Shown here: in pieces, positions 1 to 64,000 of the stretch
Numbering within the stretch: position 1 is the first letter of the stretch
Layout of the letters: every line of letters starts with the position of its first letter
Origin: an uncultured Acidobacteriota bacterium
GTDB taxonomy: Bacteria > Acidobacteriota > Terriglobia > Acidiferrales > UBA7541
Length of the DNA: 64,000 nt
Assembly (NCBI GenBank): GCA_963800095.1
Contig: CAWCZV010000015.1
Span: 35,661 to 99,660 of the forward strand
Reading direction: 5' to 3'
Program-made: the position numbers and the translations under genes
Notes under the pieces: model-generated
What the model was told of the DNA's origin: nothing
Seen by the model: only the letters and a program-made list of their open reading frames with translations
Database searches by the model: none

Positions 1-78
1 GTGATCCGTGACCCGTGGAACCCAACTCTTGCAGCAAATGGCTTGCACGGGTCACGGGCCACGACAGAAAGGCGTTCC

Positions 79-687
79 ATGAATCGCAGATTCGTCTCGA
101 TCGCGGCGCTGGCAGCCGGGCTTCTCACCGGCTGCGGAGCGGCTCGGCCGAGCAAGTATTATCAGCTCACTGTGCCCGGCGATGCGGCGCCTGCGGCGGA
201 ACGCAGTCCTTATCCCGTGACGTTGCTGCTCGGGCCTCTGCGGGCATCGCACTTGTACAGGGAAGACCACATCGTGTATAGCTCAAGTGGCGAGAATATG
301 GGCACGTACGAGTATCAGCAGTGGGCTGAACCTCCGACCGAAATGCTCGTGGATGTTTTATTGCGCGAGCTGCGTGCCTCCGGAAGATACCGGGCGGTGG
401 ATATCCTGCGCAGCAATTCTCATGGCGACTACATTCTCTACGGCCGCTTGTACGACTTTAAGGAAATTTCCGCCTCGCCGCTGATGGCTCGCCTTACGAT
501 TGATTTGGAATTGCGCGAAACAAAGTCAGGTTCGACGGTCTGGACCCACTACTACTCGCATGACGAGCCCGTGAGCGGGAAGGACATTTCCGCTGTGGTT
601 GCCGCGCTGGACCGTAATGCCCAGCGCGGCATGGGTGAGGTAAAATCAAGCCTGGATCAATATTTTTCGACTCGTTCCTTGAATTAG
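79..687 (+). CDS. PqiC/YmbA-like ABC-transport auxiliary lipoprotein (DUF330 type)
   Basis: In-frame ATG at 79 within ORF 1..687 gives a signal peptide with lipobox LLTG|C followed by KYYQL. I associate this N-terminal signature with YmbA/PqiC lipoproteins. The ~200-aa length fits. Confidence 0.6.
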   Translation: MNRRFVSIAALAAGLLTGCGAARPSKYYQLTVPGDAAPAAERSPYPVTLLLGPLRASHLYREDHIVYSSSGENMGTYEYQQWAEPPTEMLVDVLLRELRASGRYRAVDILRSNSHGDYILYGRLYDFKEISASPLMARLTIDLELRETKSGSTVWTHYYSHDEPVSGKDISAVVAALDRNAQRGMGEVKSSLDQYFSTRSLN

Positions 688-697
688 GATTTGAACT

Positions 698-1702
698 ATG
701 ACGATGCCCAACAACGAACCGGTCGCAAACAACAAGCCGGCGCAACAAATGAGTTGCATGGAAGTGTGGGGCGGAAGCCAGCTCACCACGCGCCGCGTGG
801 AAATGGGTGGGCTGGACGCCTGGGTGTACAGCAAACCTTTTGGCGAGGCGCAGCGCGGCGGGGATGTGTATTACGCATCGAGCTGCGCCACCGGCCGAAT
901 CACCCGCTTGCTGCTGGCCGATGTGGCGGGACACGGAAACTCGGTGGCCTCCACGGCCGCAAATCTCCGCACGCTCATGCGGCGATTTGTCAACCGTCTG
1001 GACCAGACGGAATTTGTGCGGCTGCTCAATCAGCAGTTCACCGCGCTTTCCGAGGTGGGTACTTTCGCAACGGCAGTCGTGGCCACATTTTTTGCTCCCA
1101 CGCAGCGTTTGATTGTCTGCAACGCGGGCCATCCGCGGCCTCTTCTGTACCAGGCGGCGAAGAAGCAGTGGACATTTCTAGGAGCCGAACCAACGGAAGA
1201 AGAGGAATCGCCTCACAACATGCCGCTCGGAATCATCGACGTGACCGAGTACGAGCAGTTTGACGTGGAATTGATATCTGGTGACTGCGTGCTCACTTAC
1301 ACCGACGCGCTGATCGAGTCTCGCGATGCGGATGGAGAGATGCTTGGCGAGGCTGGACTCTTGCGGATCCTGCGACTGCTTGGGGATGTGGAGCCGCAAC
1401 TATTGACCAAGACGCTGCTGCGTGAGATTAAGGATCGTTTCCCGGACAATCTGACCGAAGACGACGGGACTGTGCTTCTGGTCCGAGCCAATGGGCATAA
1501 GCCGCGTCATTCTTTCCGAGACATTCTCTGGGCGAATATCCGATTTGCGGGCTCGCTGATTCGTGCGATCAATCCCTGGGCCGAACGCCCGCCCCTGCCG
1601 GACTTGAACGTGGCCAATATTGGCGGCGCGATTATTCCCGCCCTCGAACAGCGCTGGCGCGCTACCGGTTCGGTGCACCGCCCACCCGTACAGCATGAAT
1701 GA
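698..1702 (+). CDS. PP2C-type (SpoIIE/RsbU-like) serine phosphatase
   Basis: 334-aa ORF. The blocks GGDVYY, LADVAGHG and YTDALIESRD match the metal-binding blocks of SpoIIE-domain phosphatases. Confidence 0.7.
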   Translation: MTMPNNEPVANNKPAQQMSCMEVWGGSQLTTRRVEMGGLDAWVYSKPFGEAQRGGDVYYASSCATGRITRLLLADVAGHGNSVASTAANLRTLMRRFVNRLDQTEFVRLLNQQFTALSEVGTFATAVVATFFAPTQRLIVCNAGHPRPLLYQAAKKQWTFLGAEPTEEEESPHNMPLGIIDVTEYEQFDVELISGDCVLTYTDALIESRDADGEMLGEAGLLRILRLLGDVEPQLLTKTLLREIKDRFPDNLTEDDGTVLLVRANGHKPRHSFRDILWANIRFAGSLIRAINPWAERPPLPDLNVANIGGAIIPALEQRWRATGSVHRPPVQHE

Positions 1703-1905
1703 GGTCTTCCTTTCTCTTAAGCAAAGTCTCGCGATGAATCACCTCGCGATGTTCCCTGGGAACGCCATTCTCCTGAATGGCGTTCTGAAAAACGCCAATC
1801 GGGAGATTGGCGTTCCCAGGTGTCAACCGAAACGGTTCGCGCCCACTAAGTATTGACTAACGTTGGGACGCAACTGGTATGATTCTGCAAATTGAGAGGA
1901 GCTTG

Positions 1906-2380
1906 ATGAAGCAACAATTTTTTCTTGTACTTGCTCTGTTCACGATTCTCGGATTCGCGTTGGGGTGCGGCAGCTCTGACAAACCAACCACATCCAGCAC
2001 CACGAGCACATCCAGCCCCATGAAAGTGACCGGCCAGCCGACGACAACTCCCTCCGGTCTTCAATACTGGGACATTGTAGTAGGCACCGGCGCAACCGCG
2101 ACGTTCTGGAAGCACGGTCAAGGTTCACTATTCCGGCTTTCTCACATCAGGCCAGAAATTTGACAGTTCTCGCGACCGCGGCGAGCCGTTTTCATTTCCA
2201 TTGGGGCAGGGGCAAGTCATAAAAGGTTGGGACGAAGGAGTGGCGGGAATGAAGGTCGGAGGCCAAAGGCAATTGCGAATTCCCCCACAGTTGGGTTATG
2301 GAGCCGAGGGTGCGGGCGCGGCAATTCCGCCTAACGCGACGCTAATTTTTGATGTGGAACTCCTCGGGGTCGGCAAATAA
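1906..2380 (+). pseudogene. FKBP-type peptidyl-prolyl isomerase lipoprotein, interrupted by a 1-nt frameshift near 2104-2105
   Basis: SD GAGAGGAG precedes ATG 1906 and the product has lipobox ALG|C. Frame 1 reads ...GLQYWDIVVGTGATATFWKHGQG and then degenerates. Frame 2 from ~2117 reads VKVHYSGFLTSGQKFDSSRDRGEPFSFPLGQGQVIKGWDEGVAGMKVGGQRQLRIPPQLGYGAEGAGAAIPPNATLIFDVELLGVGK* (stop 2378-2380), a textbook FKBP core. Removing one T of the TT at 2104-2105 restores ...ATSGSTVKVHYSG. Confidence 0.7.
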
Positions 2381-2420
2381 CTTGGAAGATTTTTTCCAAG
2401 GCTCAGGCTCCATTCAGATT

Positions 2421-3101
2421 TTGGCCTCCTTACGTACTCGCGTGACCAAGCACTCTTTCAGAATTGCCACAGCCACCGCAATCATCGGCTTCTCCATCCT
2501 TTTGTTTGGCGGGCTTCGAGCGGGCACGTCGCGGCCCGCGATGCCACAGGCTCTGGATAAAAAGAGCCCCATTACCTACTTCATTGCGGACGGTAGCGGC
2601 AAGCCCGGCTATCACTCCTCGGATCCAGAGCTTGCATTGTGGGCGTTGCAGGCGTGGCAGCGAAGCGCCGCGAATGGTTTCCGATTCGCGCGGGCGACGG
2701 AATCGAGTGCACTGATTCGCCTTTATTGGGCCGGGCCGGAAAGCGGTGAGTACGGGGAAACGCGGCCAATCGTTGTCGGGGGCCAGCAGGGAGCGGCCGT
2801 CTTCATACGGCCTGACATAGATTCGCTCGGCGAGGACATTGCGCGCCGCGCCAGAGCCGACGCGCTCCTGCGCGACAGCATCGTCTACTTAACGTGTGTG
2901 CACGAACTCGGCCACGCGCTGGGGCTTTCGCACACTCGGGATTTCCGTGACATCATGTATTACTTCGGTTTCGGAGGAGATATTGTCGAGTACTTCGGCC
3001 GGTATCGCGCACAGATTCGCACAAGGAGTGATATCGCGGGAGTCTCTGGACTTTCCGAGGGCGACGTAAATCGCATTCGCGCGATTTATGGCCGGGAATA
3101 A
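2421..3101 (+). CDS. Matrixin-like metzincin zinc metalloprotease, membrane-anchored or secreted
   Basis: HELGHALGLSH matches the HExxHxxGxxH zinc site. There is an N-terminal hydrophobic segment IATATAIIGFSILLFGG. The start is uncertain: TTG 2421 or GTG 2442. The track start at 2349 overlaps the FKBP 3' end. Confidence 0.6.
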   Translation: MASLRTRVTKHSFRIATATAIIGFSILLFGGLRAGTSRPAMPQALDKKSPITYFIADGSGKPGYHSSDPELALWALQAWQRSAANGFRFARATESSALIRLYWAGPESGEYGETRPIVVGGQQGAAVFIRPDIDSLGEDIARRARADALLRDSIVYLTCVHELGHALGLSHTRDFRDIMYYFGFGGDIVEYFGRYRAQIRTRSDIAGVSGLSEGDVNRIRAIYGRE

Positions 3102-3120
3102 ATTGCAGTGGCGAGATCGC

Positions 3121-3531
3121 CTACGGTTTCGTGTCTCCCGGACCGCCATCCCCAGCCGTTCCGCCGAAAATTCTGCGGCCATCGGGCAGGGTCACTCTGC
3201 GCGCGTCGGCGAGTTTAGAACCGTCTCTCGCCGGGTAACCGCCGACGATGACCTGATCTCCCACTTTTAAGGAATCCCGGCTCCAGCCTTGCCGGTGCAG
3301 CGAGCCCGGGCTCGCTGCCTCGCAGCCCCAGTTCGTCGTATTGCCCTTGTCGTCCTTCACATCGACGTAGAAATAGACGTGAGGATTCGTCCATTCAATT
3401 CTCGTGACGACGCCCTTCAGTTCGATCAGCTTGCTTCCGTCAAACTCCGCCGAAAAAGAATGGTGGGCAAGCGCGGGGATCGCCAGCGCCATGACGACGA
3501 TCGCGGCCAAAACAGCAAATAGTTTTCTCAC
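3121..3531 (-). CDS. Small secreted DUF6152-like protein, module copy 1
   Basis: GTG at 3531 gives MRKLFAVLAAIVVMALAIPALA|HHSFSAEFD...IEWTNPHVYFYVDV. It is paralogous to 10809..11207 and 58638..59048. The family name is from memory of the AHHSF...W.NPH signature. Confidence 0.65.
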   Translation of the reverse strand: MRKLFAVLAAIVVMALAIPALAHHSFSAEFDGSKLIELKGVVTRIEWTNPHVYFYVDVKDDKGNTTNWGCEAASPGSLHRQGWSRDSLKVGDQVIVGGYPARDGSKLADARRVTLPDGRRIFGGTAGDGGPGDTKP

Positions 3532-3620
3532 GAAACGCAATCTATAACAGCGGAAGAGAGCGGTCAAGCTGCGGGGGTGCGTTCCTTGACACCGAAGTAG
3601 CAGTCCGCTAGTTTACGCAC

Positions 3621-4454
3621 ATGCGACTTCTTATGGCGTGCAGCGTTATCGCTGCATCTCTCTGGGTGCACCCATCCGTCTCTGCACAAGCGACACCTCC
3701 CTCTGAAAACCCCTACAAGGAGTTGGGCAGCGAATCCGCGGGAATCAAATCGCCCGCGGGACCCCTAAAACCCACTCCGCGCACCGCGGATGGAAAGCCG
3801 GACCTTTCGGGATTTTGGAAAGGGCCGTTGATCTTCGGCGGCATGTTCAAGAGTGTAGGCGGACCGCCATTCACTCCGGCCGGAGATGAGGCGTACAAAA
3901 ACAACCTGGCGAAATCGATAAACCCGGAAGCCCTGTGCCTCTTTGCCGGGATACCGCGAGCCAGCATCAGCGGTGTACCTTTTGAAATTGTTCAGAACTC
4001 AAATCGCATCGCGTTCCTGTACGAACTGATGTGGACGTTTCGGACGGTCCCTATCGACGGCCGCGGACACCTGAAGGATTTTGAGCCCTCCTTTTTCGGA
4101 GACGGGGTTGGCAAGTGGGACGGCGACACGCTGGTCATCGACTCGATCGGATTCAAGGATAAGCTGAGCTGGATTGACGACGACGCGCATCCGCACAGCG
4201 ATGCCATGCACGTTGTCGAACGGTGGTCGCGGCCGGACGCGGATCATTTGGCGCACGAGGTGACGGTGGAAGATCCCAAGTTCTACACAAAGCCGTGGAC
4301 GTTTTCCAGGGTGTTCACGGCCATGCCTCCCGGCGATGAACTTTACGAATTCGCGTGCGACGAGAACAACGTAGACCGGGATGGCGGCCATTTGGGGTAC
4401 GGCCCGCTAAATCTTAAAACGTACCCGCTGAATCCACCCGCACCGAAAAAATAG
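3621..4454 (+). CDS. Secreted ~280-aa uncharacterised protein, partner of the DUF6152-like gene, module copy 1
   Basis: Has a signal peptide. Shares blocks with 11232..12050 and 57478..58380: DGKPDLSGFW, FLYE...RTVPIDGR, GDGVGKWDGDTLVIDS, HSDAMHVVERW, EDPKFYTKPWT. Confidence 0.65.
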   Translation: MRLLMACSVIAASLWVHPSVSAQATPPSENPYKELGSESAGIKSPAGPLKPTPRTADGKPDLSGFWKGPLIFGGMFKSVGGPPFTPAGDEAYKNNLAKSINPEALCLFAGIPRASISGVPFEIVQNSNRIAFLYELMWTFRTVPIDGRGHLKDFEPSFFGDGVGKWDGDTLVIDSIGFKDKLSWIDDDAHPHSDAMHVVERWSRPDADHLAHEVTVEDPKFYTKPWTFSRVFTAMPPGDELYEFACDENNVDRDGGHLGYGPLNLKTYPLNPPAPKK

Positions 4455-4518
4455 GGCTGTTGCACAACGCGGGGCATCAGGGATCTACAGCGGTCAGGCG
4501 CTCATGGAGGAATTGAAC

Positions 4519-5010
4519 ATGAACTCTCGAATGGGTCCACGTTCTCAATCGCTACTATTTGCAGCAATGGCAGCGGTGATCGTGCTTTCGGGCGCTCCGC
4601 GGGCGCGCGCCAAACAAGGGGGTGCCAGTCCTGCCGTTTCCGCGACGGAAAAACCTTACCTTGTCGAATGGGTTTACAAAGTGAAGTGGGGTTACGCGGA
4701 CGAATTCTGGCAGCTCTTTAAGAAATATCAAATCGCAACGCTAAACCGCGAGAAGGAACTCGGCTACGTCACATCCTATTCCGTCTACCGGCCGGGCTAT
4801 CACACGGGAGAAGACTCGCGATGGGAATTTCGCATCGTTATAGCCTACAAGAACATCTCTTCGTCCGGACACGGCAGTGAAGTGGAAAAGCAACTTTTCC
4901 CGGACCAGGCCACGATGAAACGCGAAGAAAATCGCCGCTGGGAACTCACGGAAGCGCACTACGATCTGCCGATTCACACCATCGATCCGAATGGAGACGG
5001 TACGGAGTAG
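4519..5010 (+). CDS. Small secreted hypothetical protein
   Basis: SD GGAGGA lies 8 nt before ATG 4519. The product has a signal peptide ending ARA. I recognise no motif. Confidence 0.5.
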   Translation: MNSRMGPRSQSLLFAAMAAVIVLSGAPRARAKQGGASPAVSATEKPYLVEWVYKVKWGYADEFWQLFKKYQIATLNREKELGYVTSYSVYRPGYHTGEDSRWEFRIVIAYKNISSSGHGSEVEKQLFPDQATMKREENRRWELTEAHYDLPIHTIDPNGDGTE

Positions 5011-5064
5011 GGCGTCGTCGTTCCATCGGCGAAGCGAAATAAACGGGGGGAGGCCAGATTTTCC

Positions 5065-5952
5065 ATGGGGAGTGAATCATCAAGAACAGGCAGAAAGTCG
5101 CGCGTCACCGTCATTCCAACAGGAAAAGCGCTCGGAGCGGAAATTCAGGGAGTAGATCTGCGAACGGTCGACTCGAATGATTTTGCGAGCATCTATCGTG
5201 CTTGGCTGGACCACTCGGTTCTTCTATTTCGCGGACAGAATTTGACCGATGACGATCTGATCGCATTCAGCGAGAAGTTCGGAGATCTGGATTGGGCTCC
5301 GGTTCAAGAATCCGGGCGCCGCTTCGTGGAAGGGCATCCCGAAATTTATGTCGTGTCCAATGTGATGCAAAACGGCGCGCCCATCGGCAGCCTGGGCGCT
5401 GGCGAGGCAACCTGGCATACGGACATGTCGTACCTGGAGGATCCTCCGAAGGCGAGCATTCTTTATGCGTTGGAGGTCCCGCCGTCGGGAGGCAACACGT
5501 ACTTCAACAGCATGTATCGCGCCTACGAATTCCTGCCCGATGCGGTGAAGAAGCGAATCGAAGGCAAAACACTCAAGCATGACGCGACTTACAACAGCGG
5601 CGGCTATGTGCGGCAGGGAACCGCCGCCATCGACGACCCCGTCACATCTCCCGGCACTTATCATCCTCTGGTTTGCACGCATCCCGAAACCAAGCGTCGC
5701 GTCCTGTACCTAGGGCGCCGGCGGAACGCTTACATCGAGGGATTGTCGCTTCAGGAATCCGAATCTTTGCTCGATGAGTTGTGGGTCTACGCGAACCGTG
5801 AAGAGCTCGAATGGCACAACGAATGGCGTGTAGGCGATCTCGTCCTTTGGGACAACCGCTGCACCATGCACCGGCGCGATCCTTTTGACGCAAGCTCGCG
5901 TCGAGTGATGCACCGCACCCAGATCAAGGGCGAAACACGTCCGCGCGCGTGA
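5065..5952 (+). CDS. TauD/TfdA-family Fe(II)/2-oxoglutarate dioxygenase
   Basis: 295-aa ORF. WHTDMSY supplies the HxD iron ligands. NRCTMHRR near the C-terminus is typical of the family. Confidence 0.8.
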   Translation: MGSESSRTGRKSRVTVIPTGKALGAEIQGVDLRTVDSNDFASIYRAWLDHSVLLFRGQNLTDDDLIAFSEKFGDLDWAPVQESGRRFVEGHPEIYVVSNVMQNGAPIGSLGAGEATWHTDMSYLEDPPKASILYALEVPPSGGNTYFNSMYRAYEFLPDAVKKRIEGKTLKHDATYNSGGYVRQGTAAIDDPVTSPGTYHPLVCTHPETKRRVLYLGRRRNAYIEGLSLQESESLLDELWVYANREELEWHNEWRVGDLVLWDNRCTMHRRDPFDASSRRVMHRTQIKGETRPRA

Positions 5953-5976
5953 TCGGAGCGGCTGGAGCACGATGCG

Positions 5977-6056
5977 TTGTGGCGCCGGCGTCTCGCCGGC
6001 GGTTTTTGCAAAGTCTGGAAATCGGGAAAATCGCCGGCGAGACGCCGGCGCCACAA
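5977..6056. repeat. 80-bp GC-rich compound palindrome (GTGGCGCCGGCG family), copy 1
   Basis: TTGTGGCGCCGGCGTCTCGCCGGCGG...spacer...CGCCGGCGAGACGCCGGCGCCACAA. Each arm can also fold on itself. A related copy lies at 13413..13489. Confidence 0.85.
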
Positions 6057-6116
6057 GAGACACCTGCGTTATTGGATGCCTCGTGTGTTGGATTTCAGCG
6101 AGCAGGGTAAATAGTT

Positions 6117-7271
6117 TTGAAAAAACTTTCGATCGCAATCGTTGGAGCCGGAATCGGCGGAATGGCCGCTGCGGCCACGCTGCGCCAAATAGGCATCGAC
6201 GTGCGCGTTTATGAGCAGGCGCCGCGCTTTGCGCGCATCGGCGCGGGCATTCAGATGATGCCAAACTCGATGAAGGTCCTGCGCCGCATCGGCGTGGAGG
6301 AAAAAGTTCGCGCAACTTCCTTCCAGCCCTATTCCCACCTGAACCGGAAATGGGATTCCGGCGAGGTGGTGAGAGAGTTGCCCATGCCGGAGAGCCTTTT
6401 CGGCGCGCCCTATCTGTGCATGCACCGCGCCGATTTGCACAACGCCCTCGCCGCGGTGGTGCCCGAGGAAATCGTTCACCTCGACAAGAAACTGGTGGGG
6501 CTGGAACAACGCGCAGGGCAGGTCACTCTCGTGTTCGCCGACGGATCGCGCGCGCAGGCGGACGCTGTGATCGGCGCAGATGGCGTTCACTCCGTCGTGC
6601 GCGAAATTATCCTTGGTCCGGATCAGCCCATCCACAAAGGACGCATCGCGTACCGCGCCATTTTTCCTTCCGCCTCGCTCAATGGATTTGATATCGGATC
6701 CTCGCGCACCAAATGGTGGGGCCCCGACCGTCACATCGTCATCTACTACACGAACGCCGCTCGCAGTGAACTTTATTTTGTGACTAGCGTGCCCGAACCG
6801 GCGGAGTGGGTCACGCGCGAATCGTGGTCGGCAAAAGGTGATGTAAAAGAACTGCGCAAGGCCTACGAAGGTTTTCACCCCGATGTTCGTGCCGTGCTGG
6901 AAGCCTGCCCGGACTGTCACAAATGGGCCATCCTCGAACGCGAGCCTTTGCCGCGTTGGAGCGAAGGTTGCGTCGTACTGTTGGGCGATGCTTGTCATTC
7001 CATGACGCCCTACATGGCGCAAGGTGGAGCGACCGCGATCGAGGATGCCGCCATCCTGGCACGCTGCCTGGAGGAAGCGGGCGGAGAAGACTTTGCGGGC
7101 GCGTTCCGCCGTTATGAATCTCATCGCAAGCCACGCACTTCGCGCATACAGGCAATCTCCAGCGCGAACACATGGATGAAAGGCGGGGACGAGGACACGA
7201 CCTGGTTGTACGGCTACGATGCATGGAACGTGCCTTTGACTCCCTCGGAACCATACGTCAAGGCACTCTGA
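6117..7271 (+). CDS. FAD-dependent aromatic-ring monooxygenase (salicylate/3-hydroxybenzoate hydroxylase-like)
   Basis: N-terminal IAIVGAGIGGMAAA is a GxGxxG dinucleotide fold. LLGDACHSMTPYMAQGG is the FAD/ribityl motif. 384 aa. Confidence 0.8.
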   Translation: MKKLSIAIVGAGIGGMAAAATLRQIGIDVRVYEQAPRFARIGAGIQMMPNSMKVLRRIGVEEKVRATSFQPYSHLNRKWDSGEVVRELPMPESLFGAPYLCMHRADLHNALAAVVPEEIVHLDKKLVGLEQRAGQVTLVFADGSRAQADAVIGADGVHSVVREIILGPDQPIHKGRIAYRAIFPSASLNGFDIGSSRTKWWGPDRHIVIYYTNAARSELYFVTSVPEPAEWVTRESWSAKGDVKELRKAYEGFHPDVRAVLEACPDCHKWAILEREPLPRWSEGCVVLLGDACHSMTPYMAQGGATAIEDAAILARCLEEAGGEDFAGAFRRYESHRKPRTSRIQAISSANTWMKGGDEDTTWLYGYDAWNVPLTPSEPYVKAL

Positions 7272-7282
7272 GAAAAACATCG

Positions 7283-8128
7283 ATGCAAAAAGACGTCCAA
7301 AAGAAAACCTTCACAACTTCCGATAACTGCGCCATCGCGTATACGCTGCGGCCCGCGGAAAAGCCCGGCGCACAGCGATTGGTGCTTATCCATTCCTTGG
7401 CGCTGGATGGCAGCATCTGGAACGGCGTCGCGGCGAGATTGGCGGGCCAGGCCGAGATTCTTACCTACGACTGCCGGGGACACGGGCAATCGGACCGGAA
7501 TTCCGAGTCCTTTACCACGGAACTTTTCGCCAGCGACCTGGCGGAATTGCTTGATCATTTGGGCTGGCCGATCGCCGCTGTCGCGGGATGCTCGATGGGA
7601 GGGTGCGTCGCGCAGGCGTTTGCCGGCATGAACCTCTCCCGCGTGAGCGCGCTTGGCCTGATCGACACGACGGCGTGGTACGGTCAGGAAGCACCCAAGA
7701 ATTGGAGTGAACGCGCCGCGACGGCACGTTCGAAAGGTCTCGCGGGCTTGGTCGAGTTTCAGGTCACGCGATGGTTCAGCGACCGATTTCGAGCCGCGCA
7801 TCCCGAGCTTGTCAGGGAACTGACCGAAGTTTTTCTGGCCAACGATGTGGAGTGTTACGCCGCCGCTTGCGTGATGCTCGGCGCCGCCGATTTGCGGCCT
7901 GTTTTGCCGTCGCTTCGCATGCCGGTCGCGGTCATAGTGGGTGAAGAGGACCATGCGACTCCTATTGCTATGGCGCGGCAATTGCACGAAGCGATTTCCG
8001 GTTCCACACTCACCATACTACCCGGTGGCCGCCATCTGACTCCTGTCGAGTGCCCGGACCAAATCGCCGCGCAGCTATTGGCGCTGTTGGGGCGGGTAAA
8101 TTCTCAACAGGCTGCGGTCAAGGCATAG
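7283..8128 (+). CDS. Alpha/beta hydrolase (3-oxoadipate enol-lactonase-like)
   Basis: GCSMGG is a GxSxG nucleophile elbow, and LVLIHSLALD is an oxyanion block. I prefer ATG 7283 over the track start at 7172, which overlaps the upstream gene. Confidence 0.75.
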   Translation: MQKDVQKKTFTTSDNCAIAYTLRPAEKPGAQRLVLIHSLALDGSIWNGVAARLAGQAEILTYDCRGHGQSDRNSESFTTELFASDLAELLDHLGWPIAAVAGCSMGGCVAQAFAGMNLSRVSALGLIDTTAWYGQEAPKNWSERAATARSKGLAGLVEFQVTRWFSDRFRAAHPELVRELTEVFLANDVECYAAACVMLGAADLRPVLPSLRMPVAVIVGEEDHATPIAMARQLHEAISGSTLTILPGGRHLTPVECPDQIAAQLLALLGRVNSQQAAVKA

Positions 8129-8208
8129 CCACTGTTGCGGCAATGCAACGCACATCCGTCTGGTGCCCGACCATTCGAACCTCATCTTCGTTTTGACTGC
8201 GAGATTCA

Positions 8209-9615
8209 GTGAAACCTATTGACGGCCCGGTGGGCGCCGAAACGCGCGAAGACGAGCGAACCATCCAGAGCGCCACCGATGCTGCAAGCCTGCTCACACG
8301 AATGGAGCAGGTGCCGTTCTCGAGATGGCACGCGAATGCTCGCATCGTAATGGGCAGCGCGACATTTTTCGATGCGTTCAATGCGCTATCACTTGCGTTT
8401 GCTTTGCCCACTCTCGTTCGGTTGTGGCACATCTCTCCGAAACAAATCGGCTTCTTGATCTCGGCTAGCTACGTCGGGCAACTGGCCGGCGCATTGGTGT
8501 TCAGCGCGCTTGCGGAAAAAGTGGGGCGCATTCGCGGCACGACCGCCGCGATCGCCATCATGTCCGTCATGAGCTTCGGATGCGCGGTGGCGGGGAATTT
8601 CGCCGCACTGTTTGCATGCCGGTTCGTACAAGGCATCGGCGTTGGCGGCGAAATGCCAGTGGCCGCCACCTACATCAATGAGTTATCGCGGGCGCACGGA
8701 CGAGGAAGGTTTTTCCTGCTGTACGAAATGATTTTTCCTGTGGGGCTCATGGCCACGGGACAGATAGGCGCATGGCTCGTGCCGGCCTATGGATGGAGTT
8801 CCATTTTTCTCCTGGGAGGAATTCCAGGGTTGCTGATCACGTTCTTGGTGGCGCGCCTTCCGGAATCGCCGAGGTGGTTGATCTCCAAGGGCCGAATCCG
8901 CGAAGCGGAAGCGATTGTGGAGAAAATCGAAGCAAGCACCGATCGCAGAGTTCCGGTCGCGGCGACTTTCCCCGCCGCTTCGACGGCAAGTCTGATGCAA
9001 CGCGGCAGTTGGAGCGAACTTCTCTCGAAACTCTATCGGGGACGCACGCTGATCGTTTGGGCGCTCTGGGCGAGCGCGTTTTTTGTCGCCAACGGGCTGA
9101 ACAATTGGATGCCGAGTCTCTACAACACCGTTTATCACCTGAGTTTGCAGCAATCGCTGCGCGCCGCTTCGATGACCAATGTCGCTCAGGTCGCGGTCCT
9201 GCTCGTCTGCGCGTTCAGCATCGATCGCATTGGCCGCAGGAACTGGACGGTCGTGGCTTTCATTCTAGGCGGGGGCATGCTCGCGTTGTTGGGATTGATT
9301 GGGGCGCAAAAAGTATTGGGCGTGATGATTTTGGCCACGCTAGGTTACGGGCTCATTGGCTCCGTAAATGCCGTTCTGTATTTATACACGCCGGAAATTT
9401 ATCCCACCCGCATGCGCGCGATTGGGACCGGCCTGGCCACATCCTGGCTGAGAATCGCCTCAGCGGTGGGACCAGCGCTCGTCGGTTTCATGGTGGATGC
9501 GAAAGGCATCCATTCCGTTTTCCTGATGTTCGCCGGTATAAGCGTCGTCGGCGCGCTGGCCGCAACCTGCATGGTGGAAACAAGCGACCGCCGCCTCGAG
9601 GAAATCGCTCCTTGA
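8209..9615 (+). CDS. MFS transporter (metabolite/aromatic acid porter-like)
   Basis: 468 aa with about 12 hydrophobic segments. It has a LAEKVGRIRG-type loop 2-3 motif and PESPRWL. Confidence 0.75.
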   Translation: MKPIDGPVGAETREDERTIQSATDAASLLTRMEQVPFSRWHANARIVMGSATFFDAFNALSLAFALPTLVRLWHISPKQIGFLISASYVGQLAGALVFSALAEKVGRIRGTTAAIAIMSVMSFGCAVAGNFAALFACRFVQGIGVGGEMPVAATYINELSRAHGRGRFFLLYEMIFPVGLMATGQIGAWLVPAYGWSSIFLLGGIPGLLITFLVARLPESPRWLISKGRIREAEAIVEKIEASTDRRVPVAATFPAASTASLMQRGSWSELLSKLYRGRTLIVWALWASAFFVANGLNNWMPSLYNTVYHLSLQQSLRAASMTNVAQVAVLLVCAFSIDRIGRRNWTVVAFILGGGMLALLGLIGAQKVLGVMILATLGYGLIGSVNAVLYLYTPEIYPTRMRAIGTGLATSWLRIASAVGPALVGFMVDAKGIHSVFLMFAGISVVGALAATCMVETSDRRLEEIAP

Positions 9616-9621
9616 TTTCCA

Positions 9622-9693
9622 GTGGCACAGGCTTCAACCTGTGGGTTTTGGTCCTTGCAAGGACGAACCCCGACAGGCTGAAGCCTGCGCCAC
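9622..9693. repeat. Compound palindrome of the GGCTTCA(A/G)CC hairpin type
   Basis: GTGGCACAGGCTTCAACCTGTGGG and its inverted relative CCCGACAGGCTGAAGCCTGCGCCAC flank the central palindrome GTCCTTGCAAGGAC. The element sits between convergent genes. Confidence 0.8.
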
Positions 9694-9774
9694 GAAAACT
9701 TGCCTCCCATCATGAATGAATGGAATTACACATCGCGGATCGGATTCATCTTCAAAATTTCGGATTAGGCGCCT

Positions 9775-10653
9775 TCATTTTTGTCCGGCATCGAAACGAG
9801 ACGTTTCAGTCATGACCGACCAGTCCATCTGACCCATGCCGCGGGCTTGCGCGGCCAGGCATTTGTCGCGGACCACGCTCGCGTAAGAAAGCGGGGCGTG
9901 AACTTCGGCGGCCGCCTGAAGAATCAGCGTGATGTCCTTCGTGCCGCCGTCCAAGGTGAAGCCGGCACGTCCGAAATCGCGCGTGCAGATTCGATCGACA
10001 TACTCCGCCGTGGCGGGCATATATTGCTTGAACATGTTCGTGAGGATAGAAGGATCAACGCCGCGGCATTCCGCAAACACGTACGCCTCTCCAATCAGCT
10101 CGATCAAGCTCGCGACCATAAAGTTCCCGACGAGCTTCATGCTCATCGCAATCGCTGGATCTTCGCCCATGGGGATGATTCGGTTGGCATAGGCGTCCAT
10201 CACCGGGCGGCAGCGTTCGAGCCACTCCGGTTTTCCCGCCACAAATGTGAAAAGTTTTCCCGCCGCCGCGGCGTCCGGCCGTCCCGCTACCGGCCCGGCA
10301 ACGTAGTGGCTGCCTTGCGAAGCGTGCAATTCCCAAAGCCGCGTGCTGAGCGATGGAGAAATCGTCGTCGTGCCAATGTGGATGGCATCCGGCCGCATGC
10401 CGGCGAGAATGCCGTTGTCGCCCGAAACGGCGCCAAGAACGGAAGCGTCGTCCATCAGATTTGTGACCACAATGTCAGCGGCCGCGGCGGCTTCGCGCGG
10501 CGTCCTCGCTGCAGCAGCGCCAGCTTCGACGAGAGGCTTCATCTTCTCCGTAGTCCGGTTGTAGACCGTGAGCCCAAAGCCGGCGTTTTGGATATTTCGT
10601 GCAATGCCAGAGCCCATCCGACCGAGACCGACGCAGGCAACCGATAGATTCAT
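9775..10653 (-). CDS. NAD(P)-dependent 3-hydroxyisobutyrate/6-phosphogluconate dehydrogenase-family oxidoreductase
   Basis: The N-terminal VACVGLGRMGSGIARN is a Rossmann motif. The 292-aa length is typical. Confidence 0.75.
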   Translation of the reverse strand: MNLSVACVGLGRMGSGIARNIQNAGFGLTVYNRTTEKMKPLVEAGAAAARTPREAAAAADIVVTNLMDDASVLGAVSGDNGILAGMRPDAIHIGTTTISPSLSTRLWELHASQGSHYVAGPVAGRPDAAAAGKLFTFVAGKPEWLERCRPVMDAYANRIIPMGEDPAIAMSMKLVGNFMVASLIELIGEAYVFAECRGVDPSILTNMFKQYMPATAEYVDRICTRDFGRAGFTLDGGTKDITLILQAAAEVHAPLSYASVVRDKCLAAQARGMGQMDWSVMTETSRFDAGQK

Positions 10654-10808
10654 GGAGTTTCTCCGGCGTTGAATTTTGCCACCCAGGTACGCGCCCCGAA
10701 CGGAGGAAAAGAATACGGATCGCAGTGAGACGCGCCTATTTATATCACGGCCCCAGTCCAGCTTGACGCGTGATATACTCCGCTCATAGTGTTAAAGGGA
10801 GGTTCTCC

Positions 10809-11207
10809 TTGAGACACAAGTTTTCCACAATCTTGATCGCCATCCTCCTGTTGCTCGTAACGGCGCCGGCGTGGGCGCACCACTCGCCTTCCGCCGTCTT
10901 CGACATGTCGAAGGAATTCACGCTGACCGGCACTCTGACGAAAGTCGATTGGATCAATCCCCACATCGTCGTTTATCTGGACGCAAAGAAAGACGACGGC
11001 AGCGTGGAGAATTGGAAGTTCGAGAGCAACCCGCCATCCTGGTTCAGGCGCGTCTCCCTCGGCAGAGACGATTTTGCGAAAGCCATCGGGCAAACCGTCA
11101 CGGTACAAGGGGTGCGCGCCAAGGCTGGAGGGCTTTACGGCTATCTTTTGAAGATCACTTTCCCGGATGGGAACTCTCTGGAACTGGTGTTTAAACCGAC
11201 GCAATAG
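10809..11207 (+). CDS. Small secreted DUF6152-like protein, module copy 2
   Basis: SD AAAGGGAGG precedes TTG 10809. The product reads MRHKFSTILIAILLLLVTAPAWA|HHSPSAVFD...VDWINPHIVVYLD. Confidence 0.65.
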   Translation: MRHKFSTILIAILLLLVTAPAWAHHSPSAVFDMSKEFTLTGTLTKVDWINPHIVVYLDAKKDDGSVENWKFESNPPSWFRRVSLGRDDFAKAIGQTVTVQGVRAKAGGLYGYLLKITFPDGNSLELVFKPTQ

Positions 11208-11231
11208 TCAGTGACAAGGAGTATCCACGCC

Positions 11232-12050
11232 ATGACACACCGACTGATTCTCGTATTCTCGGCGGCGTTGCTTCTAGCCGGCCTCGCGACTGCCGACAAT
11301 AAGGACGCCGCAACGGCCAGCAAGGCGCCACGCGCCGCCGACGGGCATCCTGACCTGAACGGGATCTGGGCCTACGCGATCGATCTGCCTCCTGTAGCTC
11401 TGAAGAAAGTGATCAACGGAAAAGTTTCCAACACGGAGATTGACCAGAGCGCGGCAAAACCAGCAAAAAGACCCGTTCCGGGTGCGCTGGCTTCAACTCC
11501 CGCTCCAACCTACAAACCTGAGTTCCGGGAAAAAGTGAAAGATCTCTTTGACAATGAGAGCAAGACGGACGAAGTGTTCTATTGCGGAAAGCCCGGCGTT
11601 CCGCGCATCGGTCCGCCGCGCAGGATCATTCAACTCCCGACCGAGATGGTTTTCCTCTACGAAGACGTGTCGGGAGATCCTTACCGCATCATTCCTACCG
11701 ATGGCCGCGCGCACCGCAAGAACGCGAATCCCTCTTACTACGGAGATTCCGTTGCGCATTGGGAGGGAGATACGCTGGTGGTGGACGTTACCGATTTCGT
11801 GGAGAATGGCTGGTTCGGTGAAGGCGGGTACTTCCACACCGATGCGATGCACGTCACCGAACGTTTGTGGCGCGACGGCGAAAACCTCATCTGGCAAGCC
11901 TCGGTGGACGATCCGAAGGTGCTCGCGGCGCCCTGGACCATGCCTCCTCGCGTGATTACGCCGTCCGAAGATCCTCTGGAGGAATCACCTCCGTGCGTCG
12001 AGGACGATGGTCACCGGCTTCTGAACTCCGACCATCACCAACAACGCTAG
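11232..12050 (+). CDS. Secreted partner protein, module copy 2
   Basis: SD AAGGAG lies 10 nt before ATG 11232 and the product has a signal peptide. Shared blocks: DGHPDLNGIW, FLYEDVSGDPYRIIPTDGR, YYGDSVAHWEGDTLVVDV, HTDAMHVTERL, DDPKVLAAPWT. Confidence 0.65.
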   Translation: MTHRLILVFSAALLLAGLATADNKDAATASKAPRAADGHPDLNGIWAYAIDLPPVALKKVINGKVSNTEIDQSAAKPAKRPVPGALASTPAPTYKPEFREKVKDLFDNESKTDEVFYCGKPGVPRIGPPRRIIQLPTEMVFLYEDVSGDPYRIIPTDGRAHRKNANPSYYGDSVAHWEGDTLVVDVTDFVENGWFGEGGYFHTDAMHVTERLWRDGENLIWQASVDDPKVLAAPWTMPPRVITPSEDPLEESPPCVEDDGHRLLNSDHHQQR

Positions 12051-12210
12051 ATTCATATTTCTGTTCGCGCCAACTTCAACCCGATTTTTTGGGCGGCTGT
12101 GCCATTGCAGTCCAGGCCGGTCTGGGACAAGCTGCCGTTGACCCGCGTCCATGCCGGGCGTATGTTTTTGTGGGGAGATGAAAATGGATTCGGAACTCGC
12201 CGTTTAGACA

Positions 12211-13380
12211 ATGAGAGACCTTCTAAAGCGCTACGCTAAATTGGCCGTAGGAAAACCGTTCTCGCCGGGCTTGCTAAACATTCTCGTGACTTCGGTTTGC
12301 GACATGCGCTGCACGCACTGCTTTTTCACCGAACAGCTCGATGACGGCCCGCGCAAAAAGCTGCAAATGACCAGGCGCGAAATTGAAAGAATCTCTGAAA
12401 CCCTTGGCGGAAATCTTGGCGTCTTGGTTCTCGCCGGCGGCGAGCCGTTCACGCGGAAGGACCTGCCGGAAATCGCTCGCGCCTTTCATAAAAACAACAA
12501 GCTCGAATCGGTCTACATCACCTCCAACGGCCAAATTCAGAAAAGAATCCTTCCCGATGTCGCGCGAATTCTGCAGGAGTGTCCGCGACTAAATGTCACC
12601 GTGGCTCTCGGCATCGACGGGCTGAAAGAGCAGCATGACAAGATTCGCCAGAAACTCGGCTCATGGGACATCGTCATTGACACCGCGCGCCGGCTCCAAG
12701 CCATGAAGAGGGAATATCCCCGCCTCGATGTGCAAACCTGCACTTGTTTCATGAACTCGAACCAGGACACGATTTTTGAATGGTACGATTTTGTGAAATA
12801 CGAGTTGAAGCCGGACAAAGTAAATTTCAACTACATCCGTCCTCCCGCGGCCGATTCCAAAGAACTCGAAATTGACGGCGCGCGATATGCCAGGCTCGCC
12901 GCCACGATCGATGAAGACTCGCGAAGCGGCGCGATCAAGAATCACTACGCAGGCGACACCGGCTTCTTCAAAGCCGCGCTGGATATTTATATGCACGGTC
13001 TGATCGCCAAGACCCAGGAAACGCAGAAGGCCCAGCTGACGTGTTACGCGGGAACAGCCGGCGGCGTGATCTACGACGAGGGAACGGTCTCGTCCTGCGA
13101 AAACCTGGAACCGGTCAGCAATTTGCGGGACTACGATTGGAATTTCCAGAAGCTCTGGCTCTCTCCCGCCATGCAGTCGCGCCGCAAAAAGGCCGCGGAT
13201 GGATGCTTCTGCACTCACGAATCAAATTGTTATTATCCGTCGCTGCCGTACAACCCAAAACATCTGATCCAGATTAAAATGCTGGAAAGAGAAATGAAGC
13301 ATGCATGGAATGGGTTGGACCACGCAAACCTAAGTCCGGATGACGCGCAGAAAAATCGATCTCCGTTAAACATTTCCTGA
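12211..13380 (+). CDS. Radical SAM enzyme with a Cys-rich C-terminal auxiliary-cluster (SPASM/twitch-like) region
   Basis: CDMRCTHC is a CX3CX2C motif near the N-terminus, and GGEPF is a SAM-binding block. The C-terminal cysteines are C-x17-C ... CFCTHESNC. The substrate is unknown. Confidence 0.75.
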   Translation: MRDLLKRYAKLAVGKPFSPGLLNILVTSVCDMRCTHCFFTEQLDDGPRKKLQMTRREIERISETLGGNLGVLVLAGGEPFTRKDLPEIARAFHKNNKLESVYITSNGQIQKRILPDVARILQECPRLNVTVALGIDGLKEQHDKIRQKLGSWDIVIDTARRLQAMKREYPRLDVQTCTCFMNSNQDTIFEWYDFVKYELKPDKVNFNYIRPPAADSKELEIDGARYARLAATIDEDSRSGAIKNHYAGDTGFFKAALDIYMHGLIAKTQETQKAQLTCYAGTAGGVIYDEGTVSSCENLEPVSNLRDYDWNFQKLWLSPAMQSRRKKAADGCFCTHESNCYYPSLPYNPKHLIQIKMLEREMKHAWNGLDHANLSPDDAQKNRSPLNIS

Positions 13381-13412
13381 CGTTCTGCAAACCCAAGCCA
13401 CGGACGTTTTTC

Positions 13413-13489
13413 GTGGCGCCGGCGGGACGCCGGCGGTTTTGCAACGTGTCGAAAACGGAAAAACCGCTGGCGGGACGCCGGCGCCACAA
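13413..13489. repeat. GC-rich compound palindrome (GTGGCGCCGGCG family), copy 2
   Basis: GTGGCGCCGGCGGGACGCCGGCGGTTTTGCAA...CCGCTGGCGGGACGCCGGCGCCACAA. It shares the arm sequence and the TTTTGCAA spacer start with 5977..6056. Confidence 0.85.
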
Positions 13490-13628
13490 CGCTTCGTCTC
13501 CATCTGATCACTCGGCTGAAATATAGTAAATTTCGGGCAAGGCTTCCAAGCTAGGAGCATGACAAATCCTGTAAACTCCTCTTGCATGTCGCCAATCAAT
13601 TCGTAGAACGAAGGGAAGTACGAATCGC

Positions 13629-15248
13629 GTGATCGAGACCCAAGTCCTCATCGTCGGCGCGGGACCCGTGGGCCTCACTCTCGCTCTTGATTTGGGCCGC
13701 CGGGGCGTGCGCTGCACGCTGATCGAGCGCAGCAAAACCTCGATCCAGCTTCCGAAGATGGAGCGCTGCAACGCCCGAACCATGGAGATCTACCGCCGGC
13801 TGGGCATCGGCGAACAGGTGCGCGATGCCGGCCTGCCGCGCAACGCGCCGATGGACGTCTTTCTGGCGCTTTCCATGGCGAGTCCTCCGCTCGTCCATTT
13901 GCCGTGCCCATCGGTGGCAGAGGCCAAAGCCGAAATCGCGGCGCACAATGACGGCGGCCTCCTCGAGCCATACCAATTAATCTCGCAATACACTCTTGAG
14001 CCGCTCCTGCGATCGATCGTCGAGAAGCTCCCCAATGTCACCGTTCGCTTCGGCTGCGAATTAATTTCATTCACGCAAGACGCCAACTCAGTGACCGCGA
14101 TCGTGCAACCGAATGACGCCGCGCAGGAAACGATGCGCGCATCGTATCTGGTCGGATGTGACGGCGGCTCCAGCACGGTTCGGAAACAGCTCGGCATTCC
14201 ATTGCAGGGCGAAGGAAATATCCGCAAGCTACGTCAGGCGCTATTCCGCTGCGACGATCTCTACGAGCGCATCCCCATGGGCAAGGGACGCCACTACCAC
14301 ATCGCCGAGGGACCGCTATTCCCATTCATCATCCTGCAAGACAGCACGCGCCACTGGACCCTGCACGCGGCCGCCTCCAGCGACGCGGAAATGGCGGAGA
14401 TCTTCAAGAAGTCACTGGCCATGCCGATTGAGTTCGAGATGCTTTCCGTCAATGAATGGACGCAACATCTTCTGTGCGCGGAGCGTTACGGCGAAGGCCG
14501 CGTTTTCGTCGCCGGAGACGCGGCGCACTTGGTCATCCCGACGGGCGGCCTTGGCATGAACACCGGCGTGGGGGATGCCGTCGATCTTTCCTGGAAGCTA
14601 GCCGCGACGCTGGCGGGATGGGGCGGCCCGCAACTGCTCGCATCCTACGAAGGTGAGCGCAGGCCGATCGGCTTGCGCAATGTGAAGGCCTCCCGCGCCG
14701 CGATGACCGGACGACTCGGCTGGCGCGCCGCCTATCGCCCCAATATCAGAGACAACACGCCCGAGGGCCGGGCCACGCGGGCCGAGATGGCTGCGCTTTT
14801 CAACATTCATCAGCGAAAAATTACGGAGATTTTAGGATTCGAGGCGGGCTACCGTTACGTGGACTCACCGATTATTTGCCGGGAGAATGGCGATGGCCCC
14901 GACCCGGACAACCCCTTTTACATCCCGACGACGTGGCCCGGCGCGCGCCTCCCGCATGTGTGGCTGAGCGACGGCGCCGCGCTGCACGATCGCCTTGGCG
15001 CGGGGCATACGTTGCTCCGACTCGGTGGGACGCATGTTGATACTTCAAGCCTGGAACGATCCTTTCGGGAAATCTACGCGCCGCTCGATGTACTCGATGT
15101 TCACGGAGAGAGGCCGCGCGATATCTACCAATTCGATTTGCTTCTCGTGAGGCCTGATTTGCACGTGGTCTGGCGCGGCAATGAGCTTCCTCAAGATGCT
15201 GCAAAAATCGCGATGGTCGCCACAGGGCGCATTCCCTCCCGCCTCTGA
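13629..15248 (+). CDS. FAD-dependent monooxygenase (PheA/TfdB-like aromatic hydroxylase)
   Basis: VLIVGAGPVGLTLALDL is a GxGxxG motif and FVAGDAAHLVIPTGGLGMNTG is the FAD motif. 539 aa. Confidence 0.8.
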   Translation: MIETQVLIVGAGPVGLTLALDLGRRGVRCTLIERSKTSIQLPKMERCNARTMEIYRRLGIGEQVRDAGLPRNAPMDVFLALSMASPPLVHLPCPSVAEAKAEIAAHNDGGLLEPYQLISQYTLEPLLRSIVEKLPNVTVRFGCELISFTQDANSVTAIVQPNDAAQETMRASYLVGCDGGSSTVRKQLGIPLQGEGNIRKLRQALFRCDDLYERIPMGKGRHYHIAEGPLFPFIILQDSTRHWTLHAAASSDAEMAEIFKKSLAMPIEFEMLSVNEWTQHLLCAERYGEGRVFVAGDAAHLVIPTGGLGMNTGVGDAVDLSWKLAATLAGWGGPQLLASYEGERRPIGLRNVKASRAAMTGRLGWRAAYRPNIRDNTPEGRATRAEMAALFNIHQRKITEILGFEAGYRYVDSPIICRENGDGPDPDNPFYIPTTWPGARLPHVWLSDGAALHDRLGAGHTLLRLGGTHVDTSSLERSFREIYAPLDVLDVHGERPRDIYQFDLLLVRPDLHVVWRGNELPQDAAKIAMVATGRIPSRL

Positions 15249-15788
15249 GTCCTGAGCCGAGGTAGTTAACTAACCGAACGCCGGCCAACTTGGATCTGTA
15301 TGCCGGCAAAGACCCTAAGCCTAAGGCAACTAATTCATTGCAAATGACTTCGCTAGTACCGTACTGGGACCCCAGTACCTCGCATATTGGGCCATGCTAC
15401 CCATTGAGCTAGTCGATGTTCATTGCGAGTATTGATCGTAGGGTGCCGCAAGAAAATCTATCGTGCTTGGGAGGATGTGCCAAAACATGGAAGATACTCA
15501 GGTGAAGACAAGTTCTGAAAGTCGGCCCAAAGATACGTCCGTTCAAGCACCAAAATCGAAATCCAGATTCGACGATGCCGAATATGCACGTTGGTCGGAG
15601 AAACTCCGCGCCACCCGCTCCAAGATATAAGGAACGAGAATAGGAAGCCGCGATTCGGAGTACCCTCATTCCAGGAAGAGAACTTCTCGGGCGTTATCCG
15701 GCTTGCGCAGCGATGGCTGTAATTTCTCCATTTGAGCGCCGTCTGAGGACCGCCCGGCCAAAACTCCACGGTTGCACGGGACCGGGAT

Positions 15789-17744
15789 TCAATTTCGCGG
15801 TGTGAGGATCTGATCCAGACTCGCAGCCGCACTACCCTCGCGTTCCAAGTGGGGGTAGCGAAGCCCGTCGTGATAGTCGATCTTGACGGTGCGGTAGCGA
15901 TCGCCATTCTTAACGAGAAGCTCGATCGCGGCCTTAGTCTTGCTCGCATCTTTGATCGCGCTCTTAAGCTGGTCGGCGTCCAATGCAATCCCGTTGACCG
16001 CGATAATTTGCGTGCCGACCGTCAGCCCGATCTTGTAAGCAAGCCCCTCCCACAGCACGTCACTCAGCTTTCCCTCCGCGGCGATCGTCATCCCAAGCGA
16101 ATAGGTCAAGTCCGTGACCTTGCGGCGCACCTCGGCATCCTTGAAATAATTGGACGGTGTGTCCGTGTACACCAGCTTGTAACCGCCACGCGTTATGCCG
16201 TCCAAGGGCGCTCCAGGGCCGTGGCCATCCAACCGCGCGCGTAGGAATGCGGCCCAGTCATTGGGCTGCACGGTGTTCAGTGCCTTCACCACGTCCTCGA
16301 ACACATAGGTGGACGGAACGAAACTGCCGTCGTTCACGCCAAAAAAGGCCTTGGCGAAATCGTCCAGAGACCGCTGCCCGCCGGACTTCTCGCGGATTAA
16401 CGTGTCCGCGTCGAGCCACATTAATTGGCCTTCGGAGTAATAGTCTTCGCTGCGCTCCCAGCTTCTCCAGGGAAGGGGACGGCGCATGGCGGCGATGGGA
16501 TCGTTGGTGGTGTCCTGCATCGCTCGCCATTCGCGGCCCACGCGGTGATCGTAGACAGCTGCAGTTGCCGCGATGGCATCAAGGGTTTGTTGCTTGGTCA
16601 GAAGTCCCGCACGGGCCGACAGAACGAAACCCCAATATTGAGTTTGGCCTTCGTAGACCCACAGCAGGCTGTCGCGCATCGGCACGTTGAAGTTCGGCGT
16701 CCACAGGTCCGCCGGGCGCCGGAACTTGCCGTTCCACGAATGCGTGTATTCGTGCGGCAGCAGATCGCGGGCGTCGGCGTTTTTATCCCATTCGGTGAAG
16801 TAGGTCAGGACCGTGGCGTTCTCGCTCGATTGATGATGCTCCAGGCCGATGCCTCCCATGTGGTCGGTGAGAGCAAGGAGGAAATCATAATGATCGTAGT
16901 GATGCGATCCGTAAAGTTTGTAGGCCTGCTGGACCAGCGCGCGGTGTGCTTCCAACTGGTCAGGTTTCACCTCCAAGAGATCCGCCCGGTCAGCCACGAT
17001 GTTCAAATGAACGGGTGCGCGGCCACCTGGGTCCAGGTCCAGCCGCTTGAAATAACGACCAGCGAAGATCGGCGAATCCACAAGCGTGTCGAAGGACACT
17101 GGCTTAAACGTCGTGACGCCGCCGTTGCTTGCAGCGGTCTCCAGGGCGGTTGCGAACTCCCATCCTTCGGGCAAACGGACACTGGGCTCCACCATGATTT
17201 GGCGCGCAAAATAGCCGGCAGGGTAGAGGGCCACCGCATTCCATTGCAAATTCAACATGTCCGGCGTCATCACCACGCGCCCTTCATTGGTATCGGTCGG
17301 CGAAGTGAATTGGAAACTGACATCGAGCTTGATTGCGCCCGCGGGCACGTCAACATGGAACGCGAACACGTCCACCGGATCGCGCACCCATTGCACGCGA
17401 GCGCCGTTAGCTTGAATCATGAGCCCCGCAAGTTTGTCGACTCGTCCCGACGGTGCATGATTGCCGGGCGTCCACTGGGGATACAGGAGCACCATCGACT
17501 CGCCGGCACGCACGGGAATGGTTTCTTGAATTTTGAAGATGTGCCGTTCGATATCGGTCGCGTCCACACTTAAACGGATCGCACCAAGGTACGGAGTGTC
17601 CTTCGGCACCGCAATCTGCGCGGGCATAGGCAGGGGCTGAGGTCCCGTCGACTGCCCGAAACCGCCACCCGCGCTCAACACGAGTGCGCACCAAATGGGA
17701 AGGATACTGTAGATTGATTTACTTTTCGGCATGCCATGACCCAC
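15789..17744 (-). CDS. M61-family glycyl aminopeptidase with C-terminal PDZ-like domain
   Basis: 651 aa with a signal peptide and HEYTHSWNG (HExxH). The overall layout matches M61 as I remember it. Confidence 0.7.
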   Translation of the reverse strand: MGHGMPKSKSIYSILPIWCALVLSAGGGFGQSTGPQPLPMPAQIAVPKDTPYLGAIRLSVDATDIERHIFKIQETIPVRAGESMVLLYPQWTPGNHAPSGRVDKLAGLMIQANGARVQWVRDPVDVFAFHVDVPAGAIKLDVSFQFTSPTDTNEGRVVMTPDMLNLQWNAVALYPAGYFARQIMVEPSVRLPEGWEFATALETAASNGGVTTFKPVSFDTLVDSPIFAGRYFKRLDLDPGGRAPVHLNIVADRADLLEVKPDQLEAHRALVQQAYKLYGSHHYDHYDFLLALTDHMGGIGLEHHQSSENATVLTYFTEWDKNADARDLLPHEYTHSWNGKFRRPADLWTPNFNVPMRDSLLWVYEGQTQYWGFVLSARAGLLTKQQTLDAIAATAAVYDHRVGREWRAMQDTTNDPIAAMRRPLPWRSWERSEDYYSEGQLMWLDADTLIREKSGGQRSLDDFAKAFFGVNDGSFVPSTYVFEDVVKALNTVQPNDWAAFLRARLDGHGPGAPLDGITRGGYKLVYTDTPSNYFKDAEVRRKVTDLTYSLGMTIAAEGKLSDVLWEGLAYKIGLTVGTQIIAVNGIALDADQLKSAIKDASKTKAAIELLVKNGDRYRTVKIDYHDGLRYPHLEREGSAAASLDQILTPRN

Positions 17745-17893
17745 GCCAATTTGGACAGTGAATGCATTTTGTACGCAGGAACGAAAGTGATGTTACACCG
17801 GCACGCGATATCAGATACAAGAGTTTTGTTTCTTGACGACACGGGCGGCAAGTGTGCGTCTCGCTTTTACTGCTGCCAACCAGAAGCCATCTC

Positions 17894-18025
17894 AAATATG
17901 GGCTTTGTGGGTCGCGGCTTCAGCCGCGACATTAAGACACCAAGGAAATATGGGCTTTAGCCCCTGACGGGCTGTCGAGTTTAGATGGCTGTTTATTTAT
18001 GAGATCTGAAGCCCCACAAATAGGA
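17894..18025. repeat. Cluster of short direct and inverted repeats around a GGCTTCAGCC hairpin
   Basis: AAATATGGGCTTT occurs twice (17894-17906, 17946-17958). There is a perfect hairpin GTCGCGGCTTCAGCCGCGAC (17911-17930). An inverted partial copy, TGAAGCCCCACAAA, lies at about 18007-18020. Confidence 0.7.
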
Positions 18026-18090
18026 CTTCAGTTGCCGTGGAATGTGCACGCGTGTACGATGCGTGCCATCGAAACGATGGAGGCTAGAAG

Positions 18091-18426
18091 ATGGCCGGCT
18101 ATCAATGGGCATGGAGCCGGTTCCGGATACTTCGCATCACTTTCTTCCTCCTGTTGATCGTCGGGTTTTCGCCGCTCGTTCCAACCAACCTCGCCCAACA
18201 TTACCTGATCATCGAAAGCCTTTGGGGTGTAACGCTCGTTTTGCTAGGCCTATACCTTTGGATGTGGAAATGCCCCAGGTGCCGAAAGCGTTTCGCCGGC
18301 AAAACAAGAAAATGGCTGCTTCTTCCTCAGCAGTGCGCAAACTGCGGGCTCCCAAAGAACTCGGTTAATCCTGCCGCCGCGCCAGGTGCGGCTCGGGCTC
18401 CTGCCGCAAGGAGCCCTGACCGATAA
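18091..18426 (+). CDS. Small membrane protein with a C-terminal zinc-ribbon motif
   Basis: Two hydrophobic segments are followed by CPRC...CANC. It has no recognised family and its coding status is not certain. Confidence 0.4.
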   Translation: MAGYQWAWSRFRILRITFFLLLIVGFSPLVPTNLAQHYLIIESLWGVTLVLLGLYLWMWKCPRCRKRFAGKTRKWLLLPQQCANCGLPKNSVNPAAAPGAARAPAARSPDR

Positions 18427-18562
18427 GCGCCCAAAACTCTGTGCGGGTGTGCTAGGAATGTCTTTGCAATCTTCGGCTATTTCGTTCCCGGTTCCCGCGA
18501 CAGCTTGCGCTCCCTACCCACTGTGTGATTTGCTTCATCTCGATTTCCTTCTTGAGGTCCCG

Positions 18563-19918
18563 ATGCACAAGACCATCATCGAGCCGTTCCGCATCAAGAG
18601 CGTTGAACCGCTTCGCCGCACTACACCCGAAGAACGCCGCCGACTGCTCGAGCAGGCCGGCTACAACTTATTCTCCATTTCGTCGGATTCCATCCTGATC
18701 GACCTGTTGACGGATTCCGGGACGGCCGCCATGTCCACAGAACAGTGGGCCGCCATGATGCGGGGCGATGAATCTTACGCTGGATCACCAAGCTTTGAGC
18801 GGTTCCGCGCGTCCGTACAAAGTATCTTCGGATTCCGCCATGTCATCCCTACGCATCAAGGACGCGCCGCGGAACATATCCTGTTCACCGTGATGTGCCG
18901 GAAGGGCAGCATCGTCCCGAACAATACGCACTTCGATACGACGCGCGCGAATTGCGAATTTCGCGGGGCCGAAGCCGTCGACCTGCCGATTCCGGAGGCG
19001 CGCGAGCCTTCGCTCGTGCATCCGTTCAAGGGTAATATGGATACCGACGGGCTCGAAGCTTTGATCGAACGCGAAGGGCGCGAACGCGTTCCCCTGGTGA
19101 TGCTGACGATCACCAACAACTCCGGCGGCGGACAGCCCGTTTCGATGGCCAACATCCGGACAGTTAAAGCGATCTGCGCGAAACATTCCATTCCTCTCTA
19201 TATCGACGCCTGCCGCTTTGCGGAGAACGCTTATTTCATCAAATTGCGCGAGCCAGGCTACGCAAACAAGACGCCGCGCGAAATTGCCCAGGAAATATTC
19301 AGCTACGCGGACGGATGCACCATGTCCGCAAAGAAAGACGGCCTCGCGAACATCGGCGGATTTCTCGGCACAAATGACGATCTAATCGCGCAACAGCAAA
19401 AGGACCTGCTGATCCTCACCGAAGGTTTCCCCACATACGGCGGGCTTGCCGGCCGCGACCTCGAAGCGATCGCCGTTGGGTTGAACGAGGCGCTCGACGA
19501 GGATTACCTGAGCTACCGCATCGCTTCGACGGCCTATCTCGCCGAGCACATCTCCCGCGGGGGCGTGCCAATCATCCAGCCGCCCGGTGGTCATGCGGTG
19601 TACATCGACGCTCGGGCATTCCTTCCGCAGATTCCACCCGCTCGATTTCCAGGCGTGGCGCTTGCCGCAGCGCTCTATGTCGAGGGTGGAATCCGGTCCG
19701 TGGAGATCGGAACGCTCATGTTCGGCGAGCACGCCACGATGGACGTGGTGCGTCTGGCAATCCCACGTCGCGTCTATACGCAAAGCCACATCGACTACGT
19801 CGTCGAAGTGATCCTGGAAGTCTGGCGCCGCCGTTCCGAAATCCAGGGTCTGGAAATTACCTACCAGGCGCCCTTCCTGCGCCACTTTACCGCCCGCTTT
19901 AAGCCTGCTTCCGCCTGA
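18563..19918 (+). CDS. Beta-eliminating lyase (tryptophanase / tyrosine phenol-lyase family, PLP-dependent)
   Basis: From ATG 18563 the product reads MHKTIIEPFRIKSVEP...DLLTDSGTAAMS...GDESYAGS...PTHQGRAAE...GGGQPVSMANI...YADGCTMSAKKDGL (PLP lysine region). It is colinear with TnaA/TPL as I remember them. The track start at 18386 is an over-extension. Confidence 0.8.
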   Translation: MHKTIIEPFRIKSVEPLRRTTPEERRRLLEQAGYNLFSISSDSILIDLLTDSGTAAMSTEQWAAMMRGDESYAGSPSFERFRASVQSIFGFRHVIPTHQGRAAEHILFTVMCRKGSIVPNNTHFDTTRANCEFRGAEAVDLPIPEAREPSLVHPFKGNMDTDGLEALIEREGRERVPLVMLTITNNSGGGQPVSMANIRTVKAICAKHSIPLYIDACRFAENAYFIKLREPGYANKTPREIAQEIFSYADGCTMSAKKDGLANIGGFLGTNDDLIAQQQKDLLILTEGFPTYGGLAGRDLEAIAVGLNEALDEDYLSYRIASTAYLAEHISRGGVPIIQPPGGHAVYIDARAFLPQIPPARFPGVALAAALYVEGGIRSVEIGTLMFGEHATMDVVRLAIPRRVYTQSHIDYVVEVILEVWRRRSEIQGLEITYQAPFLRHFTARFKPASA

Positions 19919-20385
19919 AGAGATTTCGATGTCCTGACAAGAGCACACCTTCGCTATCCTAATCATCCATCAGCCGATCGTTCTGGCTTCAGCCCATGAA
20001 ATTGTTCTCCCGTTGGATTGAATTCAGGGTGCGCTCCTTCGCGAAGCAACGAAAGAACTTAGTGAGCCAACTTTCGATAACGGAACTTCACAGGGTTTGG
20101 TCCACTAGCGCGTACAGGTGGTTCCGGAACATTGCCATTTTCTGGCATTGGCCAATGACCAAATTTGACTAAAGTACTAGCCTATTCGGCCTATTCTTGA
20201 TCCCGCCAACATCGAATACGCCCAAAAGAATTCCTGCAACACGCTGAAAATAAATAAGATGCACCAATTGTGCTCAATTCAGAACCATTCCGGCAATCGC
20301 TGGCCAGGGACGTGCTCCTTTACCTCTGAGCACAGAGTCTAGCGCTACTCACAAACACGTTAAATCACGAACAAGAAGGATTCCT

Positions 20386-20871
20386 GTGAAGCGTACCCCC
20401 AGCCAGAAGGGCTTTTCCCTAATTGAATTGTTGATCGTCGTCGCGGTCATTTTGATCATCGCGGCCATTGCAATTCCGAACCTGCTCCGCTCCAAGATTG
20501 CGGCCAACGAGGCGTCGGCCGTTGCTTCCATGCGCGCTTACAACACTTCGATCGTGGCTTACGAGACAACCTACGTTACCGCTCCCACGACGGACCTTTC
20601 CGCACTCGGCCCCTCGACCACGCCGTCTTCCACCGCGGCAGATCTGGTCGACAACTTGCTTGGCGTCGCCGCTCCGGTCAAGAGCGGGTACACTTTCACT
20701 TATACGCCAGGTGCGGCATCCGCGAGTGGCGTCGTTGCTTCATATTCAATTCTCGCTGTGCCCCTTTCTGCGGGGACCGGTCAGCGGCAGTTCTTCACGG
20801 ATGAAACCGGTGTGATTCGCCAAACTACGGATGGTTCAACTCCATCCGCCACCAGCACTCCAATCGGCTAG
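20386..20871 (+). CDS. Prepilin-type N-terminal cleavage/methylation domain protein (type IV pilin-like), paralog A
   Basis: Starts at GTG after SD AGAAGGA. KG|FSLIELLIVVAVILIIAAIAIPNLL is a class III signal peptide with Glu at +5. Confidence 0.85.
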   Translation: MKRTPSQKGFSLIELLIVVAVILIIAAIAIPNLLRSKIAANEASAVASMRAYNTSIVAYETTYVTAPTTDLSALGPSTTPSSTAADLVDNLLGVAAPVKSGYTFTYTPGAASASGVVASYSILAVPLSAGTGQRQFFTDETGVIRQTTDGSTPSATSTPIG

Positions 20872-20891
20872 TTCCTCGAAGAAGTTTACTT

Positions 20892-20929
20892 GGGGGAGAA
20901 AAGCAAACGCTTTTCTCCCCCATTTTATT
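20892..20929 (+). terminator. Rho-independent terminator of pilin-like paralog A
   Basis: GGGGGAGAAAAGC-AAAC-GCTTTTCTCCCCC (13-bp stem) is followed by ATTTTATT. Confidence 0.8.
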
Positions 20930-21240
20930 GAGCATGAGATTCCTTCCTCCCTGAAACATCCCTCGGAAAATTGCGTACGACCCTTCAAAAAATAGCCGGA
21001 ATCCGTCCCTCGCCTGCGTTAGAAACATCGCGATTTCTAGTCTTTGCACGCTAATCTTGAGGTTGACGCGGCACGGGGCGCCGGAGTAACTTGCCCGCGA
21101 ACATGAATGAGAATGTTTGTGTCCTAAAGATCCGGCGAGAATTTGCCGCGTGCTCGCGATCACAGGACTTAGAATCCTCCCGGATAGCGCTGAGCAAGGA
21201 AATGGCTTACTCCGATGGCACCGCTTTGGGGAGAAAAATC

Positions 21241-22842
21241 ATGAAGAATCGCGCGTTTCGCCAGAATACGTCTTCTCACACTGAGGGATGTATCAGTTCA
21301 GGCAGGAAGCCGGGCGTGTTCCTCACGCGCCTCATCGCTGGGCTGTTCGTGTTGCTTGGTCTTGGAGTGGGCCCGGCGGGAGCGGCGGATTGTTCGAACC
21401 TGCTCGGATTGAAGCTGAAGGACACCGTCATCACCGAGGCGACCGTCGTCGCGGCAAGAGGCGATGTGCCGGAATACTGCCGCGTGCAAGGCGGGCTCGA
21501 GACCGTGATTTTGTTCGAGGTGGCGCTCCCCACCAAGGCATGGAACAGCAAATTCTTCTACGTTGGCGGAGCCGGGTATAACGGGTCGGTTCCGGAACTC
21601 ACCGACGCGCTGGCAAGAGGATACGCCGCGGCCGGTTCGGACACCGGGCATCGCGGATTCCACTGGGATGCTTCGGCGATGTACAACGATCCGCATTCTC
21701 AACTGAACTACGCGCATCGCGCCACCCATCTGGTGGCGCTGCTGGCGAAGGAAATCGTCAAGACGTATTACGGCACGCCGGCGCGGCATTCCTATTTTTG
21801 CGGATGTTCGAACGGCGGCAAAATGGCGCTCATGGAGGTGCAGCGGTATCCGGACGATTTCGAAGGTGTGGTCGCTGGTGGCGCCGTGGTCGACCGAACC
21901 AAGGCGATGATTATGTTCGATTGGACCCAGCGCGCTCTCCTCGGGTCCGAGATTCCCCCATATAAAATTCAAGCGATGCAAAATGCAACGCTAGCCGCAT
22001 GCGACGCCAAGGACGGCTTGGTGGATGGCCTGATCGACCGCCCCGACAAATGCGAATTCGATCCGAAGGTTTTAACCTGCCAGGGCGCGGACGGTCCTAA
22101 TTGCTTGACGCCAAAACAAGTGACGGCATGGCAAAAGATTCTCAGCGGTCCGGTAAATTCCGCTGGGAAGCGATTGTATGTTGGATACTCGCCGGGACAT
22201 GAGGGCGACTACCCGGCCTACATTACCGGGGTCGGAACCATGCACGGATATCCCTCTAGCAATTTCATGTACATGGACAGTTTCATGCGCTGGATCGTCT
22301 TTGGCCCGAAATTCGATTCCGTAAGGAATTTTGATTACGACAAGGATCCGGAGTCGCTAGTGCCGTTTGAGAAAGATCAGGATGCCGACAGCACTGATTT
22401 ATCCGGATTCAAGGCCCATGGCGGGAAACTGATTCTGTACAACGGCTGGGCGGATCATTCCACCCCTCCGCTCCGAACCGTGCAATATTACAACGATGTC
22501 CGCCAGAAAAATGGCGAGGCCACCGGCGAATTCGTTCGCTTGTTCATGATGCCGGGCCTGTATCACTGCAACGGAGGACCGGGGCCGAACACGTTCGGCG
22601 GCCTCGGACAGAAGGGATACAAGAAGAACGACCCTGAAAGCGACATCATCGGCGCGCTCGACCGCTGGGTCGAACAGGGCATTGCCCCCGCGAAACTCAT
22701 TGCCACGAAGTTCAAGGACGATGATCCCAGGAAAGGGGTGGCGCGCACGCGTCCGGTGTGTCCGTATCCTCAGGTCGCGGCGTACAAGGGTTCGGGCAGC
22801 GTGGATGAGGCCGCGAATTTCGCGTGCGCCAGCACCAGGTAG
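21241..22842 (+). CDS. Tannase/feruloyl esterase-family alpha/beta hydrolase, secreted
   Basis: SD GGGGAG precedes ATG 21241 and the product has a signal peptide. FCGCSNGG is the nucleophile motif, and the conserved Cys pairs are typical of the family. Confidence 0.7.
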   Translation: MKNRAFRQNTSSHTEGCISSGRKPGVFLTRLIAGLFVLLGLGVGPAGAADCSNLLGLKLKDTVITEATVVAARGDVPEYCRVQGGLETVILFEVALPTKAWNSKFFYVGGAGYNGSVPELTDALARGYAAAGSDTGHRGFHWDASAMYNDPHSQLNYAHRATHLVALLAKEIVKTYYGTPARHSYFCGCSNGGKMALMEVQRYPDDFEGVVAGGAVVDRTKAMIMFDWTQRALLGSEIPPYKIQAMQNATLAACDAKDGLVDGLIDRPDKCEFDPKVLTCQGADGPNCLTPKQVTAWQKILSGPVNSAGKRLYVGYSPGHEGDYPAYITGVGTMHGYPSSNFMYMDSFMRWIVFGPKFDSVRNFDYDKDPESLVPFEKDQDADSTDLSGFKAHGGKLILYNGWADHSTPPLRTVQYYNDVRQKNGEATGEFVRLFMMPGLYHCNGGPGPNTFGGLGQKGYKKNDPESDIIGALDRWVEQGIAPAKLIATKFKDDDPRKGVARTRPVCPYPQVAAYKGSGSVDEAANFACASTR

Positions 22843-22852
22843 CTGACTCCAT

Positions 22853-24319
22853 CTATTTCGCCAGGCGGCTCCATTCCGCCTGCCACTTGGCCTTCAACGC
22901 GGCTCGGTCGACTTCCTGTCCCCGCAAGTAGACTTTGTTGATCCGCCGCGTGTTGCCGATTTTCTCCAGAGGGTTCGCGTCGAGAACGATGAAATCGGCG
23001 CTCTTACCCGCCGCCACCATCCCGGAATTAAAATGCGCGGTCTTGGCCGCGTCGCGCGTCGCCGCGACGATCGTCTCCATCGGCGTCATGCCCATCGCCA
23101 CCATGCTTTCCAAATCCAGGTGGTTGAAATAGCCGATCAAGAACCGGCTCTGCCCGGTGTCGGTTCCTGTGACGACCCGCATTCCCGCCGCCCGAAGCCT
23201 CATCACGCTGCCCGCTTGCACCTCGAAATCCTTACGGGCGCGTTCGACTGCGTCTGGCGTCATGTTCTTCAACGGATCGCCCCAGTACTCTTTAATTAAT
23301 CTAGGTGAATAGGTATCCTGCAGTAATGGGTCGTCGAGCCACACTGGACGCCCCCCGCCTTGCGTGTTCATCCAGGCCGTAATTAGCGCGGGCGTCATCC
23401 AGATGTTTGGCCGGTCGTTCCTGGCGATGCGCTGCTTGACGATGGCAATCAATTCGTCGTCGGCTGCTTCACCGCCGCGAACCGGCACGTGAAGCCATCC
23501 CTCGACGCCCGCGCGCATCAGTTCCTTGGCATCCGCCAAAGTGACGTTATGCACCCCGACCGGGACATTGAACTTGTGCGCCTCCTCGATAATCGCTCGA
23601 TAGAGAACGGGCGTCAGCGTCGGCTTGGTTCCGGCTCGGTTGTCCACCCAGATCTTGATGAATTCCGGTTGCATGCGGACATAGTCCTGAACAGCCTCTC
23701 GAGCCTCCTCCACCGTAGTGACCGGATACGACACGTCCACTCTGGAAGGATGGCCTTGGGCTCCCGATCCGGGCCAGGCGATCCCCGTGCCCGCCGTGCG
23801 AAACAGAGCCGCATTGGGGATGACCTGTTCCCGCACCTGCAACGGCACGTCTCCCCAATTCGTCCTGCCGCCATGCAGGTCGGAACGGTCTTCCAGATCG
23901 CCAACGCCGACGACCCCGCCGACCCCGTTGTAGGCGAGTCGCTCCAAGTGGTCGATCAGATTCTCGCGCGTGTAGAATTCCTTCGCCATGGTTCCTTCCG
24001 CTACGTGCTGGAACCCGAAGTGGCCGTGAAGATCGATCATCGCTGGCATGACAGTCTTGCCCGTCAGATCGACGTGCACAGCCCCGGCCGGAATCTGCAG
24101 CGCCCCGCGTCGGCCGACTCGGGTGAACAGGCTGTTCTCGACAAGGAACGCGGAGTTTTCGATGGCCGCGCTGCCGTCGCCCGTGATGAGCCGCGCTCCT
24201 TCGAACACTGTCGCGCCGGCCTTCCGCGTCTGGCCATCTGCCTGCCGGGACCAGGCCACGATCAAGAACAGACTCGCTACGACGAGCAGACAGAATGTCG
24301 TCCTCTTCACACGAAGCAT
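22853..24319 (-). CDS. Secreted amidohydrolase-superfamily metallohydrolase
   Basis: A strong SD AAGGAGG precedes ATG 24319. MIDLHGHFG supplies the HxH metal ligands, and there is a C-terminal GTD...aspartate block. Confidence 0.75.
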   Translation of the reverse strand: MLRVKRTTFCLLVVASLFLIVAWSRQADGQTRKAGATVFEGARLITGDGSAAIENSAFLVENSLFTRVGRRGALQIPAGAVHVDLTGKTVMPAMIDLHGHFGFQHVAEGTMAKEFYTRENLIDHLERLAYNGVGGVVGVGDLEDRSDLHGGRTNWGDVPLQVREQVIPNAALFRTAGTGIAWPGSGAQGHPSRVDVSYPVTTVEEAREAVQDYVRMQPEFIKIWVDNRAGTKPTLTPVLYRAIIEEAHKFNVPVGVHNVTLADAKELMRAGVEGWLHVPVRGGEAADDELIAIVKQRIARNDRPNIWMTPALITAWMNTQGGGRPVWLDDPLLQDTYSPRLIKEYWGDPLKNMTPDAVERARKDFEVQAGSVMRLRAAGMRVVTGTDTGQSRFLIGYFNHLDLESMVAMGMTPMETIVAATRDAAKTAHFNSGMVAAGKSADFIVLDANPLEKIGNTRRINKVYLRGQEVDRAALKAKWQAEWSRLAK

Positions 24320-24698
24320 TGTGGCCTCCTTCGAAATAATCTGTTTCAAGAGTGGGGCAAGAGTACCATGCGTTTGAGATGCTAATGCAATAGCCGCCTG
24401 TGAGTTTCAAACGCAGGAATCGCTTGTCCTGGCGTGTCGGCGACAAAAGATGCGCTCTGCCCGGAATCCTGGCCTGAATCCCTTTTGCAACTGCTTCATT
24501 CATCGGACCCATCTCGAAGTTGGGAGGCCCGCCCGGATACAGATGTTTAAGGCCTGGCCCACAATGGGACAAGGGGTCTTAGCCCTGTGTCATGAGTCAC
24601 ACCCGCCGGTGATGTAAGGCACTGAGATAGGTTTGCAGCAGGGGCATACTTAGGCATGCAAGGGGAAGTGAAAAATTGGAAGTTGCGAGGTGAAAGCC

Positions 24699-24983
24699 AT
24701 GAGTACTTTAGCGACCATGCTGACTTACCTGTTGATCGCCGGTGGCGCGGCGAGCGCGGTCTTAGTCGTTCTCGTAATTTACGGAAATGTTCTGGACACC
24801 AGGGCGGATGAAGAGATTTATCTGAACAAGACAGAAGAAAGAATGTTGGCTAGCGATCAGCCCGCTCTGATCAGGAAAATGAATCATCTTTCAAGAGTTA
24901 TCACAGTCCTGGCGGTCACGGCAGGCGTGTTGTTGCTGGCAAGCGCCAGCGTCTGGGTTTGGATAGGACTTCACAGATCGTAG
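24699..24983 (+). CDS. Small two-TM membrane protein, unknown function
   Basis: SD GAGGTGA precedes ATG 24699. Two hydrophobic helices flank a charged loop. Confidence 0.4.
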   Translation: MSTLATMLTYLLIAGGAASAVLVVLVIYGNVLDTRADEEIYLNKTEERMLASDQPALIRKMNHLSRVITVLAVTAGVLLLASASVWVWIGLHRS

Positions 24984-25083
24984 GTTGCATACAAGATGCT
25001 CTGCAGAATGCGGGGCGGTATTATGTCCCGGTTGAGGGAGAGAGTTGTTGGACACCTGCCGCCCCGAGCGAGGGAGGATGTCC

Positions 25084-25458
25084 ATGGCATTCGACAAAAA
25101 GGAAATGATTGAGCAGTTGAAGTTTGAAATCCAGATGATTGAGAATGGGCGATATTACCCCTCTGTCCGAGAACCGAGGCAAAATCCGGAAATCTTCCGC
25201 GACTCGATCACCTGCCTGAACGTTGGCCTTGAGGAAAAGGAGCATCCTTGCTCGAGTTGCTTCTTGAGCGAATTTGCGCCGCCTGACCTGCGCAACTCGC
25301 AAGGTGACATCTGCCATAAGATCCCGCTCAACGAAAAGGGTGACACGGTCGAGTCGCTCAAGGCGGAAGACGATCCATACAAGCTCCAGGTCACTGTTTT
25401 AGGCTGGTTAAGGAAAACCGTGGCAAAATTGGAAAAAGAAGTCGCGGTCGGCAAGTAG
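25084..25458 (+). CDS. Hypothetical cytoplasmic protein with a CxxC...CH motif
   Basis: SD GGGAGG lies 6 nt before ATG 25084. The product contains HPCSSCF...DICHK. I recognise no family. Confidence 0.4.
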   Translation: MAFDKKEMIEQLKFEIQMIENGRYYPSVREPRQNPEIFRDSITCLNVGLEEKEHPCSSCFLSEFAPPDLRNSQGDICHKIPLNEKGDTVESLKAEDDPYKLQVTVLGWLRKTVAKLEKEVAVGK

Positions 25459-25667
25459 GTGTGACTACCTTTCGCGGCGCAAAATGATCTGAGAGCAATG
25501 CGAGCAGCAAATCCGCCGTTTCCTGCTCGAGCCTGTCAAACAAACGTCCTAAAATCAATTGGAGCAAGTGGTCTTTCTCCGCTTTTCGAGCGCCTTTTCG
25601 CCCAGCTAATCCGAGCAACTCCCACGAGAGGAGCTGCTTTCTATCGCTTTGTTTGGACAAGCAAGTT

Positions 25668-25907
25668 TTAGTTGCGGGAGAGATAGCGATCGAAAAAATG
25701 GAGGAATGCCTTTACCCCCACGAGCCACGCGATGCCCGCCAGTCCGAGCATTATAGAAGAAACCAGTCCGAAACTGACCGCCAGGCGACCTATCAGGAAC
25801 TTCATTTGCGGCATGCCAAGTATCGCGAGAGCGATCAAGGTCCAGCCGAAAGCCCTGGTCGTCCACAGGGCCGTGCTAAATACTATGCGCTCATGCTTGG
25901 TCGACAT
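25668..25907 (-). CDS. Small two-TM membrane protein, unknown function
   Basis: 79-aa ORF with two clear hydrophobic segments. Confidence 0.35.
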   Translation of the reverse strand: MSTKHERIVFSTALWTTRAFGWTLIALAILGMPQMKFLIGRLAVSFGLVSSIMLGLAGIAWLVGVKAFLHFFDRYLSRN

Positions 25908-26015
25908 CTTCAGTGCCTTTCACAAATTCGCAACTCGCCCGCTGCGGAGCCTCTGCCCCTTCATGCTTCGCATAATCCACCAAAATAACCGCGGCCCATA
26001 GAAGATCATTCAGCC

Positions 26016-26390
26016 TTACAGGCCTGCATACGTGATCTTGGGCCTGATACTGATCACGTGGATTGCCTTTGCTTCTTTGTCGTACGTTCCGGTTACGGTC
26101 ACCTCTTGACCTGCAAAAGCTTCGGGTCGCAGTTGATCATCCAGGTTGTAAATGTGATTCGACTCGGAGTTGTAGAGCACGAATTGTGCGCCCTCGAATT
26201 TGACGCACGTGAGGACGCAGTTTCTCTCACTCTTGATTACCTGGACGTGGCGGCCTTGCGGACAGAAACTATCCGTTATTTCACCGGTGAAGATTTCGCC
26301 ATTTCGAACCGAAAAGCTGGGAATCTTTTGAGCGGAGAGGCCGCCGGCCAGTAACAGCACGCCTACCATGCCGATCGCAGCTGTTTTCAT
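26016..26390 (-). CDS. Small secreted Cys-containing protein, unknown function
   Basis: Has a signal peptide MKTAAIGMVGVLLLAGGLSA and four Cys in the mature part. Confidence 0.5.
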   Translation of the reverse strand: MKTAAIGMVGVLLLAGGLSAQKIPSFSVRNGEIFTGEITDSFCPQGRHVQVIKSERNCVLTCVKFEGAQFVLYNSESNHIYNLDDQLRPEAFAGQEVTVTGTYDKEAKAIHVISIRPKITYAGL

Positions 26391-26618
26391 GGGAGCCTCC
26401 TTTTGGTTCTGGAGTACTTCTCAATATATAAGAAACATCTGCTGTAAATAGGAAATGCGCAGTGAGCCCGGTCACGTCTCGTTGTGAGCGCGATCACGTT
26501 TAATCTGGTTTGCGGGCAGGTCAAGCGGAAGCGTGGCTCACCAGGTCGGGCCGGTTCTTCTCAAGTATCTTCCTGGCCTTCTGCGCATTGTCAACACGCG
26601 GGACCGTGCGTGATAATC

Positions 26619-27896
26619 ATGCCCATGACATCCACCACAACATTTTCCAAGGGCCAGTTTGTTGCGACCCCTGAATTTGAAAAGAATCTCGACCGCCTTG
26701 CAGAAGTTGCGGTGCGCGCCGGATTGGGCCTCGCGCCCGGACAAGAGATGGTGATGACCGCCACGCTGGATTCGGTTCCGCTGGCGCGCCGCATCACGGA
26801 GCATGCTTACAAAGCGGGCGCCTCGCTTGTCACCACATTGTTTACGGACGAGGAGTCGGCGCTGCTTCGCTTCCGCTACGGCGCCGACGCCAGCTTCGAC
26901 GCCGCCGCGTCGTGGCTCTATGAAGGCATGGCGCAGGCCTACCGCAACGGCGCAGCGCGGCTGGCCATCACCGGCGGCGATCCTTCGCTGCTCTCGAAAG
27001 AGGATCCGGAAAAAGTGAGCCGCGCGAATCGCGCCATGTCAAAAGCATACCGCCCGGCGCTGGAGCTGATTACGCGCCACGAGATCAACTGGACGATTGT
27101 CGCCTGCGCCACTCCCGCGTGGGCGGCGGCGATGTTCCCCGATCTGCCGCAAGACGAAGCGCTGGCCCGGCTCTGGGACGCCATCTTCGCCGCGTCACGC
27201 GCGGACCAACTCGATCCAGTGGCCGCGTGGAAAAAGCACGATGCCAACCTGCATGCGAGCGCCGGCCGCCTGAACGAAAAGCGCTATTCGGCTTTGCACT
27301 TCCGCGGCCCCGGCACCGATCTCCGCGTCGGTCTTGCCGACGATCACTTGTGGCTGGGCGGAGGGACAACGGCGGGGAATGGCCGGTATTGCATTCCCAA
27401 TATGCCGACGGAAGAGGTTTTCACCACGCCGCACAAAGATCGCGTGGAAGGCAAAGTGACCAGCACCAAGCCGCTATCGTATCAGGGCACGATGATCGAA
27501 GAGATTTCCGTGCGGTTCGAGGCCGGAAAGATTGTCGAGGCCCGTGCCGCGCGGGGCAATCAAGTTTTGCAGCGAATGATCGAGACCGACGAAGGAGGGC
27601 GGCGGCTCGGCGAAGTTTCTCTGGTGCCGCACTCTTCGCCGATTGCCTCGAGCGGATTGCTCTTCATGAATACACTGTTTGACGAGAACGCCGCCTGCCA
27701 CATTGCACTTGGGCAGGCCTACAGCACGTGTCTGAAGGATGGCGACACACTCACTCCGGAACAACTGGCGTCGCGCGGTGCAAACACCAGCCTGATTCAC
27801 GTCGACTGGATGATCGGATCGAATCGCATTGATGTGGACGGGATCAGCGCGGCGGGTGGGTCGGAGCCTGTGATGCGCGCCGGAGAGTGGGTGTAG
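26619..27896 (+). CDS. M29-family aminopeptidase (AmpS/PepS/aminopeptidase T-like)
   Basis: From ATG 26619, about 425 aa. The blocks NMPTEEVFTTP, GEVSLVPHSSP and HIALGQAY match thermophilic-metalloprotease M29 blocks as I recall them. Confidence 0.75.
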   Translation: MPMTSTTTFSKGQFVATPEFEKNLDRLAEVAVRAGLGLAPGQEMVMTATLDSVPLARRITEHAYKAGASLVTTLFTDEESALLRFRYGADASFDAAASWLYEGMAQAYRNGAARLAITGGDPSLLSKEDPEKVSRANRAMSKAYRPALELITRHEINWTIVACATPAWAAAMFPDLPQDEALARLWDAIFAASRADQLDPVAAWKKHDANLHASAGRLNEKRYSALHFRGPGTDLRVGLADDHLWLGGGTTAGNGRYCIPNMPTEEVFTTPHKDRVEGKVTSTKPLSYQGTMIEEISVRFEAGKIVEARAARGNQVLQRMIETDEGGRRLGEVSLVPHSSPIASSGLLFMNTLFDENAACHIALGQAYSTCLKDGDTLTPEQLASRGANTSLIHVDWMIGSNRIDVDGISAAGGSEPVMRAGEWV

Positions 27897-27938
27897 AGTT
27901 CGCTCCCGGCTGCGAAATTCAAATCCATTTTTCCTGCC

Positions 27939-28388
27939 TTACTTTTGGTCTGCCTTTTTAGCGCTGTTAAGGAGGGTATCCAAATCTGTTCCGATTTGCG
28001 CATTGGTGGCCCCAATCTCGACGCCTCCCTTGAAGTAGGCGCCCTCTTCAATCACGATCTTGGCGGTGCTCAGATCACCCTCGATGGAGGCGCTTTTCAC
28101 GATATCAATCCGGTCGCAGGCCCTGATATCCCCGGTAACTTGGCCGGAGATCATGGCTTCGCGGGCCACGATGTCCCCATTGACATGCGCGCCGGATCCC
28201 ACCGTAAGCCGAAAACCGCCTATGGAAACCAAGCCCTCAACCTTGCAGTCCAGCCTGAGGTCTTCGTTCCCTGAAATTTCCCCTCGAATGCGTAAACCAG
28301 GTCCCAGGTAGGAAGTCGTGCGCCCAATGGAACTCGGAGCACCAGGAGGTGCGTACGGCCCATGCTGCGTATCTTTGTTGGTCTGCAT
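27939..28388 (-). CDS. Bactofilin-family cytoskeletal protein
   Basis: The central region has repeated beta-helix turns (LRIRGEISGNEDLRLDCKVEGLVSIGGFRLTVGSGAHVNGDIVAREAMISGQVTGDIRACDRIDIVKSASIEGDLSTAKIVIEEGAYFKG), the typical bactofilin signature. Confidence 0.8.
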   Translation of the reverse strand: MQTNKDTQHGPYAPPGAPSSIGRTTSYLGPGLRIRGEISGNEDLRLDCKVEGLVSIGGFRLTVGSGAHVNGDIVAREAMISGQVTGDIRACDRIDIVKSASIEGDLSTAKIVIEEGAYFKGGVEIGATNAQIGTDLDTLLNSAKKADQK

Positions 28389-28549
28389 TATGCCTTCCCA
28401 AGTTTGAGTCAAGAACAAATCGTTATGAAAACCGTAACTCTAGCTTAGGCAGCTGATCGGACAGAGGCAAGGAAGGGTTTCTATCCGGTTGCCACTTCCG
28501 CACCCCTGCCTTAGCCACTTTCCGGTGTGAGGACCTCTCGGGACATGCA

Positions 28550-30067
28550 GTGCCATCGGGTGTATGCTTTTTCGGTGGTATGAATCCTCTTGATTATCCA
28601 TTGTGGCTGCGGGCGACGCACTTCTTCAACTTTCTTCTCCTGTCGCTTTTCGTTCGGAGCGGTCTCGAGATCTTGAGCGCGCATCCGAGACTCTACTGGA
28701 ACGATCACTGTACGCCGGGAAAAGAATGGCTAAAGTTTACAAAAAAACAGAGACCCAAGGACCGGCTTTGGACGGCGAGTGACGAGGAAAGTTCATTCCC
28801 CTCCGTGATCGCCTTGCCAGGCCATGAAAATCTCGGTCTCGGACGGCACTGGCACTTTCTCGCAGATTTCGCCTGGCTACTCACAGGTTTAACGTACGTC
28901 GTGATGCTGTTTGTCACACCGGAGTGGCGGCGTCTGATCCCGACTTCCTGGCAGATTGTGCCGGACGCATGCCACGCGCTGGTTACATATCTCAGCCTTC
29001 ATATTGTGGAAGCGCCGGGGGCGTATAACGCATTACAGCAGTTGAGCTACGCGGCCGTCATATTCTTGCTCGCACCGTTCAGCATCGCGACCGGGATAGC
29101 GATGTCCCCAGCGGTCGCCGCCCGTTTTCCGTGGTATATAAAACTCTTCCACGGACGGCAAGGCGCCAGGAGCCTCCATTTTTTGGGTCTTTGCACGTTC
29201 CTCGTATTCTTCATTGGACACGTCACGATTGTGGCTCTGCATGGTTTCCGGAAAGAGTTGGCGCTGATCGTCCTGGGAGAAACGCAAAGTCCGCATTTAA
29301 CGTGCGCTCTGGTGATCTGGCTGTCAGGGTTGACTGGTGTCGTAGCCATCCATATCGTGACAACCATATGTTCGCGCCGCCGGCCCCGATTTGTCCAGAG
29401 AGCCACCCAGTCGATCACTTACCCGTTGCGCAGAGTGCTTTTCGGCCATGAAATCTCTGAGCAGCATTATTCACATGCGGACATCTCGCCATACTTCTGG
29501 GTGAACGGCCGCCCACCGAAAGAGGAAAGTTACCTGGCAATGGCACGCGAACAGTTCGCAAATTACAGTCTGGAAATTGGCGGACTGGTTGAAAAGCAAC
29601 TTCGCCTGACTCTGCAAGACCTTCGCGCAATGCCGAAACAAACTCAAATCACCAAACACTGTTGTATCCAGGGCTGGTCAGGCGTCGCGGAATGGGGTGG
29701 TGTATCTCTGCGTCATATCGTTGGACTCTGCCGGCCGCTTCCGTCCGCGCGATACGTTGCCATCTACGCGTTCGATAATAAATCCACCTCAGAGCCGCAC
29801 GCGCAAGGACCAGGATATTTCTACGGCACGATCCGCTTGGAGCTGGCGGAAGATCCACAGACGATTCTTGCTTATGACATGAATGGCCAAGCATTGCCGA
29901 TTTTGCACGGAGCCCCGCTTCGACTTCGTGTGGAAACGCAGCTTGGATTCACTATGGTCAAGTACATCCGCGCGATTGAGTTTGTCGAGGATTACAAAAG
30001 TATTGGGCAAGGCCAAGGCGGTTGGCGAGAGGATTACCAGTATTTCAGCCAGGAGGCTGGGATCTGA
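28550..30067 (+). CDS. Fusion of a b-type cytochrome membrane domain with a molybdopterin-binding oxidoreductase domain (MsrQ-MsrP/YedZ-YedY-like architecture)
   Basis: The N-terminal ~270 aa has multiple TM helices with conserved His (THFFNF, GRHWHF, FFIGH). The C-terminal ~200 aa has ITKHCCIQGWSGVAEWGGVSL and APLRLRVETQLG, typical of the sulfite-oxidase-fold Mo domain. Confidence 0.65.
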   Translation: MPSGVCFFGGMNPLDYPLWLRATHFFNFLLLSLFVRSGLEILSAHPRLYWNDHCTPGKEWLKFTKKQRPKDRLWTASDEESSFPSVIALPGHENLGLGRHWHFLADFAWLLTGLTYVVMLFVTPEWRRLIPTSWQIVPDACHALVTYLSLHIVEAPGAYNALQQLSYAAVIFLLAPFSIATGIAMSPAVAARFPWYIKLFHGRQGARSLHFLGLCTFLVFFIGHVTIVALHGFRKELALIVLGETQSPHLTCALVIWLSGLTGVVAIHIVTTICSRRRPRFVQRATQSITYPLRRVLFGHEISEQHYSHADISPYFWVNGRPPKEESYLAMAREQFANYSLEIGGLVEKQLRLTLQDLRAMPKQTQITKHCCIQGWSGVAEWGGVSLRHIVGLCRPLPSARYVAIYAFDNKSTSEPHAQGPGYFYGTIRLELAEDPQTILAYDMNGQALPILHGAPLRLRVETQLGFTMVKYIRAIEFVEDYKSIGQGQGGWREDYQYFSQEAGI

Positions 30068-30404
30068 TTCAAGATATCCGGATTCAAATCCGACCCGAAG
30101 ATTGTTGAGACGATTCGCATTCTCCTTTCCCCTGAGAAACGGCCTTTTTGAGAAGTGCCCCGAAAGCAGTGCGGATCAGAGAGCCACATTCCTAGAAGCT
30201 TTACCCACACAGGAGCGGAAGAATCCATGCGAAGCGGCCTCACAGAAAATACAAGACACATCAGCCCAGTTTCTCACAAGAAGATTTATCTAGACTTGGT
30301 CCCGAGCGTCTTCCATGCGGACCAGTGCCGCTTTGAGGGAATGACCAACAATCAAGCTGATCGGAGGAGGGATGAGGTCTTTAGCCTTTCATGAGACTGA
30401 GGTA

Positions 30405-30902
30405 TCAGGGGACGGGCACCTCTATATAACGGAACGGTGTTTCCACATCCCTATACCAATGGATCGTGTCGGGGGGCATGATGAACACATCCCCTTTGCT
30501 GATCCGATGTGACTCGCCACCCTGGATGGGCTGCCCACCGAATTTGTCTGACGCGGTAGCTCTGGCTGTGCCGCCAACGACCATAGTCGCGGCCCCGCTC
30601 ACCACATACACGACGGCAGTATAGCCCGTATGGCCGCACCCCTCCGGTTTGCACGCAGCCTTCACGGATTCCCGACTGTGCGTGCTCACGGTATAGGTCC
30701 CTATGCTGGACGTGCGGCTCCAGAGAATGTCGCCGCCTCCATTGGAGAGTGCTTTGGCAAACGATGCGTCCAGTTTCTCGTGATCGAATACGGTCACAAC
30801 TCCGGAAGATGAATTTTCCTGTGCGCTTGTCCGGGCATGCCAGGCCGCACCGATCGCAATGACTGCCAAAGGTGTGAGGACAGTCTTTCGAACGTTCCAC
30901 AT
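30405..30902 (-). CDS. Secreted cupin-domain protein
   Basis: Has a signal peptide. GHTGYTAVVYVVSG...H..SKGDVFIMPPDTIHW resembles cupin motifs 1 and 2. Confidence 0.55.
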   Translation of the reverse strand: MWNVRKTVLTPLAVIAIGAAWHARTSAQENSSSGVVTVFDHEKLDASFAKALSNGGGDILWSRTSSIGTYTVSTHSRESVKAACKPEGCGHTGYTAVVYVVSGAATMVVGGTARATASDKFGGQPIQGGESHRISKGDVFIMPPDTIHWYRDVETPFRYIEVPVP

Positions 30903-31375
30903 AGTTTTCCTACCTCCATTGGTAATCCGTGCAGAAATTCGGCCCCGTCGTCACAGGATTGGACTGCAATCAGTGGCGGATTGTCAACTGACCCGGTTTG
31001 CCCCACGGGAGATTCAAGGCCGCCAATTTCGACGGCAATATGGGAACTGGATTTGACGCATTCGATGTGTGGACTTCGCAGGACTTGTCTCACTTGAGAA
31101 TCCAGAGGTGAATGAGGATCTATGCCATTTTCTGGCGTAGGCGAATGACTAATTTTGACTCAAATTCTGTATTTTGTGACATACATCACACCCGATCAAA
31201 ATCGAATACAAACCATAAAATGCCTGTAATGCGATGACGATAAGTGAGCTGCGAGGATTGTGCCGAAGCGGAAAGCATGCAGGTCGAAGTTGGCCTAGAA
31301 CGTGCTCCTATCCAACTAGAGTCAGAGTTCATTCCCACTTGCAAACAGTTTGCATCACAAACTAGAAGGAACACC

Positions 31376-31867
31376 TTGAAGTCCAACAGCAAAGAAAAGG
31401 GCTTTTCGTTAATTGAATTGTTGATCGTCGTCGCGATCATTTTGATCATCGCGGCAATCGCCATCCCGAACCTGCTGCGTTCCAAGATGGCGGCCAATGA
31501 GGCCTCTGCCGTCGCCTCCCTGCGCACGTATAACACATCGATCGTGGCTTACGAGACGACCTACAATACTGCCCCCACGACAAACCTTTCCGAACTGGGC
31601 CCGTCGACCACGCCGTCTTCCACTGCGGCAGACCTGGTTGACAACTTGCTTGGCATCGCCGCTCCGATCAAGAGCGGGTACGCGTTCACGTATACGGCGG
31701 GCGCGGCAGCTTCGAACGGCAGCGTCTCGACGTACTCGATTATCTCCAACCCGTCCACTCAAAACGTGACCGGTCAGCGGACGTTCTTCACGGACCAGAG
31801 TGGTGTGATTCGCCAGAGAACCGATGGCACCACCGCCGGTCCCACCGACACGCCGATCGGCGGCTAG
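31376..31867 (+). CDS. Prepilin-type N-terminal cleavage/methylation domain protein (type IV pilin-like), paralog B
   Basis: TTG 31376 aligns with the GTG start of paralog A and follows the same SD AGAAGGA. The product reads KG|FSLIELLIVVAIILIIAAIAIPNLL. The track start at 31244 is an over-extension. Confidence 0.8.
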   Translation: MKSNSKEKGFSLIELLIVVAIILIIAAIAIPNLLRSKMAANEASAVASLRTYNTSIVAYETTYNTAPTTNLSELGPSTTPSSTAADLVDNLLGIAAPIKSGYAFTYTAGAAASNGSVSTYSIISNPSTQNVTGQRTFFTDQSGVIRQRTDGTTAGPTDTPIGG

Positions 31868-31887
31868 TTCCTGGAAGCAGCTCAGTT

Positions 31888-31927
31888 GGGGGAGAAAGGC
31901 AAACGCCTTTCTCCCCCATTTGTTTTT
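31888..31927 (+). terminator. Rho-independent terminator of pilin-like paralog B
   Basis: GGGGGAGAAAGGC-AAAC-GCCTTTCTCCCCC is followed by ATTTGTTTTT. It differs from copy A by one compensated base pair (A-T to G-C). Confidence 0.8.
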
Positions 31928-32253
31928 CCAGTTGACATGCGGATCGCAGGCCCGGAATAAAATTGAGTGCTGCGCGACTGACTCGCGAAGGAGAGTATTG
32001 CGACGCCTCAGATCGACCAAGGGATCTGACCTGCCCTCGTTTCTACGCTGTGCTTATTTATTTCAGAATACGACTTACATTATGAGAATTTAGTGCGCGG
32101 AGGGTTAGACCTGATGTTTCCATTACTCGTCCGTTGTTCGTGAAAAATCCAACTAGGGTCGCCTCACTGTCCAGAGAAACGCATTATAAAAGGGCGCCCC
32201 TTTGAAGTAGGTTTTGATCTCTCGCATCAACGCCTACAGGAAGGAGCACCCTT

Positions 32254-33321
32254 ATGAATGATGCCAAGTATATTGGGCTGGATGTCCATCAAGCAACGAT
32301 TTCGGTGGCGGTTCTGGATTCTGTTGGCAACCTGGTGATGGAAGCGATCCTGGAAACAAAAGCCGAAACGATTCTCCAGTTTATTGGTGGTCTGCGCGGC
32401 AGTTTGCATGTGACCTTGGAAGAAGGAACCTGCGCAGCGTGGTTGCACGATCTCCTGAAGCCGCATGTGGCACAAGTGTTGGTGTGTGATCCGCGCAAGA
32501 ACGCACTCATCAAAGCCGGGAACAAGAGCGACCGCATCGATGCTCGGAAGCTTTCCGACCTGTTGTACCTGAACAAGCTCAACCCGGTCTATCACGGCGA
32601 AACAGGAATTCGCGCGCTCAGGGAAGTGGCCCGCAGCTACCTGGCTTTGACCCGCGATACCACACGAGTGATGAACCGCGTAAAAGCCCTTTATAGGAGT
32701 TGGGCGATTCCCTGCGCGGGACAGCGCGTGTACGCCCCACGCTATCGCTCGGAATGGCTCGCCAAGATCACCGAATCCGGCGTGCGTCGCCGTGCGGAGA
32801 TCTACTATCAGCAGTTGGACGCATTGCGGTCGTTGCGCGAGCAAGTACGGCGAGATCTGTTGGCCGAAGGCCGGAAACACAGCGCGATGAAATTGCTGCG
32901 CCAGATACCTTCGATTGGACCCATTCGAGCCGTTCTGTTGATTGCTCTGATGCAGACGCCGCATCGTTTTCGCACCAAGCGGCAACTGTGGGCCTACAGT
33001 GGTTTGGCATTGAAAACCTCCACGAGCGGGGAATACCGAATCGTGGAGGGCCGGCTGAAACGCTCCAGGAAATTCCTGGCCATTCGCGGGCTCAACGCCA
33101 ACCACAATCACGATCTGAAAAATATCTTCAAGGGAGCCGCGACCCGGGCCGCTGCCGTTCCCGGCCCGTTCCAGGAGTTCCACGCCGGTTTAGTAGCCCG
33201 AGGGATGAAGCCAACGATGGCGCGTCTCACTCTGGCGCGCAAGATCGCCGCCATCACTTTGCTCGTTTGGAAGAAAGGAGTTCGTTTCGACGCCGAATAT
33301 CTAAAGCAACAAGCAGCTTGA
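32254..33321 (+). CDS. IS110-family DEDD transposase/recombinase
   Basis: IGLDVH, LEEGT and NKSDRIDARKLSDLL form the N-terminal DEDD/RuvC-like domain. LRQIPSIGPIRAVLLIALMQTPHRFRTKRQLWAYSGLALKTSTSGE is the C-terminal Transposase_20-type domain. Element ends are not determinable by eye. Confidence 0.9.
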   Translation: MNDAKYIGLDVHQATISVAVLDSVGNLVMEAILETKAETILQFIGGLRGSLHVTLEEGTCAAWLHDLLKPHVAQVLVCDPRKNALIKAGNKSDRIDARKLSDLLYLNKLNPVYHGETGIRALREVARSYLALTRDTTRVMNRVKALYRSWAIPCAGQRVYAPRYRSEWLAKITESGVRRRAEIYYQQLDALRSLREQVRRDLLAEGRKHSAMKLLRQIPSIGPIRAVLLIALMQTPHRFRTKRQLWAYSGLALKTSTSGEYRIVEGRLKRSRKFLAIRGLNANHNHDLKNIFKGAATRAAAVPGPFQEFHAGLVARGMKPTMARLTLARKIAAITLLVWKKGVRFDAEYLKQQAA

Positions 33322-33463
33322 GCGTCTGGGGAGAGTCCATCCCTGGATTCATTTCGGGCGATGACCGGTAGGTCCTCCAGACGCTCTGGTTCGAGGGCGA
33401 GTATCCAGAATCCCGTTAGGCGTGTGCTTTGGGCACTAAGTCTTTCGAGAAACCCTATGCACC

Positions 33464-33535
33464 GAGTAGCCGGACGGGATTGCTCCCGTCCAGCCCTCTA
33501 AGAACTGTGCGTGAGAGTTTCCCCTCACACAGCTC
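33464..33535 (-). ncRNA. Group II intron ribozyme domains V and VI
   Basis: DV (33535-33502) is GAGCUGUGUGAGGGGAAACUCUCACGCACAGUUC, with the AGC triad, a 2-nt CG bulge and a GAAA tetraloop. DVI (33498-33464) is GAGGGCUGGACGGGA-GCAA-UCCCGUCCGGCU[A]CUC, with a bulged branch-point A at 33467. Confidence 0.85.
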
Positions 33536-35264
33536 AAGCCCTTCGAACGCCTCTTTCGGGGAGACGCGGTTTCGATACCTGAAGATTCTGGCGATGAGCC
33601 CTGTCGTGGCACTCCGGATGAAGTAGAACGCGGTTCTCGGCACTGTTGGAACCACCCAGCACCCGGGGGACGCAATGGTGAAGGCGCCAGCCCGTGACGC
33701 GGGTGATTTTCGTATTGCACACAGGGCAGAGTCCGTGTTGTTCATGCCAGAGATAGCGAAGTGTATGAGTACCCCGAAACGTGTCCAGCATGTGATCTCC
33801 TTCGCGTTTCTCAAAGTAGGTTTCATACGCGGGATCGTACGGGTTAGCCTCGCTTCTGACCTTGACGTGTCGTTTAATGGGGATGCGACTCGCGAGCAGC
33901 AACCGCACCTTAGTTGGTTGCCCCTGCTCATCACATGTTTCCCCGAAGAAGCACCAGTCACGGCCCCGATGCCGCTCAAAATATTTCCGTTTGAGCCAGC
34001 GTGGGTCTTTATTCGGGTGTCTTCTTCGGGCCCACTGCCACAGACAATAGAAGATTGCGCGATCAACGCGATGGAACGTGCGTTTGCTCGCCGCGTGCCG
34101 ATGATAATTTGCCCAACCCCTTATTTTGGGGTTGAGTTCCTTAATCAGATCGGCGGCAGACATTCCAAGCGTGGCTTTAATCGTTCTTCGGATTCCATCC
34201 AGGAGGGTCTTGATGTTTTTCTTGGATGGCTTGATGAGCAGTTTCCCATTGGGGTATCTGCGCACGTTTTGTCCGAGGAAATCGAAGCCATTCGTCACCT
34301 GCGTGATGAGCGTCTTCGTAGGGGAGAGTTCAAGCCCTCGTTCGTGCAGAAACTGCTCAACGAGAGGTTTGACTCCTTCCTCCAGTAATTCTTTCGATTT
34401 ACCGGTGATGACGAAATCATCCGCATAACGGATGAGATTTACAGAGGGATACTTACCTCCCAGAGACTTGAGGCGTGTTCCCGTTGGGTATTTTCCCTTC
34501 AGGAGTCGTTCAAGTCCGTCGAGCGCGCAGTTAGCGAGCACGGGGGAGATAATTCCACCCTGGGGAGTCCCGTCCGTCGTTTCGTGAAGGACGTGCTTTT
34601 CCATATAGCCCGATGTCAGCCATTTTCTTAGAATGGCTCTATCCATAGGAACGTGGTGTAAGAGCCAATCTTGGCTGATTTTATCGAAACAGCTTTTGAT
34701 GTCTCCCTCAAGGATCCACTGCGTGCTTGCGTGTCCCAGTGCGTTGAAACACTGGTCGATCGCATCGGCGCAGGACCGCTGTTGACGAAACCCATAAGAG
34801 TTTCGATCAGCTTTGGTCTCCACAACGGGGTCCAGGGCCAGCAAATGTAGTGCTTGCTGCCCTCGATCAATCATTGTGGGAATTCCGAGCGGGCGCATCG
34901 TTTTGCCGTCTGATTTCGGGATGTAGACACGTCGAAGAGGCCGAGGTTGATAGCCCCTATGCTTTAGTTCATGCACTGCCTTTATCTTCTTCTCCGGTGT
35001 GTCCCAGATTTCTCCGTCCACACCAGGGGTTTTCTTGCCAGTATTCTCCGTCACTCGTCGAACGGCGTGAACTTTGCCGCTATACGAGTGGGTCAGCAGT
35101 CGTTGCAAGGCTCGCACCTTGCCCCACCTGCCTTCCTTCGTCGCCTGCACGATACGCACTTGGAGTCGGCGAACGTTGCGATGGATGGTTTGCCAATCAA
35201 TGGCATACCATTCCGCCGCTTCGCTTGAGACCGCACCGACAGCTCGCACTGTCGTCATCTGCAT
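33534..35264 (-). CDS. Group II intron reverse transcriptase/maturase with C-terminal HNH endonuclease domain
   Basis: 576 aa. RT blocks include RYADDFVITG (YADD). A maturase X region follows, then CPVCN...HHCVPRVLGGSNSAENRVLLHPECHDRAH (HNH). The stop codon overlaps the first bases of domain V. Confidence 0.9.
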   Translation of the reverse strand: MQMTTVRAVGAVSSEAAEWYAIDWQTIHRNVRRLQVRIVQATKEGRWGKVRALQRLLTHSYSGKVHAVRRVTENTGKKTPGVDGEIWDTPEKKIKAVHELKHRGYQPRPLRRVYIPKSDGKTMRPLGIPTMIDRGQQALHLLALDPVVETKADRNSYGFRQQRSCADAIDQCFNALGHASTQWILEGDIKSCFDKISQDWLLHHVPMDRAILRKWLTSGYMEKHVLHETTDGTPQGGIISPVLANCALDGLERLLKGKYPTGTRLKSLGGKYPSVNLIRYADDFVITGKSKELLEEGVKPLVEQFLHERGLELSPTKTLITQVTNGFDFLGQNVRRYPNGKLLIKPSKKNIKTLLDGIRRTIKATLGMSAADLIKELNPKIRGWANYHRHAASKRTFHRVDRAIFYCLWQWARRRHPNKDPRWLKRKYFERHRGRDWCFFGETCDEQGQPTKVRLLLASRIPIKRHVKVRSEANPYDPAYETYFEKREGDHMLDTFRGTHTLRYLWHEQHGLCPVCNTKITRVTGWRLHHCVPRVLGGSNSAENRVLLHPECHDRAHRQNLQVSKPRLPERGVRRA

Positions 35265-36193
35265 TGCCTCCTAAGCCGATTAGTCAAGTTCTCTCGTGTA
35301 AAGGACCAAAGAGAAGTCAGCTCGCTTTCGCGTTCGGTAATGTTGTCCGTGTTGGGGACTCAACCGATATCCGCTCCATTACAGGGCGGCATTCGCTTTC
35401 TCTCTCATCTCCTACCCGCATCGCCGTCGATCGGCCTTGCGGCTTCACTTCCCCTTGCGGGGAGCGGTACGGGCTTATCCTGTTCCGTTGGAGTGACACG
35501 ATAGAGTAGGTGTTCTCTGTACGCCGACAGTGTTGTTCGCCCATGACGGAGGAGAGAGGAACCTCCGTGCCCACTGTAAGAGAAGCCTATAAGCATCTTC
35601 GGCTTCCTGTTATTGACGACGCTTACGAGAATTTGCATATTCTCACCGTGCTATCAACCCTGGGCCCTCACCGCCTTGATGCTGGCAGATGCACCGTCGC
35701 CTCGCGGTTCCGATGCCGATCTTTCGATCGCGGGATACGTTGTCAGAGCGCTTTAGACAGGTCGTTGCCTTCCTGCCAGAGCTCCTAGAGTACTCATCAT
35801 GGGAGATGAGGTCCGGTCGAGATCTATTTCGCCGGACAGTCACTTCAACAGCTTTCAGGTCGCAGCCCCTCGGACAACCAGAAAAAGCGATAGGCGAAAA
35901 GTCTCAGATAGAACCATGGTTGGCACTGTCCAGCCGGTCTGCTTGAGTGCGTCAGGAACTGAACGGCGTCGTTACGGCAGCACGATGAATCCGCGGAAAG
36001 GGAAAACTCACAGCGTCTCGTTACCTCACTGGGGCTGGACGGCAAACACCTTGTGTTTCGCCGTCGCGGGAGAGGCATTTGTCTTGACATCCCCTTTTAT
36101 AGAACGGTCTTCTCAGCGAGTGGCACGGAATCCCGTCGTGAGGTAGAAAGCCTTGCCATCCTGTCAGGCTCAACCAAGTCAGGCAAGGAAAAC

Positions 36194-36379
36194 CTATCGC
36201 GTCGGCAGTATTTGCCTGGGGTGACTCACAGGGCGGACAGGGGTGTGCTCCTGCTGGATCAATAGAGCGGCGCCTTGTGCCATCCTCTCCACCGCGTCCG
36301 AGCCGCAAACGCTACACCGGCCGTGGACGTCCAACTCAATTTGCGATATGCAGCTGACGCAGAACCATTGTTTCTTCAT
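36194..36379 (-). CDS. Possible small zinc-ribbon protein
   Basis: SD GGGAG lies 5 nt before ATG 36379. The product reads MKKQWFCVSCISQIELDVHGRCSVCGSDAV (CxxC...CxxC). It is short and has no homology support. Confidence 0.3.
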   Translation of the reverse strand: MKKQWFCVSCISQIELDVHGRCSVCGSDAVERMAQGAALLIQQEHTPVRPVSHPRQILPTR

Positions 36380-36942
36380 GGGCGCTCCCAATTGAACCTG
36401 ACCGTCGAGTAGGTGGCGTCAGTCCTCAATGCAATGCCGGGGCCAAGAGCGTGACATCAACCGCCTTTCTTGACGGCTTGTGTTCTGTAAGTGACAGGCA
36501 TGCCTGCCGAAAACGTTGGACTTAATCCTCGGCTCCCGTTGGGGTCCTGAATGCCGACTCAATCTCGCGCTGCCCCGGAACCGGAGACTGTAAATAGTTC
36601 CAATTCCGCCCATTTCTTACGTCTTGGCTGCCCTTTCCTGGTTGGTTCCTGCGACCACGGCGTGACCAAACGCGCCCACCCCCCGCTGGGCGACACGGGT
36701 ATCGGTGATCTTCGACGCAATCGCACCGCCATTCTCAATCTCATTACTCATTCAACTTAGGTATCGGCGCGATCGAAATTCCCTATAGTCTGTCCGGAAA
36801 AATGGTTTTATACTTTGGGCATCGACATTCTGTGTCGAGAAGGAGGTGATCCAGTGAGGTACGGTAAATCTTGATTGAGTTGTAGGGGAGGCGCTTGTGA
36901 ATCTGCCGGGTGCCTCTCTTTTTTTCTCCGCATGTTCTGCCA

Positions 36943-37449
36943 TCATTTGAGCTGCGTCGGGATTGCCTCGATGTTCGTGTTCTGTGAAGCGCTGATCTTC
37001 CACTGGCCGTTTTGTTCGATCATGATCTGAGTAAATATCCCATCGCGGGATTTCAGGCGGGGCGTGCCATCCGCATTGCGGTCGCCGGTGATGCCCCAAT
37101 TCACGTGCACGATCGCCACGTCCGGTTTTAGGAATCGAATCTGCGTGTTCGTTGTCTTCCAGATGCTGTCCTTGAACATCACTTGATGCAACCGCACGTG
37201 ATAGTCATAAAACTCCTTCTTCCCATGGCACCATTTTCCAATCACAGTGATGAAATCCGCATCGTCCGTGAATAGGTCGGCGAGGGCAGTGATATCATGC
37301 CGATTCCAGCTCTCTTGCCAGCGGGCTTCGACATCCCGAATCGCCTGCGTGTCGGCTGAGCGGTCAGCTTGTGGGGACGAATATGCCGGGCGCGACGAAA
37401 AGAGAAAGAGCGCCAGAGCTATCATGGAAACTTTCGCGGGAATTTTCAT
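36943..37449 (-). CDS. Secreted SnoaL-like / DUF4440 (SgcJ/EcaC-type) protein
   Basis: Has a signal peptide. IRDVEARWQESWNRHDITALADLFTDDADFI is the typical opening helix of the NTF2-like fold. Confidence 0.65.
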   Translation of the reverse strand: MKIPAKVSMIALALFLFSSRPAYSSPQADRSADTQAIRDVEARWQESWNRHDITALADLFTDDADFITVIGKWCHGKKEFYDYHVRLHQVMFKDSIWKTTNTQIRFLKPDVAIVHVNWGITGDRNADGTPRLKSRDGIFTQIMIEQNGQWKISASQNTNIEAIPTQLK

Positions 37450-37680
37450 GCAGTCCTCCTGCTGGCAATGTCTTTCTGAATCCGCCTTGCTGGAACGGAC
37501 GTCTCCGATTTGGACCTCATTTTTTGCGCATTGTATTCTCCTCCTTCCTTGAACACAACGAGTGCGCCTCTATGTCAACGAGATCGCGCAATCTCGACGC
37601 TTCGTTAATGCCGTCTGACGGCGAAGACGGTAGAGAAACAGGCGACGATGGGACGCTTTGGACATGGAGTGATGAGTTTC

Positions 37681-37709
37681 TTGACATGAATTGTTTTTGA
37701 AGCTATAGG
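37681..37709 (+). promoter_or_regulatory. Candidate sigma70-type promoter for the sulfite dehydrogenase genes
   Basis: TTGACA (37681-37686), a 17-nt spacer and TATAGG (37704-37709) lie about 35 nt upstream of SD GGGAGGA and ATG 37745. Pattern match only. Confidence 0.35.
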
Positions 37710-37744
37710 ATTCGCAAGTAGTTTTCCGTTGGGAGGACCCCAAT

Positions 37745-39106
37745 ATGAATTCCAAGAGCACGAATCGCAGGGGATTTCTGAAGGGCAGCGCCGCGCTGGC
37801 CGGTTTGGCAGTAGGAGCTGTGCCTTTCACGCGAGCCCAAACACTTTCGACCGATACAGCCGAAGAGCGCCCGCCCAAGGATCTTTCCTATGGCGTGCGT
37901 TCCCGTTTCGAGAACTCCGTGCGCACGGTCACTCTCGGAGGGGTCCGCGACATCATTCCGGGTCTGCCGCCGGGCGAAATGGGTCAAAGATTGACGCCGC
38001 TTCAGGATTCAGTTGGGATTATCACGCCGTCCTCTCTCCATTTCATGACGGGCCGCGGTTCGCGCCTCCCTGACATTGATCCTCGCGAGCATCGTCTCAT
38101 GATCCACGGCATGGTGGACCGCCCCCTGGTTTTCACCATGGAGGAGTTGAAGCGCCTGCCCTCGGTTTCTCGGATTCATTTTATAGAGTGCGCGGGGAAT
38201 AGCGGCGTGTCGCATTACAAAGCCATGGTGAAGGGGCTGGAGGTAGCAAATTCCCCGGCACTGACGAAGAGCACGTACGTAATCCAGCAGGTGCACGGCA
38301 GAGTCAGCACAAGTGAATGGACCGGAGTGTTGCTGTCCACGCTGCTCAAGGAAGCCGGCGTTCAAAAGAATGCCAGCTGGCTGGTGGCGGAAGGCGCGGA
38401 CGCGAACCGGCACTCGAAAAGCATTCCACTCGAGAAGGGCCTGGACGACGTGCTGGTGGCGTACAGCCAGAATGGCGAGGCGGTGCGTCCCGAGCAGGGT
38501 TATCCCTTGCGGCTGGTCGTTCCCGGCTGGGAAGGGGTCAGCAATGTAAAGTACCTGAGAAGCGTCAAGGTGGTGGACAAACCCTACTATCTCAAGGTGG
38601 AAACCGCCAACTACACAAATTTAACGCCGGACGGCAAGGCGAGCTGGTATGAATTTCAAGTCGGACCGAAATCCTTAATCACGCACCCATCCGACGCGCA
38701 CCAGTTGCCCGGCCGCGGATTGTACGAGATTACGGGTTTGGCTTGGTCCGGCCGAGGCGCGATCAGCAAGGTGGAAGTGAGCACCAACGGCGGAAGGACC
38801 TGGAAGGAAGCACGGCTCCAGCAGCCCGTTTTTCGAAAGGCGTTTACTCGATTTCGCCTCGCGTGGAATTGGGACGGAGAAGAGACTCTGATCCAGTCCC
38901 GCTGCACGAACGAATATGGGGACATTCAACCGTCGATGCGAGAGTTGGGCAAGCTGTGGGGCGATAGAACGGAACCCCCTGTAGCTGGCAATGACGTTGA
39001 GACCTTTTGGCAAGATGCGCCAATCATGGAATTTTTCTCAAATCCGATTCAGCCTTGGAAAGTGGCTCGCGACGGGAGCGTTCAAGATGCGCTTTACAAG
39101 AGCTAG
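37745..39106 (+). CDS. Molybdopterin sulfite dehydrogenase catalytic subunit (SorA/SoxC-like), Tat-exported
   Basis: Twin-arginine signal NRRGFLKGSAALAGLAVGA. The Mo-domain and dimerisation-domain layout fits the sulfite oxidase family. 453 aa. Confidence 0.8.
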   Translation: MNSKSTNRRGFLKGSAALAGLAVGAVPFTRAQTLSTDTAEERPPKDLSYGVRSRFENSVRTVTLGGVRDIIPGLPPGEMGQRLTPLQDSVGIITPSSLHFMTGRGSRLPDIDPREHRLMIHGMVDRPLVFTMEELKRLPSVSRIHFIECAGNSGVSHYKAMVKGLEVANSPALTKSTYVIQQVHGRVSTSEWTGVLLSTLLKEAGVQKNASWLVAEGADANRHSKSIPLEKGLDDVLVAYSQNGEAVRPEQGYPLRLVVPGWEGVSNVKYLRSVKVVDKPYYLKVETANYTNLTPDGKASWYEFQVGPKSLITHPSDAHQLPGRGLYEITGLAWSGRGAISKVEVSTNGGRTWKEARLQQPVFRKAFTRFRLAWNWDGEETLIQSRCTNEYGDIQPSMRELGKLWGDRTEPPVAGNDVETFWQDAPIMEFFSNPIQPWKVARDGSVQDALYKS

Positions 39107-39677
39107 CCTTTTACTCCCCGCGATGGCCCTGCTCGCGTGCGGCGTGGCCATGGCACAGTCGCCTACCTATAAAGTGGGCAGGCCTCCGACGGAAGCGGAA
39201 TTGCGCGCCTGGGATAACGTCGTCGGCACAGATGGAAAAGAGCTCCCACCTGGAGCTGGAACGGCCAAAGACGGAGCAAAGGTCTACGCAGGAAAATGTT
39301 TCTTCTGCCACGGGCCAACCGGGACCGAAGGTCCGGCCCCGCGTCTGGTAGGCGGCGTCGACTCAGTCTCCACTCGAACTCCAATATTGACTCTTGGCAG
39401 CTATTGGCCGTTCGCGACGACGGTGTGGGACTATATCAACCGCTCCATGCCACGGGACGCCGAGGGTTCTCTCACTCCCGACCAGGTTTACGCCGTGACT
39501 GCTTTTCTGCTCTACAAGAACGACATCATCAAAGAGAGTGACGTCCTCGACGCCAAGACTCTCCTGAAAGTCCAAATGCCGAATCGTTACGGATTTTTCC
39601 CTCCCAAGCCGGAAGCAACGGCGAAGAACGGGAATTGGAAACCCAATTGGAATCAAGCAAAACCGGCTGCTCGGTGA
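39087..39677 (+). CDS. Monohaem cytochrome c subunit (SorB/SoxD-like)
   Basis: ATG 39087 overlaps the sorA-like 3' end by 20 nt. The product has a signal peptide, CFFCH (CxxCH) and a distal Met region. Confidence 0.75.
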   Translation: MRFTRASLLLPAMALLACGVAMAQSPTYKVGRPPTEAELRAWDNVVGTDGKELPPGAGTAKDGAKVYAGKCFFCHGPTGTEGPAPRLVGGVDSVSTRTPILTLGSYWPFATTVWDYINRSMPRDAEGSLTPDQVYAVTAFLLYKNDIIKESDVLDAKTLLKVQMPNRYGFFPPKPEATAKNGNWKPNWNQAKPAAR

Positions 39678-39744
39678 CAGCGCCATTCGCGACGAGGATA
39701 TCAATTGAAGTCTTTGCACGTCTTTCGAATTCGCAGAAAGTTTT

Positions 39745-39928
39745 CCGGCGCTGAAAGCGCCGGTGCATGTTAGCCCAGGGCAACGCCCTGGGTTTCGGAA
39801 TCGGATTGATCGCAGTGCGCCCTGAAGGGGCGCAGGATCCCCCTCCGCCCTTTCAGGGCGAGCAACATTACCTAGGGCACGATACCCGGGGCGTTGCCCC
39901 GGGCTAGTTACCTCCGCGCCGTTGGCGC
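39745..39928. repeat. Cluster of six GC-rich hairpins arranged as a MITE-like palindromic unit
   Basis: TGTTAGCCCAGGGCAACGCCCTGGGT (39768-39793) is mirrored by ACCCGGGGCGTTGCCCCGGGCTAGTTA (39884-39910). Inner hairpins GCGCCCTGAAGGGGCGC and CGCCCTTTCAGGGCG are also mirror-related. Outer hairpins are CCGGCGCTGAAAGCGCCGG and GCGCCGTTGGCGC. Confidence 0.75.
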
Positions 39929-39988
39929 GATATCACGGCCGTGCTTTCATCCGGAGAAAACTGCCAAGAGGAGTTTATGAGATTGGTT

Positions 39989-40989
39989 GGCTCTGTTGAC
40001 ATCCTCAATAAAGGCGGCGATGTTTCAACCGGTACATATTGAAACTCAGTCCGAGCAGCAGCGCTTGGCGCTTCTGTGTGCGCAGCGAGCGGCCCGGCGC
40101 ACGGGCCGAGAGCTTACGCTTCACCGAGCTGAACATGGTCTCGATCAGGGATCGGCGGCGGTAGAGTTGTCGCGGGAATGCGCGCCGCATCTCGGCGCGC
40201 ACTCCATGGATGCGCCAGCTTTTCTTTCCGCGCTTGGCGGGAATCACGCTCTGCGCCCCGAGTTGTTTCCGGATGTAGGTGTGGTTCCTCTCGCTGTCGA
40301 ACTCGGCGTCGGCCAGCACCAGGCCGATGCGCGTTTGCTCGGAAGCCGCTTCGACGACCTCCGGCAAATTGGCACAATCGTTCCACGGGCCGCGTCGCGC
40401 GATTTGCGACAACACAAATTGCTGATCCAGATCCACCACGACTACCCACTTCAGCCAGTGACGCCACGGCAGCGGTTTCTGCCCGTGATGATGCATGCGC
40501 CGCACAAAGAACGTGCTGACCGCTCCCTGGGCCAAGCCCGTCGCATCGACCGCGACGCGGGCTCGCCGCCGTCCTTTTCTGCGCGTGCCGCGCAGTTGGC
40601 GCACCGTCTCGCCGACCGCCCGGTCGATCGTCACATCGTCCAAACGCTGCAGGAAACGATACAAGGTCGTGAAGTCGGGGACACTGGCAAGACCCAACGC
40701 TTGGCGGAGTTCGCGATGCTCGCCGAGCCGCACCTCGGTCTCGCGAAAGGTCCAGTCTTCGTAACGCATCAGACAGAGAATCGCCAGCAGTTGGGGTTGG
40801 TTGAACAGGCGCTTGCTGAAACGACTTCGGTAGCGCGGGAGCACCGCCTTGCAGACTTGCAGGGCGACGCGGGCAAACGGCAGGAGTCCGACTTCGGCCA
40901 TCGCACCTCCTGCTTCCATAGAAAACAACAATTGCGAACGATCGGATACGCCGAATTTTCATTGTCGTAGCGAGGATGTCAACAGAGCC
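39989..40989 (-). mobile_element. IS5-family, IS903-group insertion sequence (1001 bp)
   Basis: Perfect 18-bp terminal IRs GGCTCTGTTGACATCCTC (39989-40006, and inverted at 40972-40989). They are flanked by a 9-bp direct duplication AGATTGGTT (39980-39988 and 40990-40998). The IR start resembles the IS903 IR GGCTTTGTTGA (from memory), and the 9-bp TSD fits that group. Confidence 0.85.
40005..40931 (-). CDS. IS5/IS903-group DDE transposase
   Basis: 308 aa. VAVDATGL, LADAEFDSERNH and RSLIETMFSSVKRKL are the DDE and Y-R-E signature blocks. The long plus-strand ORF 39987..40970 is its antisense shadow. Confidence 0.85.
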   Translation of the reverse strand: MLFSMEAGGAMAEVGLLPFARVALQVCKAVLPRYRSRFSKRLFNQPQLLAILCLMRYEDWTFRETEVRLGEHRELRQALGLASVPDFTTLYRFLQRLDDVTIDRAVGETVRQLRGTRRKGRRRARVAVDATGLAQGAVSTFFVRRMHHHGQKPLPWRHWLKWVVVVDLDQQFVLSQIARRGPWNDCANLPEVVEAASEQTRIGLVLADAEFDSERNHTYIRKQLGAQSVIPAKRGKKSWRIHGVRAEMRRAFPRQLYRRRSLIETMFSSVKRKLSARAPGRSLRTQKRQALLLGLSFNMYRLKHRRLY

Positions 40990-40998
40990 AGATTGGTT

Positions 40999-43314
40999 CT
41001 AGTGGTTCACAATCTGAATTAGATTGCTGTAATTGTCGGTCCACGGACGGATCATTCGCGCGGGAGTGGCGGTCTCGCCGGTGCTATGTGCTCCCGTGGC
41101 GACTTCTGGAATACTCTCTCCGGTTGAAACTAGCATCCAGTCGCTCACAAGGTACGCCCGCCCATCCCCTGAAGAATGGACGTAGGTAGCTTTCAGTCCA
41201 AGACTTTTTGCCGCTGAGAACACCACGGGTTTCAAGTCGAGATAACTATTGGTAATGTGTATGACCAGAATTCCAGAAGATTGTTTCAAGAGTCTCATGT
41301 AAATTTCAAACGCTTCCAGCGTTAGAAGATGGACCGGGACTGCATCTCCACTGAATGCGTCAATCACCAGAACGTCAAAACCTTGTTCTTGGGGCTGCTC
41401 CAATTCGCGCTCCAGGGAGAGACGCCCGTCGCCAGGAATCACGTCGACTCGGGCCAGAGAATCGCTCAGATAGGTGAAGTATCTCCGGTCACTCGCGATG
41501 CGAATCACATCGGGATTGATCTCATAGTAGCGCACGATGTCTCCAGGCTTGCCGTAGGCGGCAATCGTTCCGATGCCCAGTCCCACAACACCAATCCGTA
41601 GATTTCCTTTTGCCAGAGAAGCTAACGAAGTGGCGTGGCGTATAGCGATGCCCACGCCGCTGGTGGGGCCGAAGTAAGCCGCGGGCATTCGCCGATCTGC
41701 CTCCGCGCGCAGCTGGAATCCATGCAATACACGGCCGTGCACCAAGCCGTAGGCAGCCCGGGCCGGATCATCCATGTTCTGCGGCTTTATTGAAAGGACG
41801 CCGTAGAAGCTTCGGGACGTTTGAATGGCGTTTCGTGCGCGCGCAAAGGCCGTCCCCCCAAGCGTAAGAGCCGCGATGAGCAGGGCCACCGTACAATAGA
41901 CTCGCGCAGACTTTTCCCTTGCCAGGGTCGATCCCGTCTTGTTTCGTTTGCTTAGCACATAGGCAATCAATGCAAGCGCAAGGAATGCTGAAAGGTGGAT
42001 GACTGGTTTATTCTTCGTGGCCACGGTTACCGCAGCGCTTTCAGGAAGTAACGCCGCGACTGCGGCGACAACTACAGGTGATCCAAACTTACTTCGGTAC
42101 AGCCACGACTCCTCGTCTTGAACCAGAATCACAAGCAGGAGCAGTGCCGCCATCCACAAGCCCATCTGATATTCCCAAAATCCCTTGAAAATATGCGGGG
42201 CCACCAATGCGACAAAAATTCCTCCCAGGGCTCCGCCTACGGCCACCGTCAAGTAAAAAGACGTCAGAAAGCGAGGCTCCGGCTTGGCGCGCGCCAATTC
42301 TCCATTGCATACCATGCAACAAATAAAGAGAACAATTACGGAAATCACGATCTGGACAATGATGCTCCCCAGCGCACCGTCGTACAATACGAAGCAGGCA
42401 GCCCAAATCGCCAATCCAAATGCGGGATGAAACCATTTTCTCGAATACCATCCGTCGTGTTCGAAGCAGATGACAAAGGTAAGCAAGTAGACGCCGAGCG
42501 GCACAATCCAAAGCAGGGGGACAACGCCAATATCCTGGCAAATCTGGTTCGTAGTGGCGAGGAATAATACCGAGGCACACGCCGACAAGCTGCCCCACAA
42601 AAGATATTTTTCTTTTCCTGGCCGCGCATTGCCGGTGCTTTCGGCCGACACAACTTCCGGCGATCCGATTTCCTGACCACTACTCTTTACTCCTCGCACG
42701 GCGCAATACATGCAGCTCAAAGCAAACATGAGATACGCCAATGACCAGAACCAGGCCTGCGATTTTAATGTCAATCCGGGTTCGAACAGGATTGGAAATG
42801 CAAGGAGTGAAAGGAAGGAACCCAGGTTCGAAAGGGAATAGAGCCGGTAAGGAGATCCGCTTCCATACACTCGCCAGTACCAGGCTTGGAGAAGGGGTCC
42901 GGTTGAAGAGAGGACGAAAAAGGGCAAACCCACGCTGACGCTGAGAAGAGTCACGATCTGAAATACCGGATGATCCGCACCCTGCGGTTTCCAGTTTGAA
43001 CCGGGGGTGATCGGAGAACTCCAAATGACTGCAAGAAGCCCTAAAAGGACGAGCGAACTCGCTACAACCGCGCAGTGAAGGAACGCCTGTGCGCTTGATT
43101 TCAATCGGCTTAGCCAATGAGCGTAGGCATAGCCTCCGACCAGCAGCACTTGAAAAAATAGCATGCACGTTGTCCACACCGCCGCAGCCCCGCCGAACCA
43201 CGGCAGAATGTACTTGCCAAGAAGTAGTTGTACCCAGAAGAGAAGAAATGCGCTGAGAAAAATCGTAATTCCAAACGGGGCTTTTGCGGGACGAGGGGTT
43301 AAATTTTCGGGCAC
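40999..43314 (-). CDS. Polytopic membrane protein fused to a spermidine synthase-like methyltransferase-fold domain
   Basis: The first ~480 aa are highly hydrophobic with many TM segments. The C-terminal VVGLGIGTIAAYG...YYEINPDV...FDVLVIDAFSGD matches the spermidine-synthase-like fold. Confidence 0.7.
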   Translation of the reverse strand: MPENLTPRPAKAPFGITIFLSAFLLFWVQLLLGKYILPWFGGAAAVWTTCMLFFQVLLVGGYAYAHWLSRLKSSAQAFLHCAVVASSLVLLGLLAVIWSSPITPGSNWKPQGADHPVFQIVTLLSVSVGLPFFVLSSTGPLLQAWYWRVYGSGSPYRLYSLSNLGSFLSLLAFPILFEPGLTLKSQAWFWSLAYLMFALSCMYCAVRGVKSSGQEIGSPEVVSAESTGNARPGKEKYLLWGSLSACASVLFLATTNQICQDIGVVPLLWIVPLGVYLLTFVICFEHDGWYSRKWFHPAFGLAIWAACFVLYDGALGSIIVQIVISVIVLFICCMVCNGELARAKPEPRFLTSFYLTVAVGGALGGIFVALVAPHIFKGFWEYQMGLWMAALLLLVILVQDEESWLYRSKFGSPVVVAAVAALLPESAAVTVATKNKPVIHLSAFLALALIAYVLSKRNKTGSTLAREKSARVYCTVALLIAALTLGGTAFARARNAIQTSRSFYGVLSIKPQNMDDPARAAYGLVHGRVLHGFQLRAEADRRMPAAYFGPTSGVGIAIRHATSLASLAKGNLRIGVVGLGIGTIAAYGKPGDIVRYYEINPDVIRIASDRRYFTYLSDSLARVDVIPGDGRLSLERELEQPQEQGFDVLVIDAFSGDAVPVHLLTLEAFEIYMRLLKQSSGILVIHITNSYLDLKPVVFSAAKSLGLKATYVHSSGDGRAYLVSDWMLVSTGESIPEVATGAHSTGETATPARMIRPWTDNYSNLIQIVNH

Positions 43315-43577
43315 AGTATAGTTTAGCTAAGTAATTTCTCTCGCCAGCTGAGGATTTTTATCGCAGTTCCTTACAATTAACTCTCGACGGCCTCACTGTT
43401 CAGGACTGGCGTCAGCGAATGAAGGATTGAGGAAACAAAAGCTTGGGCTAGCAATCAGGCTGTTCGGCAGGCAGGAATCTCGCACGGATCGCACAATCCT
43501 CGCAACGCAGATCGCGCTTGTAACGTCAATGAACACAGAAACAAACAGACAACTTGAGCGTTCAGGAGGTATGAACC

Positions 43578-44957
43578 GTGTCCAACCTATCCTCCAAATC
43601 CGATTCGAGTTCGAGTTTATCACGCAGGGATTTGCTCCGCGGTGCTTCGGCGGGAGCTGCTCTTTCGTTGGCGGTGCCGGCCCTCACACGGAGCCGAGAG
43701 GCGCAATCAGCCGACAATCCTACAAAAACCCCGCCTGCAAACCGCTTGAGCGCCGCGTCGATGCCTCAAGGCTGGACCCTCGATGAGATCCACCGCCGCT
43801 GGCAGACCGTTCGCCTGCGGATGAAGGATGCCCATCTGGATTGTTTGCTTCTCCCGGGCGCGGAGCCTGACGGGCGGTATCTGAGCGCATCTTCGGCGAA
43901 CTGGGTCGTGTTCCCTTATGACGGAAGGCCAGCCGCAATTTTTGTTGGGCGCGAACCCTTGCCCGTGGAGATTCTTGGAGCAGGATCGCGCGAAAAGTCC
44001 CGCGACAAGGAAAAGAAGGATGTCGACCTGGGAATGGATTTGCGCTCGCCCCGCACGGAAGAAGAGGGCATGGTATCGCCGATCCTCATCGACGTGCTGC
44101 GCGAAAAGGGAATGGCGCAAGCTCACATCGGCGTGGGCAATCTGCAGGATGTCTACAGGAATCTCGAAGGAAACGTCAATTACACGACGTATGACCGCGT
44201 CCTAAAAGCGTTTCCGCAAGCAAAATTCACGCCGGCTTCGGACTTAATGATGCGCGCCAAGCTAGTCCGCAGCGCGGAGGAAATTAGCGTATTTGAGAAG
44301 GCCACTCAGGTAGGCGAGGCAGGCCTGCGGGCGATGTTCGCTGCCGCGCGTCCGGGAGTCAGCCATCGGGAAGTTTGGACGAACGTCTGGCGGACCATGT
44401 GGGAGGCTTCAGGGGAATATCCGCGCGTGTCCATCGCGGCGAATGCGCAGGGGGCAAGCACGCATGCGCGTCCGGTGGATGAAGCGCTCTCTTCCGGCGC
44501 AGTGCTGGCCGAGGAGATCACCTCTTCCGTTCTGGGATATCAGGCGCAAGTGAACCACTCCGTGGCGCTCGGCGCAGCGCCGGCGGACTGGGATTCTGCG
44601 GCCGCGTATTCGATCGAATTGTTCCAGATTCTTCTCGACTGGATAGCTCCCGGAAAGACTTATAAGGAGTTCGTTGATTTCTATGGACAGAAGCAGGAGG
44701 CGCGGGACACGAAGCCGCAGAATGTAGTCCTGTGGACCTGCGGATTCGGCGATGGCCCACGCTCGGGACCGGGAGGCAGGACGGAAGGCGTGAACCTGTC
44801 GTTCGAAGCCGGCCAGGTATTCGATCTGAAACCAGTGATCGCCGTGCGAAACGGCAACGGGGCCTTGGCTCAATTCGGTGACACTGTTTTGGTCACCGAA
44901 AAAGGAGCTCGACGGCTGGGAACGCGGAAACTGGAAGTGATGACTCTACGCGGGTGA
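43578..44957 (+). CDS. Tat-exported M24-family (creatinase/Xaa-Pro peptidase fold) protein
   Basis: SD AGGAGG precedes GTG 43578. The product has a twin-arginine signal SRRDLLRGASAGAA. The pita-bread-fold assignment rests on overall similarity as I recall it, and the metal ligands were not verified. Confidence 0.5.
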   Translation: MSNLSSKSDSSSSLSRRDLLRGASAGAALSLAVPALTRSREAQSADNPTKTPPANRLSAASMPQGWTLDEIHRRWQTVRLRMKDAHLDCLLLPGAEPDGRYLSASSANWVVFPYDGRPAAIFVGREPLPVEILGAGSREKSRDKEKKDVDLGMDLRSPRTEEEGMVSPILIDVLREKGMAQAHIGVGNLQDVYRNLEGNVNYTTYDRVLKAFPQAKFTPASDLMMRAKLVRSAEEISVFEKATQVGEAGLRAMFAAARPGVSHREVWTNVWRTMWEASGEYPRVSIAANAQGASTHARPVDEALSSGAVLAEEITSSVLGYQAQVNHSVALGAAPADWDSAAAYSIELFQILLDWIAPGKTYKEFVDFYGQKQEARDTKPQNVVLWTCGFGDGPRSGPGGRTEGVNLSFEAGQVFDLKPVIAVRNGNGALAQFGDTVLVTEKGARRLGTRKLEVMTLRG

Positions 44958-45072
44958 GTTTTTTCAGAGAACGAGCGGGTGCTTTGGTTGACACGCACTA
45001 TCTCAAGGACTAGACTCCGCGCAGTCGAGGGTGGAATCCCGGGGTCGCAGAACACGTTAGGAGGAGAGGCTG

Positions 45073-46305
45073 ATGAACACCAATAGAAGTGTATGGAGCA
45101 GGACCTTCGTTGTGTTGGCCGGCTTCTGCTTGTTGGTCTTATGCGCGGCGCTCGGCGCGCAGACGCTCACCGCGCCAAAATACAAGTTCGATCCGGACTG
45201 GCCCAAACCCTTGCCGAACAAGTGGAAGATGGGAGGCGTCACGGGGCTTGCCGTGGATAAGGATGACAACGTGTGGGTGCTCGATCGTCCGCATGACTTG
45301 AGAGACATGGAACTGCGCGCAGAGCTGCCCAATCCTCCTGCCGACTGTTGCACTCTTCCTCCCTCGATGATTCACATCGACAAGAACGGCGACGTCATCG
45401 GGTCCTTCGACGCGCCGGAAGGACACGGCATGGCCGTGGACAGCAAAGGGTTTGTCTACATTGGACAGGACACGGTCCGCAAGTACGATCCCAAGACCGG
45501 CCAGCCCGTCGGCGAAACACCTCGCGTGCCGGACAGACTGGCGGTGAACGGCGAGGCTGCTCTCAGCAAGCAGCCTCACATTCCAGGCAAGGGAGGCCCT
45601 GGCCCGCTCGGAACATTTCCGGGCAGCGTTGGCGGCGGCCCTCGGCCCGATCCAGCGGCTGTCGCAGCCTTCCGCGCGAAGTATCCGCCGTCGACGCCGA
45701 TGATTGTGGGAAACATCGAAGAGATACGCCTGGACGAACCCGCGCACGAACTTTACGCCACGGATAGTTATCTGGGCGGGCGCGTGATGGTGTTTGATCT
45801 GGACACTCTCCAGTTCAAGCGCGGCTGGGGCGCCTACGGAAAGCCGTTATCGGAAATGAGCACCGATGACGCAGACCGCAAATACACGCCCAACGGCCCG
45901 ATGCCCAAGGAGTTCCGAGGCCACCTCACGCTGAATATTTCCAAGGATGGGTTTGTCTATGCCGCCGATCGGATGGCGAACCGCATCCAGGTCACCACGA
46001 AGCAAGGCAAATTCGTGAAGGAATTCATCCTAGCGCCGACGACGGGCCTGGGCGGTTCCACCGGCGGCGTGGCCTTTTCGCCCGACAAAGCGCAGCACTT
46101 TTTGTTTATTTCCGATCTCACCAACAACCACATCTGGTTCCTCGACCGTGAAGAAGGCACCGTCGTGGGACAGATGGGCACCATGAGCCAAAACGGCGGC
46201 CAATTCATGGGGCTTCACATGATCGCCGTCGATTCGAAAGGCAACATCTACACGGGAGAAGTTTCGAACGGAGAGAGGGTGCAGCGGTTCGTACCCGTTA
46301 AGTAA
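45073..46305 (+). CDS. Secreted NHL-repeat beta-propeller protein
   Basis: Has a signal peptide. Six repeats of the type GLAVDKDDNVWVLD, GMAVDSKGFVYIG, LYATDSYLGGRVMVFD, FVYAADRMANRIQV, FLFISDLTNNHIWFLD, HMIAVDSKGNIYTGE. Confidence 0.7.
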   Translation: MNTNRSVWSRTFVVLAGFCLLVLCAALGAQTLTAPKYKFDPDWPKPLPNKWKMGGVTGLAVDKDDNVWVLDRPHDLRDMELRAELPNPPADCCTLPPSMIHIDKNGDVIGSFDAPEGHGMAVDSKGFVYIGQDTVRKYDPKTGQPVGETPRVPDRLAVNGEAALSKQPHIPGKGGPGPLGTFPGSVGGGPRPDPAAVAAFRAKYPPSTPMIVGNIEEIRLDEPAHELYATDSYLGGRVMVFDLDTLQFKRGWGAYGKPLSEMSTDDADRKYTPNGPMPKEFRGHLTLNISKDGFVYAADRMANRIQVTTKQGKFVKEFILAPTTGLGGSTGGVAFSPDKAQHFLFISDLTNNHIWFLDREEGTVVGQMGTMSQNGGQFMGLHMIAVDSKGNIYTGEVSNGERVQRFVPVK

Positions 46306-46372
46306 GTAAGAAGTTAAGGAATTGTTTTTATGCTGAAAAGCGGGCGGGGGGTGAGAGGGTCCACGCGACCCA

Positions 46373-47059
46373 TCAGCCCTTCTTGTCCCCGTTCGAGCCG
46401 CTCCCCTCGGATGCGCCGTCGCCTGCAGGCGCATCGGTAGACGCGGGGGCCGGGACGATGATGGGCGAGTGCGGAGGGGTCAAGGTTCTGTTCGCCGCCG
46501 TTCCCTCCGCAGTGGAGGGTGTGCCCGTGGTCAGCAATCGATTCAGGATCGGGATATTCACGCGTTGCGATTCCACGAAGTCGACGCCTTCGGCCGTCAG
46601 CGTGAAATCCGAATTGTCCGATCGCGTGATGTAACCTTTGTTCCGAAGATACCAGGCTGTGAATTCCAAATAATCGCGGGGAAACCCCATCCGGCTTTCC
46701 ACATCCAGAAGTGAGACTTCCGGCTTGTACGGGTTCGTCCGGCGCTGGATATAGAGCAACGCCAGTACTCCCAACCGCCGGTTCAACTCGCCCTCCATGC
46801 TGTCCATGAAATCGATCGTCGTGGACAGGGGGACCGTCTGGGGCCCGTCTACTTTGCGAGCGGCGTCGTATTCGACGCGGCGCGCCGGATCGGACAATAC
46901 GTCGTAGGCCTGCTTCAATAAGAAAAACTTTTCAGCGTCGCCAGTCTCAGGGTTATCCGGGTGAAGGCGGACAGCGAGAAACCGGTAAACACGGTGGATG
47001 GTGTCGACCTCGGCATTGGGGCTGATTTGGAGGAATTCGTAATAATCCGGAATTTCCAT
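46373..47059 (-). CDS. J-domain (DnaJ-like) protein with a C-terminal winged-helix-like region
   Basis: YYEFLQISPNAEVDTIHRVYRFLAVRLHPDNPETGD contains the HPD tripeptide. There is no Zn-finger or canonical DnaJ C-terminal domain. Confidence 0.75.
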   Translation of the reverse strand: MEIPDYYEFLQISPNAEVDTIHRVYRFLAVRLHPDNPETGDAEKFFLLKQAYDVLSDPARRVEYDAARKVDGPQTVPLSTTIDFMDSMEGELNRRLGVLALLYIQRRTNPYKPEVSLLDVESRMGFPRDYLEFTAWYLRNKGYITRSDNSDFTLTAEGVDFVESQRVNIPILNRLLTTGTPSTAEGTAANRTLTPPHSPIIVPAPASTDAPAGDGASEGSGSNGDKKG

Positions 47060-47192
47060 TAAGGTCTCCGCCTGGAAACGCTTCTCGCTTGATAGATTAA
47101 GATAGCGTGGAGGCTCCCCGACGTAAACGCAATCATGGCGTTAGAGGTCGTAAGGTTAACTGACGGGTGATCGTTGCGGCCCCTCCAGCGCG

Positions 47193-50100
47193 TTACCTGT
47201 CGAACAGGTCTCGCTCCAGAGACAGGCCAAGTTTTGCGGCCACACGTTCAGCATCTACAGTTTTGTCAGGTAGCGCCAATTCAACCGTTCCCGCGGCCTG
47301 CACCGTTACGGGCATGCCGAGGGACGCCAGCACGTTCCACAATTTTTGGTCGAGGTCGGTGAGATCGGCTCGGCTTCCGAATGGGGATCCCACGTTGCTC
47401 GGCCCCTGCACCGCAAGCGCGCGATAGTGTCCCGGAGGCACAGCTTGCAAAGTCTGGAGCATGGGGTCGTCTCCGCTAGTAGTGCTGCAGAGCAGGCGCG
47501 GCTGGATAGTCGAGGCTGAATTCGGTTCCTGATCGGCGATTGGACGGACGAATAGCGGATCGGGAAAGAGGACCACTCCATACTGCGGGTACGCCGATTT
47601 GCTGCAAGTCTCGCGGACGGAAGGCTCGGCCATGGGCAGTGAGCCGGCGGGTATTATTTTTGCATTAACTTGCCCCGATTCGCCGCTGACCTCGATTTCG
47701 AGTTTTGCCGAAGCCCCCGCGGAAACATGGAAGAAGCGACCTTTGATTTCGCGTCCATCGAGCCGAATCGACTGGATATACAGAGGCGCGCGTAGACCAA
47801 GATCCACCTCGTAATCGCCGCTATCCTCCAGCCCGATGCTGAAGCTGCCGTCCGCGGATAATTTCGCGGAGAACGGCTGCCTGTACTCGCGCGGAATCAG
47901 CGTGATTCGCTGCTGGGTTACATCAAACGTATTGGTCCAAGCCTCCGGCAGATGGCTGAAGTGCACGGTCCCCGTGACCGTGGGGAGCGCCAACGGGGTG
48001 ACGCTCACTTCCGCCATTCCATCCCGAATGTCAATTTTCTGCGAGGCCAGCAAATGTGTGACCGGCCCGTACGGCCCCGACCAGGTCATTGGCTCGGGGC
48101 CGTAAGCACTATTTAAGGTCAAGAGGAAATGTCCGCCTGAGATATTGACGAAAGAGAAGCGATGCTCCGCATCCAGAGGCGCCGTCGCCACGAAGCTCAT
48201 CTCCCCGGAATCACGCACATCGAGCAGCAACACCCAGAACCGATTGCCCACCGTCGCAGGAAGATCGCCGTTCACCTTGCCGCGGAACGAAAAAGTCTTC
48301 TTATAATTCGGTGGAATTCGCAGGTTCAGCGTCGTACTTTTGCCGCAGCCCACATCCTTGCCGGCTTGCACGAGCACATGAGCGGCCGTGGCGAGGGTGC
48401 CGTCCGGAGAGAAAAACACAATGCGGTTCACGTCCAGCGGCGAAGCGAAAAAGTATTCACCCGGAAGCAATCCATCGACATGAAAAAGTCCGTAGTCATC
48501 CGTTTGCACCCTGGACCCTCCGGTCCGTTCCGGTTGAAAGACTCCGTCATGGTAGCGCTGTGGGAAGATGCGTATTCTGGCTTGCGGCACGCCCAGCGAG
48601 TCGGTCACCTGGCCGCAGATTGCGCTTAGCTTCGATGGGGACAGCTTCAAACCCCGGATACGCGCGCCACGCGCGACCACGATGGGCGTGCCGCGGTCGC
48701 CTCCTTCCAGCGCACCGTACTCGGTTGTCACCAGGCCCTTGCCTTCGGCGCGCAGTGTGTAAACGCCGGGATCGACTGCGCTGAATTGGAAGCTGCCATT
48801 CGCGCCCACATGCGCCACGTATTCTGCAGAGGCATTCGAGTTGTACCGGGCGGCTTGGAGCTTGACCGCCGTGCCTGCCGCGCTTGCGCCTACCACGTTT
48901 CCCGCCACGCTGCCCTTCGGCCGTGTCCACGCCACTTCCCAGCGCGGCTCGCGTCGCTCATCGCGGGAGAGATGCCCGGCGGCATGCGCAAGGTCGCCGC
49001 TTATATTGATGACCATACTCATGGGCTGAGGCAACCCTACCGTGAACTTCCGTCCGTCGGATGGCCTACCATCCACGAGGATGGAATCCAGGTAGAAGGC
49101 CTCGCGCGCAAACGGCCCAACAGAAACCGTGTATTCTCCCGGCGCGACGTTGTGAAAGCTGAATCGATTTTTTTCGTCCAGAACTACTGATTGAAACTGG
49201 CCATCGCCTTCGCGCAGAATGCTCACTTGTACTCTCGGCCCCCCGGCGGGGCAACTCACGTTGTGCGCCATGCCGGGCACCTCGCCTGAAAGGGAGGCCA
49301 TGGCCCGCGGAGTCAGCTCCACGCCATCGATTGCGGCCGCCCCTACTTGGAGGTGCTGAACATCGAAGACTACCTTGTGCGCTGGAAGCTCTCTCCAATA
49401 CTCAATGGAGTGATCGTCGCTCAAGACGAGATCGTAGTCGCCCTGGCACACTGTGGCGCTGAATTTGTCGCCGGACTTGTAGACATTGTTGATATTCGAG
49501 GCGATGGGTACTCCCATGCTTCCGCCCGCGGGGTTTGTCGAGAGGAACAGTACCTTGTACCGCGCGTTGGCATTGTCGGGTACAGCGGCGATCTGCCCGG
49601 AAACCCTAGTCGATTGGCAACCGGTGTATTGCAATGGAATTTCAAGGCCGCATCCCGAGGGAGTTCCGTCGCCCACGACGATCGGCTCCGCGCCGTTAAA
49701 ATTGAAGGACCCCGGGTAGTAGGTCATATAGCCTTGCAGGTAATACGTGCCAGGCGCCACATCTTTGATCAGGAAGCTGCCATCCGCTCCTGTATGAGGT
49801 AAAAATGTCTGGGAGAGCGTTCCAAACTCAGGGTTATATCTGAAGGCGTTCACCCAGGTGTCGTTTTTCGGCGCGCCATTTTCCGTCACACGCCCGCAGA
49901 GCGAAATACTCGGCTTTACTGAGATGACGACATCTCTGCGTCTCTCGCCCGGCCGCAACGTAATGGGTTCCGGCACAGGAAGCGTGAAACCGCTCGTCTC
50001 GGACTCCAATCGGTAGGCGCCCGGTTCAATATTCGCGAAGTGAAAGCTACCGTCCTTCGCGGTCTTCTCCTCATAGCCGTCGTAATACCGCACAGGATTC

Positions 50101-50276
50101 TGATCGACCGCCCGCAGGTGCAGTACGATGGGCGCGCCGTCCGCCCCTTTTACCGTCCCAGACAGCTCCGCGGTCGCATTGCTCTTTTGCTGGGCGTGTG
50201 TATGCGCGCAGGAAATAAGCGCCAGCACAACGAGCGCAGAAACCGCCACCGAACGAATCAGGACATACCCACGCAT
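47193..50276 (-). CDS. Secreted ~1030-aa protein built from tandem CarboxypepD_reg-like beta-sandwich repeats
   Basis: Signal peptide from ATG 50276. Nine recurrences of the repeat-ending motif (IEPGAYRL, VAPGTYYL, CQGDYDLV, VAPGEYTV, VDPGVYTL, LLPGEYFF, ISGGHFLL, EDSGDYEV, VPPGHYRA). I see no TonB-receptor plug or barrel. Confidence 0.65.
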   Translation of the reverse strand: MRGYVLIRSVAVSALVVLALISCAHTHAQQKSNATAELSGTVKGADGAPIVLHLRAVDQNPVRYYDGYEEKTAKDGSFHFANIEPGAYRLESETSGFTLPVPEPITLRPGERRRDVVISVKPSISLCGRVTENGAPKNDTWVNAFRYNPEFGTLSQTFLPHTGADGSFLIKDVAPGTYYLQGYMTYYPGSFNFNGAEPIVVGDGTPSGCGLEIPLQYTGCQSTRVSGQIAAVPDNANARYKVLFLSTNPAGGSMGVPIASNINNVYKSGDKFSATVCQGDYDLVLSDDHSIEYWRELPAHKVVFDVQHLQVGAAAIDGVELTPRAMASLSGEVPGMAHNVSCPAGGPRVQVSILREGDGQFQSVVLDEKNRFSFHNVAPGEYTVSVGPFAREAFYLDSILVDGRPSDGRKFTVGLPQPMSMVINISGDLAHAAGHLSRDERREPRWEVAWTRPKGSVAGNVVGASAAGTAVKLQAARYNSNASAEYVAHVGANGSFQFSAVDPGVYTLRAEGKGLVTTEYGALEGGDRGTPIVVARGARIRGLKLSPSKLSAICGQVTDSLGVPQARIRIFPQRYHDGVFQPERTGGSRVQTDDYGLFHVDGLLPGEYFFASPLDVNRIVFFSPDGTLATAAHVLVQAGKDVGCGKSTTLNLRIPPNYKKTFSFRGKVNGDLPATVGNRFWVLLLDVRDSGEMSFVATAPLDAEHRFSFVNISGGHFLLTLNSAYGPEPMTWSGPYGPVTHLLASQKIDIRDGMAEVSVTPLALPTVTGTVHFSHLPEAWTNTFDVTQQRITLIPREYRQPFSAKLSADGSFSIGLEDSGDYEVDLGLRAPLYIQSIRLDGREIKGRFFHVSAGASAKLEIEVSGESGQVNAKIIPAGSLPMAEPSVRETCSKSAYPQYGVVLFPDPLFVRPIADQEPNSASTIQPRLLCSTTSGDDPMLQTLQAVPPGHYRALAVQGPSNVGSPFGSRADLTDLDQKLWNVLASLGMPVTVQAAGTVELALPDKTVDAERVAAKLGLSLERDLFDR

Positions 50277-50522
50277 CCCGCTCTCCACCCCGGGCCGGTT
50301 GAGGCCGGCCGAAAAAGCAGTTGCCACTACGGATTCATTGACCTTAGTTCTAGCATGAAACCGGCAGAATCTGTGGACGATACATCCTCACAGACTCACC
50401 TGTACCAGGGGCCATTCGAGCCAACTGCCGATTTCGGATAAACCACCTCTTACATGGATGCACTTTTCGATGAATTGGTTCAAAGTGGAATTGCACCCCA
50501 AAGTGGCTCCAATAACGTGGCT

Positions 50523-51501
50523 TGTGCCTATCCGGTTGACTCCACAGGCCCCAAGGGATAGTGTCGGGTGCGATGCGCCCGGAGTATCCTCGGTCATTGC
50601 ACGAGTTTAGAAGGCTCTTTAACGATGAGGCCGCCTGTCGCCAGTACCTTGCGCGGAGCCGATGGCCCGAGGGCTTCCAGTGTCCACGGTGCCAGCAGGG
50701 CGAGGCCCTCGAACTACCAACCCGTCTCTTGTGGCGGTGTCGAGCGTGCAGGCACGACACCTCGGTCACGGCGGGGACCGTGCTCCACCGAACCAGAGTC
50801 CCGCTGACACAGTGGTTCTGGGCCGCCTACCTGGTCTCGACTCAGACCCCGGGCTTCTCAGCGCTCCAACTCCAGCGGCAGTTGGGACTCCGCCGATACG
50901 AGACGGCCTGGGCCATGCTGCAGAAGCTTCGTCGCGCCATGGTGCACCCGGATCGGGAGCCTCTCAAGGACAAGGTCGAGGTGGATGAGACCTACATCGG
51001 CGGGCGAGAAGTGGGCCTACGTGGGGGGCGCCACGTCCTTGACAAGGCGATCGTTGTGGGCGCGGTAGAGGTCAGGGGCGAAGCTTCCGGAAGGGTACGC
51101 CTCCAAGTGGTTCCCGACGTCTCGGCCCGGTCTCTGACCGGCTTCGTGAGAACGAACGTGGCTGCGGGAGCGATTGTAGTCACTGACGGCTGGGGAGGCT
51201 ACGACCCCCTCCCGAAGCTGGGGTACCGGCACCGACCGCACACGCAGGGCGACCGTCGAAGGTCGACCCAGATTCTGCCGCGCATCCATCGTGTCTTTGG
51301 GAACCTCAAGACCTGGCTTCGTGGCACCCATCACGGCGTCGGCCACGCCCATCTTCAAGCCTACCTGGACGAGTTCGTTTTTCGGTTTAATCGCAGGCGA
51401 ACACCGATGGCCGCCTTCCAGACGCTTCTCGGACTGGGTAGCCAGCAGCAACCCACCACATACAATCAGTTGTACCGAGTGGAGCTAAACGGATAGGCAC
51501 G
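50523..51501 (+). mobile_element. IS1595-family insertion sequence (979 bp)
   Basis: Imperfect ~21-bp IRs, TGTGCCTATCCGGTTGACTCC versus the reverse complement CGTGCCTATCCGTTTAGCTCC (17/21). They are flanked by an 8-bp direct duplication ACGTGGCT (50515-50522 and 51502-51509). An 8-bp TSD fits IS1595. Confidence 0.8.
50561..51496 (+). CDS. IS1595-family (ISXO2-like) transposase
   Basis: N-terminal zinc ribbon CPRC...CRAC, followed by a DDE domain. The stop codon lies inside the right IR. Confidence 0.85.
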   Translation: MSGAMRPEYPRSLHEFRRLFNDEAACRQYLARSRWPEGFQCPRCQQGEALELPTRLLWRCRACRHDTSVTAGTVLHRTRVPLTQWFWAAYLVSTQTPGFSALQLQRQLGLRRYETAWAMLQKLRRAMVHPDREPLKDKVEVDETYIGGREVGLRGGRHVLDKAIVVGAVEVRGEASGRVRLQVVPDVSARSLTGFVRTNVAAGAIVVTDGWGGYDPLPKLGYRHRPHTQGDRRRSTQILPRIHRVFGNLKTWLRGTHHGVGHAHLQAYLDEFVFRFNRRRTPMAAFQTLLGLGSQQQPTTYNQLYRVELNG

Positions 51502-51596
51502 ACGTGGCTTAATTCAAAGGTACTCTCGTACCAGGCCGCCATTACCTGGGAACCATTTTCTTCTTGCTTGCCTATCTCTAACCTTATGGAGTATCT

Positions 51597-53198
51597 ATGA
51601 CCACCATGGCCGCCCCACCGATTGCTGAAAGGCCCGCGAGGACCAAGACTCCGCGGCGCGTTGCGCGTCATCGAGTCGCAGGCCTGATGTACCTTGATCT
51701 AGGCTCCGGAAACGGGGGATTTCCGATCAACATCAGCGAAGACGGAATGGGCTTTCAAGGGGTTACCCCGCTAGAGCAAGACCAGGAAATTTGCGTCAAG
51801 TTCAAGCTGGACGGCGTCGCTGACCTCGTGACCGCTAAGGCCAAAGTTGTGTGGCTGACGGAGACTCGAAAAGGCGGTGGCCTGCAGTTCATTGATTTAG
51901 CGGAAGACTCCCGGCGCCAGATTAACGAGTGGATCGCGCTTCAGGGGCAGGTTGGCAGGCCCTTAGCGAGGCCAGCCGCGGCAATTTCGCGTGTCGAACC
52001 GGAGGCTCCAAGACCTGCTCCCGCTGTTCCTTTGGTAGCCGATCAGGGCGATACCCCGACTCAGAGCATTCCTGTTTTTGCGATGCAACTGCCAAGTTCT
52101 TCGCTGCCCGCGGGGAATGAGGTGCCAATCATTGCGCCGAATGAAACCCCCGACAAGGCTGGACTGCTTGTCAACGATAGCCTCCCGAAATTGCCATCGG
52201 ACTCTTCGGCAGGTCTGAAGCGACTTTCTCAGATTCCAGCTCAACCCGCGAAGGGCAAAAAGAAGCAAACATGGGTCAGGTCGTCCGTGTTTATGGTGGG
52301 GTTGGCTGCCTCTATCGCGATGATCGTCGTTTCCGGAGCGATTCTATGGCCCCTCCGCGGAACCTTGCTCGGGCACTCCGTTAGCGATAAGCCGGCTCAG
52401 ACGGTGATTCAGCCACCCTCTATGCCAATAGCCGCGCAGCCGCCAGAAAAAGCTGATGTTGAGCCATCGAACGAGCCAACATCGTTTGAATCGTTGCCGC
52501 TGGCTCCCATTGTGAATGCGCAAGAAAATCCGACGGTACTTGTTCCACTGAACGTTGTGACGAGCGGCCCGAGCCATCCGGTGGAAAACCCAAAACCGTT
52601 AGCGCCGAAAATTAATCCTCGGTCCACAACAAAGGTTCCGGCCTCCTCTGTAACCGCCATCCGGCCAGCGGCCCCTGCAATCGTGCCTGCGCGGGCCGAG
52701 CAACCCGTTGCGCTACCAGCCGACACGGTTCCGGCAGACAGCAAGCAACTTCCAGCTGCCGGACCCGTTGAGGAGAAAGCCTCATCTCCCTCACCAAAGC
52801 TACCCGAAAATTCCGTGAGTGCGACAGGGTCCATCGAAATCATTCCCGACCCGTATCCCTCGATTCGAGTGCCGGCGGAATCCAAGGCGCGGTTATCGCG
52901 GCCAGGGACCAGCATTCAGATTGGGCGCCTCGTCTCCAAAGCCGAGCCGGTCTACCCGGCGGAAGCGCTACGACAGCGGATGGCAGGGACGGTCAAGGTG
53001 CATGTCATTGTCGGAGCGAATGGGGCCGTGGAGAAAGCCGAGCTGTTGAGTGGACCATCGTTGCTTGAGGAAGCAGCTCTTCGCGCCGTTCAACAATGGC
53101 GGTATGAGCCGACAACGCTGGGGAGCGAGGCAATTGAAGTGGAAGAAGACATTACCGTGGTGTTTCGGATTACAAGTCCGCCGCCTGCAGCAAATTAG
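51597..53198 (+). CDS. PilZ domain - Pro-rich linker - TonB C-terminal domain fusion protein
   Basis: The N-terminus has RRVAR (RxxxR) and NISEDG (D/NxSxxG), the PilZ c-di-GMP motifs. A central TM segment is followed by a long P/A/S-rich spacer. The C-terminal YPAEALRQRMAGTVKVHVIVGANGAVEKAELLSGPSLLEEAALRAVQQWRYEP is a TonB_C signature. Confidence 0.7.
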   Translation: MTTMAAPPIAERPARTKTPRRVARHRVAGLMYLDLGSGNGGFPINISEDGMGFQGVTPLEQDQEICVKFKLDGVADLVTAKAKVVWLTETRKGGGLQFIDLAEDSRRQINEWIALQGQVGRPLARPAAAISRVEPEAPRPAPAVPLVADQGDTPTQSIPVFAMQLPSSSLPAGNEVPIIAPNETPDKAGLLVNDSLPKLPSDSSAGLKRLSQIPAQPAKGKKKQTWVRSSVFMVGLAASIAMIVVSGAILWPLRGTLLGHSVSDKPAQTVIQPPSMPIAAQPPEKADVEPSNEPTSFESLPLAPIVNAQENPTVLVPLNVVTSGPSHPVENPKPLAPKINPRSTTKVPASSVTAIRPAAPAIVPARAEQPVALPADTVPADSKQLPAAGPVEEKASSPSPKLPENSVSATGSIEIIPDPYPSIRVPAESKARLSRPGTSIQIGRLVSKAEPVYPAEALRQRMAGTVKVHVIVGANGAVEKAELLSGPSLLEEAALRAVQQWRYEPTTLGSEAIEVEEDITVVFRITSPPPAAN

Positions 53199-53232
53199 GG
53201 GAGATTGTTTCAGGGATTGTGCGCCCCGTCGC

Positions 53233-53937
53233 TCAGGGAGCGGCAGGGCTAATGGGCGCATGGTTTTCTGAGAGCACGACGGCCGCGGCTGTGCCCGCCG
53301 CGATTCCTCCGCCAGCCAAACCGAGATAAATCCATAAATGGCGCCTTCCAGCTGACTGAGTGCCGGCTGGCAGGGGCTTGTCCAGCGCCGCCAATTCACC
53401 TTTTGGGGAAATTCGCGCGGACTGGCCGGCCTGGAGGAAAAGACCGGGAGCTTGCTGCAGGGGGATTACCCCTACGTTGCCCGCCGAACATGTAATCACG
53501 AACGAACCGTCCGCCAATTTCTCGATTGTCGCAGTTGTTCGCTCATTTCGGTTGGTCGGGACGACCGCAAAATTTCCAGCTCGCACAACGGCGCCGCTCG
53601 TCCCTTCCAGAGATTTTACGGAGATCCCACCCGATTCCAATTCAGCGAAGTATTGTGGGTCTCCGGCGAATACAACCTGGCTTTGGCGGGCAATCTGGAA
53701 GGAGTTATTCACACTGGTTGTCAGTATCGCCGTCCCGGATTCTCCCGTGCGCACGGCGTCGCCCGGAAAGATCGTCAACTCCGAGGGGGCTCGAGTTCCA
53801 TTTACGAATACTTCCCCGGACGAATTCAAGGAGCCAAGACTTTGCCGCTGCGGATCAGGCGATGCAACTTGGCCAAGCGCGGATGTGGCCAACAGCAAAA
53901 TTGGCATCAGGAATGCTGTTCTCTTTATGAACGACAT
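53233..53937 (-). CDS. FecR-domain protein with signal peptide and C-terminal TM anchor
   Basis: GEVFVNGTRAPSELTIFPGDAVRTGESGTAILTT resembles the FecR sensor fold. The C-terminal hydrophobic segment is LWIYLGLAGGGIAAGTAAAVVL. Confidence 0.5.
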   Translation of the reverse strand: MSFIKRTAFLMPILLLATSALGQVASPDPQRQSLGSLNSSGEVFVNGTRAPSELTIFPGDAVRTGESGTAILTTSVNNSFQIARQSQVVFAGDPQYFAELESGGISVKSLEGTSGAVVRAGNFAVVPTNRNERTTATIEKLADGSFVITCSAGNVGVIPLQQAPGLFLQAGQSARISPKGELAALDKPLPAGTQSAGRRHLWIYLGLAGGGIAAGTAAAVVLSENHAPISPAAP

Positions 53938-54231
53938 GCGATGAGCGTACTATGATCTGCTTTTTTACCAAGTGTTCCGGTCGGCGATGATACGAATCCG
54001 GCAACACCGTACGGCCATCGCACACCCCACCCTGAGGACGGGGGAGATGCACGATTGGTCAAACATCGAGCCGAAACCAATGCGACTCGCGAAAAGCTGC
54101 GTGATTGGAAAAAGGGCGATACGTTATACTAGCCCCAATTCGGAGTTGCTTTCGGCGAACGGTTTCGCCAGCGGATACGGGGAGTCGGCGCCTTGGACCC
54201 CGCCAACGAGAAGTTCAAAGGAGGGGTCAAC

Positions 54232-54708
54232 ATGGCAGAGCGGCGACAGCACCAGCGGCATGCCTTCTCCGCGACAACGGAAGTAGTGGATTTGACTTCC
54301 GGGGCGCGTCTGTCTACGCGCGCGGCCGATTTGAATAAAGGGGGTTGCTATCTGGACATGCTGAACCCTCTTCCTATCGGATCCAAAGTGCGAATCCGGA
54401 TCTCCTCGGCTGGAGGCGATTTGGCCTGCACCGCGGTGGTGCGGGATTCGCAGCCCGGAATGGGCATGGGAGTCGCCTTCACGGATTTGAACGACGCACA
54501 GAAAGCGCTCATCGATAGTTGGATCGAAAAGCTGGTTTCGCCCGGGCTTGCGGGTCACTCACCGTCCCCTCATTCGGAAAATGCCAAATCTGTCCCGTCT
54601 CCCGACCAAAAAGACTCACTCGCAGTCAAGCTGATCGACCTCTTACACAAAAAAGGCTTGCTCAGCTCCAACGACGTCGCCGCGTTGCTCCGTGACCGGA
54701 TCTTGTAG
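54232..54708 (+). CDS. Stand-alone PilZ-domain protein
   Basis: SD AAGGAGG precedes ATG 54232. The product has RRQHQR (RxxxR) and DLNKGG (a DxSxxG variant). Confidence 0.65.
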   Translation: MAERRQHQRHAFSATTEVVDLTSGARLSTRAADLNKGGCYLDMLNPLPIGSKVRIRISSAGGDLACTAVVRDSQPGMGMGVAFTDLNDAQKALIDSWIEKLVSPGLAGHSPSPHSENAKSVPSPDQKDSLAVKLIDLLHKKGLLSSNDVAALLRDRIL

Positions 54709-54851
54709 TCGCACGGGGTATCTGCGGTTCATCTAGACTAAGAGCTAAAAAGAGGGGCAATCTCGGCTACGGGAAGAGATGGAAATGGGCAGATGACGCC
54801 GCGCGCGCGGACCTATCGTCTGCCCGGAGTTATCGATAAAGCGGAGAGAAG

Positions 54852-55439
54852 CTACTTGGAGCCGAGTTGTTGCACGATGGCCAGTGATTTCGCCACGTGC
54901 TGATCGGGTGAAAGCCCATCGTCCTTGGACGAAAACGCCGCGATGATCTTGTGGTCTTTGCCAATTACGAAAGTTTCGCGCTCGATAAAGTCATGGTCAA
55001 TCGCGTCACCCTTCACGTCCAACTGGCCTGCTTTTACGGCGGTCGTCGCCAGATTGTAGGAGGTGGCGATTTTCTTATCCGTATCCGAGGCTACCGGAAA
55101 CTTTCCGGCGCAAAAATCCGGGTCGGCCGCAAACCGGTTGAGCCGCGCGATGCTGTCAGCCGATACGCCAATAATGCTGGCCCCGGCGGCATCGAATTTA
55201 TCTTTCTCCATTGAAAATGTATGCGCTTCAAGATCGCAGCCCTTGGTATAGGCGGAAGGGAAGAAGTAAACCACGACCGGCCCCTTCTTCAGCGCTTCTT
55301 GCAGGGAAAAATCAAATTCTTTTCCTCCCAGCGAACCGCGAGCCGAGAAATTGGGCGCCATATCGCCTACTTTGAGCGCAGCCAAAACAGGCAAGCTAAT
55401 CAGCAAGGAAACCGCAAAACCTAGAACCAATTTTTTCAT
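54852..55439 (-). CDS. Secreted peroxiredoxin (AhpC/TSA-BCP type)
   Basis: ATG 55439 gives MKKLVLGFAVSLLISLPVLAA as a signal peptide. VVVYFFPSAYTKGCDLE contains the peroxidatic Cys motif. The track start at 55724 is an over-extension. Confidence 0.8.
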   Translation of the reverse strand: MKKLVLGFAVSLLISLPVLAALKVGDMAPNFSARGSLGGKEFDFSLQEALKKGPVVVYFFPSAYTKGCDLEAHTFSMEKDKFDAAGASIIGVSADSIARLNRFAADPDFCAGKFPVASDTDKKIATSYNLATTAVKAGQLDVKGDAIDHDFIERETFVIGKDHKIIAAFSSKDDGLSPDQHVAKSLAIVQQLGSK

Positions 55440-56278
55440 AACCAATGCCTCCCTGACCATCGAAGTAAAAGGAGCATACCACAACTCGGAGCCGTTGGGA
55501 TTGTCCTCGTTCCTTTGCCGGATTCGCGCCTGTGGAAGGAGTGTCGCCGGACCGAAAGCGGCATTCCGGCAAGAGGGCTCGTAGTCGCGCCAAAGACGTC
55601 GCGGCAAACGCCCAAAAAGAACCCGGCCGCCCTGCCGGGTGGGAAGATGTGTCGATCCTCTCGCAGGTGCGGAAGATCGAAGAGTTGAGCCGGCATGCGC
55701 CAGAATCATCGATTTGGACAGCAATGGCCGGAGCGGAAGTAAGTGCCATGAAGCTCCCAGATGCCAAGGGGCATTGAAATAATTTGCATCGTAATTTCGG
55801 CAAGGCGCGGCTGAATTTTCTTGCGGTATTCCTTTCTGGCTAAGCCCAGCTCAGATTCTTTAGTTCGCTCAATCGGTCCGAATGCAATCGGCAAGTGGCC
55901 CTAGTTTCCGATAAATTGATTTTCATTTGTTCACCCGTGGTTCCAGCCTTTCGGTTTCTTTGCAACGAACTCTCACGCACATGGAAACGGGACGAGCGGA
56001 TCACTTCCGCTTACGAGTCTTCTTGGGCAGACCCAATAGGATCCGTCGCTCCTTGGCACTCATTTTGCGTTTGACAATGTCGTAGAAGATTCGCTCGATG
56101 GGGGTCTTGGGTTCGCGTAATTCCTTTTCGATTTTCTGCATCGCAAAGTCTCTGCCTCGTGAGGCACGTATTGCGTAAGTTACCATTGATCTGCAGAACC
56201 GTCGATGAATGTTTGTGTGAGCTGCTCGTCTGTGACGTCGCGGTGGCGCGCACTCCAGCTGTCATCCAAGGCTGTCAA

Positions 56279-57016
56279 CTATTTCCCCTGCGAATAAATG
56301 GCTGAGTGTTCCGCACATATGCTCTTAAAATCGTCGTCTTCCTCTCGGTAAGCGCTGCTCATCTCATACCCGCAGAGGATGTCAACGTCGTGGGTTATGG
56401 CTAACTGGTTCCCCAACTGTTCAAGGCGAATCGCGGCGTCCGCTTTACCTTCCTTCCACAAGAGAGACACCCATTCTCCAAAAACGGCGACGCGGCGATG
56501 CGCTGTTTTCCCTGTTTTCGCGGCTTCCTCAATGAAGCCGCCCACAACCTTCAAAAAGCGATCCGATTCTGGCATGTCATTCACCATAAATATGGAGAGT
56601 GTGCCGGCGGCATCCACCGCGACATACGAGCCCGCTTTAATCGCGGCATCAACATCCAAGCCCTCCGACTTCAACCTCAGGACAAGGCTATCCCGGTGCG
56701 ATTCGGTCGCAACAATGATGGCCGCATCACCCCTTTTCAGAGCGGCCGCGACAAAAGGAACAAGGCGGTCGAGAAGCACCATGTCATCCGAATAGAATTG
56801 AACTTCATGGTGGTTAGGGGTTTTAGCTCCTCGCTCTAGGATCTGAGTAAGCTCTTGCCTCAATGCGTTTTCCACCAGAACCGATTGGCTTTCTCCGCGA
56901 GCGACTTGGCTGACGTATGAGGCATCGACGCCAAGCTGACGAGCCACCCGCTCGTAAAGACCTCTAAGCTGGGGTGACAAGTCCTTCGGTGCGCGAATAT
57001 ATGTGACCTTCCTCAT
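56279..57016 (-). CDS. MEDS-domain putative sensor/regulator with an N-terminal HTH-like segment
   Basis: HHEVQFYSDDMVLLDRLVPFVAAALKRGDAAIIVAT matches the opening of the MEDS domain as I recall it. The N-terminal LGVDASYVSQVARGE looks like an HTH recognition helix. Confidence 0.5.
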   Translation of the reverse strand: MRKVTYIRAPKDLSPQLRGLYERVARQLGVDASYVSQVARGESQSVLVENALRQELTQILERGAKTPNHHEVQFYSDDMVLLDRLVPFVAAALKRGDAAIIVATESHRDSLVLRLKSEGLDVDAAIKAGSYVAVDAAGTLSIFMVNDMPESDRFLKVVGGFIEEAAKTGKTAHRRVAVFGEWVSLLWKEGKADAAIRLEQLGNQLAITHDVDILCGYEMSSAYREEDDDFKSICAEHSAIYSQGK

Positions 57017-57477
57017 TGTTCGTTGCCAATGATTCCAGTTGCGATTTGAAGAATGACCTTCCTAGGGAGCCTCGGCATGGGACCACCATGAATGGCGCGA
57101 GGACTCTATTTTTGCCGGATATCAGATGAACCTCGTATTTCCCATTCTTATAGCACCAATATGATCAAGAAACTAGGAGGGGACCAAAAATCAATTCAAT
57201 AGGCTGGTAAAGATCTGAAAGTACAAAATAGGTTGGTCTTCCTGAATGGTGGCTTTTCACGGAATTACCCGTTGATTGGCTGCTAACAGTCCACAGCAAC
57301 CCGTGAACCGCAGGTGTAGCCGAATTTGTCCGTACGTGGTAGTACCCCGCGCGTTGCTTGACCCTTGTGGCCTGCTTGAATAGACTGGCCGCTCAAACGG
57401 CCTATTTGAGCGGGTTGTTGTTGCTTGAGTGAGCGCAGCGGCCTGAATCGGAGGGCCGGTCTTCGGAGGAGGTGGTC

Positions 57478-58380
57478 ATGCGAAAGCGTGCGGTGTTTTT
57501 GGCAATTTTTCCGCTGATTGCGGCGCTGGCCTTTCAGATCGCCGCGTCTGCTCAAAATGCGCAGGATGGACCGAAGGCAACCTGGCCGGATCCGGTCTGG
57601 AATAGACCGCCGATCGCGCCGGCGGACCGCAGGCCCGCTCCAAAGCGAAATTTGACCGGCATGTGGGGGACGCTCGCGGCAGGCTCTGGAATCCAGGCCG
57701 GCGGCGTGCAATTGAAGCCCAACAACGGCCAGCCAGAAAACGCTCTCCCGTACACGCCGTACGGTCTTGAGCTGTACAAATCGCACAAGGCGCTTGAGGG
57801 CGCCGACGCGGTCCTGCCCATGCAGACCAACGATCCCCGGAACAAGTGCGAGCCGTTGGGAATACCGCGCTACAATCACTACAACCTCCGGCTGACGCAG
57901 ATCTTCCAGGACGATTACAAAGTGGCGATCCTGTATCACTACGACAACCGCTGGCGCGTCATTTGGACCGACGGGAGGCCGTTGCCCAAACTACTGGACG
58001 GCGCCGTCGAACTGGACGGACAGATCCGCGAACAGCGGTTTTTCGGTTATTCGGTAGGCAAATGGCTGGACGATTATACTTTCCAGGTCGATACGGTCGG
58101 AACGATGCCGGAAGATCGCGTCTGGCTTGATTCCACCGGCCGGCCCATCAGCGACCAGATACACGTGACAGAAACCTTCCATCGCATCAGCGCCGATGAA
58201 ATGGAATGGTCAGAGACGATCGAGGATCCGAAGGTTTACACCAAGCCGTGGGAAACCATGAAAATGCCCCTGCGATTGCAGGATCCCCGCACCGATATTA
58301 TGGAGTATTACTGCTCGCCCGTGGAGGCCGAGAATTACAACAAGCGTTTCGGCAGCGCCACAGGCGCGAATGGCAAGTAA
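57478..58380 (+). CDS. Secreted partner protein, module copy 3
   Basis: SD GGAGGAGG precedes ATG 57478 and the product has a signal peptide. Shared blocks: NLTGMWG, ILYHYDNRWRVIWTDGR, FFGYSVGKWLDDYTFQVDT, ISDQIHVTETF, EDPKVYTKPWE. Confidence 0.65.
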   Translation: MRKRAVFLAIFPLIAALAFQIAASAQNAQDGPKATWPDPVWNRPPIAPADRRPAPKRNLTGMWGTLAAGSGIQAGGVQLKPNNGQPENALPYTPYGLELYKSHKALEGADAVLPMQTNDPRNKCEPLGIPRYNHYNLRLTQIFQDDYKVAILYHYDNRWRVIWTDGRPLPKLLDGAVELDGQIREQRFFGYSVGKWLDDYTFQVDTVGTMPEDRVWLDSTGRPISDQIHVTETFHRISADEMEWSETIEDPKVYTKPWETMKMPLRLQDPRTDIMEYYCSPVEAENYNKRFGSATGANGK

Positions 58381-58637
58381 GCCGAACCTGGTTTCCGCGA
58401 CCTTGATTGGCGGACCCGCCGCAGGCCCGACACTTAGGTAATCAAATTGGGTAACGCAACGTCACACCGGCGGTGTGATGGGCGCGACACGTTCGCCAGT
58501 TTCTGGACACTTCCTAAATGGCTGGATGATTGGAGTATACTTGCGCCAATCGTCGGAAGGCGGGCCGACACCAAGCCATCGTCAAGATCAGGAGACCTAT
58601 CACTCTAGAATATCGGCCTTGACAGAACGGAGGAGCA

Positions 58638-59048
58638 ATGAGAAACAAGTTTGTTGTCTTCGTGGTTCTCGTCATTGGACTGGTGATATCAGCGCCGTTG
58701 TTCGCGCACCATGGCGCCGCATCGTTTGACATCGAGAAGAAAGTGGTCCTCAAAGGGACCGTCAAGGAGTGGCTCTACTCCAATCCGCACTGCTTGTTGA
58801 CCATCGAAGTGAAAGGCGAAGACGGCAAAGTGACGGAGTGGATTGCCGAGACCCAGTCTCCCGCCGTGACGTACCCGGCCGGTTATCGCAAGAATTCTTT
58901 TAAGCCCGGCGATCAGGTGACGGTAAAGATTGAACCGGTCAAGAGCGGCCAGCCAGCCGGTCGCATCATCGCCGTACTGACGGCGGACGGTACCCAACTG
59001 GGTGATTCGAGCTCTCAGCCCGTCAAGGGCGTTACGGAGTTGAAGTAA
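58638..59048 (+). CDS. Small secreted DUF6152-like protein, module copy 3
   Basis: SD GGAGGAG precedes ATG 58638. The product reads MRNKFVVFVVLVIGLVISAPLFA|HHGAASFD...WLYSNPHCLLTIEV. Confidence 0.65.
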   Translation: MRNKFVVFVVLVIGLVISAPLFAHHGAASFDIEKKVVLKGTVKEWLYSNPHCLLTIEVKGEDGKVTEWIAETQSPAVTYPAGYRKNSFKPGDQVTVKIEPVKSGQPAGRIIAVLTADGTQLGDSSSQPVKGVTELK

Positions 59049-59515
59049 TAGTCCGGAAATCCTGACCGATGGGCCGCCTGCCCGGGCGGCTTATCGGTCA
59101 CAGTGACGGGCGATTTGAAGACCCGGGCCGAACTCCCATCTTCTTCGTTCTATCAATCATCCATTGACGGTGGCACCTTGACGGTAAGGGATATAGGGCG
59201 AGCCAAAGTTGCCCCCTGTGCCAGATTTTGGGTTGGGGAGACTCAATGTCGGAGTGGCAATGTGAAACTATCGGTGCAATGAAAGGGATTCAGAAACCAG
59301 AATAGTGCGTTTGATCGGTTTCGGATTGGATCACTGCATCACTTCCGAATCATCTGGGTGGATGGCAAACCCCAGCGTCTTACCAAGATGGAATATTGAC
59401 CGCCTTTACGATCCTGTTGGTGGCGATGTGTTTGTGGATTGCAAGCGGATCGCTGACTACAAAACAATGTCTACGGTCCTCCTCAACCACGACTTGTCCG
59501 TGTCCACGAGAACCG

Positions 59516-62500
59516 TCACTCGATTGTAAGTGCGGCATCGAGGGTGTATGTCGAGCCACTAGGATTGGCAACGGTGATGGAGAGTGCTCCGCTCGGAAGC
59601 GAGCCGGGGATAACCGCTTGAAGCGTATCCTCATCGACGAAAGTGGCGCTGCTCGTTGCACCGCCAAATGAGACGGTCGTCGTGGGCGTAAATCCGCTGC
59701 CGCGGATCGTGACGGTCGCTCCGGAAGCGCCCGCGCCGGGCGTGACGCTGCCGATGGAGAGCGGCACAGCATCGAGCGTCACCACGGTCAGCCCCGCAGT
59801 CGTAATCAGGAAGATGTTCTGGCCAGCCGGGTCCATCGTCATGGCGATTGTTCCCGGGCTTGTGAACTGCTCGGACAGGATTACCCTTTCGCGCAGCTCG
59901 CTGTGCCCGACGTTGAAGATGTCGATCGCGTTCTCAGTGAAAGAAACGGACTCGCTCGAAGTGCCGAACACGACCGGCATGTACGCAAGGCTTCCCGCAT
60001 CGTTCAACCGCAATCCCACCACCGGCGCGCGACTCGACCCTGCGAATTCGGACGTCCCGGTTCTGCTGAGAATGTCTGTCGCGGGATCCATGAAAACCAC
60101 GTCCAAGCCGAATGTTGGACCCGAGCCTTGTCCTGAAACAGCAAGGACGTTACCGTCGCCCGACATCGCGTTATCGCCCAGATATCCTCCTGTGCCGTGG
60201 CCGTTGGACCACGTTCCAGTTGCCGCCGTCCATACCGCGGAACTGAAACCGGTGTATGCATAGACGATCGAGCCGTCTCGCGAACTCACCATGGTTGAAT
60301 TGGCTTGGCTGGAAATCGTGACATTGAGGGTGGCGAGGTCGAGTTGGTAGAGCTGGAGCGCGATGCCCGCCTCAGGATTGATATTTTCCGTGGTGATGAA
60401 AGCCAGGCCGGTGCTCGTGGTCGTGATGTAACTCGGCTGAGCGTAGCCGTACGACGGAAGAATCTCGACGGCCTTCGCGGACTGTGGGTTGTCGGGATCG
60501 ATCAGTGCAACAGAGCCGTCGGCGGCGTTCGCGGCGAGAAGCATCGAATTGTCCGGAGTCAGCGCCAGCCCCACCAGCTGGATCTGGCCGTTGAGCGTCG
60601 GCGGCGTGATTGAGGGAAGGAACTGGCGGGCGCCGACCGAGAACACATCAATGTGAGTGCCCGCGCTCAAATAGACATACTGGCGTTTGGGATCGTAGAG
60701 GGGGAACTGCAGAGTGTCCGGCGAGGCGTAGTCCTTGACGCTCTGAACGTAATGCAGGCCGCCCGGAATCACCGCGGTCCCAGACTCGGAAGTGACTCGA
60801 ATGTCCACAGGACCAGGCGCGCCGGCCGGAACGAGCGTTCGAATGTCTTCCAAAGGGAATGGATACTCGGCCTCCGCCGGAAAAAGGTCACTAAAGGTGA
60901 CCGAGCTGCTTTGACTGCCGAATTGCACCGTGGAGGGTTGCCCATTCATATCCGATCCGAATCCATACCCAAATAATTCAGCCGTTACTCCGCCTGAAGG
61001 CGGCGCGGCAAGGATCGGATTATTTACGGCCACCGCGCCATAGGTAAATCCCTGGGGAATGTTTCCCTCGGTGCCGTCGGGGCTGATCAATTTCACATTA
61101 ACGGGGCCGGGCGAGGGCGAAGGTGGCGCCGTCGCCTGCGCTTGCTGGAACGAGTTCAGCATCAAGTTCGTTCCCCGCAAATTGCCGAACCACACGTCCG
61201 GGATCCAATTGAAAAACTGCGTCGAGATGGTGACGGGCGTGGAACCGTTCTGAGGCCCCTCCGCGGGGGTCGTGATAATCGTCCACACCGGCGCCTGGGC
61301 GTTGGCTGAAAAATTCTGGAAATTCGTCGAGTCGTCGAGCGCAACGCCGTGATCCCCCGCGCCGAACACCATTCCGGTCGAATCAGCCGCCATGGGCGCC
61401 TCGATCAGGAGCGGCGGGTAGCGCTCGAAATAGGCGATGTTGGTGGCATACGCGGGCGCCTGGCCGGTGATCTGATACGTCGTGGCGTCAATCGTCGAGA
61501 TCAACGGAACGTTGTTGGGTTCGGAGACGATGTACAACGACCTGCCGTCGGAGCTATACATCAGGCCGGTAGTGAGCCCGCCGACCGGCGCCACGCCGAG
61601 GGTGTTGAACTGCGTGTCCAGGAAATAGATTCCCTCGCCGTTCACCGCCACGACGAACTGCGTCCCGTTCGGATTCGCCGCCACAGCGAAGGTGGTGTCG
61701 CTAAAGGATCGCGAAGCCACTACGCTATCCGACGCCGAATCGTATAAAACGATGCCCCCGGCGAAGGCCGTCTCGGAATCCGCAAGGATCGCCTTTGAGC
61801 CGTCCGCACTCCGTGCACCAATCGTGCCGAATGCCGATTGCGGTTGCGTTACTTGCCCTGCGGCCGGGTCCCACTCCAGCACTCCGCTTGGGACCGTTCC
61901 CGACCCCACAAACAGTACCTTGCCGTTGGCCATCACCAATGGCGTAGCCGCCATGACCGTTTGCGGGTTGCAGGGACAATTGGGTTGAAGCAGGGGAAGG
62001 ATGTCCTGCTCGGCAATCCGCTGCGTCGCCGTATCGATCCATGCCACCCTCGCCGCCAACCGACCGGTCGAGAGAACGCGCCTGCCGTCCGGCGTGAGCG
62101 AAAGCCCGAAGGCGTCCGGCACCGGAACCATTGTCAGCACCTGCCCTGTCGCAGGGGAGATCACGGCCACACGGCTGCGGTTGGGCAGGGCCGCATAGAT
62201 GTACTGATGCACCGGGTCGTAAACCATCGAAGAGGGCGTGTCTTCGGTCGCCACAAAATTCGTCCGGTTTCCGGCCAGCACGCCGGGTGGAGGAGCAATT
62301 TCGAAATTGAACGTGTACGAAGAAGTGGCGCCGTCGGTCCGCCGTGTTGCTACAAGCTGTCCGGTGCCGTTGCTGACAAGGGTAGCATTGGGGTTTGCGC
62401 TGAGTGTGAATGACTGCTGGCTGTTCGCTCCGGGAAGCGGATTCTGCGAAAACGATGCCGTGACGCCTGGCGATAAACCGGAGACGCTCAGGTCAACGTC

Positions 62501-63028
62501 GAAGCTGGTGTAACCGCTGGCACTGTCGGTGATGTTGAAGATCGCCGACGTGGATCCGCCTTGGCGGACGATCAGGTTCGACGCCATCGAACTCAGACTG
62601 AATGTTGCGAGCGGTTCGATCTGGAGCGACGCGGATGTGTTCGAAGAAAGGCTGCCGCTCGTGGCGTTGAAGCCCAGCGCGTAGGTGCCATTCGTAACCC
62701 CCGCGCCCGCGGTCAGCGTCAGCGTCTGGGCTGTGGAAAGCGAAAACGGAGAGACTGGCGACGTGGTCACTCCTGCCGGCAATCCCGAAATGCTGACCGA
62801 GGCCGTTCCGGAAAATCCGCTGATCGGAAACAGCTGAAGCTGAATCTGCGCCGTGGTATTCGCCGAAATCGAGACGCTGGAAGGGGTGGCGGAAATCGCA
62901 AACGACGCAGGCACGCCGGACGACGGAGTAAACGTGGAGGTTCCTCCGCCACCGCAGCCGGCGAGGAGCGCGGCAGAGACGAACAAGGCCGCGCGCCGGG
63001 CCCGCCGCTTCGTCGATTCCGTCTTCAT
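59516..63028 (-). CDS. Large lipoprotein with Ig-like, beta-propeller and C-terminal IPT/TIG domains
   Basis: ATG 63028 gives a signal peptide with lipobox LLAG|C. The central region has repeats typical of YncE/lactonase-type propellers. The C-terminal GSVTPGAGASGATVTIRGSGFTPTTTVSFGG...LQAVIPG is an IPT/TIG signature. Confidence 0.65.
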   Translation of the reverse strand: MKTESTKRRARRAALFVSAALLAGCGGGGTSTFTPSSGVPASFAISATPSSVSISANTTAQIQLQLFPISGFSGTASVSISGLPAGVTTSPVSPFSLSTAQTLTLTAGAGVTNGTYALGFNATSGSLSSNTSASLQIEPLATFSLSSMASNLIVRQGGSTSAIFNITDSASGYTSFDVDLSVSGLSPGVTASFSQNPLPGANSQQSFTLSANPNATLVSNGTGQLVATRRTDGATSSYTFNFEIAPPPGVLAGNRTNFVATEDTPSSMVYDPVHQYIYAALPNRSRVAVISPATGQVLTMVPVPDAFGLSLTPDGRRVLSTGRLAARVAWIDTATQRIAEQDILPLLQPNCPCNPQTVMAATPLVMANGKVLFVGSGTVPSGVLEWDPAAGQVTQPQSAFGTIGARSADGSKAILADSETAFAGGIVLYDSASDSVVASRSFSDTTFAVAANPNGTQFVVAVNGEGIYFLDTQFNTLGVAPVGGLTTGLMYSSDGRSLYIVSEPNNVPLISTIDATTYQITGQAPAYATNIAYFERYPPLLIEAPMAADSTGMVFGAGDHGVALDDSTNFQNFSANAQAPVWTIITTPAEGPQNGSTPVTISTQFFNWIPDVWFGNLRGTNLMLNSFQQAQATAPPSPSPGPVNVKLISPDGTEGNIPQGFTYGAVAVNNPILAAPPSGGVTAELFGYGFGSDMNGQPSTVQFGSQSSSVTFSDLFPAEAEYPFPLEDIRTLVPAGAPGPVDIRVTSESGTAVIPGGLHYVQSVKDYASPDTLQFPLYDPKRQYVYLSAGTHIDVFSVGARQFLPSITPPTLNGQIQLVGLALTPDNSMLLAANAADGSVALIDPDNPQSAKAVEILPSYGYAQPSYITTTSTGLAFITTENINPEAGIALQLYQLDLATLNVTISSQANSTMVSSRDGSIVYAYTGFSSAVWTAATGTWSNGHGTGGYLGDNAMSGDGNVLAVSGQGSGPTFGLDVVFMDPATDILSRTGTSEFAGSSRAPVVGLRLNDAGSLAYMPVVFGTSSESVSFTENAIDIFNVGHSELRERVILSEQFTSPGTIAMTMDPAGQNIFLITTAGLTVVTLDAVPLSIGSVTPGAGASGATVTIRGSGFTPTTTVSFGGATSSATFVDEDTLQAVIPGSLPSGALSITVANPSGSTYTLDAALTIE

Positions 63029-63086
63029 AAAGCATCCGCTGAGTTCCACTTCGCATTCCTCCGCGAACCGGAAGAAGCCGCGCCAC

Positions 63087-64000
63087 TTACCGCCGCGGAG
63101 AATTCATGACGTGCGAAAGCCGTGGCGCTCCGTGCGCCGCGCCGGAACCCGCGGATTTCGAGCCCGCGTTCGGCTGCGTGCGATCGGCGGCGGCCGCCGC
63201 CATGCGCACGAGCCCGGAGCGCGCCGCAAGCACGTAGGGAAGCGGCGGCGGCTCGGCCAGCGACGTCAAGTCGATTACCGCGATACCGTCGCCGTTCTGG
63301 CCTGTAATCGCCACCAGGATGTTGTCCTTGCCGTCGCTCGCCAATGCGTCGAAGTTGCCGTTGAGCGTCACCGGCAAGGCGATCCGATCCAGCAGCGTCC
63401 CAAGGTGCCCATCCAACACATCCAGGCTGTTCGTACCGGGCGCAAACAGGAAGCTTCCGTCGGGACTCATTTTTTCACCGTAGACGTAGGTTTGGTTCCA
63501 CGTTTCGCGGGGAGTCAGAGCCACATAAGACTCCTCGTTCAGGTCCGTATCCAGGAGAAATTCCGCGGCGGACATCCAGGTCTGGTTGCTCGCCAGCGCC
63601 AGCTCGTAGTCCCCGCCAATGGCGCCGGAATTGAAGAAGGGAGCGTCCGTGGCCGTATCAAGTGCGTACACCAGCCCGCCGAAATTGCCGTACAAGCGAG
63701 CATTGTCGCTGCTCAGCAGCAGCCGCACGTATGCATCCGCGCCAAAGTTGCCGGCCTGCAATTGGTAGTGCGTGACGGTGCCGGTCGAGGTGTCCAGGCG
63801 GTGGAGCGACCATCCGCCGGTGAAGTCGATATAGAACGCGTTGTAATAAATGATTCCGGAGTCGGTAACGGCAAGGCCGCCCGGAAAACTGCCTTGCTCG
63901 AAGGCGGTATTCGGCAACGAAAATGTCTGGATCGAATTGGGAGTGTCGGGATTTAGAAGATAAATGAGATCGGCTCCCGGATCGGAGATCGCGAGTTTGG
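63087..64000 (-). CDS. Beta-propeller repeat protein, 5'-truncated by the window edge
   Basis: The track starts this ORF at TTG 63917. The same frame stays open to position 64000 (KLAISDPGADLIYLLNPDTPNSIQTFS precedes it), so the gene probably continues beyond the window. It looks like the same protein type as the propeller part of 59516..63028. Confidence 0.55.
   Translation of the reverse strand, partial: KLAISDPGADLIYLLNPDTPNSIQTFSLPNTAFEQGSFPGGLAVTDSGIIYYNAFYIDFTGGWSLHRLDTSTGTVTHYQLQAGNFGADAYVRLLLSSDNARLYGNFGGLVYALDTATDAPFFNSGAIGGDYELALASNQTWMSAAEFLLDTDLNEESYVALTPRETWNQTYVYGEKMSPDGSFLFAPGTNSLDVLDGHLGTLLDRIALPVTLNGNFDALASDGKDNILVAITGQNGDGIAVIDLTSLAEPPPLPYVLAARSGLVRMAAAAADRTQPNAGSKSAGSGAAHGAPRLSHVMNSPRR

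Follow-up and report, generated by a model that had tools for sequence, protein, structure and literature searches.

ZinT (YodA) is a metal-binding periplasmic calycin-type barrel of bacteria. CusF is a periplasmic metallochaperone whose metal site is made up of Met, Met, His and Trp residues. A further group of metal-binding proteins carries the histidine brace, a hallmark of which is an N-terminal His freed by cleavage of the signal peptide (PMC10952591). Bacterial histidine-brace proteins typically have a partner in the envelope, for example CopC with CopD and YcnI with YcnJ (PMC10952591).

The window analysed here, a 64-kb stretch of DNA, contains three copies of a gene pair whose products can be compared with these systems. 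One gene encodes a small DUF6152 protein (S) and the other a longer partner (L). The pair is a real and ancient two-gene module that is co-inherited, and both products are predicted to be exported and to act outside the cytoplasm. The reading of its function that we favour, put forward tentatively, is that L is a periplasmic ligand-holding barrel and S a metal-binding OB protein, with a role in small-molecule uptake or catabolism.

The original prediction held that the window contains three S and three L genes in three different arrangements. All six ORFs were found, in the arrangements described, and the features are as follows.

3121..3531, minus strand: S1, DUF6152 protein of 136 amino acids (Pfam DUF6152, E 1.7e-32)
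3532..3620: divergent intergenic region between S1 and L1, 89 nt
3621..4454, plus strand: L1, predicted secreted partner of 277 amino acids, an ORF without Pfam or NCBIfam match
4504..5010, plus strand: third gene of the copy-1 cluster, 168 amino acids, predicted secreted, 50 nt downstream of L1
10809..11207, plus strand: S2, DUF6152 protein of 132 amino acids (Pfam, E 7.8e-22)
11232..12050, plus strand: L2, 272 amino acids from the ATG at 11232, or 279 amino acids from an alternative GTG at 11211
57297..59468, plus strand: segment of 2.17 kb around copy 3 that is shared with another genome, the only genes inside it being L3 and S3
57478..58380, plus strand: L3, 300 amino acids, or 302 amino acids from an alternative GTG at 57472
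58638..59048, plus strand: S3, DUF6152 protein of 136 amino acids, in L>S order (Pfam, E 5.2e-29)

The first pair is divergent. In the second, which has the operon-like order S>L, L2 starts 24 nt after the S2 stop codon (3 nt if the GTG start is used). In the third, S3 lies downstream of L3 across a gap of 257 nt. The S copies are 30-39% identical to one another (BLASTP E 1e-16 to 1e-27) and the L copies, which are likewise mutually homologous, 28-34% (E 1e-9 to 1e-29). The motif blocks that had been picked out in each family are visible in both alignments, and the high divergence bears out the view that these are old paralogues. No fourth copy of either family was found in the window by tblastn.

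Signal peptides had been proposed for all six proteins, and each N-terminus, read by eye, has a basic n-region, a hydrophobic h-region and a small residue at position -1. The predicted signal peptide of S1 is MRKLFAVLAAIVVMALAIPALA, which would leave a mature N-terminus beginning HHSFSAEFD, and an NPH motif occurs at residues 49-51. The predicted signal peptide of S2 ends in APAWA and is followed by HHSPSAVFD.

A single sigma-70-like match was seen, at 3567-3539 of the minus strand and immediately upstream of the start codon of S1. Over 48 orthologous divergent pairs no operator-like element is conserved in the intergenic region, only a TTGAC-like promoter element. The third gene of the copy-1 cluster has a homologue in the equivalent position in 19 loci, all in the copy-1 clade, and is thus lineage-specific; its product has no Pfam match even at E<=1.

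Pairing and gene order in other genomes

The association of S with L was surveyed in 160 loci from other organisms, each anchored on an L gene and extending 10 kb to either side, and S-anchored loci were counted apart. Of the 77 S genes in the L-anchored loci, 73 are no more than 300 bp away from an L gene, where about 14% would be expected (P ~1e-57). An adjacent L gene is also found in 56 of the 66 determinable S-anchored cases (P ~4e-25). The co-occurrence beyond chance that had been expected in Acidobacteriota and Proteobacteria is therefore present in both. The pair is found in Acidobacteriota and in Gamma-, Alpha- and Betaproteobacteria; cultured carriers are Novosphingobium humi, Sphingobium sp. 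TomTYG65 and Croceibacterium atlanticum. Both families are abundant in the Acidobacteriota, a phylum that is dominant in soil yet little understood, and occur in the Sphingomonads, which are cultured and tractable.

The two families also diverge together. The S and L identity matrices of 122 adjacent pairs are correlated with r = 0.84, a value reached by none of 500 Mantel permutations, with r = 0.46 for comparisons below 50% identity. Co-divergence is seen among paralogues inside one genome as well. Adjacency across phyla together with co-divergence identifies S and L as a conserved functional gene pair.

Contrary to what had been claimed, the partnership is not obligate. No S gene occurs within 1.5 kb of 42 of 134 L genes (~31%), and for 29 of those 42 none occurs anywhere in the locus of 10 kb to either side. 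These L genes include a whole sister clade that is 70-75% identical to L1, and with this fraction lacking a nearby S, L is evidently able to work alone. Conversely, no L gene adjoins 10 of the 66 S genes, which are found instead beside a gene for a di-haem cytochrome c, for DUF6644 membrane proteins or for an MFS transporter. L-L fusions and S-L-L and L-L-L-L arrays also occur, and the ratio of S to L is thus not fixed at 1:1.

S>L is the commonest gene order and the default in nearly all clades, with a median domain gap of 27 nt. The divergent order is concentrated in the clade of copy-1 orthologues, which holds 45 of 48 divergent pairs, and represents one derived event; L>S represents a second. 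The pairing had been said to have survived three independent rearrangements, but because S>L is the default order only two are needed.

The third copy appears as a unit in more than one place. Its spacing of 257 nt recurs in five other contigs, all with one identical L3-type protein (the L3 orthologues are P0121-P0139). By blastn, a related genome has the segment 57297..59468 with 95% identity, and the genes that flank it there are unrelated; the pair therefore sits as a unit in two contexts. No terminal repeats were found around the segment.

The coupling between the two proteins could be looser than adjacency suggests. S would then be a general periplasmic accessory, such as an electron or metal relay, that serves several partners, L would be a ligand-binding or enzymatic protein independent of it, and adjacency would reflect co-regulation instead of a physical complex. 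The S genes that stand beside a cytochrome c, an MFS transporter or DUF6644 without an L gene would fit such an arrangement, as would the L genes without S, the clade near L1 among them, the variable stoichiometry and the lack of any S-L fusion ('Rosetta stone') among 435 proteins. Against this, 85-95% of S genes adjoin an L gene, the default spacing is tight, with a 4-nt overlap of the S and L genes in Novosphingobium, co-divergence is strong and the pair relocates as a unit. In addition, three of four sampled L-L doublets have an S gene 24-44 nt upstream. Loose coupling is unlikely in our view, and we prefer the reading in which S and L act jointly.

The two families and their predicted folds

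S1, S2 and S3 match DUF6152 (PF19649) with 111.9, 77.6 and 100.6 bits over model positions 2-96 of 98, well above the Pfam cut-off of 27 bits, and belong to the family to which the small protein had been assigned. DUF6152 comprises more than 7,500 clusters at 90% identity. We found no paper on the family, its database entry reads only 'domain of unknown function', and profile searches of the PDB found no solved structure or characterised homologue.

The AF2 model of S1 (pLDDT 81) has strands at residues 36-47, 52-59 and 65-72, a helix at 75-80 and strands at 93-101 and 107-114. An OB fold is a closed beta-barrel of five strands in which a helix separates strand 3 from strand 4, and the predicted structure of S is of this kind. 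Foldseek matches the model to OB folds, namely the LysRS N-domain, SSB, PriB and Rim1 (E 3e-4 to 1e-3, TM <=0.73 on the target).

In 58 S sequences that share less than 70% identity, H23, H24, N49, P50 and H51 are 100% conserved, and the spacing from HH to NPH is fixed at 23-24 residues. The same sequences contain no conserved Met. Read by eye, they also show a hydrophobic h-region followed by the pattern P(-4)-x-x-A(-1) before H-H, with Ala at position -1 in 54 of the 58 and Pro at position -4 in 44. Cleavage at the predicted site P-x-x-A | H-H would make the invariant His-His the N-terminus of mature S, which points to a candidate metal site unmasked by secretion. The descriptions of DUF6152 that we found mention neither the predicted OB fold, nor the predicted start of the mature protein at His-His, nor a partnership with L.

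The L proteins lie outside any described family, as had been suspected. No Pfam or NCBIfam model matches L1-L3 at E<=0.1, and profile searches with alignments of 3, 37 and 41 sequences found no relative in the PDB. The family is very large, comprising 17,022 clusters when grouped at 50% identity and more than 5,500 when grouped at 90%, and is among the larger protein families without any profile-database entry. A comparison of S with L by hhalign gave no sign of homology (probability 1.5%).

The AF2 model of L1 has a pLDDT of 67 as a whole and of about 90 in its core, and is built of a strand, two helices and eight strands in that order. At least the top 30 Foldseek matches are all CRABP, FABP or CRBP proteins (E 6e-4, probability 1.0, TM 0.53-0.58 on the target, RMSD 5.6-7 A). 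The predicted topology fits that of the calycins, an antiparallel beta-barrel in which a helix-turn-helix follows the first strand, and the model resembles a calycin/FABP-like beta-barrel, the fold match being moderate. Conserved residues in L1 are the Cys pair C106/C246 and W66, R141, W166, E200, R201, D218 and E243. The Cys pair and the charged and aromatic residues are retained across 220 diverse L sequences, in which metal-type residues are not universally conserved beyond this one Cys pair; H197 is not universal. Among the 435 proteins L is also fused to other domains, as L+DUF3471 and CarboxypepD_reg+L.

Neighbouring genes and possible functions

In the window the pairs have as neighbours, by Pfam, TauD, an FAD_binding_3 monooxygenase, an alpha/beta hydrolase, an MFS transporter, a 6PGDH-type dehydrogenase and a radical SAM protein. 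The original prediction had copies 1 and 2 bracket an oxygenase block, and while Pfam confirms these neighbours the bracketing is limited to the closest relatives: the second pair is present in 4-5 loci and individual genes of the block in 9-19 loci. A conserved third gene was looked for by counting Pfam families among 131 non-redundant flanking genes, and none emerged, no family occurring in more than 5 clusters. Only a broad theme of varied hydrolases, lactonases, oxidoreductases and transporters is shared.

Some associations recur outside the window. The di-haem cytochrome c is found in 10 of 160 loci and DUF6644 in 13 of 161; neither occurs in the window. The DUF6644 proteins (PF20349, on which we found no paper) are tandem membrane proteins that adjoin S, also on two Sphingomonad plasmids. 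The cytochrome has a C-terminal beta-rich domain with weak DUF6544/DUF4292-type matches. Operons of the form MFS-S-LL and MFS-S-cytochrome exist, and in the Sphingomonads TonB-dependent receptors adjoin the pair.

There are hints of organosulfur metabolism in two independent cases, the TauD gene of the window and a Sphingobium cluster of organosulfur type. A general organosulfur or sulfonate theme was rejected: TauD does not extend beyond the copy-1 lineage, and the 160 loci contain no homologues of LLM, NMT1 or peroxiredoxin.

On our preferred reading L would hold a small ligand, probably hydrophobic or aromatic, in its barrel. S would supply a metal site based on the N-terminal His that signal-peptide cleavage would expose, either a histidine-brace-type copper site or a site for another divalent metal, as the conserved residues suggest. 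The two would act jointly in the periplasm on small organic molecules, as a complex or in sequence. These molecules may then be imported and degraded by the varied neighbours, with MFS and TonB-dependent transporters for uptake, hydrolases, lactonases and oxygenases for degradation and TetR/MarR regulators alongside. Expansion into paralogues, as in the three pairs within 64 kb, would diversify the range of substrates. S may be a modular accessory that in minority lineages works with the di-haem cytochrome c or DUF6644 instead of, or besides, L, and these alternative partners are a hint of redox or transfer chemistry at the S site.

The neighbourhoods provide some evidence against this mechanism. 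None of the 25 neighbour families seen most often is a metal-responsive regulator, P-type ATPase, RND pump, CopC/CopD, PCuAC or multicopper oxidase. The evidence that ties the pair to catabolism is circumstantial: no third gene family is conserved, and genes of the catabolic kind are plentiful in these genomes.

A role in metal trafficking, with S as a metallochaperone that uses its HH and NPH motifs to pass metal to or from a ZinT- or siderocalin-like L and membrane proteins such as DUF6644, is improbable. It would give the invariant three-His motif of S, with its N-terminal His predicted to be unmasked, a direct use, and it has precedents in CusF as an OB-fold metallochaperone and ZinT as a metal-binding calycin; the DUF6644 genes beside S and the TonB-dependent receptors of the Sphingomonads would also agree with it. 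However, the frequent neighbours include no metal-homeostasis family, apart from its one Cys pair L lacks any conserved cluster of His, Cys or Met, and hhalign gives a probability of 2.3% for S against CusF. Three or more paralogous pairs per genome with varied catabolic neighbours would also be unusual for metal homeostasis.

Non-catabolic envelope carriage, in which L is an FABP-like shuttle for lipids, hopanoids or quinones and S its docking or accessory subunit, is very unlikely: the FABP/CRABP-like predicted fold of L, the predicted export of both proteins, the DUF6544/DUF4292-type domain of the cytochrome partner and the MlaDEF genes ~3.5 kb from one copy-3 orthologue speak for it, but Mla genes are absent from the window, housekeeping carriers rarely have many diverged paralogues in variable catabolic contexts, and the invariant His-His and NPH of S would be left unexplained.

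We return to the reading of a ligand-holding L and metal-binding S. In its boldest form this would be a two-component periplasmic enzyme, a copper oxygenase or peroxygenase with small hydrophobic or aromatic molecules as its substrates, in which S carries an OB-fold histidine-brace-type copper centre, receives electrons from periplasmic c-type cytochromes and works with a substrate-holding L. This form is a long shot; if true, soil bacteria would possess a widespread class of enzymes that has so far gone entirely undescribed. Even if the idea of a metal site fails, the co-inherited, modular S-L unit offers a basis on which the annotation of tens of thousands of hypothetical genes can begin.

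Comparison with known systems

The FABP, CRABP and CRBP proteins, which are the best structural matches of the L model (TM 0.55 on the target), have their elements in the same order, with two helices after the first strand and a series of antiparallel strands after these. L has no detectable sequence similarity to them, is about twice as long and is predicted to be exported, whereas FABP proteins are cytosolic. The conserved Cys pair, an N-terminal extension of ~50 residues and frequent tandem L-L fusions further set L apart. Membership of the lipocalin/FABP sequence family was rejected given the predicted signal peptide, the conserved Cys pair and the lack of any profile match or PDB sequence relative. 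As a predicted periplasmic calycin-type barrel L is like ZinT/YodA, but it has neither a conserved histidine cluster nor a sequence match.

S, as predicted, resembles the periplasmic Cu(I)/Ag(I) chaperones CusF and SilF, which are also small exported five-stranded barrels with His residues near the mature N-terminus, and these chaperones demonstrate that metal sites occur on OB folds in the periplasm. We rejected S as a CusF-type chaperone on the low hhalign probability, the absence of a conserved Met and the absence of CusCBA-type genes nearby.

The histidine-brace copper proteins, which include the LPMOs, CopC, X325/Bim1, YcnI and the PmoB site, are secreted and have an invariant N-terminal His, and S is predicted to be alike in both respects. 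A brace also needs a second His placed for T-shaped three-nitrogen coordination of copper, and H24 and H51, both invariant, are the candidate ligands in S. S differs from these proteins in having a second invariant His at position 2, in lacking copper genes among its frequent neighbours and in its predicted fold, which is an OB fold and not that of a known brace protein. The known carriers of the histidine brace have beta-sandwich, immunoglobulin-like or cupredoxin-like folds, and the brace is not known from OB folds. Should S bear one, it would represent a new scaffold outside the known families. If copper binds S, histidine-brace chemistry would extend to this new scaffold and to small-molecule metabolism.

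Two exported protein families

Three copies of a two-gene module lie in the window, each comprising a small exported DUF6152 protein (PF19649, here S) and a larger exported partner of about 280 amino acids (L). The genes are divergent in copy 1, S precedes L in copy 2 and L precedes S in copy 3. The six open reading frames were confirmed at their predicted coordinates, and tblastn across the 64-kb window found no additional copy of S or L.

Genes of the three modules
3121-3531 (-), S1, DUF6152, 112 bits
3621-4454 (+), L1, open reading frame, no Pfam or NCBIfam match
10809-11207 (+), S2, DUF6152, 78 bits
11232-12050 (+), L2, open reading frame, no Pfam or NCBIfam match
57478-58380 (+), L3, open reading frame, no Pfam or NCBIfam match
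58638-59048 (+), S3, DUF6152, 101 bits

Against a Pfam cut-off of 27 bits, these scores bear out the assignment of the small proteins to DUF6152. The S copies are 30-39% identical to one another. The L copies form one family, as had been proposed, with mutual identities of 28-34% (E 1e-9 to 1e-29). All six N-termini appear Sec-like by eye, in agreement with the predicted signal peptides. The motif blocks of the original prediction are seen in both alignments, but H197 of the L block H.D.MHV.E is not universal among 220 diverse L proteins. A sigma-70-like -35/-10 match (consensus only) at 3539-3567 (-) stops 8 nt short of the S1 ATG at 3531, which favours this start over the TTG of a longer open reading frame at 3567. 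A promoter so placed would imply that the S1 leader is very short or absent.

S is a DUF6152 member with a predicted OB fold. In its AF2 model (pLDDT 81) five strands form a barrel and a helix separates strands 3 and 4; the structural matches are OB folds (LysRS N-domain, SSB, PriB and Rim1; E 3e-4 to 1e-3). Residues H23, H24, N49, P50 and H51 are 100% conserved in 58 sequences sharing less than 70% identity, and the spacing from His-His to NPH is always 23-24 residues. This invariant motif is positioned at the predicted signal peptidase site: a hydrophobic h-region lies ahead of it, alanine directly precedes His-His in 54 of the 58 sequences and proline occupies position -4 in 44. Most simply, signal peptidase would cut between Ala and His-His, making His-His the N-terminus of mature S.

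The AF2 model of L has a core pLDDT of about 90 (residues 120-235; 67 overall). A first strand is followed by two helices and then eight antiparallel strands, and only CRABP, FABP and CRBP structures appear among the best PDB matches (E 6e-4, TM about 0.55 on the target); L is therefore predicted to be a calycin-type barrel. A cysteine pair (C106/C246) is conserved in the 220 diverse members, together with W66, R141, W166, E200, R201, D218 and E243. The family comprises 17,022 representative clusters at 50% identity (E<=1e-3), or 9,132 at E<=1e-10, and its members all carry a hypothetical label. No sequence relative in the PDB and no paper in a literature search was found for either family.

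About 25 of the best L profile matches are tandem L-L fusions of 470-527 amino acids. Such doublets are numerous in the family (P0135-P0165 among the search hits, for example P0140, P0149 and P0161, and L161:8001-9455 in a fetched locus), which suggests that L works as a dimer or pseudo-dimer. DUF6152 is encoded 24-44 nt upstream of three of the four doublets sampled. The only other fusion types seen are L with DUF3471 and CarboxypepD_reg with L; none of 435 proteins is an S-L fusion.

Pairing and gene order

S and L form a genuine and ancient pair that behaves as one unit. Two sets of 80 loci were sampled, one from genomes with L as the anchor and one from metagenomes with S as the anchor. 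Among the former (134 L, 77 S), 73 of the 77 S genes lie within 300 bp of an L gene, where about 14% would be expected (P about 1e-57); among the latter, L adjoins 56 of 66 determinable S genes (P about 4e-25). The two families thus co-occur beyond chance, as predicted, and these adjacency statistics exclude chance co-location. The pair is found in Terriglobia, Bryobacterales and Vicinamibacterales, in Gamma-, Alpha- and Betaproteobacteria MAGs, and on plasmids of cultured Novosphingobium, Sphingobium and Croceibacterium.

S and L have also diverged together. Their identity matrices for 122 adjacent pairs correlate at r = 0.84 (0.46 for comparisons below 50% identity only), and none of 500 Mantel permutations was as high. 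Where one locus carries paralogous modules, S and L differ between them to a similar degree; the window's S-S identities of 0.29, 0.30 and 0.33 correspond to L-L values of 0.26, 0.31 and 0.33.

The window segment 57297-59468, in which L3 and S3 are the only genes, matches a stretch of a related MAG at 95% identity, whereas the flanks are unrelated, so the pair occupies two contexts as a unit. Over the copy-1/copy-2 region the window and this MAG are syntenic, at about 90%. No terminal repeats were found bounding the segment. In this MAG about 1.7 kb separates the relocated segment from an IS1595-family transposase downstream (L164:9294-10220), and sister contigs carry a MazE-like gene upstream of the segment; both genes may bear on how the pair changed context. 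Loci L001 and L164 belong to GenBank DATNIO01, labelled 'Verrucomicrobiia bacterium SMAG_U11375', and their DNA is 90-95% identical to the window. Since every other close relative carries an Acidobacteriota or Terriglobia label, the Verrucomicrobiia assignment probably reflects an error of binning or classification, and Terriglobia is the most likely source of the window.

Almost all L clades have S then L as the default order, with a median gap of 27 nt between domains. The divergent order is derived and belongs to a single clade, that of the copy-1 orthologues (45 of 48 divergent pairs), and L then S occurs in a few small clades. Starting from an S-then-L ancestor, two rearrangements therefore suffice, rather than the three independent ones originally envisaged.

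Nor is the partnership obligate, as had been claimed: of 134 L genes, 42 lack an S within 1.5 kb and 29 of these lack one anywhere in the locus, and 10 of 66 S genes have no adjacent L. The L genes without S include a Bryobacterales clade 70-75% identical to L1, and S-L-L and L-L-L-L arrays make the S:L ratio variable. These exceptions would suit an S that is a loosely coupled modular accessory; the tight gene spacing, the co-divergence and the relocation as a unit all speak against this, and we consider it unlikely.

Neighbouring genes

The neighbours named in the original prediction (TauD, FAD monooxygenase, alpha/beta hydrolase, MFS transporter, 6PGDH-type dehydrogenase and radical SAM protein) are all present. 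Copies 1 and 2 do bracket this oxygenase block in the window, but only the nearest relatives retain the arrangement. L001-L003 and L013 have the second pair; the TauD, FAD monooxygenase and MFS genes recur in 9-10 loci each and a 168-aa gene in 19, against more than 100 loci for the S-L pair itself.

Features near copies 1 and 2
4504-5010 (+), 168-aa predicted secreted protein, 50 nt downstream of L1
5980-6056, GC-rich hairpin just after the TauD stop
9622-9692, GC-rich hairpin just after the MFS stop
12211-13380 (+), radical SAM gene beside copy 2
13413-13495, GC-rich hairpin just after the radical SAM stop
13629-15248 (+), 539-aa gene after the radical SAM gene

The 168-aa protein has no Pfam match even at E<=1. 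Only copy-1-clade loci keep it in that position, and it is perhaps a third component peculiar to this lineage. The radical SAM and 539-aa genes stay beside S2-L2 only in the 4-5 closest relatives (L001-L004, L013), and this association looks lineage-specific. The hairpins are long and near-perfect (stems about 28 bp, folding energies -50 to -63 kcal/mol); the first and third share sequence (GTGGCGCCGGCG...), and locus L001 of the syntenic MAG carries related copies. The hairpins resemble either strong terminators or a REP-like intergenic repeat.

A secreted protein of 380-410 amino acids with two CxxCH haem motifs is encoded directly downstream of S in 10 of 160 loci and is absent from the window. 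It has a weak CytoC_RC match and a C-terminal beta-rich domain with weak DUF6544/DUF4292 matches. Arrangements include MFS-S-cytochrome without L, and S-cytochrome-L. Tandem DUF6644 membrane proteins, weakly related to DUF2214, adjoin S in 13 of 161 loci, and also on Novosphingobium and Sphingobium plasmids. These small proteins are a second uncharacterised association of DUF6152, in Acidobacteriota and two Sphingomonad plasmids.

Haem-motif proteins downstream of DUF6152
L156:6474-7706
L155:6547-7743
L147:6528-7700
L120:759-1943
L142:796-1953
L154:579-1724
L012:3831-5054

DUF6644 tandem pairs next to DUF6152
L008:8480-9458
L150:4787-5764
L123:6452-7520
L169:4152-5127
L171:9436-10454

An MFS gene lies directly ahead of S in several operons, TonB-dependent receptors adjoin the module in Sphingomonads, and TetR and MarR regulators lie beside it in two cultured strains. 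No family dominates the 131 non-redundant flanking genes, which include SMP-30/gluconolactonase (5), metallo-beta-lactamase (4), amidohydrolase (3) and, twice each, tannase, carboxylesterase, PQQ dehydrogenase, aldo-keto reductase, MFS and periplasmic binding proteins. A Sphingobium L-S-L-S array sits amid two SsuD/DszA-type luciferase-like monooxygenases, a peroxiredoxin, an NMT1-type binding protein, a TonB-dependent receptor and TauD. This looks like an organosulfur island and recalls the TauD gene beside copy 1; S-L pairs in general do not share this theme.

Possible function and known systems

We tentatively propose that S and L jointly handle small organics in the periplasm, L as a ligand barrel and S with a metal site. 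L would hold a small hydrophobic or aromatic ligand. The metal site of S would form only after secretion unmasks the N-terminal amine, which is the logic of histidine-brace proteins (PMC10952591). The two would act together on the organics, neighbouring transporters and enzymes would then deal with these, and paralogue expansion would diversify specificity. The cytochrome c partner hints that chemistry at the S site may be redox.

A metal trafficking system, which we think improbable, would draw on the same putative site, but no metal genes lie nearby and L is without metal-type residues. An envelope lipid carrier would leave the invariant His-His/NPH site unexplained and is very doubtful. The boldest reading, in which the pair would make up a periplasmic copper oxygenase of two components with an OB fold as its scaffold, is a long shot.

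What is new is the pair, which is undescribed, and L as a very large uncatalogued family; both predicted folds are familiar. S resembles histidine-brace proteins only in its predicted secretion-unmasked N-terminal histidine and a further invariant histidine; it falls outside them by predicted fold, and its copper site is putative. Its predicted fold class is that of CusF, but there is no detectable homology and S is without Met ligands. L is like the FABP-type calycins in predicted topology only, standing outside them by sequence and being exported. No described system combines these two components; we would group the pair with secreted N-terminal-His proteins that work with envelope partners.
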